Under the pieces are notes generated by a model. It worked only from the letters and a program-made list of their open reading frames with translations, had not been told where the DNA came from and did no database searches. Of a DNA stretch of 64,000 nt, positions 1 through 64,000 are shown piece by piece; positions within the stretch are counted from its first letter, which is position 1, and the number at the start of each line of letters is the position of its first letter. The translations under genes were made by a program, and so were the position numbers. The stretch comes from Eledone cirrhosa (taxonomy: Eukaryota). Location of the stretch: positions 35,402,001-35,466,000 of the forward strand of contig OZ024750.1 in the NCBI GenBank assembly GCA_964016885.1, written 5' to 3'.

Positions 1-310
1 TACTGATTTTATTATAGGCGTACCTGCCTATCCCACATGTATTACTGGTTGGTTGACTGTATTACTGATTATAGTATAGGAGTACCTGCCTATCCCACAT
101 GTATTACTGGTTGGTTGACTGTAATACTGATTTTATTATAGGCGTACCTGCCTATCCCACATGTATTACTGGTTGGTTGACTGTAATACTGATTTTATTA
201 TAGGCGTACCTGCCTATCCCACATGTATTACTGGTTGGTTGACTGTAATACTGATTTTATTATAGACGTACCTGCCTATCCCACACATATTACTTGTTAG
301 CTGTCTGATT
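1..310. repeat. 62-bp minisatellite, about 5 copies, runs off the window start
   Basis: Unit TACTGATTTTATTATAGGCGTACCTGCCTATCCCACATGTATTACTGGTTGGTTGACTGTAA restarts at 1, 63, 125, 187 and 249. Confidence 0.95.
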
Positions 311-955
311 ATTTTATAGGAACACCTACCTGCTCCAGGTAGGCTGACTGTATAACTGAGTATATTATAGGAGGACCTGTCTACCTTACATCTATCTTCA
401 AGTTAGTTACTTGACTTAGACATAGGCAGTGTTTTACAACCAGATGCCGTTCTTGATACCAACCCTTTCAGTCACTTCTTACAACATGCAGGGATATTGC
501 ATACCTTATTTCAAGCCAGATACACATATGTATAGAATAAATTGTTTTATTCTATGTGTTATAGCAACAACAAATGACTAAACGAATATTTGATTTTATG
601 AGTTAGGTGCAGGTAGTGTATTCCTTAAGACACTCCGCAAATTTACTTTAGACACACACAAAAGAATTATAAATAAGATACAAATACAACTAAGAAATAA
701 GTTTGGTTATTTGGAAGCCCAACAATGAGTGTTTGGTAAAAATGTCAAAGTAATAAAAATTCAAAGAATAAAAAGAACACAGTGCAGTAAAGTAAAAGAG
801 TCATGATGATAGAAAATTACTTTTACAATTTTTTCATGATCAGAAATATTTTTGAATTTTTCATCCTTTATGAAGAGTATTCCGTAGGGGGGGGGGGGGG
901 GGGGGGGGGGGCTCATAGACAAACTTGAGACAAATGACATGGGCGGCTGTTCGAT

Positions 956-1148
956 TTAACCATTTAACATTTACATTACTCTATATTTACTATTGTATTT
1001 TCTATGGAATCTATGAGATTTTGATATTATTTATTTTTAGAACAATACATTAATACATTAGTAAAAGCAACCAGTTACAGGTATTTTGAACAGAAAGAGG
1101 TGAGAGAATTCTGGCTGGATATGGCCAGTTTAAATGCTAAAGGGTTAA
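956..1148 (-). mobile_element. TTAA-flanked MITE (piggyBac-type non-autonomous), copy 1
   Basis: TTAA-CCATTTAACATTTA...TAAATGCTAAAGGG-TTAA termini; internal sequence is the reverse complement of the copies at 44119 and 61903. Confidence 0.75.
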
Positions 1149-1473
1149 TAATGAATAAATAAATGGCACTTAGTATGCAATATGCCAAAAAATTTGTGGA
1201 AATATACTGACAGTTTCAAGCTATTAGATCTCATCTGCCCTGTACACCCTATATATCACATTGTGATGACAAGTATTATTACTAGAGTATTTGGCTAGAA
1301 GCTTGGTTGCTAAATTACTTGTGGAAATCTGTTGTATATGGAACAAAGTTAATTTTCTTGAGGAAAATTGAGTTGCATCCAATATGGTTTCACAATAGAA
1401 ATAACATTGCATTAATCCTTCTTTCACTGGCCTAAATAAAATGTGCAAGATTTTGACTTTTGTAATCCTAAAT

Positions 1474-1853
1474 TGTGTTTGTTTGTGTGTGTGCGTGTGT
1501 GTGAGAGAGATTGTGTGTGTGTGAATGTGTGCATGTGTGAGAGAGAGTGTGTTTGTGTGTGTGTGCATGTGTCTATGTGTGAGAGAGAGAGTGTGTGTGT
1601 GAGAGAGAGAGAGTGTGTGTGTGTATGTGTGCATGTGAGAGAGAGAGAGAGTGTGTGTGTGTGTGTATGAATGTGTGCATGTGTCTATGTGTGAGAAAGA
1701 GAGAGAGTGTGTGTGTGTGTGTGTGTGTATGTGTGTGAGAGAGATTGTGTGTGTGTGTGTGTGTGCATGTGTGTGTGTGAATGTGTGCATGTGTCTATGT
1801 GTGAGAGAGAGAGAGAGTGTGTGTGTGAGAGAGAGTGAGTGTGCGTACGCGTG
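1474..1853. repeat. compound (GT)n/(GA)n microsatellite
   Basis: Direct reading. Confidence 0.95.
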
Positions 1854-2399
1854 AATAATGACTCTGAAAGGAAATCAAAATAACCTCATTTATCATGAAG
1901 GCTTTTGAATTGCTAAGGTGAATGTATTATTAGTCTTTTATAACAGCTTCTATTTTTTCCCCCCAAAGTTAACTGAGCTAGTTGTTTTAACAACTCTGGA
2001 AATTTGTACATTGTTTAAACAAGTATTTTTCAGCTTGATATCTTTCCAGCTGCTAACTACTTATATGTGATGTAAAATATTTTTGTTCTGATCTTCTAAA
2101 TCTCTAAAAGTCACACAAAGCTTCTATTTTTATATTAGTTAAATTGGTTTCTACCATGTGATATTATTTGATAAAGCTAATTCAGTTTTCTCTGTTAGTC
2201 TTCCAGAATCAGCAAATATTGCTTTCATATATTGTTGCTAGGGTAATATTCAAATAATAAGGAAATAAATCCATCCAGCTGTTAGATTTCCACATGTATA
2301 TTCTGGATAATTCTATCTTCTTTTGACTCTTTATCAAATTTTTCCTCTTGATTCTGCACATAAACTTAACCCTTTTGTGACTAAATTTCATTTACAAAA

Positions 2400-2615
2400 G
2401 AGTTATTGCATAACTGATTAAGGACAGAATTATGCTACATGAGATGCAGTTTGGTTTTATGCCAAGAGGAGCTACTACTGATATGCTCATTCTCATGAGA
2501 CAACTGCAGTAGAAGTACTTATCTAAGAGAAAGTCTCTTTATCTAGCGTTCATGACTTGTAGAGAACCTTTGACAGGCTTTTCTGCTCTCTAATATACTG
2601 GGAAATTAGTTGTAG
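2400..2615 (+). mobile_element. degenerate RTE LINE RT fragment
   Basis: Translates with stops to QLIKDRIMLHEMQFGF..TTD..MRQLQ*KYLSKRKSLYLAF, matching the RT region of the 57999 ORF (RERIDLDEMQFGF..VRQLQEKYLAKSKPLYLAF). Confidence 0.8.
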
Positions 2616-2812
2616 GAAATGTTGTTGTGTATTCTATTTTTTTGTGTATGAAGGGCCACTCCAAACCTGAAGTGCCCTGGCCCCCCCAAGGTCTAAATCC
2701 AACCCTGAGGTAGAGCTCTAACAGAACTAACCACAGCCTCTGCTGTTTCTGTCCTCTACGCATTAACAGAGAAGTTTAAACCAGCCAAAGCATCTACAGT
2801 TTGTATGCTGTC

Positions 2813-3230
2813 TCTAACAATGTACTACACATGTAGTAAAGAGACTCAACTCTAACAATGTACTACACATGTAGTAAAGAGACTCAACTCTAACAATGCA
2901 CTACACATGTAGTAAAGAGACTCATCTCTAACAATGTACTACACATGTAGTAAAGAGACTCAACTCTAACAATGCACTACACATGTAGTAAAGAGACTCA
3001 TCTCTAACAATGTACTACACATGTAGTAAAGAGACTCAACTCTAACAATGTACTACACATGTAGTAAAGAGACTCAACTCTAACAATGTACTACACATGT
3101 AGTAACGAGACTCAACTCTAACAATGTACCACACATGTAGTAAAGAGACTCAACTCTAACAATGTAGCACACATGTAGTAAAGAGACTCAACTCTAACAA
3201 TGTAGCACACATGTAGTAAAGAGACTCAAC
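2813..3230. repeat. 38-bp minisatellite, about 11 copies
   Basis: Unit TCTAACAATGTACTACACATGTAGTAAAGAGACTCAAC with an internal TACTAC-ACAT-GTAGTA inverted repeat. Confidence 0.95.
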
Positions 3231-3252
3231 TGTAAATGGAATATCTTTCTAA

Positions 3253-4045
3253 CTGTTGATATGTACCCAGGTATGGTTATATAGCTGGGTATTTCTGTTG
3301 ACATGTACCCTGGTGTGGTTATATAACTGGGTATTTCTGTTGATATGTACCTGGGGTGGTTATATAGCTGGGTATTTCTGTTGACATGTACCCTGGTGTG
3401 GTTATATAGCTGGGTATTTCTGTTGATATGTACCCTGGTGTGGTTATATAGCTGGGTATTTCTGTTGATATGTACCTGGTGTGGTTATATAGCTGGGTAT
3501 TTCTGTTGACATGTACCCTGGTGTGGTTATATAGCTGGGTATTTCTGTTGACATGTACCCTGGTGTGGTTATATAGCTGGGTATTTCTGTTGATATGTAC
3601 CTGGTGTGGTTATATAGCTGGGTATTTCTGTTGATATGTACCCTGGTGTGGTTATATAGCTGGGTTTTTCTGTTGATATGTACCTTGGTGTGGTTATATA
3701 GCTGGGTATTTCTGTTGATATGTACCCTGGTGTGGTTATATAGCTGGGTTTTTCTGTTGATATGTACCCTGGTGTGGTCATATAGCTGGGTATTTCTGTT
3801 GATATGTACCCTTATGTGGTTATATAGCTGGGTATTTCTGTTGATATGTACCCTGCTGTGGTTATATAGCTGGGTATTTCTGTTGATATGTACCCTTATG
3901 TGGTTATATAGCTGGGTATTTCTGTTAATATGGACCCTGATGTGGTTATATAACTGGGTAGTTCTGTTGATATGTACCCTGATGTGGTTATATAGCTGGG
4001 TATTTCTGTTGATATGTACACTGGTGTGTTTATATAGCTGGGTGT
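3253..4045. repeat. 42-bp minisatellite, about 19 copies
   Basis: Unit CTGTTGATATGTACCCTGGTGTGGTTATATAGCTGGGTATTT; explains the periodic ORFs at 3569-4096. Confidence 0.95.
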
Positions 4046-4846
4046 CTCATGTTTTAAGCAGTAGAAGTAGTGAATATTCTTGAAATATTTAATCAATTTG
4101 CAATAATATTGTTGTAAATATGGACAAGAGAAAAAAAGAAACTTGTGTGAGGAAAATCAGAAAGCTAAAAATACCGTCTAGTAAATCACAAGCAAAAAAA
4201 TCTGTCTACAAATTATATCTTTTTATTTACATAAAGTTAGCGGAATATTATTACATAGAAAAAATAATGGCCACAGTCTAATGACTGAAAAGTGTAAGAG
4301 AAAGAATAAACTAAACCACACAATAACTCTGACATTAATTACAATAAAAGTAATGTAATGTGGTGGATATTTCTGTTTTGGTATAAGTAATAATGAATGC
4401 TAGGCTAAATGATAAATACTTTGAGAAAAACATAATTCTTTTGTATCCAAAAAACATGTAATAATTCATGCCTTATAGAGAAACTCTAGTAAATAAAACT
4501 GTTGGTGAGAATGATGAGAAAAAGATAGGAATTGAATCTGACTGACTTAGAGCTGGGAAGAATTTCAGAGCTTCTTCAAAGTCTTAACACTTTTTATTGG
4601 GTTTTGTAACTTTCTGTCGTGTGACCAAAAAGGTTCTAGAATATTCTAAATTAATTAGGAGGTTGAATCTAAGATTTTCATGTGGCATTTGACAGATTGA
4701 AGTATTTAATGAAAGGGCAGTAAACAAAGGTAAACATGTATCATTTAAAGAGAGAGAAAGAGAGAAAGAGAGAAAGAGAGAAAGAGACAGAGAGGGACAC
4801 ACACATAGATAGAGAGGAGATGGAGGAAGAGAGGATATATATGTGA

Positions 4847-4906
<60 letters not shown>

Positions 4907-4993
4907 GCGGACTGGGTCTAAAAATATTGGTTACCAGGAGATAAAGGGGGCCCACCAACATAGAGCATGTTATCATTTAATTTTTATTATGTA

Positions 4994-5856
4994 CTAGCAG
5001 TAAAGCCCGGCGTTGCTCGGGGTCGCTCAGTAGCTGTGTTAAAGTTACAATGTTAAGTTTCTTTCTTGGCTTAAAAACTGTAGTGTCTACTGTGCAGACT
5101 TGCATGTGGTATTTTTGATTAATATTCCCTCAACCAACAATATGCCTTATGAAGTTAAGAAAACATAACGATAATCCGAATGTTATAACAAAAGAGGATG
5201 CTGGGGATAGAAACTGCACTGGTTATTTATTAACAAAGATCGAAAATGTAAACACTGCAACGCAGAGAAAAACATTAGCGTAACCAAATTATCAGTTATG
5301 TCTGTCTGCACGCCTATATCACCTCTCTGCACGACTATCTGTCTGCACGCCTATATCACCTCTCTGCACGACTGTCTGTCTGCACGACTGTCTGTCTGCA
5401 CGCCTAACGACGAAATATTTGCTTGTTTTACGTAGTCTTTAAATAGACTTGTTTTCAAGTAAAAATATTGTTTTAAAATGCTTTTAAATGGAAATGAAGC
5501 AAAACGGAAGCTTAGTGTTCGAACTGATGAATTTTGCAGGTCAATATTTTGCTGGCTCGACTATTGTGTTAATGTCATTTTAAACGCTGAGAAAGCCAGC
5601 GTAATTTTTTACGTAAGACGCTCAATGTAAACAGAACAAAGGGAAATAACTGATCACTTACGCTCAAAAATCGATACATTATATTCGATTTCGTCACATA
5701 GGGTGGGTCAATTTGAAATTTTTTTTTTCCGATGTCTTTGCTAGGGCTCAATGTACAAGTATAGCAATTTCGGTGCAATTCCGTGAGAGATTCTAAGAGG
5801 AGATGTGTGCCAAAAATCGATAGACAGACAGACAACCACAGTTTTATATATATAGA
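4994..5856 (-). mobile_element. non-autonomous Helitron
   Basis: The minus strand begins A|TC (5856) and ends CTAG|T (4994), with a GC hairpin (CCCGGCGTTGCTCGGG, about 5006-5021) about 10 nt from the end; there is no TSD; (ACAG)n lies near the 5' end and there are internal ~37-bp tandem repeats at 5299-5406. Confidence 0.8.
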
Positions 5857-5956
5857 TAAATAAATAACATTTTTAAAAAATACATAAGTGAAAACAAAGC
5901 AGTGCCAACATAGTTTTGTGGGAAAATGTGTATTTTTTACTAATTATAGTGTATAT

Positions 5957-6292
5957 AGGCAGATGGCTTAGTGGTTAGAGCATTGGCCTTGCAATCGAAA
6001 GGTTGTGAGTTCAATTCTCAGACCGGGTGATGTGTTGTTTCCTTGAGCAAGACACTTTATTTCACATTGCTCCAGTTTACTCAGCTGTAGAAATGAGATG
6101 ATAGGGCCTGGGGTCCATATCATTCCACTGCAAAGTGGACGTGTAGGCGCCACAGAAAAAAAGCACCCAGCACTCACTGTAAATGAGGTTGGTGTTAGGA
6201 AGGGCATCCAGCTGTAGAAATGAAGCCAGAATCAGTTCCCGTCCCACCCTTGCAAGCAGGGAAAAGCGGACGTAAAATGATGATGATGATGA
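5957..6292 (+). mobile_element. tRNA-derived SINE family A (CORE-like body, RTE-type tail)
   Basis: A-box TGGCTTAGTGG, B-box GAGTTCAATTC, CORE-like TTCCTTGAGCAAGACACTT; the tail GGTTGGTGTTAGGAAGGGCATCC...CGGACGTAAAA(TGA)n is shared with the LINE 3' end at 59880-60050. Confidence 0.85.
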
Positions 6293-6634
6293 TATGTATA
6301 TATATATATATATATATATGAGTGTGTGTCTGTGTTCATGTATGTATGCATGCATGAATGAATACAGTTAGAGCTATCATATAATTTGGTTTCTATTAAT
6401 TCCCTAGGAAATTGTTTGACCAAATGCTTTGCTTATTTGTTTATTTATTGGGCAACCGTGTGCTGGTGACTCTACGGCTCCACAAGGAGTTATGGGATCT
6501 TTATCTTTATCCTCTTCTATCATTGCTTGGGGGAAGTAGCAGCTGGTATATTCTCCCTAGTCAAGTCCATTTTGCTCTCCTCCATCATGCCAACCACCAA
6601 GAACCAATTATGTTGTCCAGTAATAAACTGGACA

Positions 6635-6673
<39 letters not shown>

Positions 6674-7004
6674 GGGGAGTCACACTGTACTCCACGAGAA
6701 CCACTTGAGGGTGTACACTAATAAACTAGACAGTACACAGAGAGAGGGGGGGAGTCACACTGTGCCCTACCGGAATCTAGGGGTGTACAGTAACAGACTA
6801 GACAGTGGAAAGAGAGAGAGAGAGAGAATGTGGGTGTACAGTGATAGACTGGACATTTGAGAGAAAAGAGAGAAACATGAAAACTTTCATAAGGAGCCCC
6901 ACACCATTGATTCAGCATGATGTATTGGGCAGTATGATCATTAATTAGTTGAAGACGTGTATAACAGGGAAGATATATCTATGGAACATATCTTGACCTT
7001 CAAG

Positions 7005-7520
7005 CTCTGTCACACAATTGCTGTCACACAGCTACTAGGTTAAGGCTGACCTCTGTCTGTCATATAACTGCTGATCCAGGGCTGACCTCTGTCACACAAC
7101 TGCTGGATCCAAACTGACCCCTGTCACACAACTGCTGGGTCAAGGCTGACCTCTGTCACACAACTGCTGGATCAAAACTGACCCCTGTCACACAACTGCT
7201 GGGTCAAGGCTGACCTCTGTCACACAACTGCTGGGTCAAGGCTGACCTCTCTGTCACACAGCTACTAGGTCAAGGCTGACTTCTCTGTCACACAGCTACT
7301 AGGTCAAGGCTGACCTCTCTGTCACACAGCTACTAGGTCAAGGCTGATATCTCTGTCATACAGCTCCTGAGTCAAGACTGACCTCACTGTCACACAACTA
7401 CTGAGTCAAGACTGACCTCTGTCTCTCATACAGCTCCTGGGTCAAGACTTTCCTGTCATACAACTGCTGGGTCAAAGCCGACTTCTATATATCATACAGC
7501 TCAAAGGTCAAGGCTAACCG
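7005..7520. repeat. ~32-34-bp degenerate minisatellite, about 15 copies
   Basis: Unit approximately CTGTCACACAACTGCTGGGTCAAGGCTGACCT. Confidence 0.9.
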
Positions 7521-8094
7521 AAGGCTACACAACAACAATAACAACAACATCGCCACTTTCACTAAATACATCATATGAGACTCTATCTCTCTATAACCAT
7601 TGTGTTTCTGTCTATTAGTGATCTTTATATTTTATATTGATTCATACCTCTCCACTGAATATAACATATAATAACTAATAATTATCTACTTTTGTTACAT
7701 CATACAGTAACTGTTATCCTTGTATTGATTAGAACATATAGTTGTAGTTACATACATATAACATATTTAATGTAGTATATAGAAATTATAGGATTACAGC
7801 ATTTGAGCATTGATTAAAGCTTCTAATCATTTAATATACAACTTATTATTAGTTCTGCAAGCTGGAATGGTTCTTCCAGCGCGTCTTCTTCACCATCCTC
7901 CGGGGAAACATCTTCTCTATTCTATCTGCCAGAGCCACAAGGTGGCCAGTGCGTGGGGCCCCCAATTGCTCATAATAGTGAGAGATGGGGAAAGTAGGAG
8001 AGATGGGGAAAGTGGGAGAGATGGAGTTAGTGACTGTGAGAGTTTGGGTCCATTGTGTTTGGACCACATTTTATTCACCCGCTTTCCTGCTTTC

Positions 8095-8260
8095 TCAGTT
8101 CAATCTCGCTGAGGTCAACCTTTCTTTTCATCCATTCGAGGTCGTTAAAAAAAAGTACCAGTCTAGTATTGGGGTCGATCCTTCCTCTCCCTCCCCCCTC
8201 TCTCTCTCTCTCTGGCAGAAATCTGCTCAGTTCAGATCTGAAGAGATGGACTTCACCATT
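8095..8260 (+). mobile_element. degenerate SINE family B-related fragment
   Basis: GAGGTCAACCTTTCTTTTCATCCATTCGAGGTCGTTAAAAAAAAGTACCAG; a similar copy lies at 43620-43790. Confidence 0.6.
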
Positions 8261-8599
8261 TTTTTTTTTTAATTCCTGAGAAACACCATATGCCACAAAA
8301 GTGCCAGTACAAGTCCCTTGGGAGTTTGGGATTGACCCTTAAAATTGAATTTACATTGAGTGGCAGAATGCTCTTCTGTGTGATTGGTTGGAAATCTAAT
8401 TGGCAGTGAATTAACCATCACAAAGAGAATTCTTAACTTGCATGTCTTTAACCAATTATACTTGACCCTTACCAGAAAACAAATTCAATCCCTTTACTAA
8501 AGCCAGGCTATCCCTTCTAAAACCCACAAAATACCAATTTCATATTTGTTTGTTTATATACATAAATTGCTCTCTTGTTTTACATCTAATTCTCCGCCT

Positions 8600-9200
8600 C
8601 CCTAAACATACATACACCATGAAATAAAGATACCCATATATACACATCACATGCACACATACACTCACCACATACATATATACCATACACACATACACAC
8701 ACCACATACATATATACCATACACACATACACACACCACATACATATATAAACATCCACATACATATATACACACATACACACACCACATACACATATAC
8801 ACACATACACTCACCACATACATATATACCATACACACAATACACACACCACATACATATATAAACATCCACATACATATATACACACATACACACACCA
8901 CACACATATACATATATACACACATACACACACCACACACACATACATATATACACACATACACACACCACATACATATATAAAAATCACATACATATAT
9001 ACACACATACACACACCACACACATATACATATATACACACATACACACACCACACACATATACATATATACACACATACACACACCACATACATATATA
9101 AACATCCACATACACATATATACACACCACATACATATACACACACTAGTCACACCACATGCACAAACACACACACACACACACAAATACACACAACCAC
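8600..9200. repeat. compound CA/TA-rich microsatellite
   Basis: Direct reading. Confidence 0.95.
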
Positions 9201-9214
9201 ACCTACTTAAACCA

Positions 9215-9550
9215 CTTCATCATCATCATCATCATCGTTTAACGTCCGTGTTCCATGCTTGCATGGGTTTGGACGGGAGTTTTCCCACTTGAGGCAAGAG
9301 TGGTTGTCTTGCTTGCATAGGACTGTCTGGCGGGTTTTCTACAGTTGGATGCCCTTCCTAACACCAACCACATTTACAGTGTGGGACTGGGAGGTTTTTA
9401 CCGTGTTGCCTACACGGCCACATTACAGCGTGGACTGTCTGGCAGGTTTTCTACAGCTGGATGCCCTTCCTAACACCAACCACATTTACAGTGTGGGACT
9501 GGGACGTTTTTACCGTGTTGCCTACACGGTCACATTACAGCGTGGACTTA
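9215..9550 (-). mobile_element. RTE LINE 3' UTR/tail with an internal duplication
   Basis: Reverse complement of 59830-60050; an ~110-bp segment is present twice; (CAT)n tail. Confidence 0.85.
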
Positions 9551-9654
9551 ATTATAATAAATCAACCATCAAACCCAGCTAGACATATACACATACACAT
9601 GCACATAGACATACACATGCACACAACCACACACATTTAAGCTACCCAGTTAAG

Positions 9655-10440
9655 ACCAATGGAAGAATTTCAGGGAGCTACTGCCACTGCTAGCTGCAAA
9701 AGGCTGTTCCCTCAAAATGAAAGGCAGACTGTATGATGCGTCAATGTTGCATGGAAGTGAAACCTGGGCGCTGTCTGTTGAAGACTTGCACAGATTAGAA
9801 AGAAACGAAGCCTGCATGCTCTGATGGATGTGTAATAGTAATATACGCGAACAGCAAAGCATAAATGATTTGAGAGAGAGACTGAGCATAAGAGAAATCA
9901 AATGCTGTGTGCAGGAGAGGTGGTTGCGTTGGTATGGACATGTGATGTGTAGGAAGGATGACAGCTGCATAAAAAGGTGCAGAGCACTAGAAGTCGATGG
10001 AAACCGCGGAGTGGGGAGACCCAAGAAGACCTTACCCAATTGCACCTCTCAAAGGCGATGAGATGGCACACGACCGTGACCTCTGGCATTACACAGTAAT
10101 ACAGAGTACCCGACCTCCCATGGGTACAAGCTGAAGCTGAAGCATATAGACAATATGCCCCCACACCCTCCCACTGCAAAGTGGTCGTGGAGGTGCCACG
10201 GCAAAAAAGCACCCAGCCCACACTGTAAAGTGGACGTGTAGGCACCATGGAAAAAAAGCACCCAGCACTCACTGTAAATGAGGTTGGTGTTAGGAAGGGC
10301 ATTCATCTGTAGAAATCAAGCCAGAATCAGTTCCTGTATGAGCAAGACAAGGTCAGCCGACCAGACACTGCCCACAACAGGACAACCCGTCTAACCCATG
10401 CTAGCGTGGAAGAACGGACGTAAAAACGGTGATGATGATG
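9655..10440 (+). mobile_element. 5'-truncated RTE LINE (C-terminal ORF2 plus 3' UTR), second subfamily
   Basis: WKNFRELLPLLAAKG..KGRLYDA..MLHGSETWAL..RWYGHV..GRPKKT followed by the shared tail module and (GAT)n. Confidence 0.9.
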
Positions 10441-10629
10441 ACACACAGACAGAGGTGCTGGCCACTTTTTTTCCATCTCCAGAGGTATTTTACCCAGTTT
10501 TCTAAGCTATTATTTAAAGCAATATACTGTTGTTACAGTTACTTTCTGTATTTGGGATTCCCACATTTTCAAATTTCAAATCACTCAGCATTACAATTAT
10601 CTATATGTACGTAGACACACACACACAGG

Positions 10630-10950
10630 ACACTTCAGTTGTGTCAAGGACATGACAGCCTCCCTAGTGTTTGGGGTTCTACACGATAAACACACCCAGT
10701 AGATGTTGTAAAGAGGTTGGTAATAGGAAGGGCATCCAGCAATAGAAAGCTTGCCAAACAAAGGGTCAGTATTGCCCTTTGTTGTGTCAAAGACTTGACA
10801 ACCTCTCTTGTGCATTCAGTGGAATGTGGGACCGTACATAAGCAAGTCACAGATCCTGTCATGTCTCGGAGATCAGTGGCTCCACTTCAGTACTGACTTG
10901 GTTTGTGTAGACCTGCCTAGCCCTTGCTAGCAGGGAAAGCGGATGTTTCT
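10630..10950 (+). mobile_element. diverged RTE-tail/SINE fragment
   Basis: GGTTGGTAATAGGAAGGGCATCCAGC...CCCTTGCTAGCAGGGAAAGCGGATGTT. Confidence 0.6.
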
Positions 10951-11190
10951 CCCTCAGTTCATACATGCTTTGTTGTTCTTGCACACATATATATATAGTA
11001 TACAATATAGTATACAATATAGTATACAATATTGTATTAAATTACTCTGATATCTCTAAAATTATATTGCAAAACTTCATTAATCACATTGAGAGAAAAA
11101 ATATCTGGTAAGCTGTTCTTTCACTCTTATTTACATAATCATTCTACACAAATGCAATTTTACAAACATAAAGTGAAAACTCCTTTATTT

Positions 11191-11254
<64 letters not shown>

Positions 11255-11260
<6 letters not shown>

Positions 11261-11390
11261 AAATATTTAAGTATCGTGAGAGAGAAGAAGAGGTTTAAAG
11301 GGATAAGCGATACATATAGTACGTAGTTGCTTTTATATAAACATGTTCTGACAGTATATATTCTCTTTTGTAATCCTTTCATTTGTATAT
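11255..11390. mobile_element. rearranged short element between (TA)n tracts, same family as 31428-31660
   Basis: AATATTTAAGTATCG..GATAAGCGATACATAT matches 31435-31478 directly; the following GTACGTAG..TATATAAACATGTT matches 31620-31650 in inverted orientation. Confidence 0.6.
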
Positions 11391-12353
11391 ATATATATAT
11401 ATCCTCAGTTTTTAAAGTATACTCTGATAATTCCTTGAGCGATATCAAAATATCTCATCTTAAAAGAGAGAATTTGTTAGAACCATCTCCCCAGATAAAA
11501 AGACATCTGAGCATGGTTTATCATTCAGAAATCTTTCTAGTCTTAACATTTACCAATGATGAATAAGTCAAATCACTTAAAAGAAAAGTTCATAGTTTTG
11601 TTTGAAACAGAATAAAACATGCAAATGTCAAGACTATGAAAAGGAATAAAATTATTACAATTTCATTCTCACATTTGTCATTTATCTTACATATCTCCAC
11701 ATAATGCATTGTTTAGAATGTAAACATGATTTAATTTTAGCTTAACCAAACAATGAATTTAATTTAAATGTTTTTCGGTATTAAATGGAAACCAAAAAAA
11801 CAATTTCAAATTCAGAGTATAACTTTCCTGATATTGAATTATTTGAATTAATTATACTTAATTTTTTTGTTAATTTCATTTTAAGCAATTAATCAAATAA
11901 TATATATATCATGAAGATTTCATTCAAAGCGCAATTATTTGTTAAACTTACTTCAAACCTAGATTTTAAAAGTGTGAACTTTTAATGAAAAATATCACAA
12001 ATTTTTCTATTTAAAAGCACATTAAACATTTTCTTTTTTGGGTAATTTCAATATATTTTTCTAATGATGAAAATCTGAAACTAATTAAAGATATTTAGCT
12101 ATTAGAATCCAGTACTTTTACTTTATCTTTTCAAAAAATTTGCATTGAAAATTGAAATGATGCTATTTTTTTTTCTTTTTCAATGTAACTGTGTTTGTAG
12201 TGTATACAATTTGTTTGCACATTAATTTAGAGGCAAACTAAATGTATGGAGAGTAAAAGATTTTAGGAAACATTTTTCAGCTAGTAAAATATATTGAAGT
12301 AACGGAAATGCATTCCTTTGTATATATGTGCCATTATATAATGACAGTTTTTC

Positions 12354-12392
<39 letters not shown>

Positions 12393-12409
12393 ATATGTAC
12401 ACATACATC

Positions 12410-12655
12410 ATCATCGTCATAATCAGTTTAATGTCTGTTTTTCCATACTTACATACAAGCCGGCTGTGAGATTCAGTGATTTCAGATCAGCTCTCATGGC
12501 CTCTGCCCTGGTCTTCTTTGGTCCTTGTCTACTGTAGCTCTCTTCCATTGAGATTTCTTGGTACTTCTTCACCCAATGATCATCATCCATACAGATCACA
12601 TGAAACTCACCGAGGAGATGACGAAGGAAGATGTAAAATGATGAGGATGATGATG
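12410..12655. mobile_element. degenerate RTE 3' fragments
   Basis: The minus strand gives DDDHWVKKYQEISMEES..GPKKT..MRADLKSLNLT, with (CAT)n/(GAT)n tails. Confidence 0.6.
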
Positions 12656-12934
12656 TGTGTGTGAGAGTGTGTGTATTTAATGTAAATCTGTGTGCACATG
12701 CATATGCTTGTGTATATATATGCCCACATATATAGACATGCTTACTGGTTTCCTGCAATACAGAAATATTGATATGAATAAGTGTAAATATTTAAAAAGC
12801 ATTTGATAAAACATATTGGCAGATTGTCTGGCTCACATGAGGAAGATATTTATTGAATAAATAAGATTACATTCTAGAAAGAAACAGTGAAAAAATAGGA
12901 AAAAACATCGAAAGTTTGTCCCGAATCCAATGTT

Positions 12935-13188
12935 TCATTAGGCTGGTGCTTATTCTGGTTTCCGTGGCATTAAGTGACTGAGAGTACAAGACCCCTTCGG
13001 GACAGGACACCTGTTCATCACAGGATTAAACCTCCAGCTATTGCTGGTACTCATTTTCATCTGAGTATACAGGAGCAATATGAAATGAAGTGTTTTACTC
13101 AAGAACGTACAACCCAGTCAAGGAATCAAACCCATGACATTATTATTGTAAGTCCAATAACCTTACCACTTGGCCACTCACCTCCACA
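12935..13188 (-). mobile_element. old tRNA-derived CORE-like SINE with a different tail
   Basis: Minus strand GGAGGTGAGTGGCCAAGTGGTAAGG..GGTTTGATTCC..TTCTTGAGTAAAACACTTCATTTCATATTGCTCC. Confidence 0.7.
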
Positions 13189-14249
13189 CAAAAAATAAAG
13201 ACCTAACACACAACATATCATTGCCACTTATTGTCACTTTCATTCTTTTTCATCAAATTTGTGAGAAAAAAATCTGCGTGAAAGGCCATCAGAATGACCA
13301 TTCTGTTCTTGGGTGTTGGTCAGAGCTGGATAAACCATTTAGCAAATAAGTACACACTGAAGGGAAGAAAGGCATATTTTATTAAAATTATAAGTATTTG
13401 TCACCTCCCTTCACAAAAAATTTCTTTTTTACAGATTTTATAGTCTATTAAGTACTTATGGCCTCAGACAGACTTTATATATGAAGGGTTACTATAATAT
13501 TTTAAGTACTTAGGGCTGCTGAAGGACATAATCTGGTCTTGATGAGATGTTTAATCTCTTTTTCTGTTTACCACCAACATATGGCCCTTAAGTCCCTTTA
13601 GCAAAGTCCAGTCTATTAAAAGCATTCACATTAGGCATCTGATCTAAAGAAAATTTCATTGAGGACCAGAAAAAAAAAGCCTTCAAAAAAAGCAAAAACT
13701 CATTTTTTTCAAAACCTAAATTGTAAACCTCTCAGTTATTCTCCCTAATATAAAAAATTACTTTTGAATCAACACAGCAAAACTTATAGAAATGCTGTTA
13801 TATTATGTACAAACTTTGGCTGTAACTAAATTAATTTACAGAGAATATTTTGTAGGAAAAAAATTGTTTATTTTGTTTTGTGTATTATCATCAAATCTTT
13901 TAAAAGATAGAAAACTTTCAGAGAGTGAAACTTCTTTCATGTATAATTTTATTTGATTAAAATTAGTATTTCCACACCATTGAGGCTCAAGGGTATTTTC
14001 AGTACATTGAGATAGTTGCAAATTCTTTATTTTGTTAACTATTTATTCAAGATGTACTGCTAATTCCACTCACATTAGCAATGACATTTTGTTGTATTCT
14101 TCTCTTAGGATACAGTTGGGAAATTTTTATATTTTACAGAAAGATTCTTAAAAAGAATTAAAAAATGTTATGACTACACAATGTTATATATATTATATAT
14201 TCTTCTTTTATTCATTATCCCTTTACAATGTTTATCATTGGCTCTACCA

Positions 14250-14700
14250 CTCTCGCCCACTTACCTTCTTCCTCAACACATGACTCCATTTCTTTTCACA
14301 ATGTTCATCATTGACTTTATTTCTATCCTCTGCAATTCATTCTTTGCCTTCGTCTCTCTCAGAAATACTCCACTTATCCACCAAACCATTCTCATTTCCA
14401 TTCTTTCCAACCTACTCTGTTGTTCCAGGTTCATCACCCATGTCTTACTCCAATAAATCATGGTACTTCTCACATATGTACCATACACCTCTCCCTTCAG
14501 TTTCAGCAACATTCTCCTTCTCATTAGTGCACCACTCAGATCTCAGAATTTATTCTATGTGCATGTCACGCTAGATACTCTCACAGAATTTGATCCCCCC
14601 ACCCTCTCCATTCAACATATCTCTAAGGTAACAAGAGGTTTTCACACCATTCCGACTTAACATCCCCTTCATCTGTAGCTCCCTCTATACACACTTTACA
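14250..14700 (-). mobile_element. degenerate RTE LINE fragment
   Basis: ORF 14273-14524 LKLKGEVYGTYVRSTMIYWSKTW..RLERMEMRMVWWISG, homologous to the post-RT region of the 57999 ORF. Confidence 0.8.
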
Positions 14701-14729
14701 CTTAAATGTAGCTACCACAATATTTAATA

Positions 14730-14913
14730 AGTGTTTCTACTTTTGGCATAAGGCCAGCAATTACCCAGTACATTACTGGTACTTTATTTTATCGACCCCG
14801 TAAGGATGAAAGGCAAAGTTAACCTCGGCGGAATTTGAACTCAGATCATAAAGGGACTTAACTCTATGCTTCAAAGCATGGTGTCCGACTCTCTACCGAT
14901 ACTGTCAATCCAC
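14730..14913 (-). mobile_element. tRNA-derived SINE family B
   Basis: Matches the family consensus (A-box TGGCAGTATCGGT, B-box GAGTTCAAATCC, body GCCTTTCATCCTTACGGGGTCGATAAAATAAAGTACCAG resembling the Meta-SINE domain, tail GTAGAAACAATT). Confidence 0.9.
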
Positions 14914-15435
14914 AATCCCCTCTAATCACTACATGTACTCCCTCAGTGAATATCACACATTCACTAAAGTTCACAGTAACACCCTCCTTGCACACTAAAC
15001 ATGACCAACTTCCTCTTATTTCTATCTCATCTCATACTATAACCACCTGCCATCACCTTTATCTTTCTCATATTCACCTTTGCATCTTTTACCTCTATGA
15101 ATTCCTTCCATCTGTACATCTTCCTCACTCCATCCCAAAACCTTCCACCCTGCTATAAGCCATTAATGTCATACAAGACAATGTTGATGGTATATATATG
15201 GTGTCACCTGATCAAATATATGGCCTGTCTTGGGATGAAATACAGTTAGAAAATATGAAATATCTTTATATTGTAAACATTGTTATGACTAAAGTTTAAA
15301 ATCTATCAGGTGGAATTATATTTATTGAAAGTTGAGCCTACAAGAGTCACAACCTGGAGTCTTTCATTTTCTGGAGATGGTGAATAAGACTCATTGAGTA
15401 GCAGCTCACACAGACTCAAATTTGGAGCAACATGA

Positions 15436-15690
15436 AATCATCATCCAGTGGCTTCAGCTGAAATAGACTCAACAATTGATCTCCACGAGGGTCTGTTGTT
15501 CATTGCTGTTTCCAAGTCCTGGATTTCAATACCAGAATCTCTGGAGATGACATCGGGATAGGAGAGCTTGTGCCCCCTGTTATTAGTGACTGCTTGTGGT
15601 TTCCAAAGCACTAGTGGGGACACAGCTTCTAGTGGTGGCACAATGGCTGTGGCCAGTAAATCTTACTCTCCTTTTACATACAATGTAAGA
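15436..15690 (-). mobile_element. 3' end of another RTE-like LINE
   Basis: LWKPQ..RGHKLSYPDVISRDSGIEIQDLETAMNNRPSWRSIV* then a TGATGA tail; a typical RTE C-terminus. Confidence 0.7.
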
Positions 15691-15774
15691 TATGAAATAA
15701 AGTGTCTTACTCAAGGACACAATGCACTGCTGTGAATCAAACTGATAACCTTATGATCATGAGCCAAACAGTCT

Positions 15775-16010
15775 AGACGTGTAAAGTGGACATGTAGGCG
15801 CCACGGAAAAAGCACCCAGCACTCACTGTAAATGAGGTTGGTGTTAGGAAGGGCATCCATCTGTAGAAATCAAGCCAAAATCAGTTCCTGTATGAGCAAG
15901 GCATGGTCAGCCGACCAGACACTGTCCACAACAGGACAACCCGTCTAACCCATGCTAGCATGGAAGAACGGACGTAAAACGCTGATGATGATGATGATGA
16001 TGATGATGAT
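15775..16010 (+). mobile_element. RTE/SINE tail module
   Basis: Near-identical to 10225-10440; (GAT)n tail. Confidence 0.85.
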
Positions 16011-16252
16011 ATATCTATATATATATATCTATATATGTATAGGAAGACACAAAGCAGGCTTTGTTTATGAACGGCTAACAAATTTGTGTATTGGTAACAC
16101 ATTGGTCCAGCAAACCAAAGATGTGGGTTAGTGCCCCATGTATGGCAATACTCATCCTTTTTTTCTATTCAGAGGGGTTTTTTTAAATCCCAACTAACAG
16201 ACTAATTCAATTTAGTCAAATACGTTGTAAGCATGTTACTACCTAATTTATA

Positions 16253-16568
16253 TCATCATCACTTTTATGTCCGCTATTTCCTGCTTGCAAGGGTGGGACG
16301 GGAACTGATTCTGGCTTGATTTTTACAGCTGGATGCCCTTTCTAACACCAACCTCATTTACAGTGAGTGCTGGGTGCTTTTTTTCCGTGGCTCCTACACG
16401 TCCACTTTACAGTGTCGGCTGAGTGCTTTTTTGCCGTAGCACCTCCACAACCACTTTGCAGTGGAATGATAGGGACCCCAGTCCCTATCATCTCATTTCT
16501 ACAGCTGGATAAACTGGAGCAATATGAAATGAAATGTCTTGCTCAAAGAAACAACACATCACCCGGTC
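16253..16568 (-). mobile_element. SINE family A, head truncated
   Basis: Reverse complement of 6023-6292. Confidence 0.85.
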
Positions 16569-16719
16569 CACAAATTTAAATTTTGAAGACCAATTAGAAT
16601 TGTTAAAGTTAGAAGACCAGTTGGGATTGTTAAATTTGCTAAGGTAAGATTCTTTTGTTATCTTGGCAATTTAACATTCTCCATATGCATTATGTTGGTC
16701 TTCAAAATTTAAATTTGTG
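16569..16719. repeat. ~150-bp fold-back with 25-bp perfect terminal inverted repeats
   Basis: CACAAATTTAAATTTTGAAGACCAA ... TTGGTCTTCAAAATTTAAATTTGTG, plus an imperfect inner inverted repeat. Confidence 0.85.
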
Positions 16720-16739
16720 TTTTCTATATATATATATAA

Positions 16740-17002
16740 AATAAATCATACACAAAACGCCAGCACCAACAGTTTTGCAAGAGATGTCAACACGAATGGA
16801 CCTGTTATTTTTATCTAAAGACATTTTTTCCAATTCCAACCTGCCCGTCCCCTCAATCTATCTTATTTCTCATTCTTTCTTCTGATGAAGGACTAGCGTC
16901 TGAAACCTTAAAACCCTCTTCCTGCTATATCAATCGTTTACCTAATATATTCCTTCCATATACTGTACCATTTGTGTTGTTATTTCTATTTACCTTTTAC
17001 AC
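16740..17002 (+). mobile_element. degenerate Penelope-like element 3' end (GIY-YIG C-terminal remnant plus pLTR with hammerhead-like core)
   Basis: With a frameshift reads KRCQHE-DLLF-YLKTFFP (compare the PLE terminal motif RE..IF.L.TL.P); then CTGATGA-A-GGAC-TAGC-GTCT-GAAAC at 16882-16906; (TA)n on both sides. Confidence 0.55.
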
Positions 17003-17037
<35 letters not shown>

Positions 17038-17420
17038 AAGGTAGATAAGATTTTGTTTATGTATATCAGGAATGAAGGCTTAAACAAGAAAACTGTTTAC
17101 CAGAGAGTTTGACTCGAAGGTATCCTTTGAATTATATAGCATAAATATCCAAGTAAGGAAATATGGAATATATGTCCAAGTAAGGAAATATGGAATATAT
17201 GTCCAGAAGAGAACATGGAGATATAAGCAAGTATTGCACCAAGAAAAATATAAACATCAGCGAGAAAGGAAATTAGGAATGTATTTGCTTTAACATATGT
17301 TTCTGTGTTTATACTTATATATATATAATATATATTTATATATATATAATATATATTTATATATAATATATATTTATATATATATAATATATATTTATAT
17401 ATATATAATATATATTTGTA

Positions 17421-17750
17421 TGGAGGCACATGGCTTAGTGGTTAGAGCATTGGCCTTGCAATCGAAAGTGAGTTCAATTCTCAGACCGGGCGATGTGTTG
17501 TTTCCTTGAGCAAGACACTTTATTTCACATTGCTCCAGTTTACTCAGCTGTAGAAATGAGATGATAGGGACTGGGGTTCCTATCATTCCACTGCAAAGAG
17601 TTTGTGTAGGTGCCACGGCAAAAAAGCACCCAGCACTCACTGTAAATGAGGTTGGTGTTAGGAAAGGCATCCAGCTGTAGAAATCAAGCCAGAATCAGTT
17701 CCCGTCCCACCCTTGCAAGCAGGGAAAAGCGGACGTAAAATGAAATGATG
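17421..17750 (+). mobile_element. SINE family A, full length
   Basis: Same head, body and tail as 5957-6292; inserted in an AT-rich repeat. Confidence 0.9.
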
Positions 17751-18485
17751 ATATATATAATATATATTTATATATATATAATATATATTTATATATATAT
17801 AATATATATTTTAAATTAATTAATGAAGTTAAAAACTCACATTAATCCCCTATAATTTAGGGAGCTCAAGGAATATAAGAGCTTCTAAAGTTGAATGGTT
17901 CTGAACTGCTATTTTTAGTGGTCTTTTGGTCTATTCACACTACCATGGGCTATAAAATCCGCATGCCTTTCCTCTCTACAATGTATTTTCTTGGTTATCT
18001 GATATATTTTTATAGAAGTGTTGATCATATTGCTAGGCACCCACCAATGAGTTGCATCTACAATATGGATTCTTCACTTTTTATAGTGAAATATACTTTT
18101 ATTTGAGCATGTCTGGGTGTTATAGCTATAATTGGATGGTTAGTATACTTTAATATATTCTTTTTATTGATTTATATTCATCATTCTTTCAATAGGTAAT
18201 ATGTTTGTCACTCTGGTGGTGTTTAATTCCCTATGATTGAACACATATCTCTATGTGTACTTCTCTTTATATGTTGATATATATATATATATATTTTTAC
18301 TATATACTCAGAGAGAGGAGAGCAATTCTCATGAGACCCTTTGGAGTTAGATGCATATTGCACTAAGTCACTGCATATTTTAAAGGAATTATATATCTAT
18401 ATGCCTTTTTCTCTATATATATCAAAATTATATTGTTTGACTTGAGTAAAAGCAATGTGTGTTTTCGTTACAAATGCTATTGAAA

Positions 18486-18671
18486 TAATTGTTTATACTT
18501 TTGGCACAAGGCCAGCAATTAACCAGTACATTACTGGTACTTTATTTTATCGACCCCTTAAGGATGAAAGGCAAAGTTAACCTCAACGAGATTTGAACTC
18601 AGTATGTAAAGGGATGTAATTGTGCTGGAAAGCATGGCGTCCGACCCTCTACCGATACTGCCAATCCACCA
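18486..18671 (-). mobile_element. SINE family B
   Basis: Family consensus match. Confidence 0.9.
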
Positions 18672-18726
18672 CAATATTACTTTGTTTCTCATAAGAAAAC
18701 CTAGCTATAAAATGATTGTTTTATTT

Positions 18727-18754
18727 CCCAGGTAATGCTGGGTAGTCATCTAGT
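18727..18754 (+). mobile_element. degenerate Helitron 3' terminus
   Basis: CCCAGGTAATGCTGGG hairpin followed 7 nt later by CTAG|T, the same architecture as 4994-5021. Confidence 0.45.
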
Positions 18755-18827
18755 AGTAGCTCAATAATTCTCACTATTATAATCACAAACAGTCATTCAT
18801 TTAAGCAATCCTTGAATGATTGCATCC

Positions 18828-18866
<39 letters not shown>

Positions 18867-19559
18867 CAACAACAATAATAATAATAATAATAATAATAAG
18901 GGATTCAGTTCATAGAAATGTTCGATAAATGCGATAGTAGTTGTCTTAACAGTTATTCTATTATAATTTAATATCTCAACAGCATTACTGTCCTTCTTCA
19001 GTGACAGAAGTTCTTTGTCTCTCTCTAATGTCTTCTTAATCTCTTTATCACTCACAGTGGTCTTTCTCTCTCCCCTCTCTAGCTTTCTTAATCTATATTT
19101 CAGATAATTTCTCATTGAGTAATTCATTCATCACCACTGATATATTAAGAAGTGTATCAAAATACTCTATCCTTGATAAGTAATCTGTTTAGAACCTTAA
19201 ATACTTCTAAAATAATTACATGATTCTATGTTTTAGTGTTACAGATGAACTTAATGTCTTATAAAGGAGACACCCTTCTTATTAAGTATCTCAAATTTCT
19301 AATATCGCTAATTGTGCAAATGAATATCATGCAGTATTCCTTAATTCATTTTTAAGATTATTTAATCCTCTACAAAAGTATGCTATTACAGGTTTTAGCT
19401 GTAAACATAAATCTTTAAGTTTATAAATGAATAAACATTGCAAATATGTATTTTTATTGGAAAAATTGGCAAAAACCTTCCTCCCAAATATAATTCCTAA
19501 GAAACAACAACAAACTTCGGTCATATATCTTGGGTACTGACTGAAAGAATATGCTCAAG

Positions 19560-19920
19560 AATTCAAGAGGTCGAAATGCGGTTCCTCTGAAGCATCTTTG
19601 GTGGAATAACGTTACTCTATAGAGTGCATATCTCAGAGATCAGAGAGTCACTGCAGGTAGAGCCGCTACTTATCCAATACTATGGAGGACTTGTGATTAG
19701 AATGTCTCAGGAAAGAATCACTGGACAGATTTTACGGGTAAAAACCAACCAGCAGCAGACCCGGGGTTAGACTCAGAGCAAGATGATTGTATAACATCCA
19801 TTAGTTTGGCTGATGATTGGAGATGGTTGCTTCTGACAGGACCCACTGGGAGGAGTGTTTGAGGACTCTAACTCCTCGGCCCTCTCAGGAATAAGTGGGC
19901 AAAGAAAAAGAAGAAAAAAA
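19560..19920 (+). mobile_element. degenerate Rex3/Expander-like RTE 3' end
   Basis: EVEMRFL*SIFGGITLLYRVHISEIRESLQVEPLL, a typical RTE post-RT motif, with an A-rich tail. Confidence 0.7.
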
Positions 19921-20016
19921 TCCCCAAAGATTACCAGGAAACTAACTTTTCCATTACCTTCACCTTACCTTCCATTTTGTATTGTTTTAGCCTTCTAACA
20001 TAATATCACTTTCCAC

Positions 20017-20182
20017 AAGGTCGGACGCCATGCTTTGCAGCACAGTTACGTCCCTTTACGGACTGAGTTCAAATCCCGCCGAGGTTGACTTTGCCTTTGA
20101 TCCTTACGGGGTCGATAAAATAAAGTACCAGTAATGCACTGGGTAATTGCTGGCCTTGTGCCATAAGTAGAAACAATTATAT
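20017..20182 (+). mobile_element. SINE family B (5'-truncated)
   Basis: Family consensus match. Confidence 0.9.
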
Positions 20183-20389
20183 ATTATATACAATGCTTCA
20201 AGCAAACAACATTTTATTATAATTTTTAAGGCTTTGCTTAAAAGTTTAAACTTCTACAAAGATTCAAGAATAGAAAGAACTCTCCATGCTGAGAGTTTCA
20301 TTCAAATGTCAAAGTTTTCAAACTTGACAATGTTTCTCAGACTAACATCTATTGTTCTTGTTAATTTTTATATCATTTATTCATTTCTT

Positions 20390-20940
20390 CATTCATCATC
20401 ATCATCACCATCATCATTATCATCATCATCCTCACCATTACCACGATTAGCACCACTACCACCATCACCATCACCCTTATCATCACCACTGCCACCGTCA
20501 TCATCATCATCATCATCATCATCACTACCACTGCCATCATCATCACCACTACCACCACCATCACCACCATCACCACCACCACCCTCATCACCACCACCCT
20601 CATCACCACCACCATCATCATTATCCTTTTACACCTGGGTTGGATGAGTTTTTTCCAGCCAAGCATTCTTTCATCTACTCCATTCCAGTTAGGTACAGCA
20701 GTTCAATATCCACTTTCCTTACCACTTCTGCCCAGGTCCTCCTTGGTCTTCCTCTACTGCAGCTTCCTTCCATTGGGAATCATTTATATACATCACATGT
20801 CCATACCATCTCAGTCTTCACTCATGCACACAACATCTAACTCCCCTTAAACACAGTTTCTCTCTCAGCCCATCAATGCTTCACAATTCCTGCACATTAA
20901 CATCACTCATCCATTGAATTATGTCCGCTTCATTAATATT
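20390..20940 (-). mobile_element. (CAT/CAC)n microsatellite grown from the tail of a degenerate RTE 3' fragment
   Basis: The microsatellite at 20390-20625 abuts a fragment with CCTTGGTCTTCCTCTAC (GRPR) and CATCACATGTCCATACCA (WYGHVM) on the minus strand. Confidence 0.7.
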
Positions 20941-21094
20941 TCTTATATTTTGATGTATAGTTTATAATGAGAAACACTTCCTTCATCAACTGTCAACTGG
21001 AGATCCATAAAATTTCAGCATCTCCTGACATTATCACTTCATCCAGTAGAGCTATGTAGTATTGAAGTTAACAACAAATATCTGAGTTAATCTG

Positions 21095-24000
21095 TTTTAC
21101 ATTGTAACATACATGTTTTTCTATATTATCCATACATCTATAACATCAAACTGTAGAGAGCTATACCTCACACTAAACTGTAACATAGTTTTTCTATATT
21201 ATCCAGACATCTACAACATCAAACTGTAGACAGCTATACCTCACACTAAACAGTAACATAGTTTTTCTATATTATCCAGACATCTACAACATCAAACTAT
21301 AGACAGCTATACCTCACACTAAACTGTAACATAGTTTTTCTATATTATCCATACATCTATAACATCAAACTGTAGACAGCTATACCTCACAGTAAACTGT
21401 AACATATAGTTTTTCTATATTATCCATACATCTACAACATCAAACTATAGACAGCTATACCTCACACTAAACTGTAACATATAGTTTTTCTATATTATCC
21501 ATACATCTACAACATCAAACTGTAGACAGCTATACCTCACACTAAACTGTAACATATAGTTTTTCTATATTAACCATACATCTATAACATCAAACTGTAG
21601 ACAGCTATACCTCACACTAAACTGTAACATATAGTTTTTCTATTTTAACCATACATCTATAACATCAAACTGTAGACAGCTATACCTCACACTAAACTGT
21701 AACATATAGTTTTTCTATATTAACCATACATCTATAACATCAAACTGTAGACAGCTATACCTCACACTAAACTGTAACATATAGTTTTTCTATATTATCC
21801 ATACATCTATAACATCAAACTGTAGACAGCTATACCTCACACTAAACTGTAACATATAGTTTTTCTATATTATCCATACATCTATAACATCAAACTGTAG
21901 ACAGCTAAACCTCACACTAAACTGTAACATATAGTTTTTCTATATTATCCAGACATCTACAACATCAAACTGTAGACAGCTATGCCTCACACTAAACTGT
22001 AACATATAGTTTTTTCTATATTAACCATACATCTACAACATCAAACTGTAGACAGCTATGCCTCACACTAAACTGTAACATATAGTTTTTCTATATTAAC
22101 CATACATCTACAACATCAAACTATAGACAGCTATACCTCACACTAAACTGTAACATATAGTTTTTCTATATTAACCATACATCTATAACATCAAACTGTA
22201 GACAGCTATACCTCACACTAAACTGTAACATATAGTTTTTCTATATTAACCATACATCTATAACATCAAACTATAGACAGCTATACCTCACACTAAACTG
22301 TAACATATAGTTTTTCTATATTAACCATACATCTATAACATCAAACTGTAGACAGCTATGCCTCACACTAAACTGTAACATATAGTTTTTCTATATTAAC
22401 CATACATCTATAACATCAAACTGTAGACAGCTATGCCTCACACTAAACTGTAACATATAGTTTTTCTATATTAACCATACATCTATAACATCAAACTGTA
22501 GACAGCTATGCCTCACACTAAACTGTAACATATAGTTTTTCTATATTATCCATACATCTACAACATCAAACTGTAGACAGCTATACCTCACACTAAACTG
22601 TAACATACAGTTTTTCTATATTATCCATACATCTACAACATCAAACTGTAGACAGCTATACCTCACACTAAACTGTAACATATAGTTTTTCTATATTAAC
22701 CATACATCTACAACATCAAACTATAGACAGCTATACCTCACACTAAACTGTAACATATAGTTTTTCTATATTATCCATACATCTACAACATCAAACTGTA
22801 GACAGCTATACCTCACACTAAACTGTAACATAGTTTTTCTATATTATCCATACATCTACAACATCAAACTGTAGACAGCTATACCTCACACTAAACTGTA
22901 ACATATAGTCTTTCTATATTATCCATACATCTATAACATCAAACTGTAGACAGCTATACCTCACACTAAACTGTAACAACTAGTTTTTTTATATTATCCA
23001 TACATCTACAACATCAAACTGTAGACAGCTATACCTCACACTAAACTGTAACATATAGTTTTTCTATATTAACCATACATCTATAACATCAAACTGTAGA
23101 CAGCTATACCTCACACTAAACTGTAACATATAGTTTTTCTATTTTAACCATACATCTATAACATCAAACTGTAGACAGCTATACCTCACACTAAACTGTA
23201 ACATATAGTTTTTCTATATTAACCATACATCTATAACATCAAACTGTAGACAGCTATACCTCACACTAAACTGTAACATATAGTTTTTCTATATTAACCA
23301 TACATCTATAACATCAAACTGTAGACAGCTATACCTCACACTAAACTGTAACATATAGTTTTTCTATATTATCCATACATCTATAACATCAAACTGTAGA
23401 CAGCTATACCTCACACTAAACTGTAACATATAGTTTTTCTATATTATCCATACATCTATAACATCAAACTGTAGACAGCTAAACCTCACACTAAACTGTA
23501 ACATATAGTTTTTCTATATTATCCAGACATCTACAACATCAAACTGTAGACAGCTATGCCTCACACTAAACTGTAACATATAGTTTTTCTATATTAACCA
23601 TACATCTACAACATCAAACTGTAGACAGCTATGCCTCACACTAAACTGTAACATATAGTTTTTCTATATTAACCATACATCTACAACATCAAACTATAGA
23701 CAGCTATACCTCACACTAAACTGTAACATATAGTTTTTCTATATTAACCATACATCTATAACATCAAACTGTAGACAGCTATGCCTCACACTAAACTGTA
23801 ACATATAGTTTTTCTATATTAACCATACATCTATAACATCAAACTGTAGACAGCTATGCCTCACACTAAACTGTAACATATAGTTTTTCTATATTAACCA
23901 TACATCTATAACATCAAACTGTAGACAGCTATGCCTCACACTAAACTGTAACATATAGTTTTTCTATATTATCCATACATCTACAACATCAAACTGTAGA

Positions 24001-26705
24001 CAGCTATACCTCACACTAAACTGTAACATACAGTTTTTCTATATTATCCATACATCTACAACATCAAACTGTAGACAGCTATACCTCACACTAAACTGTA
24101 ACATATAGTTTTTCTATATTAACCATACATCTATAACATCAAACTGTAGACAGCTATACCTCACACTAAACTGTAACATATAGTTTTTCTATATTATCCA
24201 TACATCTACAACATCAAACTATAGACAGCTATACCTCACACTAAACTGTAACATATAGTTTTTCTATATTATCCATACATCTACAACATCAAACTATAGA
24301 CAGCTATACCTCACACTAAACTGTAACATATAGTTTTTCTATATTATCCATACATCTACAACATCAAACTGTAGACAGCTATACCTCACACTAAACTGTA
24401 ACATATAGTTTTTCTATATTATCCATACATCTACAACATCAAACTGTAGACAGCTGTACCTCACACTAAACTGTAACATATAGTTTTTCTATATTATCCA
24501 TACATCTATAACATCAAACTGTAGACAGCTATACCTCACACTAAACTGTAACATATAGTTTTTCTATATTAACCATACATCTACAACATCAAACTGTAGA
24601 CAGCTATACCTCACACTAAACTGTAACATAGTTTTTCTATATTATCCATACATCTACAACATCAAACTGTAGACAGCTATACCTCACACTAAACTGTAAC
24701 ATATAGTCTTTCTATATTATCCATACATCTATAACATCAAACTGTAGACAGCTATACCTCACACTAAACTGTAACATATAGTTTTTTTATATTATCCATA
24801 CATCTATAACATCAAACTGTAGACAGCTATGCCTCACACTAAACTGTAACATATAGTTTTTTTATATTATCCATACATCTACAACATCAAACTGTAGACA
24901 GCTATACCTCACACTAAACTGTAACATATAGTTTTTCTATATTATCCATACATCTATAACATCAAACTGTAGACAGCTATACCTCACACTAAACTGTAAC
25001 AACTAGTTTTTTTATATTATCCATACATCTACAACATCAAACTGTAGACAGCTATACCTCACACTAAACTGTAACATATAGTTTTTCTATATTATCCATA
25101 CATCTACAACATGAAACTGTAGACAGCTATACCTCACACTAAACTGTAACATATAGTTTTTCTATATTATCCATACATCTATAACATCAAACTGTAGACA
25201 GCTATACCTCACACTAAACTGTAACAACTAGTTTTTCTATATTATCCATACATCTACAACATCAAACTGTAGACAGCTATACCTCACATTAAACTGTAAC
25301 ATATAGTTTTTCTATATTATCCATACATCTACAACATGAAACTGTAGACAGCTATACCTCACACTAAACTGTAACATATAGTTTTTCTATATTAACCATA
25401 CATCTACAACATCAAACTATAGACAGCTATACCTCACACTAAACTGTAACATATAGTTTTTCTATATTAACCATACATCTATAACATCAAACTGTAGACA
25501 GCTATGCCTCACACTAAACTGTAACATATAGTTTTTCTATATTAACCATACATCTATAACATCAAACTGTAGACAGCTATGCCTCACACTAAACTGTAAC
25601 ATATAGTTTTTCTATATTAACCATACATCTATAACATCAAACTGTAGACAGCTATGCCTCACACTAAACTGTAACATATAGTTTTTCTATATTATCCATA
25701 CATCTACAACATCAAACTGTAGACAGCTATACCTCACACTAAACTGTAACATACAGTTTTTCTATATTATCCATACATCTACAACATCAAACTGTAGACA
25801 GCTATACCTCACACTAAACTGTAACATATAGTTTTTCTATATTAACCATACATCTACAACATCAAACTGTAGACAGCTATACCTCACACTAAACTGTAAC
25901 ATATAGTTTTTCTATATTAACCATACATCTATAACATCAAACTGTAGACAGCTATACCTCACACTAAACTGTAACATATAGTTTTTCTATATTATCCATA
26001 CATCTACAACATCAAACTGTAGACAGCTATACCTCACACTAAACTGTAACATATAGTTTTTCTATATTATCCATACATCTACAACATCAAACTGTAGACA
26101 GCTATACCTCACACTAAACTGTAACATATAGTTTTTCTATATTATCCATACATCTATAACATCAAACTGTAGACAGCTATACCTCACACTAAACTGTAAC
26201 AACTATTTTTTTTCTATTATCCATACATCTACAACATCAAACTGTAGACAGCTATACCTCACACTAAACTGTAACATATAGTTTTTCTATATTATCCATA
26301 CATCTACAACATCAAACTGTAGACAGCTATACCTCACACTAAACTGTAACATATAGTTTTTCTATATTATCCATACATCTATAACATCAAACTGTAGACA
26401 GCTATACCTCACACTAAGCTGTAACATATAGTTTTTCTATATTAACCATACATCTATAACATCAAACTGTAGACAGCTATACCTCACACTAAACTGTAAC
26501 ATATAGTTTTTCTATATTATCCATACATCTACAACATCAAACTGTAGACAGCTATACCTCACACTAAACTGTAACATATAGTTTTTCTATATTATCCATA
26601 CATCTATAACATCAAACTGTAGACAGCTATACCTCACACTAAACTGTAACATTGTTTTTCTATATTATCCATACATCTATAACATCAAACTGTAGACAGC
26701 TATAA
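21095..26705. repeat. 75-bp satellite array, about 75 copies (5.6 kb)
   Basis: Unit ATACATCTATAACATCAAACTGTAGACAGCTATACCTCACACTAAACTGTAACATATAGTTTTTCTATATTATCC, highly homogeneous. Confidence 0.98.
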
Positions 26706-26980
26706 CAATTTCAATTATTTGGTTTTACCACTTGCTGAGAATTTCTGTTTTGTTCTCTGATTTGGTTATTGTCTCATATGCCACAGAACTTAATGTCAAT
26801 CTAAAGAACTCATAAATTTACCATTCATATTGAAAGTGCTTTTATTCTAATTTCTGTGTGCAACACTTCTCACATCTTCTTTAGATTCAAAATAATCTTT
26901 GAATAGAAATTAAAATATAATTCCAAAATTTCAGTTCTTTGAAAGATAATAAAATGCATGAGATTATATTGTTCCTATTA

Positions 26981-27184
26981 CACCACCACCACAACAACAA
27001 CAACAACAACAACAGCAGAAGCAGCAGCTGCAGCAACGACAGCAACAACAACAACAGCAGCAGCAACAGCAACAACAACAACAACGGCAACAACAGCAGC
27101 GGCAACAACGGCAACAACAGCAGCAGCAGCAGCAACGGCAGCAGCAGCAGCAACGACAGCAACAACAACAACAGCAGCAGCAGC

Positions 27185-27253
<69 letters not shown>

Positions 27254-27268
27254 AACAATAATAATAAT
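26981..27268. repeat. (CAA/CAG)n trinucleotide repeat
   Basis: Direct reading; abuts a SINE tail. Confidence 0.95.
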
Positions 27269-27673
27269 TGTTTCTACGTTTGGCACAAGGCCAGAAATTA
27301 CTCAGTGCATTACTGGTACTTTATTTTATCGACCCCGTAAGGATGAAAGGCAAAGTTAACCTCGGCGGGATTTGAACTCAGATTGGCAAGGGCCGTAACT
27401 CTATGCTACAAAGCATGGCGTCCGACCCTCTACAGATACTGCCAATAATAATAATAATGATAATTGTTTCTGATTTAGGCACAGGGCCAGCAATTTGAAG
27501 GGGAGGGAAACGTTGATTAATTCGCCCCCAGTGCATTACTGGTACTTTATTTTATCAACCCCATAAGGATGAAAGGCAAAGCTAACCTCAGCAGGATTTG
27601 AACTCAGAATGGTAAGGGCCGTAACTCTATGCATAGCGTCCAACCCTCTACCGATACTGCCAATCCACCGCCC
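27262..27673 (-). mobile_element. two tandem SINE family B copies (27262-27447, 27460-27673)
   Basis: Two consecutive consensus matches separated by (AAT)n; the second has a longer 3' variant. Confidence 0.9.
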
Positions 27674-27716
<43 letters not shown>

Positions 27717-27727
27717 TAATATAATAT

Positions 27728-28124
27728 AAGAGACCCGACCCGCCTTGCCTAAGTACAAAGCGAAACCTACAGTCAGTAGGCACCTCTTAACAAAAATACA
27801 CCCCCATCCCACTAACCCCACCCCATCCACACCACCCCTTTCGATGTAAAGTTATGTTGGTTGGTACCACAACATCCAGTCCGAAACAAATGAGATCGTG
27901 TAGGTGTCACGACAAAAAAACACTCAGTCCACGCTGTAATGTGGCCATGTAGGCAACACGGTAAAAACCTCCCAGTCCACACTGTAAACGTGGTTGGTGT
28001 TAGGAAGGGCATCCAGCCGTAGAAAACCCGCCAGACAGTCCTATACGAGCAAGACAACCAATCTTGCCTCAAGTGGGAAAATTCCCGTCCAAACCCATGC
28101 AAGCGTGGATGATGGATGTTAAAC

Positions 28125-28160
<36 letters not shown>
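27728..28160 (+). mobile_element. RTE LINE 3' UTR with (GAT)n tail
   Basis: Matches 59643-60050. Confidence 0.9.
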
Positions 28161-28578
28161 AAGAGGTTATCGTTTAGTATGAGAATATGTTTTAAATGAA
28201 GTATATGTTTTGTTATCAATTGCTTTCTCCTATTGTAGAATCTAAACAATATCTATTCTTGCTGCCTTTACTATGACATTTCTAAATGCCAATATTTATT
28301 TTATGACACTGGTGTTAAAATCTAAGAGAATCATTTGGTCATCAATTATACAATAACATTGTATTTCTTTATATCCTAATTTATGATAAATTTTATGGCA
28401 TAGCATACTCTTATTGCAAATATATACAACATAGTCTGTTGATACAACATAGTCTGTCATTTTTTAATCTGAAATATACACGGACACACAGAGATATATA
28501 TACTGTAGTTAACGTTTGGTAGAAATATCCAAGGGTAAGAACATTCAGTCCATAGGACAAGTTTAGTATAAATAATTA

Positions 28579-29002
28579 TGGAGGCACATGGCTTAGTGGT
28601 TAGAGCATTGGCCTTGCAATCGAAAGGTTGTGAGTTCAATTCTCAGACCGGGTGATGTGTTGTTTCCTTGAGCAAGACACCTTATTTCACATTGCTCCAG
28701 TTTACTCAGCTGTAGAAATGAGACGATAGGGACCGGGTCCCTATCATTCCACTGCAAAGTGGTCGTGGAGGTGCACCCAGCCCACACTGTAAAGTGGACG
28801 TGTAGGCACCACGGCAAAAAAGCACCCAGCCCACACTGTAAAGTGGACATGTAGGCGCCACGGTAAAAAAGCACCCACCACTTACTGTAAATGAGGTTGG
28901 TGTTAGGAAGGGCTTCCAGCTGTAGAAATCAAGCCAGAATCAGTTCCCGTCCCACCCTTGCAAGCAGGGAAAAGCGGACGTAAAATGATGATGATGATGA
29001 TG
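28579..29002 (+). mobile_element. SINE family A, full length, with extra internal ~49-bp units
   Basis: Same as 5957-6292 but the CACCCAGCCCACACTGTAAAGTGG unit is reiterated. Confidence 0.9.
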
Positions 29003-29256
29003 AATTACAACAGTGGTCCATTCCAGACAGTCTGGAATTTGCTGCCAAAACAGCAAGAGCTCAGCTGTTGGGCCCCAACTCTCTAATATATTTACACTCT
29101 ACTATACCAAGTATCAAGTACTCTGCTGAAAATAGTATTAGTTGTTTAAAACTGATAAAATCTTGATCTATATATGTATATATATGTGTGTGTATATATT
29201 TAACATCCACTTATGTATGTGTTTGTGTATGTATATATGTATATATATATATATAA

Positions 29257-29516
29257 ATGTAAGTATAGTATATTTGGCAATATGCCGTATGTTTAATTAA
29301 AAACATTTTGAAGACTATGTCACTTACTTCTTTTTGCAGCAAAAGAAGGGAGAGAAGCTGACAGATTCTGTTTCACATTGTTGGTGATCCTCAGAGCAAC
29401 GTACTCCCCGCCTCTGCCAAAAATTATAGAGGCTGGATTCTTGTAGAATTTCAGTAATAATCAAGAACTGATTTAATTAAACATACGGTATATTGCCAAA
29501 TATACTATACATACAT
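29257..29516 (-). mobile_element. short Penelope-like/retrozyme-like element with ~45-bp terminal inverted repeats
   Basis: AATGTAAGTATAGTATATTTGGCAATATGCCGTATGTTTAATTAAA / TTTAATTAAACATACGGTATATTGCCAAATATACTATACATACATT; internal hammerhead motif; (TA)n flank. Confidence 0.65.
29357..29397 (-). ncRNA. minimal type I hammerhead ribozyme candidate
   Basis: GCU-CUGAGGA-UCACCAACAAUGU-GAAA-CAG-AAU-CUG-UC-AGC: intact core, stem III closing on a GUC triplet, 3-bp stem I, weak stem II. Confidence 0.6.
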
Positions 29517-29534
29517 TCCTGTATACATCACTAT

Positions 29535-31416
29535 TACCTGGATGCGGTGCTCGAGGCGGCAGGCTTCGGACTCGTGTTCAGGGGCTGAATTGCTGCAATG
29601 CACAACAGCAACATCTGCTCAAGGGTCAAGGTGAACGGCTACCTCTCGGAGCCGTTCCATATCACGCGATCCATTCGACAGGGATGCCCTCTCTCCTCCC
29701 TTTTGTACGTATTGACTCTCGAGCCACTAATGCGGAAGTTAGAGCTATTGCAGGGCATCCCTCTGGAACCGGGACTGCGGAAAGCGGCGTCGGCCTATGC
29801 CGACGACGTGACAACAATGGTATCGAGCGCCTCGCAAATCGAGGAAGTCAGCACCTTACTGAAGGAATACGAAAGTTTCACAGGAGCGAAGCTGAACCGG
29901 GACAAGTCCATTGGTTTGCAACTCGGATCGTGGAGAGGCAAACCGATGCCTTCCGATGGCGTCATCGGACGCTGGACGGAAGGACCGGTAAAGCTGCTTG
30001 GAGTCTGGTTTGGTCCGGACCTCCAGGTTGAAAAGAACTGGAACGAGGTGACAGCCAAGGTGTTTGCACTCACCAAGAAGTGGGCCGAGTGCAAACTATC
30101 CTTCAAAGGTCGAGCGGAGGTGGCGAACCCTTTTATAGCGTCCGCCATCTACTACCGTTTGACCGCCGTGCCTTGTCCAGCCAAAACGCTCGCCAAAATG
30201 GAGCGCGCGCTCTTCCAATTCCTTTGGAAGAGGCGGGCTCCTTTGGTGAGAAGATCCATCTGCTGCCAACACCCTTCCAACGGAGGGCTGGGGATGCCGT
30301 GGCTGACGATGCGCAAACACGTGCTCAGCTTGCGGAATCTATACGTATTCCTCACCGGACAACCAGTGTGGGCCCCGTTCGTGAGGCGAGCCTTCCTATG
30401 ACTAATCTCACTGACCGAGCTGCAGTCCTGGGTCAAGCAAAGACCGAGGAAAATGGGCGACTGGCACATAGAATCTGCTCAGGCACTCATAGCCCTCTGG
30501 CAGGCGGACCCGGCGATCAGCGGAGACTCCACTTTGTCATTCTATTGAGGGTTGATCCGCAGCAAGTGCGACGACGTGCTCGGTGAAACTCTAGGCATAG
30601 AGGAAGACAAACTGGCTGGTCTGTTTGGTAAGACCTTCCGCCCAGGACCGATGGACAACTTCCAAAAGTCCCTGGCCTGGCAGTGCTACCGAGGAGCTCT
30701 ACCAGTTCGTGACAAGCTCTACAGACATGGGCGCCCGGGCAGGGACCTTGCAAAAAAGATCTGTCCGAGGTGCATGCGAGACGAAGAAACCGTCGCACAC
30801 GCATTCATACACTGCCTGGGCATCACCGACCTGTGGGGCTATGTAGAACGACAATTGTCGCGGGTGGGACCAATCCGGTTGACCACCGAGTCCATTGTCA
30901 TGATCAAACCGCCACCCTCCTTCAAAAACGAAGGAGAGGCGGTTTTCCTTTGTGTGATAGCTATGGTGAAAGAGGTTGTATGGTGGACAAGGTTGAAAGG
31001 GTTGAGGTCAGACACCTTTCTCTCCGGCCAACAACTGATTCTTTTTTTCAAATACCACTTTGGAAGAAGAATCAAGATGGAGAGAGAGGTGCTGTACCCC
31101 AGCAAGTTTTATGAAAGGTGGGTGAAAGTGGCGAGAATGGCCCGAGTGAATGGGCCTTCTCTCTATATCAGCCTGTAGGTTGAGGAAAAAGAGGAGGAGA
31201 GGAAAGGAGTACAAACTCTTCGTACTCCTGGAGATGAGGGTTGCACATTTTTTTTCGGGGGTATGTGTTACCCATATGTAATGTCTCCCCCTATTGGGGA
31301 AAATCGACTAATTTTTAAATTGCATTTGTGATAATATTTTACACGTTTTTATTGTATGTAAACTTCCCCCTTTGTATTTTTCCCCTTCTTTTGTGCCCCT
31401 GTGGCTAATAAAGAAA
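29535..31416 (+). mobile_element. 5'-truncated L1/Tx1-clade non-LTR retrotransposon (RT + zf-RVT), pseudogenised
   Basis: RSIRQGCPLSSLLY, AYADD, KLLGVWFG, GGLGMP and the C-terminal CPRC..EETVAHAFIHC zinc knuckle; in-frame stops near 29586, 30399 and 30546; the 3' UTR ends AATAAAGAAAC then (AT)n; much higher GC than the flanks. Confidence 0.92.
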
Positions 31417-31427
31417 CATATATATAG

Positions 31428-31660
31428 AGAGAATATTTAAGTATCGAGAGAAAGAAGAAGAGATAAGTGATACATATGTTTAGTTGCCAATAGCTTGTGC
31501 ATATGTGCTCAATACTTGTGCCTACAGGGTTAAATATTAGAAGCGTTAATATCTAGCGGGCGAGAATATAAGCAGAGCGGTTACAAATAAAATGAATATA
31601 AAGGGGTATATACCGTTAAAACATGTTTATATAACAATGCACCTACGTACGTTTCGCCCA
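31428..31660 (-). mobile_element. Penelope-like pLTR remnant with the 3' half of a hammerhead
   Basis: The minus strand starts GGGC-GAAA-CGUACG-UA-GGUGC (palindromic stem III, GUA site); a related copy lies at 11255; TA flanks. Confidence 0.5.
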
Positions 31661-31667
31661 TATATAT

Positions 31668-32020
31668 CATCATTTCATTTCATCATCATCATTTCATTTT
31701 ACATCCGCTTTTCTCTGCTTGCAAGGGTGGGACGGGAACTGATTCTGGCTTGATTTCTACAGCTGGATGCCCTTCCTAACACCAACCTCATTTACAGTGA
31801 GTGCTGGGTGCCTTTTTGCCGTGGCGCCCCCACAACCACTTTGCAGTGGAATGATAGGGACCCTAGTCCCTATCATCTCATTTCTACAGCTGAGTAAACT
31901 GGAGCAATGTGAAATAAAGTGTCTTGCTCAAGGAAACAACACATCACCCGGTCTGAGAATTGAACTCACAACCTTTTGATTGCAAGCCCAATGCTCTAAC
32001 CACTGAGCCGTGTGCCTCCA
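31668..32020 (-). mobile_element. SINE family A, full length
   Basis: Reverse complement of 17421-17750. Confidence 0.9.
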
Positions 32021-32521
32021 TTTATATATATATATATATAAATATTCCTGTCAGTACAACAACGCTGCCATACCATCACAAAGTAGATGACACAGGAGTG
32101 AACTGAGTGGCAATATGGCATAATATTAAACATCCACCCATCTTTACAAAGTAAATGTGGTGAGAGTCTGAAAGCTACAGTGTTTTGTGATTGAATGGGG
32201 ACAATTTAGGGTCTGACAGAATTCTTCAGTCTGACCTAGCAGAAGACAAGCCTGCTACTGTTGGTGACACATTCACTAAAGTGATAGCATTGGTGCCATG
32301 ATAAAATGTTCCCAATATATTCAGTAAAGTGATAGTGGGGGCACCATGAAATAAACTCACTATCTACCACATACTTTTAACTATATATCTACCACATACT
32401 TCTAACTATCTACTATATACTTCTAACTATTGAACCAAAATAACAACTTACCTGGGAATTGACATCTCTATCAAATATAGAACTTTTTCAACCTAGTTAA
32501 AAATGCATCATATTATTTTCA

Positions 32522-32728
32522 GTAATTGGTAGAGCATCGGCAACATTTTTAGTGACATGTAGTTATGATCCTTTTTGTTCTGAGTTCAAATACCACCAGG
32601 GTTAGCTTTGTCTTTCATCCTTACGGGGGTCAATAAAATAAAGTACCAGTAATACACTGGGATCAATTTAATCAAATTTCCCCTTCCCTTCAAATTTTTG
32701 GCCTTGTGTCTAAATCAAAGACCATTAT
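32522..32728 (+). mobile_element. old SINE family B-related copy
   Basis: GAGTTCAAATACC..TTTCATCCTTACGGGGGTCAATAAAATAAAGTACCAG..GGCCTTGTG. Confidence 0.75.
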
Positions 32729-33685
32729 TTTGATAATGATAATGATAATGAAATTATTGTGTAAAGTGCTCAGGTGCACTACAACTCGTCAAAGGTGTAT
32801 GTATAGTACATAGAATAATACACAAATGTCAGGGAAGTTAATAGTGTATGAGTCATGGTATACATGTGTGTATGTGTATGGAGGGGGAACATTAGCTGTA
32901 GTGTTGGCGGATCTCGGGAAGTATAGTGGTTCCAAGTTTTATGGATGTTTTAAAGCAGAATTCTAGAATTTAAAAAAATTGTTTTAAATAATACATGAAG
33001 TTTTCCTTAAAAATCAGAAATATTTTTAAATGTAACAAAATATTCTAACTTGAATGTTAACTTTGGAATGTAATTGTAACTCTTTGAAATATATGCTTTT
33101 CGAAGAAATATATTGTAAATTTATTCAGCACCAGTCTTTTTATATTTTACTGTCGGTTTTATAAAATTGCTTGTCTGGATTCCGGGACAATGTTACCCAC
33201 AAAATGTTGAGTGCAAGTTCTGAACAAAATCTCTATGATCAAAATAAAATGAAGAATATATCTAAGTGTTATTAAACCAAAAAGACTTTAAATTATAGTA
33301 TTTGAAATGAAACATTACAGTATAGAATCAAAAGAAAATAACATATAAAATGTTTATAGAAAAGGAAAATATAGAAATATAAATAGAAATACATGTAAAC
33401 TGATAAATTAGCTAGTAAAATTCATATGTTAAGAAAGAAAAACATTAGTAAAGGCAAGAACAAAACAGACAGAACAGGAGAAAAAAATACATTATTTGGA
33501 AATGAAAAGCCAATGTCTATCTATAAACAGTATCAATATTCTATTTAAAGATCAAAGAAATCACTGTTTCACTTGGCACCTTTGTATCAGCATATTTATT
33601 AGATAATTTCCATTAATGTCTAGAAAATCTAATTCTGAAATAGTTATCAGAAAATTTATTCAAAACTTCACGCAAGGATTAAAAT

Positions 33686-36600
33686 ATCTACACATACTTC
33701 TGACTAACTATCTACTACATACTTCTAGCTATCTATCTACCACATACTTCTAGCTATCTATCTACCACATACTTCTGACTAACTATCTACTACATACTTC
33801 TAGCTATCTATCTACCACATACTTCTAGCTATCTATCTACCACATACTTCTGACTAACTATCTACTACATACTTCTAACTAACTATCTACCACATACTTC
33901 TAACTATCTATCTACCACATACTTCTGACTAACTATCTACTACATACTTCTAGCTATCTATCTACCACATACTTCTAGCTATCTATCTACCACATACTTC
34001 TGACTAACTATCTACTACATACTTCTAACTAACTATCTACCACATACTTCTAACTATCTATCTACCACATACTTCTAACTATCTATCTACTACATACTTC
34101 TAACTATCTATCTACCACATACTTCTAACTATCTATCTACCACATACTTCTATCTATCTACCACATACTTCTAACTATCTATCTACCACATACTTCTAAC
34201 TAACTATCTACCACATACTTATAACTATCTATCTACCACATACTTCTAACTATCTATCTACTACATACTTCTAACTATCTATCTACCACATACTTCTAAC
34301 TATCTATCTACCACATACTTATAACTAACTATCTACCACATACTTCTAACTATCTATCTACTACATACTTCTAACTATCTGTCTACCATATACTTCTAAC
34401 TATCTATCTACCACATACTTCTAACTATCTACCACATACTTCTAACTATCTATCTACCACATACTTATAACTATCTATCTACCACATACTTCTAACTATC
34501 TATCTACTACATACTTCTAACTATCTACCACATACTTCTAACTAACTATCTACTACATACTTCTAACTAACTATCTACTACATACTTCTAACTATCTATC
34601 TACTACATACTTCTAACTAACTATCTACTACATACTTCTAACTATCTATCTACTACATACTTCTAACTAACTATCTACTACATACTTCTAACTAACTATC
34701 TACCACATACTTCTAACTATCTATCTACCACATACTTCTGACTAACTATCTACTACATACTTCTAGCTATCTATCTACCACATACTTCTAGCTATCTATC
34801 TACCACATACTTCTGACTAACTATCTACTACATACTTCTAACTAACTATCTACCACATACTTCTAACTATCTATCTACCACATACTTCTAACTATCTATC
34901 TACTACATACTTCTAACTATCTATCTACCACATACTTCTAACTATCTATCTACCACATACTTCTATCTATCTACCACATACTTCTAACTATCTATCTACC
35001 ACATACTTCTAACTAACTATCTACCACATACTTATAACTATCTATCTACCACATACTTCTAACTATCTATCTACTACATACTTCTAACTATCTATCTACC
35101 ACATACTTCTAACTATCTATCTACCACATACTTATAACTAACTATCTACCACATACTTCTAACTATCTATCTACTACATACTTCTAACTATCTGTCTACC
35201 ATATACTTCTAACTATCTATCTACCACATACTTCTAACTATCTACCACATACTTCTAACTATCTATCTACCACATACTTATAACTATCTATCTACCACAT
35301 ACTTCTAACTATCTATCTACTACATACTTCTAACTATCTACCACATACTTCTAACTAACTATCTACTACATACTTCTAACTAACTATCTACTACATACTT
35401 CTAACTATCTATCTACTACATACTTCTAACTAACTATCTACTACATACTTCTAACTATCTATCTACTACATACTTCTAACTAACTATCTACTACATACTT
35501 CTAACTAACTATCTACTACATACTTCTAACTATCTATCTACCACATACTTCTGACTAACTATCTACCACATACTTCTAGCTATCTATCTACCACATACTT
35601 CTAGCTATCTATCTACTACATACTTCTAACTAACTATCTACTACATACTTCTAACTATCTATCTACCACATACTTCTAACTAACTATCTACCACATACTT
35701 CTAACTATCTATCTACTACATACTTCTAACTATCTATCTACCACATACTTCTAACTATCTATCTACTACATACTTCTAACTATCTATCTACTACATACTT
35801 CTAAATAACTATCTACTACATACTTCTAACTATCTATCTACCACATACTTCTAACTATCTATCTACCACATACTTATAACTAACTATCTACCACATACTT
35901 ATAACTATCTATCTACTACATACTTCTAACTATCTGTCTACCATATACTTCTAACTATCTATCTACCACATACTTCTAACTATCTACCACATACTTCTAA
36001 CTAACTATCTACTACATACTTCTAACTATCTATCTACTACATACTTCTAACTATCTATCTACCACATACTTCTAACTATCTATCTACTACATACTTCTAA
36101 CTATCTATCTACTACATACTTCTAAATAACTATCTACCACATACTTCTAACTATCTATCTACTACATACTTCTAACTATCTGTCTACCATATACTTCTAA
36201 CTATCTATCTACCACATACTTCTAACTATCTACCACATACTTCTAACTATCTACCACATACTTCTAACTAACTATCTACCACATACTTCTAACTAACTAT
36301 CTACTACATACTTCTAGCTATCTATCTACCACATACTTCTAACTATCTATCTACCACATACTTCTAACTATCTATCTACCACATACTTCTAACTATCTAT
36401 CTACCACATACTTCTAACTATCTACCACATACTTCTAACTATCTATCTACCACATACTTCTAACTATCTACCACATACTTCTAACTATCTACCACATACT
36501 TCTAACTAACTATCTACTACATACTTCTAACTATCTATCTACCACATACTTCTAACTATCTATCTACTACATACTTCTAAATAACTATCTACCACATACT

Positions 36601-39600
36601 TCTAACTATCTATCTACTACATACTTCTAAATAACTATCTACTACATACTTCTAACTATCTATCTACCACATACTTCTAACTATCTATCTACCACATACT
36701 TATAACTAACTATCTACCACATACTTCTGACTAACTATCTACTACATACTTCTAACTAACTATCTACCACATACTTCTAACTATCTATCTACTACATACT
36801 TCTAACTATCTATCTACCACATACTTCTAACTATCTATCTACCACATACTTCTAACTATCTATCTACCACATACTTCTAACTATCTATCTACCACATACT
36901 TCTAACTATCTATCTACCACATACTTATAACTAACTATCTACCACATACTTCTGACTAACAATCTACTACATACTTCTAACTAACTATCTACCACATACT
37001 TCTAACTATCTATCTACCACATACTTCTAACTATCTATCTACCACATACTTCTAACTAACAATCTACTACATACTTCTAACTAACTATCTACTACATACT
37101 TCTAACTATCTATCTACCACATACTTCTAACTATCTATCTACCACATACTTCTAACTATCTATCTACCACATACTTCTAACTATCTATCTACCACATACT
37201 TATAACTAACTATCTACCACATACTTCTAACTATCTATCTACCGCATACTTCTAACTATCTATCTACTACATACTTCTAACTAACTATCTACTACATACT
37301 TCTAACTATCTATCTACCACATACTTCTAACTATCTATCTACCACATACTTCTAACTATCTACCACATACTTCTAGCTATCTATCTACCACATACTTCTA
37401 ACTATCTATCTACTACATACTTCTAACTATCTATCTACCACATACTTCTAACTATCTATCTACCACATACTTCTAACTATCTATCTACTACATACTTCTA
37501 ACTAACTATCTACTACATACTTCTAACTATCTATCTACCACATACTTCTAACTATCGATCTACCACATACTTCTAACTAACTATCTACTACATACTTCTA
37601 ACTAACTATCTACTACATACTTCTAACTAACTATCTACTACATACTTCTAACTAACTATCTACTACATACTTCTAACTAACTATCTACTACATACTTCTA
37701 ACTAACTATCTACTACATACTTCTAACTATCGATCTACCACATACTTCTAACTAACTATCTACTACATACTTCTAGCTATCTACCACATACTTCTAACTA
37801 TCTACCACATACTTCTAACTATCTACCACATACTTCTAACTATCTATCTACCACATACTTCTAACTAACTATCTACCACATACTTCTAACTATCTATCTA
37901 CCACATACTTCTAACTATCTACCACATACTTCTAACTATCTACCACATACTTCTAACTATCTACCACATACTTCTAACTATCTACCACATACTTCTAACT
38001 AACTATCTACCACATACTTCTAACTATCTATCTACCACATACTTCTAACTATCTATCTACCACATACTTCTAACTATCTACCACATACTTCTAACTATCT
38101 ACCACATACTTCTAACTATCTACCACATACTTCTAACTAACTATCTACCACATACTTCTAACTATCTACCACATACTTCTAACTATCTACCACATACTTC
38201 TAACTATCTACCACATACTTCTAACTAACTATCTACCACATACTTCTAACTATCTATCTACCACATACTTCTAACTAACTATCTACTACATACTTCTAAC
38301 TAACTATCTACTACATACTTCTAACTATCTATCTACCACATACTTCTAACTAACTATCTACTACATACTTCTAACTATCTATCTACCACATACTTCTAAC
38401 TAACTATCTACCACATACTTCTAACTATCTATCTACCACATACTTCTAACTAACTATCTACTACATACTTCTAACTAACTATCTACTACATACTTCTAAC
38501 TATCTATCTACCACATACTTCTAACTAACTATCTACTACATACTTCTAACTATCTATCTACCACATACTTCTAACTAACTATCTACTACATACTTCTAAC
38601 TATCTATCTACTACATACTTCTAACTATCTATCTACCACATACTTCTAACTAACTATCTACTACATACTTCTAACTAACTATCTACTACATACTTCTAAC
38701 TATCTATCTACCACATACTTCTAACTATCTACCACATACTTCTAACTATCTACCACATACTTCTAACTATCTATCTACCGCATACTTCTAACTATCTACC
38801 ACATACTTCTAACTATCTACCACATACTTCTAACTATCTACCACATACTTCTAACTATCTACCACATACTTCTAACTATCTACCACATACTTCTAACTAT
38901 CTACCACATACTTCTAATTATCTACAACATACTTCTAACTATCTACCACATACTTCTATCTATCTACCACATACTTCTAACTATCTACCACATACTTCTA
39001 ACTATCTACCACATACTTCTAACTATCTACCACATACTTCTAATTAACTATCTACCACATACTTCTAACTATCTACCACATACTTCTAATTAACTATCTA
39101 CCACATACTTCTAACTCTCTATCTACCACATACTTCTAACTATCTACCACATACTTCTAATTAACTATCTACCACATACTTCTAACTATCTACCACATAC
39201 TTCTAATTAACTATCTACCACATACTTCTAACTATCTATCTACCACATACTTCTAACTAACTATCTACCACATACTTCTAATTAACTATCTACCACATAC
39301 TTCTAATTAACTATCTACCACATACTTCTAACTCTCTATCTACCACATACTTCTAACTATCTACCACATACTTCTAATTAACTATCTACCACATACTTCT
39401 AACTATCTACCACATACTTCTAATTAACTATCTACCACATACTTCTAACTCTCTATCTACCACATACTTCTAACTATCTACCACATACTTCTAACTATCT
39501 ATCTACCACATACTTCTAACTAACTATCTACCATATACTTCTAACTATCTACCACATACTTCTAACTATCTATCACATACTTCTAACTATCTACCACATA

Positions 39601-39640
39601 CTTCTAACTATCTACCACATACTTCTAACATTCTACCACA
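33686..39640. repeat. 25/21-bp satellite array (~6 kb, roughly 240 units)
   Basis: Unit CCACATACTTCTAACTATCTATCTA (25 bp) and a 4-bp-deleted 21-bp variant; nearly G-free on the + strand. Confidence 0.98.
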
Positions 39641-40084
39641 TCAAATCTCTTCAACCATAAGAGGCAGACAATTTCTCATTTTATTTTCAGGTCTTACCCA
39701 GATATTTATCACACACATACATGTACTGTTACACTTACACACACACACTGATACTGACACACATGCACATGCATTGTCACAGTGACAAACACACATACAG
39801 ACACTGACACACACACACACATGCACTGTTATGCTGTCACACTAACACACACAGACACCAATACACAAACACACTGACACATACACACACACTGACACAC
39901 TCACACTGACACTCACATGCACACACACACACTGATATACACACACACACACACTGACACACTCGCACTGACACACTCGCACTGACACACACACACACAC
40001 TCACACTCACACACATACACACTGACACACACACACACACACCCTGACACACTCGCACTAACACTCACACACACACACCCCGAC

Positions 40085-40437
40085 ACTCACATGCACACAC
40101 ACACTGCTCCACGAGCATCCTAGCTAGAATAAGGATAGGATAAAAGTTTAGGAAGCTACTACCTCTGTTAACAAAACACATTGGCACAGAGGTATGATGT
40201 GGATGGAAGATGACCGATGGTTGAAGAAGTGGCAGGTGGCAGGAAATCCCAGTGGAAAAAAGCTGCAGTAGAGGAAGACCAAGAAAAACCTAGGTGGAGG
40301 TGGTGAGAGCTGATCTCACATTGCCGAGACTGATAGAGGAGATGACAAAGGAACACGGTGAGTGGAGATATGCTGTGCATAAAAGGACCTATCCAACCCA
40401 TGCAAATGTGGAAAAACCAATGGAAATATGATGATTA
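40085..40437 (+). mobile_element. internally deleted RTE 3' fragment
   Basis: GCTAGAATAAGGATAGGAT.AAAAGTTTAGG (ARIRIG.KSL) fused to GAAGATGAC..GGAAGACCAAGAAAAACC (GRPRKT) and the tail. Confidence 0.7.
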
Positions 40438-40461
40438 TTATTTAGGTTCCATTATTATTTA

Positions 40462-40652
40462 GGGTGGCGAATTGGCAGTATCGGTAGAGGGTTGGACGCC
40501 ATGCTTTCTAGCATAGAGTTACGTCCCTTTATGATCTGAGTTCAAATCCTGCCAAGGTTAACTTTGCCTTTCATCCCTACAGGGTCGATAAAATAAAGTA
40601 CCAGTAATGTGCTGGGTAATTGCTGGCCTTGTGCCTAAAGTAGAAACAATTA
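40462..40652 (+). mobile_element. SINE family B with a 16-bp flanking direct repeat (probable TSD)
   Basis: ATTATTTAGGTTCCAT at about 40437-40452 and 40649-40664. Confidence 0.9.
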
Positions 40653-40914
40653 TTTAGGTTCCATAATTTAGGGAGTCAATAAAAAGAGATCAGTAAAATA
40701 TGTACCAGTTTTAAAAATAATAAATACTAGTGTCAATATGACTATGATATGATGAGTTAAATTTTCTTATGGTTGTGTCTTAGCATAGACACAGTCTTAA
40801 GACTGAGAACAGTAAAGAAATAAAATAAAGAAATATAAAGAAGAAAGTAAAAGCTTTTCCTCCCTTTCAGAAATAGAAAGGTACAACCTAATTTATATAT
40901 AGAGTGTACATTAT

Positions 40915-41421
40915 TCTGAGTTCAAATCCCGCCGAGGTTGACTTTGCCTTTCATCCTTACGGGGTCGATAAAATAAAGTACCAGTAATGCACTGGGTATT
41001 TGCTGGCCTTGTGCCTAAAGTAGAAACAATTATTATATAAAACCGTATATCCTTATATAAAACCTTTTTTCCACTGGGATTTCCTGCCACTTCTTCAACC
41101 ATAGGTCATCATCCATCCACATCATACCTCTGTGCCAATGTGTTTTGTTAACAGCAGTAGTAACTCCCTAAACAGAGGTAGTAGCTCCCTAAACTTCTAT
41201 CCTATCCTTATTCTATTATTATATAATGTGTCGGTAGAGAGTCGGACACCATGCTTTGAAGCATAGAGTTACGTCCCTTTATGATCTGAGTTCAAATCCC
41301 GCCGAGGTTAACTTTGCCTTTCATCCTTACGGGGGGGGGGGGGGGGGGGTCGATAAAATAAAGTACCAGTAATGTACTGGGTAATGTGCTGGCCTTGTGC
41401 CTAAAATAGAAACAATTATTA
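40915..41421 (+). mobile_element. two SINE family B copies (40915-41036, 41230-41421) flanking an inverted RTE fragment
   Basis: Consensus matches; the second has GGGG expanded to G19. Confidence 0.85.
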
Positions 41422-41737
41422 TATAAAACCTTAAATAAATGTATTTGGTAACTTTAGTAGTTTAAATTACCATAATTAAAAATAGATGTCACTTGGGAAA
41501 ATGTTTGATTTTTTTAATTCATAACAAAAGAGTTCCATACACAGCAGTAATCATATCAGATTAAAAACAAAAATTTAATTGATTACTTTATATTGTTGAA
41601 GGTATCAGGAGAATATTAGATTTCTGCCAATTTTAGAATTTCTTCAATATACTAGAGTATCACTTATCCATGGCACCCACACAGTGTTTCTTTTATATTG
41701 TAATTCTTCTTCATTCTTTTTCATTTTGATTCCTCGT

Positions 41738-42650
41738 TACTGAGGGCCAGGGACCATGAATAATTACAACCAATGCTCTCTACTAACTCCCCTCCCTCGC
41801 TACTGAGGGCCAGGGACCATGAATAATTACAACCAATGCTCTCCTACTAACTCCTCTCCCTCACTACTACCATTTCGATTCCTCATTACTGAGGGCCAGG
41901 GACTATGAATAATTACAACCAATGCTCTCTACTAACTCCTCTCCCTCGCTAATGAGGGCCAAGGACTATGAATAATTACAACCAATGCTCTCCTACTAAC
42001 TCCTCTCCCTCGCTAATGAGGGCCAGGGACTATGAATAATTACAACCAATGCTCTCTACTAACTCCTCTCCCTCGCTACTGAGGGCCAGGGACTATGAAT
42101 AATTACAACCAATGCTCTCCTACTAACTCCTCTCCCTCGCTAATGAGGGCCAGGGACTATGAATAATTACAACCAATGCTCTCTACTAACTCCTCCCCCT
42201 CGCTACTGAGGGCCAGGGACCATGAATAATTACAACCAATGCTCTCTACTAACTCCCCTCCCTCGCTACTGAGGGCCAGGGACTATGAATAATTACAACC
42301 AATGCTCTCTACTAACTCCTCCCCCTCGCTACTGAGGGCCAGGGACCATGAATAATTACAACCAATGCTCTCTACTAACTCCCCTCCCTCACTACTGAGG
42401 GCCAGGGACTATGAATAATTACAACAAATGCTCTCTACTAACTCCTCTCCCTCACTACTGAGGGCCAGGGACTATGAATAATTACAACAAATGCTCTCTA
42501 CTAACTCCCCTCCCTCACTACTGAGGGCCAGGGACTATGAATAATTACAACCAATGCTCTCTACTAACTCCTCTCCCTCACTACTGAAGGCCAGGGACTA
42601 TGAATAATTACAACCAATGCTCTCTACTAACTCCTCTCCCTCACTACTAC
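41738..42650. repeat. 63/64-bp minisatellite, about 14 copies
   Basis: Unit TACTGAGGGCCAGGGACTATGAATAATTACAACCAATGCTCTCTACTAACTCCCCTCCCTCGC. Confidence 0.95.
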
Positions 42651-42905
42651 CATGCACTCATGTACTCCTCCAACTTTCTCCATGTCCAATTCCTTATGTC
42701 ATTCATCCAGCATCTCCTTGGTCTTCCTCTCAGGATGTGGGTGCAATGTGGGCTTTGATGACATGGCCAAAGTATTGTAGATTTCACTTCCTTATGGTCA
42801 CTATCATCTACCTCTCTGTTCCCATATGCTCCAGGACCAACTCACTAGTTTTGTGGTCCTACCAGCTGATGTTGCAGTGCCCACCTGTAACATATCTCAA
42901 ATGAC
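42650..42905 (-). mobile_element. degenerate RTE (BovB-like) C-terminal fragment
   Basis: Minus strand LQYFGHVIK..GRPRRCWMNDIRNWT. Confidence 0.75.
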
Positions 42906-42919
42906 ATTAGTTTGTTAAC

Positions 42920-43109
42920 AATAATTGTTTCTACTTTTGGCACAAGGCCAGCAATTACCCAGTACATTACTAGTACTTTATTTTATCGACCCCGTAAGGA
43001 TGAAAGGCAAAGTCAACCTCGGCGGGATTTGAACTCAGATCGTAATGGGACGTAACTATGCTGGAAAGCATGGCGCCCGACCCTCTACCGATACTGCCAA
43101 TCCACCGCC
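42920..43109 (-). mobile_element. SINE family B, full length
   Basis: Family consensus match; flanked by TTAACAATAA direct repeats. Confidence 0.9.
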
Positions 43110-44118
43110 ATTAACAATAACAATAACAATAATAATTTATAAACTGTCTATTGACATTGGATATTTGTTTCTGTTAATCAATTCACTTTGTCATCTCCAT
43201 CATGTTTCATACACAAAAACATGTAGACTTTAATCTGTTTTATCTGAGTAGTGAGTAATTTGAGTAAGGTATGATTTGAGTAGGGAATGATTTAAGTAAG
43301 ATGTGATTTGAGGGTGACTTGGTTGAGCTACCATATATAGGTACCTCTTGTAATTCTTATTGTGTGATTTGCTCAATCCTTTCACCCCAGTTCTGCAGCC
43401 CTCTATGAGAATTCATTACAGACTTCATCTTAAAGCTTATGTTTAAACTGAACAACATCTACTCTCTTCAGTTTGGAAGGTTAGTAAAGACAAATGATTA
43501 ACTAGTCACTTCTTCCTCCAACTGTGTCTAGATAACAACAAAAACCCTTCCTTTATAAATACCCTAGTATTGATTTATCAGTATAAGAGTTTGTTTCTAT
43601 CACCATTTTATAAAGCCATATGAGGTTAACTTTGCCTTTCATCCATTTGAGTTTGATAAAAAAAAAAGTACCGGTCTAGTACTGGGATTGATTCTTCCTC
43701 TATATCACTTTCTCACTTCCATCTCTTACTCTCTGGCCTTCTGTATTCAGACTTGGAGAGAAGATGGGCTCTGCCCAATAAAAAAAAAACCCACCCAAGA
43801 GATGTTGTATGGCCGTACGACGCCCTCAGGAGTTACTGGGCCATACCATATATACATTCACATCTTGTTCCATACCATATATACATTGACATCTTGTTCC
43901 ATACCATACATACATTGACATCTTGTTCCATACCATACATATATTGACATGTTCAAGTAAATTCTATTTATTGATACATTCATTTATTCATATATAGACT
44001 GTATTGGATAATGTAGTACTAAATATGTTACTCTGGAAAAGTGTTGAAGATATTATATGTGAATTTCCCAAAGACTATTCAAAGAAACTTGACTTCAAAT
44101 TTCATCAAACATTTTTTC

Positions 44119-44989
44119 TTAACCCTTTAATGCTCAAACCGGCCCAAACTGGCCAGAATTCTCTACCTCTTTCTGTTGAAACTGGCTGTAACTGGTCGCT
44201 CAAACTGATGTTAAGGTATTGTTCTCAAAATAAATACTTTCAAAATCTCATAGATTCGATATTATGTGAGATATGTGAGATAAAGCCTTTACCATGAAAA
44301 TATAATAGTATATATAGAGTAATGTAAATGTTATGTGAGATAATTTTGTGAGGTAAAGCTTTTACCATGAAAATATAATAGTATATATAGAGTAATGTGA
44401 ATATTATGTGAGATATGTGAGGTAAAACCTTTACCATTAAAATATAATAGTATATATAGAGTAATGTGACTGTTATGTGAGATATGTGAGGTAAAACCTT
44501 TACCATTAAAATATAATAGTATATATAGAGTAATGTGAATGTTATGTGAGATATTATGTGAGGTAAAGCCTTTACCATGAAAATATAATAGTATATATAG
44601 AGTAATATGAATGTTATGTGAGATAATTATGTGAGGTAAAGCCTCTAACATGAAAATATAATAGTATATATAGAGTAATGTAAATGTTATGTGAGATAAT
44701 TATGTGAGGTAAAGCCTTTACCAGGAAAATATAATAGTATATATAGAGTAATGTGAATGTTATGTGAGATATTATGTGAGGTAAAGCCTTTACCATGAAA
44801 ATATAATAGTATATATAGAGTAATGTGAATGTTATGTGAGATAATTATGTGAGGTAAAGCCTCTACCATGAAAATATAATAGTATATATAGAGTAATGTA
44901 AATGTTATGTGAGATAATTATGTGAGGTAAAGCCTTTACCAGGAAAATATAATAGTATATATAGAGTAATGTGAATGCTTAAGGGTTAA
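44119..44989 (+). mobile_element. TTAA-flanked MITE, copy 2, containing a ~67-73-bp internal minisatellite (44265-44980)
   Basis: TTAA-CCCTTTAATGCT...GAATGCTTAAGGG-TTAA; about 10 tandem units of GAGGTAAAGCCTTTACCATGAAAATATAATAGTATATATAGAGTAATGTGAATGTTATGTGAGAT. Confidence 0.85.
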
Positions 44990-45564
44990 ATAACATAAGT
45001 TAAAAATTCTAATTGTTTCTTCATTTGGTGCAAGGCCAACAATTTGATGGGAAGAGAAAGTTGATTAGATTGACACTAGTATGTTACTGGTACTTTATTC
45101 TATAAGTAAAATTAATAATGTATAATGAATATTTAGACTTTCATCTATATTTTTTTTTTTCTTCACATTTGATTTAAGAAAAATGAAAGTATTTTTAGGT
45201 TGTTGCTTAATATGTTAATATGTGCTGTGAGTTGATTTAGTGGAGAAAGATTGCTAATACTTGTGATTGAGATATTTTTGTTTTTACATTGTAAAAAAAA
45301 TCAAACAATGTACATTCACACACAGATGCACATAACTATACACATACATACACACATACACACACACAGACATACGCATGTACACACACATATACACACA
45401 CACACACAGACATATACATGTACACATACAACATATATAACTCAACAGCAAATGTTAAACAAATATAATTCTTCATTATACTGTGTCATTTGTTTTCTTA
45501 TTTCTGTTTATTTTTTGCACACACACACACACATATATATTTATTCACACACACACATATATAT

Positions 45565-46160
45565 ATCATCATCATCATCATTTTACATCCGCTTTTCTCT
45601 GCTTGCAAGGATTGGACGGGTCCTATTCAGCACAGCATCCTCGTCAGTGTCCCTCGTCATCTCCTCGGTGAGTTTCAGCAATCTGAGGTCTGCTCTCACC
45701 ACCTCTGCCCATATTTTTCATGGTCTACCTCTACTGCTTCTTCCTTCTACTGGGATTTCTTGGCACTTCTTTACCCCTCATCCTCCATGCGCATCACATG
45801 TCCATACCATCTCAGCCTTCTCCTTGCACACCACCACAACTTATCCCTCTTATACCCAGTTTCTTTCTCAACTCGTCCATGCTTGGTTGTTCACGTACAT
45901 TGCACATCCAACGGAGCATACTTTCTTCATTTCTCTCCTGCCGTCGCATATCCTCTGCAGTTGCTGCCCATGTCTCACTAACATGCAGCATCGCGCATCT
46001 CACACAGGCATCATATAACCATTCTTTGTACGCAGGGAGAAACCCTTCTTTGTCAACAGAGGAAGCAGCTCCCTAAACTTCTTCCAACCCATCCTTATTC
46101 TAGATACTATGGCCTCGGGACACTCCCTCTCCCCTCCCATGCTAATCTGATCACCTAAGT
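45565..46160 (-). mobile_element. 5'-truncated RTE LINE, third subfamily
   Basis: MLHVSETWAATAEDMRRQERNEESMLRWMCNV..LRWYGHVMRMED; (CAT)n tail. Confidence 0.9.
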
Positions 46161-46346
46161 ATATATATATATATCTACACTTGCATGGACACCCCTAATT
46201 TGTTGGATTCTTACTCTAGATTTTCACCCTGGAACTGGACATTATCCAGACCCTACCTGAATTTCTATTTGGGTATCTTTTCAGATTAGTAGACATATTC
46301 ATTGCTAGACATTAGATTATATGGCTTGGTTAGATAAATAGATAGG

Positions 46347-46377
<31 letters not shown>

Positions 46378-46426
46378 TTAAATTGAACAGATACATATAT
46401 AGATAAGGTAAATAGGTAGATAGATA

Positions 46427-46808
46427 TGTTTCTTTATTAGCCACAGGGGCACAAAAGAAGGGGACAAATACAAAGGGGGAAGTTTACATACAATGTAAAC
46501 ATACGTGTAAAATGTTATCACAAATGCAATTTAAAAAATTAGTCGATATTCCCCAATAGGGGGAGACATTACATATGGGTAACACATACCCCCGAAAAAA
46601 AATGTGCAACCCTCATCTCCAGGAGTACGAAGAGTTTGTACTCCTTTCCTCTCCTCCTCCTTTTCCTCAACCTACAGACTGATATAGAGAGAAGGCCCAT
46701 TCACTCGGGCTATTCTCGCCACTTTCACCCACCTTTCATAAAACTTGCTGGGGTACAGCACCTCTCTCTCCATCCTGATTCTTCTTCCAAAGTGGTATTT
46801 GAAAAAAA
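46427..46808 (-). mobile_element. 3' end of the Tx1/L1-type LINE inserted in a (GATA)n tract
   Basis: Near-identical reverse complement of 31042-31416 (FFKYHFGRRIRMEREVLYPSKFYERW..SL* plus UTR). Confidence 0.95.
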
Positions 46809-47485
46809 AAAAATAGGTATATAGATAGGTAGATAGATAGGTAGATATATCGATTGATAGGTTATTTAAATAGATAGATAAATAGATAAAATACATAGAT
46901 AAGTAGATAGATCAATAGATAGATAAATTAAATAGATAGATTAGATAAATAGGTAGATAGATCAATAATTGAGAAAGATAGATTGATTTGGAGGATTGAC
47001 TGAGATAGCAGTGTATTAAATGCAAAACTACATTTAGTTTTGTCCTCCATGGTTTTGAATTCAAATCCTGCCTTTAAACTTTTGTCACTCTTCTGCTTCA
47101 ATAAAACACGTATCAGTAGTGCACTAGAGTTCACTCCAGTCAGTAAACCCTTCTCTTGTGAAACTAGAAATTGGCCTTATGCCTGAATAAGTAATCAATA
47201 TTATATTGAGAGAGGAATATAAAGAATATATAATTAGATTGTTGAAATTAGTATTATGTTAATGGAGATTTATCGTTACTTACTATATATAGGCTATTGG
47301 TGGAGTCATTAAAATGTTTGATAGAATACTTTGTGGTATTTGTTTCTGCTCTCTTCTATCTGAGTTTAAATGTTGGTGAGGTCTACTTTGTCTTTTATTT
47401 ATTTCAGGTTGATAAATAAGTACCAGTCAAGTACACAGATCAATTCTTTCCTTTATATCTCTTTCTCCCTTCCATTTTCTCACTC

Positions 47486-47532
<47 letters not shown>

Positions 47533-47534
<2 letters not shown>

Positions 47535-47739
47535 CGAAGGAAATGTGGTAAGGAACCAGATGGACCATAACGCACCAAAGTACTGAATACTTAGGGTAGT
47601 AGAGTGGATAATAGGAACAAGTAAGACCCCGACGGCAGAGCTCAAGCCGTTTGGACGGCTAATTCTGGACATTTTTTTAGTCCAGAATTAGCCGTCGAAA
47701 CGGCTTGAGCTCTGCCGTCGGGGTCTTACTTGTTCCTAT
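47533..47739. mobile_element. palindromic short element in (TA)n with the 3' half of a hammerhead (family P, copy 1)
   Basis: 60-bp arms at 47611-47670 and 47680-47739 with one mismatch; contains GAAA-CGGC-TTGAGCTCT-GCCG-TC; other copies at 56108 and 60513. Confidence 0.8.
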
Positions 47740-47973
47740 ATATATATATATATCCTTCTCTGGAAGTTAAAAATACCTTAGAAATGCTATATGCCAATAC
47801 AGCACCCCTCCCAGGAGTTACAGGGCCATCCATTCAGGGAGGTTATGGCTAATACTATTATATAGTCTATGCAAAAGAAGAAAAAAATGCATATCTTACA
47901 CAGCTGTTTCTTTGGTGCTGAGACAGGTTATAAATATTTCTATACTGTTATACACCATCTCAATATCATTTCA

Positions 47974-48027
<54 letters not shown>

Positions 48028-48282
48028 AGTTGCATTTATTTTGCTTTATGTTTATACGAGTTATCACCAAGTCACAACCAGTGACCTCAAGAGACAACAA
48101 GGTCCGCCATGTTCAAGAAAGAACATACATACTCACACATGCATCTTTAGTGTTTAGACTTGTGATGTACTTATATTGACAGAATCTTCCTTAGTATATG
48201 GGCAGTTCCCATTAGTACTATCTTTTGTATTTCTCCTATACGCGGGTTTCCTGGGATTTGCGATAAGTAATCATTAGACCCC

Positions 48283-48340
<58 letters not shown>

Positions 48341-48346
48341 CATTAA

Positions 48347-48537
48347 GGGCGGTGAATTGGCAGTATCGGTAGAGGGTTGGACGCCATGCTTTCTAGCATA
48401 GTTACGTCCCTTTACAGTCTGAGTTCAAATCCCGCCGAGGTTAACTTTGCCTTTCATCCTTACGGGGTCGATAAAATAAAGTACCAGTAATGCACTGGGT
48501 AATTGCTGGCCTTGTGCCTAAAGTAGAAACAATTATT
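48347..48537 (+). mobile_element. SINE family B, full length (reference copy)
   Basis: GGCGGTGAATTGGCAGTATCGGTAGAGGG...GAGTTCAAATCCC...GTAGAAACAATT. Confidence 0.92.
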
Positions 48538-48837
48538 TCATTACTGTAGTATAATGAGAAAGAAATATATTAATGCAAAAAAATAAAATAATAGGAACCA
48601 AACGAAAGGGTTTTGGTAGATGTAGCTAAGATAAATCTTTATTTAATATTCTTGTAACCTAAGTGGAATACAGAATGCAAATGAAGGAAGAATGCAACAA
48701 CAAAATAATGATAATAAATAATAAAATTAAAAAGATAAAGGAAAAAAAAAAACAAACTGACTCATGTGACATTTACAGCAAGTAAATACTAATGTTGATT
48801 ATGATGATATGAAGATTAATACTGACATCAACAAATA

Positions 48838-49506
48838 TGGTGGTGGTGGTGGAGGTGGTGGTGGTGGTGGTGGTGATGTTGGTGATGTTGGAAGTGGTGG
48901 TGGTGGTGGTGGTGGTGTTGCTGATGATTATGGTGGTGGTGTTGGTGGTGGTGGTGGTGGTGGTGGTGGTGGTGATGTTGATGATTATGGTGGAGGTGGT
49001 GGGGGTGGGGGGATGTTGGAAGTGGTGGTGGTGGTGGTGGTGTTGATGATTATGGTGGAGGTGGTGGTGATGTTGGAAGTGGTGGTGGTGGTGGTGGTGA
49101 TGATGTTGATGATTATGGTGGTGGTGGTGGTGGTGATGTTGGAAGTGGTGGTGGTGGTGGTGATGTTGATGATTATGGTGGAGGTGGTGGGGCTGGGGGG
49201 GGGGATGTTGGAAGTGGTGGTGGTGGTGTTGATGATTATGGTGGAGGTGGTGGGGTTGGGGGGGTGATGATGTTGGAAGTGGTGGTGGTGGTGGTGGTGG
49301 TGATGTTGATGATTATGGTGGTGGTGGTGGTGGGGCTGGGGGGGGGGAGTGATTTTGATGATTATGTTAATGTTGATAGTGGTTATGTTGGTGGTGGAGG
49401 TGATGATGATGATGGTGGTGGTGGAGGTGATGTTGATGGCAGTAGTGGTGGGGATGGAGAAGATTGTTGATAGTGGTGGTGGAGGTGATGATGATGGAGG
49501 TGTAGT

Positions 49507-49562
<56 letters not shown>

Positions 49563-49811
49563 GTGATGGTGGTGGTGGTGGAGATGAAGGTGGTGGTGAT
49601 GGAGGTGATGGTGGTGGTTGCAGTAGTGGTGGGGATGGAGAAGATTGTTGATAGTGGTGGTGGAGGTGGTGGTGGAGGTGCCGATGATGGAGGTGTAGTT
49701 GATGATGATGATGATGATGATGGTGGTGATGGAGGTGATGATGGTGGGGATGGAGAAGATTGTTGATAGTGGTGGTGGTGGTGGAGGTGATGATGATGGA
49801 GGTGTAGTTGA

Positions 49812-49843
<32 letters not shown>

Positions 49844-50378
49844 ATGGAGGTGATTTTGATGATGGTGGTGGTGGTGGTGATGATGATGATGATGGAGGTG
49901 ACTTTGATGATGATGATGGTGGTGGTGATGGTAGTATAGGTGATGATGGCGGAGAGGTAGTGGCAAAGATGGAGGAGAAGATTGTTGATAGTGGTGGTGG
50001 TGGTGGTGGAGGTGCCGATGATGATGATGATGATGGTGGAGGTGCCGATGATGATGATGATGATGGAGGAGGTGATTTTGATGATGATGATGATAGTGAT
50101 GGTGATGGTGATGGTGATGGTGATGGTAGTATAGGTGATGATGGCGGAGAGGCAGTGGTAAAGATGGAGGAGAAGATTGTTGATGGCGGTGGTGGTGGTG
50201 GTGGAGGTGCCGATGATGATGATGGATGTGATTTTGATGATGGTGGTGGTGGAGGTGATTTTGATGATGGTGGTGATGGTGATGATGATGATGATGGAGG
50301 TGGTGATGGTGATGGTAGTATAGGTGATGATGGCGGAGAGGTAGTGGCAAAGATGGAGGAGAAGATTGTTGATAGTAA
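48838..50378. repeat. (GGT/GAT)n compound repeat with embedded higher-order motifs
   Basis: Direct reading; recurring ATGGAGGAGAAGATTGTTGATAGT motif. Confidence 0.9.
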
Positions 50379-50504
50379 TTGCAGCAATAAATACAAAAGG
50401 AATGTTTAGGAAGAGGAAATGTAAAAAGTAGAATAAGACATTCACTGATGCTTAATCATAGCTAATGCTGATAGTCTAGCCTGGTAATACTTATTGTCAG
50501 CTTT

Positions 50505-51680
50505 GTGTTATATATCTCTGTAGTATGTAGATGTGGCTAGATGGATATATGTGTGTGTATATATGTGTGTGTAGATGTGTGTGTGTAGATGTGTGTATGT
50601 ATATGTGTGTGTGTGTAGATGTGTGTGTGTATATGTGTGTAGATGTGTGTATATATGTGTGTATATATGTGTGTATATATGTGTGTGTATATATGCGTAG
50701 ATGTGTGTATGTATATGTGTGTGTAGATGTGTGTAGATGTGTGTATGTATATGTGTGTAGATGTGTGTATATATGTGTGTATATATGTGTGTATATATGT
50801 GTGTATATATGTGTGTATTTATGTGTGTAGATGTATGTATGTATATATCTCTGTATGTAGATGTGGGTATATATGTGTGTATATATGTGTGTATATATGT
50901 GTGTATATATGTGTGTAGATGTATGTATGTATATATCTCTGTATGTAGATGTGGGTATATATGTGTGTATATATGTGTGTATATATGTGTGTGTATATGT
51001 GTGTATATATGTGTGTATATATGTGTGTAGATGTATGTATGTATATATCTCTGTATGTAGATGTGGGTATATATGTGTGTATATATGTGTGTATATATGT
51101 GTGTGTATATGTGTGTATATATGTGTGTAGATGTATGTATATATCTCTGTATGTAGATGTGGATATATATGTGTGTATATATGTGTGTAGATGTATGTAT
51201 GTATATATCTCTGTATGTATATGTGTGTAGATGTGAGTATGTATATGTGTGTAGATGTATATGTATGTATGTGTGTGTAGATGTGTGTAGATGTATGTAT
51301 GTGTGTATATATGTGTGTAGATGTGTGTATGTATATGTATGTATATGTATGTATATGTGTGTAGATGTATGTATGTATATGAGTGTAGATGTGTGTATAT
51401 ATGTGTGTAGATGTGTGTATGTATATGTGTGTGTAGATGTGTGTATGTATATGTGTGTGTAGATGTGTGTGTGTATATATGTGTGTAGATGTATGTATGT
51501 ATATATGTGTGTACATTTTTTGCCATGCAAATATTTTCTCAGATTCTTATTTACATAAGTATATAATATATATATATATTTGCATATATGTATAAATATA
51601 CACACACACATACATATACATATACATAAATATACATTTATACATAAATATATATACATAAATATATATATACATAAATA

Positions 51681-51713
<33 letters not shown>

Positions 51714-51925
51714 AATGTATATGTGTATATATATATTTACATATATATATATATATATAATACATGTATATATCATATATATATATATATATATGTTTCT
51801 ATCTATTTCTCTCACTCTCTATATATAATATATAATATATAATATATATAGATAGATAGGTAGGTAGGTATATATATATATATTTATATGTATATATATG
51901 CATACATGTATATATATATGTATGT

Positions 51926-51961
<36 letters not shown>

Positions 51962-51970
51962 GTATGTATG

Positions 51971-52022
<52 letters not shown>

Positions 52023-52129
52023 TATATACATATATATGTATGTATGATATATATATATGTATATACATATATATGTGTGTATATACATATATATGCATAC
52101 ATATATACATATATATATGTATACATATA

Positions 52130-52204
<75 letters not shown>

Positions 52205-52808
52205 CTTTTCATTTGTATTTGTATTTGAGGTATATTATGATATGAACAAAAGGTGTTCAGACATTATGCATCTCTATCCTTACAAATAAATATACTACCA
52301 GATGTCAATAAGGAAATCTTTATCTGATTGCTAAACTTCACCAGAAATAGCAGTCAAATATATTCACATAATTTCCCCCACACACACACCCCTACCATCT
52401 CGCGCGCACACACACCTCTACCATCTCGCGCGCACACACACCCCTACCATCTCGCGCGCACACACACACAGACACATACACACACAACCCTATCATCTCG
52501 CACAGACATACACACTCACACACACACACACACAGACACCCATACCCACACACACAACCCTACCATCTCACACAGACACACACACACATACCTACCATCT
52601 CACACAGACACACACACACAACCCTACCATCTCGCACTGACACACACACACACACACACAACCCTACCATCCTGCACAGACACACACACACACACGCACA
52701 CACACACACACACGCACACACACACACCCTTACCATCACGCACACACACACAACCCTACCATCCCGCACAGACATACACACTCACACACACACATACACA
52801 CACACACA

Positions 52809-52848
<40 letters not shown>

Positions 52849-52900
52849 ACCCTACCATCTCACACAGATATACACACACACACACACAGCCCTACCATCT
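50505..52900. repeat. 2.4-kb compound GT/TA/CA microsatellite block
   Basis: Direct reading; GTAGAT-punctuated GT/TA, then (TA)n, then CA with CCTACCATC spacers. Confidence 0.95.
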
Positions 52901-53157
52901 TAAAACAAGTTAGAGAGCAGTCACATTAGATAGTGTACATCTAGCTACACTGTGCCGGAAAAATAAACATGCAAAGTTGAGGGCTAGATCATCTTTGATG
53001 ATAGGTTTACTGGGTGATGGTCGACCTAGGGTTAAACAGCACCATCAACAACTAGATGTTAATATGTTTAGTAGTAGTAACCATACATCTCTACAGCCAC
53101 ATCTTACTAGGCTGATTATAACCTCCTGTATGCCTCACTTCACAATACAATGTAATG

Positions 53158-53204
<47 letters not shown>

Positions 53205-54274
53205 TCTCTCTCTCAAAGCAATTGCGGCCATTTGAATGGAGATGAGCTGATAAATGAAATATTTGAACAACAATTACTTAACAGATCGTTTCCATAAACA
53301 TGTTCTGTTTGCTGGTTGCTTAAAATATGTTAAACACACCAGCTTCTTTTTTCTTTATTCTTTTTTATTTTGTTTATCAAAGAGCATTTTATGTAATAAT
53401 ATAATATCATATTTAATAACAAATCACAGTAACCTTATATATTCCCATATGAAATAGTTTAAAATAAAATAACTAGGTTTTTATCTCGTCTTTCAATTCA
53501 AGAAAACTTCAACATTGTTGAATAGAAATTATTTAGATGTAAAATTTCTGATTATTTCACATTTTTCTCTCATTTCATTATTTTCCATATATTATTTCTA
53601 AACAAACTTTTATTTTCAATAAAGCATACATAATTCTTGACATTTTTCCAAGACTAATTAGATTTTATCTATAGATATCTACATCTTATATAATTCCATT
53701 GTCCATGTAATCTCTCATTTTTGAAAACGTTATTTATAATTTTTTTTCTTTTGGTTAAAAATAATTTTAAATCGACATATATGTTGGTAATTATTATATG
53801 GTCGCCAAGATATTTTTAATTTAATTTTAAAATCAATAAACAGTGGTTTATTTCGAGAGGAGGACCTAATCCGATGAAAGCATTCTTTTCTTGAAGATTA
53901 AATTTCCAATATATTTGTGATTATTTATTTAATAAATTGATGTGGATTGTTAATTGTATTATACAAGAGAGAGATGAAGGAAGAAAGAACCCATGTGAAG
54001 GCTTATTTCTCATATAATACAGAATTAGGGGTGATTTATTGACAGAGACATTAGAGCATCAAATGAAAGGTTTTGTGCTATTTGGGTCAGGATCTTTATT
54101 TACTGAGTTCAGATCATGTCAAGGTCAACTTTGACTTTAATCTGGGGTTCATAAAATAAAGAACCAATCAAGTACTGGCATTGATATAATCAACTTTCAC
54201 CTCCCCACCAAATTGTTTGTCTTGTGCTTAGAAACTATTAGAAACTATTATATATATATCATCATCTATATATG

Positions 54275-54610
54275 TAGTGGAAGGTGCTCTGAAAGTACAG
54301 TAGCCAGAGTTAGAATGGGATGGAAAAAGTTCAGAGAGCTTATATCGCTGTTGGCCACAAAAGGTTTCTCTCTAAAAATGAAAAGCAGATTGTATGATGC
54401 CTGTATACAAACAGCAATGTTACATGGCAGTGAGACAGGCTGGAAAGGAATGAAGCATGCATGCTCCGTTGGATGTGTAATAGTAATATACACAAACGAT
54501 AAAACATAAATGAACTAAGTGAGAAATTAGGAATAAGAGGGATCAGATGCTGTTTACTCAAGAGAAGATTACGTTGGTATGGTCATGAGATGCGCATGAA
54601 AGATGACAAA
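54275..54610 (+). mobile_element. RTE fragment (inverted duplicate of 54675-55035)
   Basis: CSESTVARVRMGWKKFRELISLLATKG..; the reverse complement of the adjacent minus copy, with a ~30-bp deletion. Confidence 0.9.
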
Positions 54611-54669
54611 TACATACACACATATATATATGATGATATATATATAATAGTTTCTAATAGTTTCTATGT

Positions 54670-56100
54670 ATCTGTCGTCTTTCATGCGCATCATGTGACC
54701 ATACCAACGTAATCTTCTCTCAAGTAATCAGCATCTGATCCCTCTTATTCCTAATTTCTCACTTAGTTCATTTATGTTTTACCGTTCATGTATATTACTA
54801 TTACACAGCCAATGGAGCATGCATGCTTCATTCCTTTCCAGTCTGTGCAGGTCTTCTGCACACAATTTCCATGTCTCACTGCCATGTAACATAGCTGTTT
54901 GTATACAGGCATCATACAATCTGCCTTTCATATTTAGAGAGAAACCTTTAGCAGCCAATAGTGGTATAAGCTCTCTGAACTTTTTCCATCCCATTCTGAC
55001 TCTGGCGACTGTACTTTCAGAGCACTCTCCACCACTGCTGATTTTGTCACCCAGGTAACGGAAAGTGTCCACTATTTCTATAGAACCATCTGGGCAATAG
55101 AAGGAGCTAGTATCCGATAGGCACTTGCTACTTATTGCACCTGAGCATCGGCCACATATAAAATCTACATTTTTAGATAGCTTGCCTGTGATCCCACTAC
55201 ATCTTTTATGTACCCATAGTTTGCATTTGGAACATAAAATGAAATTTCTACTTACTGCTTTCCTATATAGTGAGCATGGCCATTTCTCAGAGGGCACCTG
55301 TGCCCTATTTTCCTTTCTACATACAAGAACTTTAGTCTTAAACAAGTTAACTTTAAGGCCTGTTGATTCTAAGCCATGCTTCCATGTTTGGAATTTCTTC
55401 TCTAGTTCAGCCATAGATTCAGCTATGAGAGTTAAATCATCTGCATATAGAAGTTCCCATGGGCAGCCAGTCTTAAACTCCTCTGTTATAGCCTGTAAGA
55501 TGATAATAAACAGGAGGGGGCTAAGGACAGAGCCTTGATGAACACCAACTTTTATGCTAAATTCTTCACTATATTCATTGTTAATTCTAACCTTGCTGAC
55601 TGTACATGGCTTATATAGCTCTCACAAGCCATTCATCTAGTCCTAGTTTTCTAAGGGACTACCAGATAATGGACTGTGGGACTCTGTCGAAGGCTTTCTC
55701 CAACTCAACATACTTCCAAGCCTGTTTTTTGGCTTTGATTGTCTCCTCTACCTTACTGTTCCACCACCAAGTTACTCTCCTCCTGCCTATAGGTCTGCTC
55801 CAGCCGCAGATTTCATCTGTTGCCTTCAGCAGGTTAACTTTCAGGAATTCCCACTGTTCCTCTATGTTGTACGTCTCTAATTGCTCTTCCTTACTGTCAA
55901 AAGCATCAAGTAATATGCTTTTAAATTTATCACTGGCTGTGGGCACCTTCAACTTCCATATTCTTCTCCTCAAGGTAGTCCTCCTCTGTTGTCGAGTATG
56001 TCTAGTCCTGACTATGATGTCACTAACTTCTTGGCTATGTTGGGAGGTACAATCATGGGGGGGACTTAGTGTTTACAACAGACACACTGTCACGTCTTCT
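54670..56100 (-). mobile_element. RTE LINE, internally deleted and 3'-truncated (APE end + RT + PHD)
   Basis: ORFs 55659-55973 (RRRIWKLK..WWWNSKV..AWK fused to LEKAFDRV) and 54779-55414 (KVNLFKTK..WVHKRC..FRYLG). Confidence 0.92.
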
Positions 56101-56107
56101 AATTTAA

Positions 56108-56256
56108 TTTCAACGGCTATTTCTGGACTCTGGAGTCCAGAAATAGCCGTCGAAACGGCTTGAGCTCTGCTGTTGGGGTTAAACATTTTCCTATTACCCA
56201 CTCTACTACCCTAAGTATTGAGTACTCTGGTGCGTTATGGTCCATCTGGTTCCTTT
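56108..56256 (+). mobile_element. family P element, copy 2
   Basis: ACGGCTATTTCTGGAC-TCTGGA-GTCCAGAAATAGCCGTC-GAAA-CGGC.. followed by the family body CCTATTACCCACTCTACTACCCTAAG.. Confidence 0.8.
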
Positions 56257-56260
56257 TACG

Positions 56261-56381
56261 ATCTGAGTTCAAATCCCGCCGAGGTTGACTTTGCCTTTCA
56301 TCCTTACGGGGTCGATAAAATAAAGTACCAGTAATACACTGGGTAATTGCTGGCCTTGTGCCAAAAGTAGAAACAATTATA
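56261..56381 (+). mobile_element. SINE family B, 3' half
   Basis: Family consensus match. Confidence 0.9.
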
Positions 56382-56384
56382 TAT

Positions 56385-57671
56385 ATCATCATCATCATTG
56401 TTTAACGTCCATCTTCCACGGTTGCATGGGTTTCAACGGGAGTTTTCCCACTTGAGGCAAGAGTGGTTGTCTTGCTCGTATAGGCCTGTCTAGCGGATTT
56501 TCTACGGCTGGATGCCCTTCCTAACACCAACCACGTTTACAGTGAGGACTGGGAGGTTTTACCGTGTTACCTACACGGCCACATTACAGCGTGGACTGTG
56601 TGTTTTTTTGTCGTGACACCTACACAACCTCATTTGTTTCGGACTGGATGTTGTGGCACCAACATAACTTTAAATTGAAAAGGGTGGTGTGGATGGGGTG
56701 GGGGTAGTGGGACGGGTGTGTATTTTGTTAGAGGTGCCTACTGACTGTAGTAGGTTTCACTTTGTACTTAGGTAAGGCGGGTCTTCTGTATTACTGTGTA
56801 GCGCCAAAGATCTTGGTCCAGTGACATTGTCTTGGAGAGGTGTAAGTGTGTGAGGTCGGAATTTATCAGGTCGTCCCAGGTTTTTCTGGGTCTGCCTACT
56901 CCGTGGCTACCGACTATTTTTATTGCCCTGCACTTTTTTATACAGCTGTCGTCTTTCATGCGCATCACGTGACTGTACCAACGTAGTCTTCTCTTGAGTA
57001 AATAACATCTGATCCCTCTTATTTCTAATTTTTCCCTTAGTTCGTTTATGCTTTGCCGTTCATGTATATTACTATTACACATCCAGCGGAGCATGCAAGC
57101 TTCGTTCCTCTCCAGTCTGCGTATATCCTCTGCACACAATGCCCAGGTCTCACTGCCATGCAACATTGCTGTTCGTATGCAGGCATCATACAGCCTGCCT
57201 TTCATTTTTAGAGAGAACCCTTTAGCGGCTAATAGTGGTAAAAGCTCTCGGAACTTTTTCCATCCAGTTCTGACTCTAGCTACTGTACTTTCAGAGCACC
57301 CTCCACCACTGCTGATTTTGTCACCCAAGTAACGGAAGGTGTCCACTATTTCTATAGAACCATCTGTGCAATGGAATGAGCTAGTATTCAGTGGGCACTT
57401 GCTGCTACTTATTGCACCAGAGCACCGGCCACATATAAAATCTATATTCTTAGTTAGCTTACCTGTGATCCCACTACATCTTTTATGCACCCATACTTTG
57501 CATTTGGGACATAAAATAGAGTTTCTGCCTACTCCTTTCCTACACACTGAGCATGACCCTTTCCCGGATGGGACCGGTGCCCTATTTTCCTTCCTACAAA
57601 CTAGAACTTTAGTCTTAGACAGGTTAATTTTAAGGCCTTTTGATTCTAGGCCATGCTTCCATGTTTGGAAT
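56385..57671 (-). mobile_element. 5'-truncated RTE LINE with intact C-terminus and 3' UTR
   Basis: ORF 56768-57547 (PHD, FRYLG, RWYSHV, GRPRKTW, DQDLWR) plus 3' UTR and (GAT)n. Confidence 0.95.
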
Positions 57672-57776
57672 ATGTGTCACCAATCAATAAACATAATGAA
57701 GGCTTAACAAATCATCCTTGTATTATTATATATATATATTTGTTTTATATATTATTTATATACACACACACACACG

Positions 57777-57833
<57 letters not shown>

Positions 57834-57836
<3 letters not shown>

Positions 57837-59660
57837 ATTGTCGGGGAGAAGTGTGTACTTAACGATGACGGCATACTTGCCATCACCAACGCCGATAAGA
57901 AGGTAGCTTGGAAGTGTCACTATGAAAGGCTACTAAATGAGGAGAATAAATGGGAGAAAGACAGTCTCCCCCACATTGACCCAATAGAGGGACCAGCAGT
58001 GTTAGTCGAAGGTAGTATAATAAGTAAGGCAATCAAAGATATGAAGACAGGCAAGGCGACTGGGCCTTCGGAAATAGTTGCCGAGATGCTGAAGGCATCT
58101 GGTACGGTGGGACACACCATGGTCACCCGGATAGTCAACCAAGTCATACAGAATGGGGTTGTTCCGAAGGACTGGCGTAGCAGCATTATCGTTAACTGTT
58201 ATAAGGGTAAAGAAGATGCCCTAGATAGGAGTAACTATAGAGGCATTAAATTAATCGACCAGGTCATGAAGGTCACGGAAAAAGTAATAGCGCAACTAAT
58301 CAGAGAGAGAATTGATCTAGATGAAATGCAGTTCGGGTTTGTGTCAGGAAAAAGTACCACAGACGCTCTTTTCATTGTACGACAACTACAGGAGAAGTAC
58401 CTAGCTAAAAGTAAACCCCTATACTTAGCTTTCGTCGACTTGGAGAAGGCCTTCGACAGAGTCCCCCGTTCCATTATCTGGTGGGCTCTTAGAAAACTAG
58501 GTGTTGATGAATGGCTTGTGAGAGCTATACAAGCCATGTATAAAGAAACAGTCAGCAAGGTTAGAATTAACAACGAATATAGTGAAGAGTTTAGTGTAAA
58601 AGTTGGTGTTCATCAGAACTCTGTTCTTAGCCCCCTACTATTTATTATTGCCCTCCAGGCTATAACAGTGGAGTTCAAGACCGGCTGCCCATGGGAACTC
58701 CTATACGCAGATGATCTAACGCTCATAGCTGAATCAATGGCCGAGCTAGAGAAGAAATTCCAAACATGGAAGCACGGCCTAGAATCAAAAGGCCTTAAAA
58801 TTAACCTGGCTAAGACTAAAGTTCTAGTTTGTAAGAAAGAAAATAAGGCGGCGGTCCCCTCCGGGAAGTGGCCATGTGCAGAGTGTAGGAAAGGCGTAGG
58901 TAGAAATTCCATTTTGTGTCCCAAATGCAAAGTTTGGGTGCATAAAAGATGTAGTGGGATCACAGGTAAGCTAACTAAGAACATAGATTTTACATGTGGC
59001 CGGTGTTCTGGGGAAATAAGTAGCAGCAAGTGCCCACTGAATACTAGCTCTTTCAACTGCGCAGAGGGTTCTATAGAAATAGTGGACAGCTTCCGTTACC
59101 TGGGGGACAAAATCAGCAGTGGGGGAGGGTGCTCTGAAAGTACAGTAGCTAGAGTCAGAACTGGGTGGAAAAAGTTCAGAGAGCTTATACCACTATTAGC
59201 TGTTAAAGGGTTCTCCCTAAAAATGAAAAGCAGGCTGTACGATGCCTGCATACGAACAGCAATGTTGCATGGCAGTGAGACCTGGGCATTGTGTGCAGAG
59301 GATATACGCAGACAAGAGAGAAACGAAGCTTGCATGCTCCGCTGGATGTGTAATAGTAATATACGTGAACGACAAAGCATAAACGAACTAAGGAAAAAAT
59401 TAGAAATAAGAGGGATCAGATGTTGTTTACTAGAGAGAAGGCTACGTTGGTATGGTCACGTGATGTGCATGAAGGACGATAGCTGTATAACAAAGTGCAG
59501 GGCAATAAAGATAGACGGTAGCCACGGAATAGGCAGACCCAGAAAAACCTGGGACGAGCTGATAAACTCCGACCTCACACACTGACACCTCACCAAGACA
59601 ATGTCACTGGACCGAGACCTTTGGCGGTACTCAGTAATAGAGAAGACCTGCCTTACCTAA
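57834..59660 (+). pseudogene. RTE ORF2 remnant: reverse transcriptase with an inserted PHD-type zinc finger
   Basis: GKATGP, NYRGIKL, QFGF, FVDLEKAFDRVP, GVHQNSVLSPLLF, LYADD, KTK, FRYLG; premature TGA at 59583-59585, natural stop at 59658-59660 by comparison with the 56768 copy; no 5' end or APE domain. Confidence 0.92.
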
Positions 59661-60048
59661 ATACAAAGTAAAACCTACTACAGTCAGTAGGCATCTCTAA
59701 CAAAATACACCCCCGTCCCACCACCCCCACCCCGTCCACCGCCCCCTTCTATGTAAAGTTATGTTGGTGCCACACCATCCAGGCCGAAACAAATGAGATC
59801 GTGTAGGTGTCACGACAAAAAAACACACAGTCCACGCTGTAATGTGGCCGTGTAGGCAACACGGTAAAAACCTCCCAGACCCACACTGTAAATGTGGTTG
59901 GTGTTAGGAAGGGCATCCAACTGTAGAAAACCTGCCAGACAGTCCTATGCGAGCAAGACAATCACTCTTGCCTCAAGTGGGAATACCCCCGTCCAAACCC
60001 ATGCAAGCGTGGAACACGGACGTTAAACGTTGATGATGATGATGATGA

Positions 60049-60051
<3 letters not shown>
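57834..60051 (+). mobile_element. 5'-truncated RTE-clade LINE (young copy)
   Basis: Frame open from 57834 (DIVGEKC..) through the RT motifs to the 3' UTR and (GAT)n; bounded by (TA)n on both sides. Confidence 0.95.
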
Positions 60052-60140
<89 letters not shown>

Positions 60141-60147
<7 letters not shown>

Positions 60148-60441
60148 AACAAAAGATGGTTAAAAGAGTTCCATGTATTTTATTATGCGCATTTCAAAAA
60201 CAAATATCATCATGCAATAATATTTGTGTTTTCATCAGATAAAATCAGATAATATCTGATAAAAACACAAATATTATTGGATGATGATATTTGTTTTTGA
60301 AATGCGCATAATAAAATACATGGAACTCTTTTAACCATCTTTTGTTCTTATATATTATGTATACTCCAGTCCTACAAACTGTAGAGTGCTTCTCATCCGA
60401 TATCTGCATTGCTTTATTGTACTACAATAAAACTCACCTCC

Positions 60442-60445
<4 letters not shown>
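60141..60445. mobile_element. palindromic Penelope-like/retrozyme-like element between (TA)n tracts
   Basis: Near-perfect ~100-bp inverted arms (about 60141-60241 and 60254-60354), each a hammerhead sequence. Confidence 0.8.
60177..60245 (-). ncRNA. type I hammerhead ribozyme (all core nucleotides present)
   Basis: AUUUUAU-CUGAUGA-[AAACACAAAUAUUAU..AUGAUAUUUGUUUUU]-GAAA-UGCGCA-UA-AUAAAAU: 7-bp perfect stem I, ~15-bp stem II, palindromic AUGCGCAU stem III, AUA cleavage triplet. Confidence 0.75.
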
Positions 60446-60512
<67 letters not shown>

Positions 60513-60517
<5 letters not shown>

Positions 60518-60653
60518 AACCAGTAAGACCCCGACAGCTGAGCTCAAGCCGTTTCGACGGCTAATTCTGGACTATTACCCACTCTACTACCTCAAGTATT
60601 GAGTACTTTGGTGCGTTATGGTCCACCTGGTTCCTTACCACATTTCCTTCGTT
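60513..60653. mobile_element. family P element, copy 3 (inverted 5' arm joined to body)
   Basis: TAGGAAC..GCCGTTTCGACGGCTAATTCTGGAC joined to TATTACCCACTCTAC..CCTTCGTT; (TA)n on both sides. Confidence 0.8.
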
Positions 60654-61147
60654 ATATATATATATATATATATATAAAGAGAGAGGGGGTGGGAGTTCTT
60701 GTAGGCGTGTGGCCATGATCATATTATGTTTGACAGAGAGATCTTGTACAGATTTCACTTTAAGCGTCAATAAAATTAAGCACTTTTTATAAAAATTACA
60801 AAGAAAAAAAGAAGACTTTTCTAGATAATATTTTGGCAACAGTTGAAGGAAGAACTTGATCTGGATGAGAAAATGTGTTAATGTTTGTAAAAGATGAAAG
60901 TGGGATGGTAGTTATATAAACACTGTACTGGTAACTAATTAAAACAGATCTGTCTACCTATTTATATTGAAGTGAAGTGTACTTGTGGAAGATATTATTT
61001 TGCATGGATCTAATAAATACATTATTTGATTTCTGAGAACCAGAACTAATTTTGGCCCTTGAGATGTATAATGTAATAACATTGCTTACAAACTGTTGAT
61101 TGATCTTCCATCTTTCACAAAAACTTCTCTCTCTCTCTCTCCCTCTC

Positions 61148-61202
<55 letters not shown>

Positions 61203-61392
61203 CTTCCCTTTCACAGTCTCTCTCTCTTCTATTTCGCCCTCTATCTCTCTCTCTCTCTCTCTCTCTCCTTTCTTTCACTCTCATTCTCTCTCATTAGCCC
61301 CCCCCCCCCGCCCCTCTCTCAAGTTTTGGGGGAAATCTTTAGATTGTACAATTTATGAATCATGTCTTCCTTTAGCTGATTAGTTTGATGAA

Positions 61393-61768
61393 TAAGCTAT
61401 TGGTCATCAATAGGCTATTGGTCATCTGATTGTGAACCAAGGTGGCCTGAAACAGACTTTGGACATCAATAGGCTATTGGTCATCTGATTGTGAACCAAG
61501 GTGACATGAAACAGACTTTGGACATCAATAGGCTATTGGTCATCTGATTGTGAACCAAGGTGACATGAAACAGACTCTGGACATCAATAGGCTATTGGTC
61601 ATCTGATTTTGACCGAGGGTGGTCTGAAACAGTCTGGACATCAATAGGTTATTGGTCATCTGGTTGTTTGTGAGTCAAGTGGCCTGAATCAGACTCTGGA
61701 CTTCAATAGATTGTTGGTCATCTGATTGTTTATGAGCCAAGGTGGCCTGAAACAGACTGGACATCAAT
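61393..61768. repeat. ~59-bp minisatellite, about 6 copies
   Basis: Unit CATCAATAGGCTATTGGTCATCTGATTGTGAACCAAGGTGACATGAAACAGACTTTGGA. Confidence 0.92.
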
Positions 61769-61902
61769 GTTTTTCAAATGACCATCAATATTATAGTAAT
61801 ATCCAATATCATTTGGGATATCTGAAATTCAAAGATAAACTGTTCTTATAGGATTATCTAGACAGAAGTGATGGGAATAAAGAAATAATCTTAAAAACAT
61901 GA

Positions 61903-62309
61903 CTAAACCTTTAACATTTAAACCGGCCATATCTGGCCTGAATTCTCTCACCCCTTTCTGTTCAAACTGGCTGTAACCGGCCATTCATACTGACAAGTTA
62001 TTGTCCTCAAAATAAATAATTGTTTCTACTTTTGGCACAACGCCAGCAATTGCCCAGTGTATTACTGGTACTTTATTTTATCGACCCCGTAAGGATGAAA
62101 GGCAAAATTAACCTCGGCGGGATTTGAACTCAGAATGGCAAGGGCCGTAACTCTACGCGTCAAAGCATGGCGTCCGACCCTCTACCGATACTGTCAATCC
62201 TCAAAATAAATAATATCAAAATATCATAGATTTGATATTACATCAGATAAAGTCTTTACTGTGAAAATACAATAGTAAATATAGAGTAATGTAAATGCTA
62301 AAGGGTTAA
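61903..62309 (+). mobile_element. TTAA-type MITE, copy 3, interrupted by a SINE
   Basis: Degenerate left end TAAACCTTTAACATTTA, right end TAAATGCTAAAGGG-TTAA; colinear with the 44119 copy. Confidence 0.8.
62021..62197 (-). mobile_element. SINE family B with a 17-bp TSD
   Basis: TCCTCAAAATAAATAAT at 62004-62020 and 62198-62214. Confidence 0.92.
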
Positions 62310-63143
62310 ACAGGACAGAAAAAATATATTTTGTTTCAAATTGACTGAAAGAAATTTAATGAAGAAATCAATGAAAGAAATACCAATAAAAGATACCAGA
62401 TGCTGGGGTGTATGTCTGTATTTGGAGTGAAACATGGAAGAATAATATAGCGACATAGTGGTTCTCCCTTATATGAAATATAACTACACTAGAATTATTT
62501 TCCATAAGCTGAAGTGTATGTGTATATATGTGTGTGCATGTGTGTATGTGGATGTGCATAGATTTATATGTATGAGTATATAAATATAAATGTGCAATCA
62601 CAGACACACTTACAAAAATACACACTCACTCACAGACATACATTCACACAACCACACACACACATTCACACAAACACACACATGCACATAGAATCACACA
62701 CAGCATAGTTTTTTCACCATCCCTTTCCTTCCATTTACACACATATACATTCACGCAGACAGCAGACCCAAAGAGAGGAGTAGTATGAGGTAGTCAAACT
62801 ACTCCTCTCTCTTTACGTGTTGTGACAGAATTGCAGAAATTTATATTTAGAAAGGGATGCTGAACAGTTCCTGGCTTTGGAGGATCATTTAATTAGAAAT
62901 ATTTCATGGAGTGGAACTTTGATCCTCAATAGGGATTGTAGGTGATTAATAGTTAGCTAGAAAATGAGTAATTCGAAATCTCATGGTTCAGATAGTGTAC
63001 AAGGTTTTTTGATGTGGTCTTATCAAGGTTGTATGTGCGTTGAAGTTCTCTCTCTCTATCACTCGCTGCCTCCGTTTCTCTCACTCTCCCCATCTCTCAC
63101 TATTATATAAAAATGGAAGCCACAAATAATAATAATAATAAAA

Positions 63144-63517
63144 ATAATTGTTTCTACTTTTGGCACAAGGCCAGCAATTATACCAGTACATTACTGGTAC
63201 TTTATTTTATCAACCCCGTAAGGATGAAAGGCAAAGTTAACCTCGGTGGGATTTGAACTCAGAATGGCAAGGGGTGTAACTCTATGCGTCAAAGCATGGC
63301 GTCCGACCCTCTACCGATACTGCCATAATAATTGTTTCTACTTTTGGCACAAGGCCAGCAATTACCCAGTACATTACTGATACTTTATTTTATCGACTCC
63401 GTAAGGATGAAAGGCAAAGTTAACCTCGGCGGGATTTGAACTCAGACCGTAAAGGGACGTAACTATGCTAGAAAGCATGGCGTACAACCCTCTACCGATA
63501 CTGCCAATTCACCGCCT
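63144..63517 (-). mobile_element. two tandem SINE family B copies (63144-63325, 63328-63517)
   Basis: Consecutive consensus matches within (AAT)n. Confidence 0.92.
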
Positions 63518-63523
63518 TTAATG

Positions 63524-63561
<38 letters not shown>

Positions 63562-63636
63562 GATAATCTTTTCTTTACTACAGATATATTTATTTTATTT
63601 GTTCCTTCCCTGTATATGGTGTAGGTGTTTCCTATA

Positions 63637-63638
<2 letters not shown>

Positions 63639-63712
<74 letters not shown>
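63639..63712. repeat. palindromic (AAT)n(ATT)n microsatellite
   Basis: About 12 AAT units directly followed by about 12 ATT units. Confidence 0.95.
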
Positions 63713-64000
63713 GCTCAACATTTGCTCCTACTTGTATACACTGTGTAGGTGTTGATTATTGTAAAATAAAAACGATATCTCTTCCAATAAAGTCTCACAT
63801 AAAAAGTACTTTTCTCTCAGAATATTAACAATTCTAAACAATGAAGATGTTTGCATGGAATTGATATTTGTTCTTTTTGTTTCTAGTTTGTCTGAGGTAG
63901 AATGAAATCATTTAGAGAATGGAATACTTACAACAATTGCTAATACCACTCATATCCCCCTTCAGCACAGTTTGGATAACTACAATCTATGTTCTGAGGA

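Follow-up and report, generated by a model that had tools for sequence, protein, structure and literature searches.

The window analyzed here (the whole stretch of 64,000 nucleotides from Eledone cirrhosa, to which all coordinates refer) is animal DNA with about 35% G+C, and it contains many microsatellites, satellites, and LINE fragments. Three of these fragments, at 57708-59585 on the forward strand and at 56768-57676 and 54779-55621 on the reverse strand, carry a PHD domain C-terminal to the reverse transcriptase (RT), with Pfam RVT_1 found in two of them and PHD in all three; we take them to be RTE-like. The segments 56680-57671 and 58757-59748 are inverted relative to each other over 992 nt, with 92% complementarity, and a 206-nt inverted repeat with no spacer (54435-54846, 88% complementary) overlaps the end of a LINE fragment and is another fold-back or inversion junction. 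A frameshifted LINE with RVT_1 and zf-RVT, presumably L1/Tx1-like, lies at 29477-31178 on the forward strand, with short related ends at 46531-46811. Satellite arrays start at 21181 (75-bp unit, 96-99% homogeneous) and at 33555 (25-bp unit, GC skew near -0.97), and two tRNA-like heads just above the Rfam gathering score, at 16086-16139 (forward) and 31953-32009 (reverse), are likely SINE heads.

Our subject is a short repeat family with a 138-bp body, which we number from the G of its initial GTCC, and whose 3′ end, TTCGTT, adjoins (TA)n. The first-pass annotation had described three copies sharing a body of ~150 bp. The three sites, 47533-47739, 56108-56256, and 60513-60653, are verified by alignment and BLAST within the window (E-values between copies of 1e-46 to 1e-15), and it is the length of the body that has to be corrected. 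A BLAST of these copies against the window finds a fourth, older one at 29030-29128, about 70% identical (E-value 1e-6).

Copy 1 contains the full body on the reverse strand (47533-47670, element positions 138 to 1), with its 5′ end GTCC at 47670. The outermost 78 nt of this body, 47533-47610 on the same strand, are what we call the tail, as judged by terminus usage in the sequencing runs, and its end, terminus A, adjoins (TA)n. Next comes a 9-nt filler, ATTTTTTTA (47671-47679), which separates two head-to-head 5′ ends and is likely untemplated; it is recognized from the alignment and from the heterogeneous loop lengths in the runs. A second arm follows on the forward strand (47680-47739, element positions 1-60), identical to the other arm at 59/60 positions and finishing at terminus B in (TA)n. 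The (TA)n target flanks the copy on the left at 47490-47532 and on the right at 47740-47753.

The other copies are variations on this arrangement, as placed by alignment. In copy 2, an inverted arm that abuts an AT-rich flank (56108-56128, reverse strand, element positions 21 to 1) is 20/21 identical to the copy's own forward part. Its filler, TCTGGA (56129-56134), repeats the arm end, possibly through slippage where the template ends, though 5-6 matching nt may also be chance, and its forward body (56135-56255) ends near the second TTCCT motif and adjoins another repeat. Copy 3 has an inverted arm that starts from terminus B in (TA)n (60513-60572, reverse strand, positions 60 to 1) and is joined directly, with no filler, to forward positions 58-138 (60573-60653), which run to terminus A in (TA)n. 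It is thus an in-place inversion without duplication, and the same type of joint (47613/47670) is seen in the sequencing runs. Copy 4, located by BLAST and alignment at 29020-29128 on the forward strand, has a 9-bp inverted arm (29020-29028), a 1-nt filler A, and a forward body from 29030.

The inverted arms of all four copies end exactly at position 1, while their outer ends fall at 60, 21, 60, and 9 for copies 1 to 4. The arms within one copy are nearly identical (59/60 in copy 1, 20/21 in copy 2), whereas between copies the same stretch differs at 3-9 of 60 positions. Copies 1 and 3 each sit between two stretches of (TA)n, which would mask any target-site duplication. We also observe the motif TTCCT at element positions 54, 116, and 129, just upstream of terminus B, of the copy 2 end, and of terminus A, respectively; it is possibly an RT start signal.

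To look at the family beyond the window, four public runs were aligned to 47523-47692 at 80% likeness: contigs from X1, X4, and X5, and raw RAD reads from X21, which is another sample with the same species label. There are 16,104 matching contigs in X1, 425 in X4, and 74 in X5, and 21,982 of the 12,467,656 raw RAD reads in X21 match; these are contig and read totals only, not copy numbers. The 138-bp repeat is very abundant. The alignments list 40 of 135 substitutions, 15 of 16 joints, and 24 of 418 loose ends, and our statements about each class refer to those listed.

The 5′ end of the family is fixed at (A)GTCC. Depth in X21 falls from 2188 at 47670 to 212 at 47671, 80 at 47672, and about 50 beyond, and the loose ends behind 47670 (988 reads with agreement 0.44, and 199 contigs with 0.41) are AT-rich, unrelated flanks. 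Read-through into a hairpin like that of copy 1 accounts for only some 2-4% of the depth in X21 and 5% in X1, with loop variants that leave out 1, 3, 6, or 7 nt or insert one T. Contigs break at hairpins, and inverted arms shorter than about 20 nt could hide in the loose ends. Counts near the 5′ end are moreover skewed, since the RAD library appears to cut at AATT within the element; a pile-up of 6691 read ends at 47664 falls on AATT, and we reject it as biology, taking it as the likely RAD restriction cut. A second terminus, at position 60 and joined to (TA)n, is found in 3672 reads and in 177 and 6 contigs, about one quarter of the local depth, and its (TA)n loose-end consensus has an agreement of 0.79.

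Twelve of the 15 listed joints switch strands. One side of the joint is at position 0-1 in nine of them, and at 4, 6, and 12 in the others; that is, nine lie at most 1 bp, and all twelve at most 11 bp, from the GTCC start. The expectation that inversion centers would cluster at GGAC|GTCC is therefore borne out. The other side ranges over positions 37-100, with five of the twelve at 50-60. Compared with a uniform distribution, this clustering has p of about 1e-10 for the start side and 0.007 for the 50-60 side, values to be read with the caution that the listed joints may share descent and may not be independent. The remaining three listed joints are skips, two of which are of the same inversion type with filler.

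What lies next to this fixed end? On the right arm of copy 1, at 47683-47723 on the forward strand, there is a decayed skeleton of a minimal type I hammerhead, which spans element positions 1 to 44. Its parts are an 8-nt core slot, CAGAATTA (47683-47690, element positions 4-11), then G-CCGT-C (47691-47696), GAAA (47697-47700), a stem III CGGC/GCCG with a GAGCTC palindrome in its loop, TC (47718-47719), and GGGG. The TC at the 5′ edge of the core slot can pair with the GG after the cleavage triplet. The 3′ half had already been read as hammerhead-like, and the string does exceed chance: GAAA plus a 4-bp stem plus TH occurs in 35 of 5000 dinucleotide shuffles, the same string plus a 6-nt loop palindrome in 3 of 5000, and the full minimal-hammerhead spacing in 2 of 20000, where the descriptors of both the 5000- and the 20000-shuffle tests had been fitted after the sequence had been seen. 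The full skeleton matches once in the window; copies 2 and 3 fail the strict descriptor on a G-U pair.

The first-pass annotation also had the CUGANGA 5′ half missing from every copy. It is true that there is no literal CTGANGA, but the half is not absent: a decayed core, CAGAATTA, sits within the body, before a stem II of 1 bp. Hammerhead variants with a 1-bp helix II have reportedly been described by Lunse et al. in 2017. The slot matches three of the six specified positions of the core C3 U4 G5 A6 N7 G8 A9, with U4, G8, and A9 non-canonical in the window copies. The rest of the skeleton is better preserved, and in the copy 1 right arm G10.1-C11.1, G12 A13 A14, A15.1-U16.1, H17, and helix III are all present; helix III has a G-U pair in copies 2 and 3, and helix I is weak (2-3 bp, including G-U). 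One loose-end consensus, behind 47665 (509 reads, agreement 0.41), starts with AGGAC, which amounts to CTGA at core positions 3-6, and such a CTGA sub-population suggests the decay of a real core. Among the X1 aligned differences listed (those of at least 1%), T>C and T>G are absent and A>C occurs once, at 47619. A canonical core is therefore not found there, in an alignment where strongly divergent ends would be clipped and variant cores could escape.

Judged by comparison with the canonical core, then, the family is not an active hammerhead. Rfam reports no hammerhead at the gathering score in the window, nor at E-values up to 10 around copy 1, where the only matches are sub-threshold hairpins and miRNAs. 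The stem III changes, CAGC/GCTG in copy 4 and GCTG in both copy 2 and copy 3, look like covariation, but they are of the CpG-decay type and we rejected them as such. Inspection by eye also led us to reject an HDV-like ribozyme at the element's fixed start: the first 7 nt have no downstream pairing partner. The minimal type I hammerheads of metazoan Penelope-like elements (PLEs) have, according to PMC4209133, an extra base between 9 and 10.1, a G10.1-C11.1 pair, and a palindromic loop 3. The family fits those three traits, and differs from these hammerheads in its helix II of 1 bp, instead of 6-8 bp, and in its non-canonical U4, G8, and A9.

This takes us to the kinship of the family. PLE traits, according to PMC8557442 and PMC3846280, include an inverted, 5′-truncated adjacent copy, a one-sided tail, and a preference for (TA)n targets. 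Here, a head-to-head inverted copy is present in all four window copies, with the 12 strand-switching joints among those listed adding to them; the two alternative 3′ termini, at positions 60 and 138, correspond to the optional feature of PLEs of a tail at one end, which here is 78 nt rather than the usual 30-40; and the insertion bias of EN+ PLEs toward (TA)n or AT-rich DNA is found as well. Compared with the EN+ PLE insertion units (PMC3846280, PMC8557442), the family shares the head-to-head inverted copy, the extension of one arm, the targets, and, toward the module's 5′ end, a hammerhead-like motif. It differs in having no ORF, a 5′ end that is fixed and not variably truncated, the longer tail (78 vs. 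30-40 nt), and a catalytic core decayed family-wide. A Penelope-like origin, which had been suggested from the outset, is supported, as is the hammerhead ancestry of the skeleton; from this behavior we infer a PLE end module, for which no partner ORF was found.

A close parallel is Poseidon PAc of Anolis carolinensis. According to PMC11167929, the Anolis PLE protein cuts and extends both strands in vitro, two internal RT starts define the tail, and ribozyme cleavage is dispensable. As is proposed for our family, two RT starts downstream of the hammerhead bound the tail; unlike our family, PAc has an active ribozyme, an ORF that starts in stem II, and start sites 30-40 nt apart. For L1, the geometry of twin and dual priming is known (PMC2837659), and the likeness is in the inverted 5′ segment primed off the second target strand and in the small deletion or duplication at the joint, while in our family second priming would mostly fall at a single fixed site, and the inverted stretch reaches the fixed 5′ end. 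The animal non-LTR retrozymes, as described in the preprint bioRxiv 10.64898/2026.07.22.740005, include short, non-coding, PLE-related dispersed monomers derived from type I hammerheads. Our family, on the other hand, shows no tandem arrays and no intact ribozyme, has its ends off the cleavage site, and carries head-to-head inversions. A non-LTR retrozyme array was accordingly rejected: the copies are single, dispersed, and span the cut site, and there are no tandem joints or pile-up of ends at positions 40-41 among the joints and loose ends listed. Also rejected was a tRNA-derived SINE, with no tRNA-like head with A and B boxes.

We think that the family is probably a Penelope-like end module, and that its inverted heads come from two reverse-transcription events per insertion, a reading we hold with real reservations. 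The template RNA would start, or the RT would stop strongly, at the edge of stem I in the decayed ribozyme; the candidate reasons for the GTCC start are a transcription start, a splice boundary (as next to helix I in Penelope of D. virilis), or an RT stop. The TTAGTC context there is similar to an initiator motif. A PLE protein with GIY-YIG and RT domains, acting in trans, would nick both (TA)n strands. One nick would prime a cDNA at position 138. The other would do so at position 60 or, through microhomology, at another place (copy 2 being an example), and this cDNA would run to the 5′ end. Should the first cDNA stop near or before the second primer, the product would be an in-place inversion such as copy 3; should it also reach the 5′ end, the product would be a head-to-head palindrome with the tail on one side, as in copies 1, 2, and 4; and the use of a single nick would leave a plain copy. 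Short filler, T/A-rich or slipped, would connect the cDNA ends. Cleavage by the ribozyme likely plays no part, because the cut site lies within the copies and the core has decayed. Priming off both target strands would account for all the junction classes, and it matches the behavior of the Anolis PLE in vitro. Against it, no partner RT/GIY-YIG protein was found in the window, the tail is 78 nt vs. 30-40 nt in the PLEs described, and palindromes of the copy 1 type are equally compatible with cDNA fold-back.

Such fold-back is an account in which the module is the same, but the inverted arm arises when the 3′ end of the cDNA folds back and primes itself at the fixed 5′ end of the RNA, with no native stem II involved, and with resolution at position 60. 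It accounts for copies 1, 2, and 4, for the fixed center, for the arms that share alleles, and for the variable loops. It also has precedents in the literature: self-priming was proposed as a general source of PLE palindromes already in 2013 (PMC3846280), and the tail has been ascribed to resolution by the endonuclease (PMC8557442). We nevertheless consider it rather unlikely, in view of copy 3 and the 12 listed strand-switching joints, which have no hairpin and an arm intact to position 1, with resumption at 37-100. In six of the 12 listed joints the sequence resumes beyond the 60-bp arm, and a one-sided secondary deletion would be needed each time. The more specific mechanism of the first-pass annotation, in which a native 17-bp stem II, preceded in the RNA by the hammerhead's CUGANGA, gives the cDNA a hairpin on which to fold back, seems to us very improbable. 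It can claim the clustering of centers at GGAC|GTCC and the alleles shared by both arms in copies 2 and 4. With a native stem, however, one expects the loop and the upstream core to be conserved and plain copies to include the 5′ arm, none of which is seen, while a fixed template start with inversion at each insertion predicts arms that share alleles, unrelated fillers, and plain copies that start from GTCC, all of which are seen. The supposed stem is the inverted duplication itself, and its loop differs in every window copy (9, 6, and 1 nt, and none), unrelated even between copies that are 86-95% identical. The reads that reach the GTCC end mostly enter flanks (the 988 noted above) and not a hairpin, whose read-through stays at the few percent of depth already given. 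No CCCC-CTGANGA, or any other upstream consensus, appears among the 24 of 418 loose ends listed, and the core remnant and its 1-bp stem II are downstream of the inversion center. In copy 2 the arm goes on for 4 nt beyond the supposed stem II and so takes in the complement of GAAA; in copy 4 it measures only 9 bp. As for the stem change in copy 2, it is indeed on both arms, but it does not indicate compensatory selection: the T>A is a common allele of the body, at 30% of the X1 contig depth.

Two further explanations dispense with a PLE altogether. The family could be a SINE-like short RNA moved by a host LINE (RTE, CR1, or Tx1) with ordinary twin priming, its hammerhead likeness being a relic or chance, and we regard this as distinctly unlikely. 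A fixed 5′ start, a 3′ end joined to a simple repeat, and the many LINE RT fragments in a window where no PLE ORF was found all agree with it, but the sense strand has no B box, its one A-box-like string comes late and is mismatched, the element has no tRNA match in Rfam, one second terminus dominates in place of scattered internal priming, and a skeleton seen in so few shuffles is awkward for it. A non-autonomous DNA transposon, either a MITE or Helentron-like, with an internal palindrome and TA insertion, would explain the TA flanks plus the hairpin, and we find it scarcely credible. In copies 1 and 3 the outer ends do not form an inverted-repeat pair, which also disposes of the TIR transposon that had been named as the finding that would overturn the original proposal; the palindrome is internal, varies in length, and is often absent; and in-place inversions anchored at one end are a signature of retrotransposition.

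A protein partner for the two-strand priming that we favor was looked for in several places. The six window ORFs scanned contain no GIY-YIG (the domains found are RT, zf-RVT, and PHD, or nothing). The element's open sense frame of 45 aa matched none of eight candidate protein relatives at an E-value of 0.01, which is weak evidence. Four element motifs have no octopus match in two published supplements. Octopus Naiads were rejected as a partner on the basis of Naiad_Obim: its 3′ end is unlike the element, and the motif search of the Naiad supplement was negative. PLEs make up 6.83% of the O. vulgaris assembly, according to the PMC13282606 supplement. In the literature searched, which takes in few subscription journals and neither Repbase nor Dfam, neither this family nor PLE twin priming is the subject of any paper, and the family may already be present in repeat libraries beyond that literature. 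Exact-pattern scans of metagenome and viral contigs gave zero matches to the element.

The origin of the inverted ends and tails of PLEs, and the role of their hammerheads, is a live question (PMC8557442, PMC11167929). The architecture itself is already known, and self-priming has been published as an explanation; the ribozyme hairpin as the specific mechanism is unsupported. What this family offers is that, being short and abundant and having a fixed 5′ end, it shows all the types of junction together in short-read data. Since all the classes are visible together, one genome survey could separate twin priming from fold-back and show if catalysis is dispensable in vivo. A bolder proposition, which we advance tentatively and at less than even confidence, is that a non-coding Penelope-like mini-element without its hammerhead core has still spread widely, with a start that continues to coincide exactly with the edge of stem I. 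If true, the boundary would be set by a transcription start or an RT stop, and not by catalysis; the in-place inversions would be direct genomic proof that the inverted heads of PLEs come from priming on both target strands at the two RT starts that define the tail, and the choice between self-priming and twin priming would be settled for PLEs.

Finally, the family is not uniform. The loose end at 47617 marks a subfamily (1735 reads, agreement 0.71) in which the sequence 5′ of position 54 is different while the GAGCTC palindrome and GTC-GGGG are retained, and the loose end at 47544 marks one with a variant 3′ end (950 reads). The related species in X5 has a diverged form of the family, its 74 contigs being all less than 95% alike and mainly from the tail region 47554-47621, and one low-agreement loose-end consensus from it keeps the stem III strand and GTC-GGG.

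Follow-up and report, generated by a model that had tools for sequence, protein, structure and literature searches.

Insertions of Penelope-like elements (PLEs) are described as adjoining an inverted, 5′-truncated pLTR copy, with a tail on one side only and palindromes at the junctions (PMC3846280; PMC8557442). Self-priming has been proposed as the source of such fold-backs (PMC3846280). Two PLE groups, Naiad and Hydra, target (TA)n (PMC8557442). In vitro, an anole PLE protein cuts and extends both target strands with uncleaved RNA as the template, and two internal starts of reverse transcription bound the tail (PMC11167929).

PLEs also carry hammerhead ribozymes, which cleave as dimers (PMC4209133; PMC6765202). 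Pairs of hammerheads that lie on opposite strands, 100 to 700 bp apart, have been read as truncated PLEs (PMC4209133). The search for PLE hammerheads described in PMC8557442 covered core spacings of 7 to 17 nt, and eight families with spacings of 35 to 50 nt were set aside. Among cephalopods, recently active Penelope-like families are reported from Octopus vulgaris, in a report that makes no mention of ribozymes (PMC13282606).

Here, we analyze a palindromic locus in a 64-kb stretch of Eledone cirrhosa DNA (hereafter the window). We conclude that the locus is probably a short, 5′-truncated, head-to-head pair of a high-copy repeat, which likely represents the pLTR terminus of a PLE or of an element that depends on PLEs, and which likely results from a single insertion into a (TA)n tract. 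Its ribozyme motif resembles those of PLEs and has a helix II of unusual length.

Architecture of the locus

The palindrome has two arms of 108 nt each (60139–60246 and 60248–60355), which are 96% complementary, with mismatches at 4 of 108 positions (60251, 60252, 60261, and 60280). An initial annotation, made from the letters alone, had described a palindrome of ~210 bp with a hammerhead in one arm, which our analysis confirms. It had also taken these ~210 bp to be the whole unit between the (TA)n tracts. However, another ~90 nt follow on the right arm, up to 60445, and the unit flanked by (TA)n tracts is thus about 300 bp long (60146–60445). Its parts follow the order inverted arm, 7-nt templated junction, direct arm, and ~90-nt one-sided tail, with a (TA)n tract as the host site.

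The left (TA)n tract (60051–60145) is the likely insertion target. It is preceded by a LINE that terminates, with a (GAT)n tail, near 60050. The inverted, 5′-truncated arm (60146–60245, minus strand) runs from helix I to the common 3′ end of the family and bears the intact hammerhead motif. This arm is followed by a junction insert of 7 nt (60246–60252) that does not belong to the family and is a templated duplication: Positions 60244–60252 repeat 60234–60242 exactly (9 nt), and the 7 nt of the junction lie within that repeat. The direct, 5′-truncated arm (60253–60355, plus strand) retains 3 bp of helix I and has two private changes, one in the core (G8; 60261) and one in loop II (60280). Truncation falls about 7 nt before the core in the left arm and 3 nt before it in the right arm, and the inverted arm extends 4 family bases beyond the direct arm. 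The one-sided tail of ~90 nt (60356–60445, plus strand) is family sequence, with a small hairpin (60413–60431) and then a purine-poor, AC-rich end. The right (TA)n tract (60445–60515) is common to a neighboring insertion of a second family.

The arms, each ~101 nt long, differ by two substitutions, or about 1% per arm (95% range, 0.1 to 3.5%). Judged by this low sequence divergence, the insertion may be young.

Several LINE copies occupy 54779–59585 and the region up to about 60050. In these copies, a PHD-like finger comes after a reverse transcriptase (RT) domain and the tails are (GAT)n; the last copy abuts the left (TA)n tract. An open frame of at least 43 codons runs through the tail of the palindromic unit (60315–60445, with an ATG at 60357), in a region where the family often has a 2-nt deletion near 60349. 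We rejected this frame as a coding gene because it has no Pfam family and a protein search with its 43 codons gave five weak matches, all to repetitive proteins and none to a PLE. A six-frame motif scan of the window gave no convincing PLE motif (RT or GIY-YIG), and the upstream family sequence is visible for 30 letters.

A hammerhead motif with a long helix II

A descriptor scan found a type I hammerhead motif, with core and three helices and open at helix I, on the minus strand at 60177–60245. This is the sole match in the window. The conserved core elements (CUGANGA, GAAA, and NUH) and the three helices of a type I hammerhead are present. Helix I pairs 60245–60239 with 60183–60177 (7 bp), and the core is intact (60238–60232, with GAAA at 60195–60192). 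Helix II (60231–60196) pairs at 15 of 16 positions, with 36 nt between the core halves, and helix III (60192–60185; 8 nt) is self-complementary and thus palindromic. Cleavage is predicted 3′ of 60184. Both this site and the complete minus-strand hammerhead, with its 7-bp helix I, intact core, and palindromic helix III, had been proposed in the initial annotation, and the descriptor arrives at the same structure and the same cut. The annotation had regarded the long helix II as unusual, and its length does stand out; the description of this helix as AU-only needs correction to AU-rich, as it contains one C-G pair and two U-G pairs. For the mirror copy, the annotation had given a CUGAUAA core and no partner for stem I. 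The core change is present (G8A at 60261), but 3 bp of helix I are kept.

A relaxed form of the descriptor matched 10 of 200 shuffled windows; the real motif lies well above the descriptor thresholds. Folded alone, helix II has a z score of −4.4 on the ribozyme strand, where none of 200 shuffles folds as well, and of −1.65 on the opposite strand, where 16 of 200 do. The whole 69-nt motif is no more stable than its shuffles (z = −0.5, with 60 of the 200 folding as well), and the lowest-energy fold of the isolated motif differs from the active fold. When two molecules are folded together, they form an 8-bp helix III duplex, but without helix I. Helix III costs +2.9 kcal/mol within one molecule, whereas the intermolecular 8-bp duplex has an energy of −10.5 kcal/mol. 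These energies fit cleavage as a dimer, as described for PLE hammerheads.

The Rfam hammerhead models, which had been suggested as a check on the motif, gave no match at the gathering score and none among the 45 matches at E ≤ 10. This is likely because the 36-nt helix II domain falls outside those models. Matches to Rfam miRNA families at E ≤ 10 reflect the hairpin only and were rejected. Pattern scans for the motif gave no hits in viral contigs or in prokaryote genomes, and the strict pattern gave none in metagenomes. A looser pattern matched at least 117 metagenomic loci (54 of 64 parts covered). We consider these to be chance matches: Helix I reached 4 bp or more in 0 of the 117 listed, and none was unit-like beyond the motif.

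A dispersed, high-copy family

A search of public sequencing data gave 12 matching runs from seven studies and eight organisms, of which three, all from one sample, contained at least half of the words. No RNA run is among the matching runs listed. Four of the 15 runs listed (X1, X4, X9, and X13) were aligned to 60226–60445 at 80% likeness, and runs with a share of 0.2 or less (X6–X8 and X10–X12) were left out of the evidence. Organism A contributed 2,900 contigs (X1) and 4,941 reads (X13) with family copies, and two other organisms contributed 5 contigs (X4) and 19 contigs (X9); contig depth was not taken as copy number.

In all four runs, the same non-palindromic family sequence lies upstream of 60253 (496 loose-ended reads in X13); the final letters of this sequence make helix I whole, as they do in the left arm. 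The family thus extends upstream of the center, and both arms of the locus are 5′-truncated. Many copies end in (TA)n near 60343–60363, where the left arm also ends: Loose ends of (TA)n are found behind 60363 in 52 contigs and 269 reads and behind 60343 in 46 contigs of X1. Several contigs join the ribozyme region to the tail. The family therefore has the PLE-like traits of high copy number with dispersal, a hammerhead near the 3′ end, and a (TA)n target.

At the mirror G8 position (60261), G is found in 546 of 572 reads and in nearly all contig depth. Since the family carries G here, the G8A change in the mirror copy is private decay, not design. The letters of the window at 60280 (C in 750 of 765 reads) and at 60394 are also private to this copy. 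In X13, 60301 is the end point of 1,142 reads and resembles the restriction cut of a reduced-representation run; a G>T variant at 60304 (helix III) was discounted because of these read ends.

No listed read or contig in the four runs spans the whole stretch. Depth at the center amounts to a few reads or one contig, compared with thousands over the arm, although palindromes may be under-read. Only one opposite-strand joint is listed (7 reads), and within the ribozyme family the fold-back is known from this locus alone. Seven X13 reads have a joint at 60269–60290, which is a 22-nt loss from helix II and possibly represents a short-helix copy.

Variation within the ribozyme

From 29 polymorphic positions listed, we dropped one outside the arm and three private to the window. 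The remaining 25, of which 14 lie within the 65-nt ribozyme span, are marginal counts above a 5% threshold rather than per-molecule covariation; reads under 80% likeness are lost, and the related copies are not independent observations for the statistics that follow. None of the 14 ribozyme polymorphisms falls at the 12 core positions (P = 0.04), and helix II holds 12 of them (P = 0.014 versus the rest); N7, the free position of the core, varies. Among nine paired variants in helix II, eight still pair on their own, and the ninth (C at 11.1) pairs with G at 10.1. Three further helix II variants are at unpaired sites. Both G at 10.1 and C at 11.1 are found in a minority of the family, and we infer that they occur together on one molecule as the canonical G10.1–C11.1 pair.

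Where A-U pairs vary, the A side has changed in five of six (P = 0.11; P = 0.03 without the compensated case). Changes from A to G account for 5 of 12 in helix II versus 0 of 12 downstream (P = 0.04). Pairing selection or subfamily history accounts for this excess; a speculative alternative is that it is an imprint of RNA editing. The loose-end consensus at 60281 and 60290 reveals two further subfamilies, both with G at 10.1, whose helix II differs but, judged by eye, is still long.

These patterns of sequence variation suggest that the hammerhead is under selection. Conservation among homologues, on which the initial annotation had staked its reading, is seen in the marginal counts, with no listed variants in the core and pairing kept in helix II. 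By contrast, the A-U at 10.1–11.1, which it had singled out as unusual, loses that status: A family minority has G and C at these positions, and Hydra-1_oBim also has A-U, as given in File S2 of PMC8557442.

A second family with the same geometry

The window contains an unrelated second family of fold-backs. Its palindrome at 47524–47739 has 60-nt arms, a 9-nt spacer, a tail of ~85 nt on one arm, and (TA)n on both sides. The arms resemble the 3′ half of a hammerhead (GAAA, a 5-bp helix III, and GUC), and no CUGANGA half is present in this palindrome. Shorter fold-backs of the family are found at 56108–56155 and 29020–29038. At 60516–60652, within the (TA)n tract that also hosts the ribozyme unit, an inverted arm is joined straight to the tail without a direct arm. 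Arms of the second family (at 47680, 56135, 60572, and 29030) start within about 2 nt of one family position, and their centers differ. The common arm start points to an RNA with a fixed 5′ end or to a strong stop of the RT. The differing centers imply that the fold-back likely arises during insertion rather than being a property of one unit.

Other repeats in the window include a long tandem array that repeats about every 75 bp (about 21100–26700) and a minisatellite in which a 59-bp unit is repeated 6.2 times (61401–61768). Two partial tRNA-like matches just over the Rfam threshold (16086–16139 and 31953–32009) are likely SINE heads.

Comparison with described elements

EN+ PLE insertion units (e.g., Penelope-13_HM; PMC3846280, PMC8557442) are like this locus in having a head-to-head inverted copy, a palindromic junction, and a one-sided tail. 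They are also alike in carrying a hammerhead within ~100 to 200 nt of the 3′ end and in their AT-rich target. They differ in that here both arms are cut back to the ribozyme, and the tail is ~90 nt long compared with 30 to 40 bp in the units described in those papers. Furthermore, these units carry an open reading frame (ORF) for RT and GIY-YIG, whereas our locus is known from a pLTR-like stub alone.

The ribozyme motif shares type I topology, an intact core, a palindromic helix III, and a longer-than-canonical helix II with metazoan PLE hammerheads (PMC4209133; PMC6765202). In the accounts given there, helix II has 6 to 8 bp, compared with 15 to 16 bp here (36 nt between core halves), and helix I has 2 to 5 bp, compared with 7 bp. 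The motif described here also has no extra base after A9, and A-U closes helix II in its subfamily. Hydra-clade PLEs (PMC8557442) likewise have a (TA)n target, a hammerhead near the 3′ end, and, in Hydra-1_oBim, an A-U closing pair. However, their helix II has 3 to 7 bp, and the Hydra-1_oBim motif differs in sequence. Spike-moss PLE-X hammerheads (PMC8557442 File S2) belong to type I and have a helix II insert of about 30 nt or more. These, the only long inserts among the hammerheads compared, differ in coming from a plant and from endonuclease-less elements targeted to 28S rDNA, and their insert is given as a long loop, not a continuous helix.

Short motifs of the ribozyme family (11) and of the second family (3) were not found in the cephalopod Naiad and Hydra records of the PMC8557442 supplement, where line breaks and cut cells can hide matches; two motifs matched unrelated elements. 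The 3′ ends of Naiad_Obim and Naiad_Ovul, as they appear in the records, are unlike this family by eye, and an undescribed Naiad is still compatible. A search of the literature on cephalopod PLE hammerheads and on the A10.1–U11.1 pair found nothing on this family.

Origin of the fold-back

The parent of this family might be a tandem non-LTR retrozyme, that is, a non-coding monomer of a few hundred nucleotides that is self-cleaved, circularized, and reinserted by a PLE, with the locus as its fold-back stub. Such retrozymes have been described as derived from PLEs and as having numerous dispersed monomers (10.64898/2026.07.22.740005; PMC7229834), and the family resembles them in its high copy number, its type I hammerhead under apparent selection, and its AT-rich sequence, non-coding as seen, in which no ORF was found. 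We nevertheless think this origin unlikely. The retrozymes of these reports have head-to-tail tandem monomers and canonical helix sizes, but no head-to-tail joint is listed in the four runs or present in the window (a monomer longer than about 260 nt is still compatible), and the helices here differ from the canonical 6 and 4 bp. The loose letters upstream also do not match the 3′ tail, and many copies end in (TA)n. Less probable again is an extended form of the view of the initial annotation, in which the palindrome itself is a mobile, self-cleaving unit with one live ribozyme, a purposely silenced mirror copy, and a regulatory fold-back. The near-perfect symmetry, single intact motif, and (TA)n at both ends would all fit such a unit. 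Against it, the family continues past the center, G8A is private, the duplication at the junction is a one-off, the ribozyme would be sequestered by the fold-back, and depth at the center is far below that on the arm (with the reservation on palindromes given above).

Palindromes are error-prone in sequencing, and no aligned record spans the whole stretch, as would be expected if a long read had folded back into a chimera during assembly. Such an artefact is very improbable at this locus, where the symmetry ends after 108 nt and gives way to unrelated flanks, the inverted arm stops exactly at the common 3′ end of the family, and the junction contains a templated insert; the second family repeats the same geometry. 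Insertion at TA of a MITE or a fold-back DNA transposon in which a hammerhead-like motif arose by chance would account for the TA flanks and long inverted arms, and is the least probable reading of all. It is largely refuted by the tail on one side and by the continuation of the family past the center, which is unlike terminal inverted repeats with a constant interior. Helix conservation is also strand-specific and the core invariant, and a helix I of at least 4 bp was absent from all 117 of the listed metagenomic core matches that we attribute to chance.

We thus return to a 5′-truncated, head-to-head insertion of PLE type. The link to Penelope-like pLTR hammerheads that the initial annotation had drawn is supported by both the family data and the published geometry. 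In such an insertion, the GIY-YIG endonuclease of the element would nick both strands of the (TA)n tract, and the reverse transcriptase would prime two cDNAs on uncleaved RNA, one at the common end and one at a second start ~90 nt further 3′. Both cDNAs would stop at helix I and would then be joined head to head by end joining, with a templated insert. We give this course of two-strand priming and end joining roughly an even chance. Snap-back self-priming with later trimming of the tip is a somewhat weaker contender; a simple covalent snap-back would not give an inverted arm that is 4 bases longer. The direct arm would later have gained its private mutations, including G8A.

In the parent element, the hammerhead would likely cleave tandem transcripts as a dimer via its palindromic helix III, slowly and perhaps with the assistance of a protein. 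In the locus described here, the two motifs lie in opposite orientations, and the energy of the fold-back is −137.5 or −140.0 kcal/mol, compared with −5.1 to −8.0 kcal/mol for the ribozyme fold. Read-through RNA would make the antisense arm first and would become trapped as a hairpin of ~100 bp. Because the modeled fold-back far outweighs the ribozyme fold, this copy is likely inert. The initial annotation had anticipated that the fold-back outcompetes ribozyme folding, and the difference between about −140 and about −8 kcal/mol agrees with this.

Significance

The fold-back architecture is already known, having been published as an insertion by-product of PLEs. What is new is a structurally unusual variant of the PLE-type hammerhead with a long helix II, although forms with a long helix II may have been reported before, in the main survey of PLE hammerhead variants by Luense et al. 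The locus itself is of little importance, as it is likely a single inert by-product in a family of thousands of copies. Fold-back stubs record both cDNA starts as well as the junction, and a genome-wide set of them could separate two-strand priming from snap-back self-priming in PLEs.

With its invariant core and 36-nt helix II domain, this high-copy family escapes both Rfam and the core spacing of 7 to 17 nt searched in PMC8557442, such that counts of PLE ribozymes may be too low. We also raise, as a tentative and rather unlikely extension, that this abundant family has an active and distinct class of long-helix-II hammerhead (15 to 16 bp, its structure retained from subfamily to subfamily), overlooked by Rfam and by published descriptors, in which the extra helix is functional. 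The helix might serve as a protein-binding handle, or as a duplex whose A-to-G excess records editing of the template RNA. If this is true, some PLE families listed as ribozyme-less would have a ribozyme.
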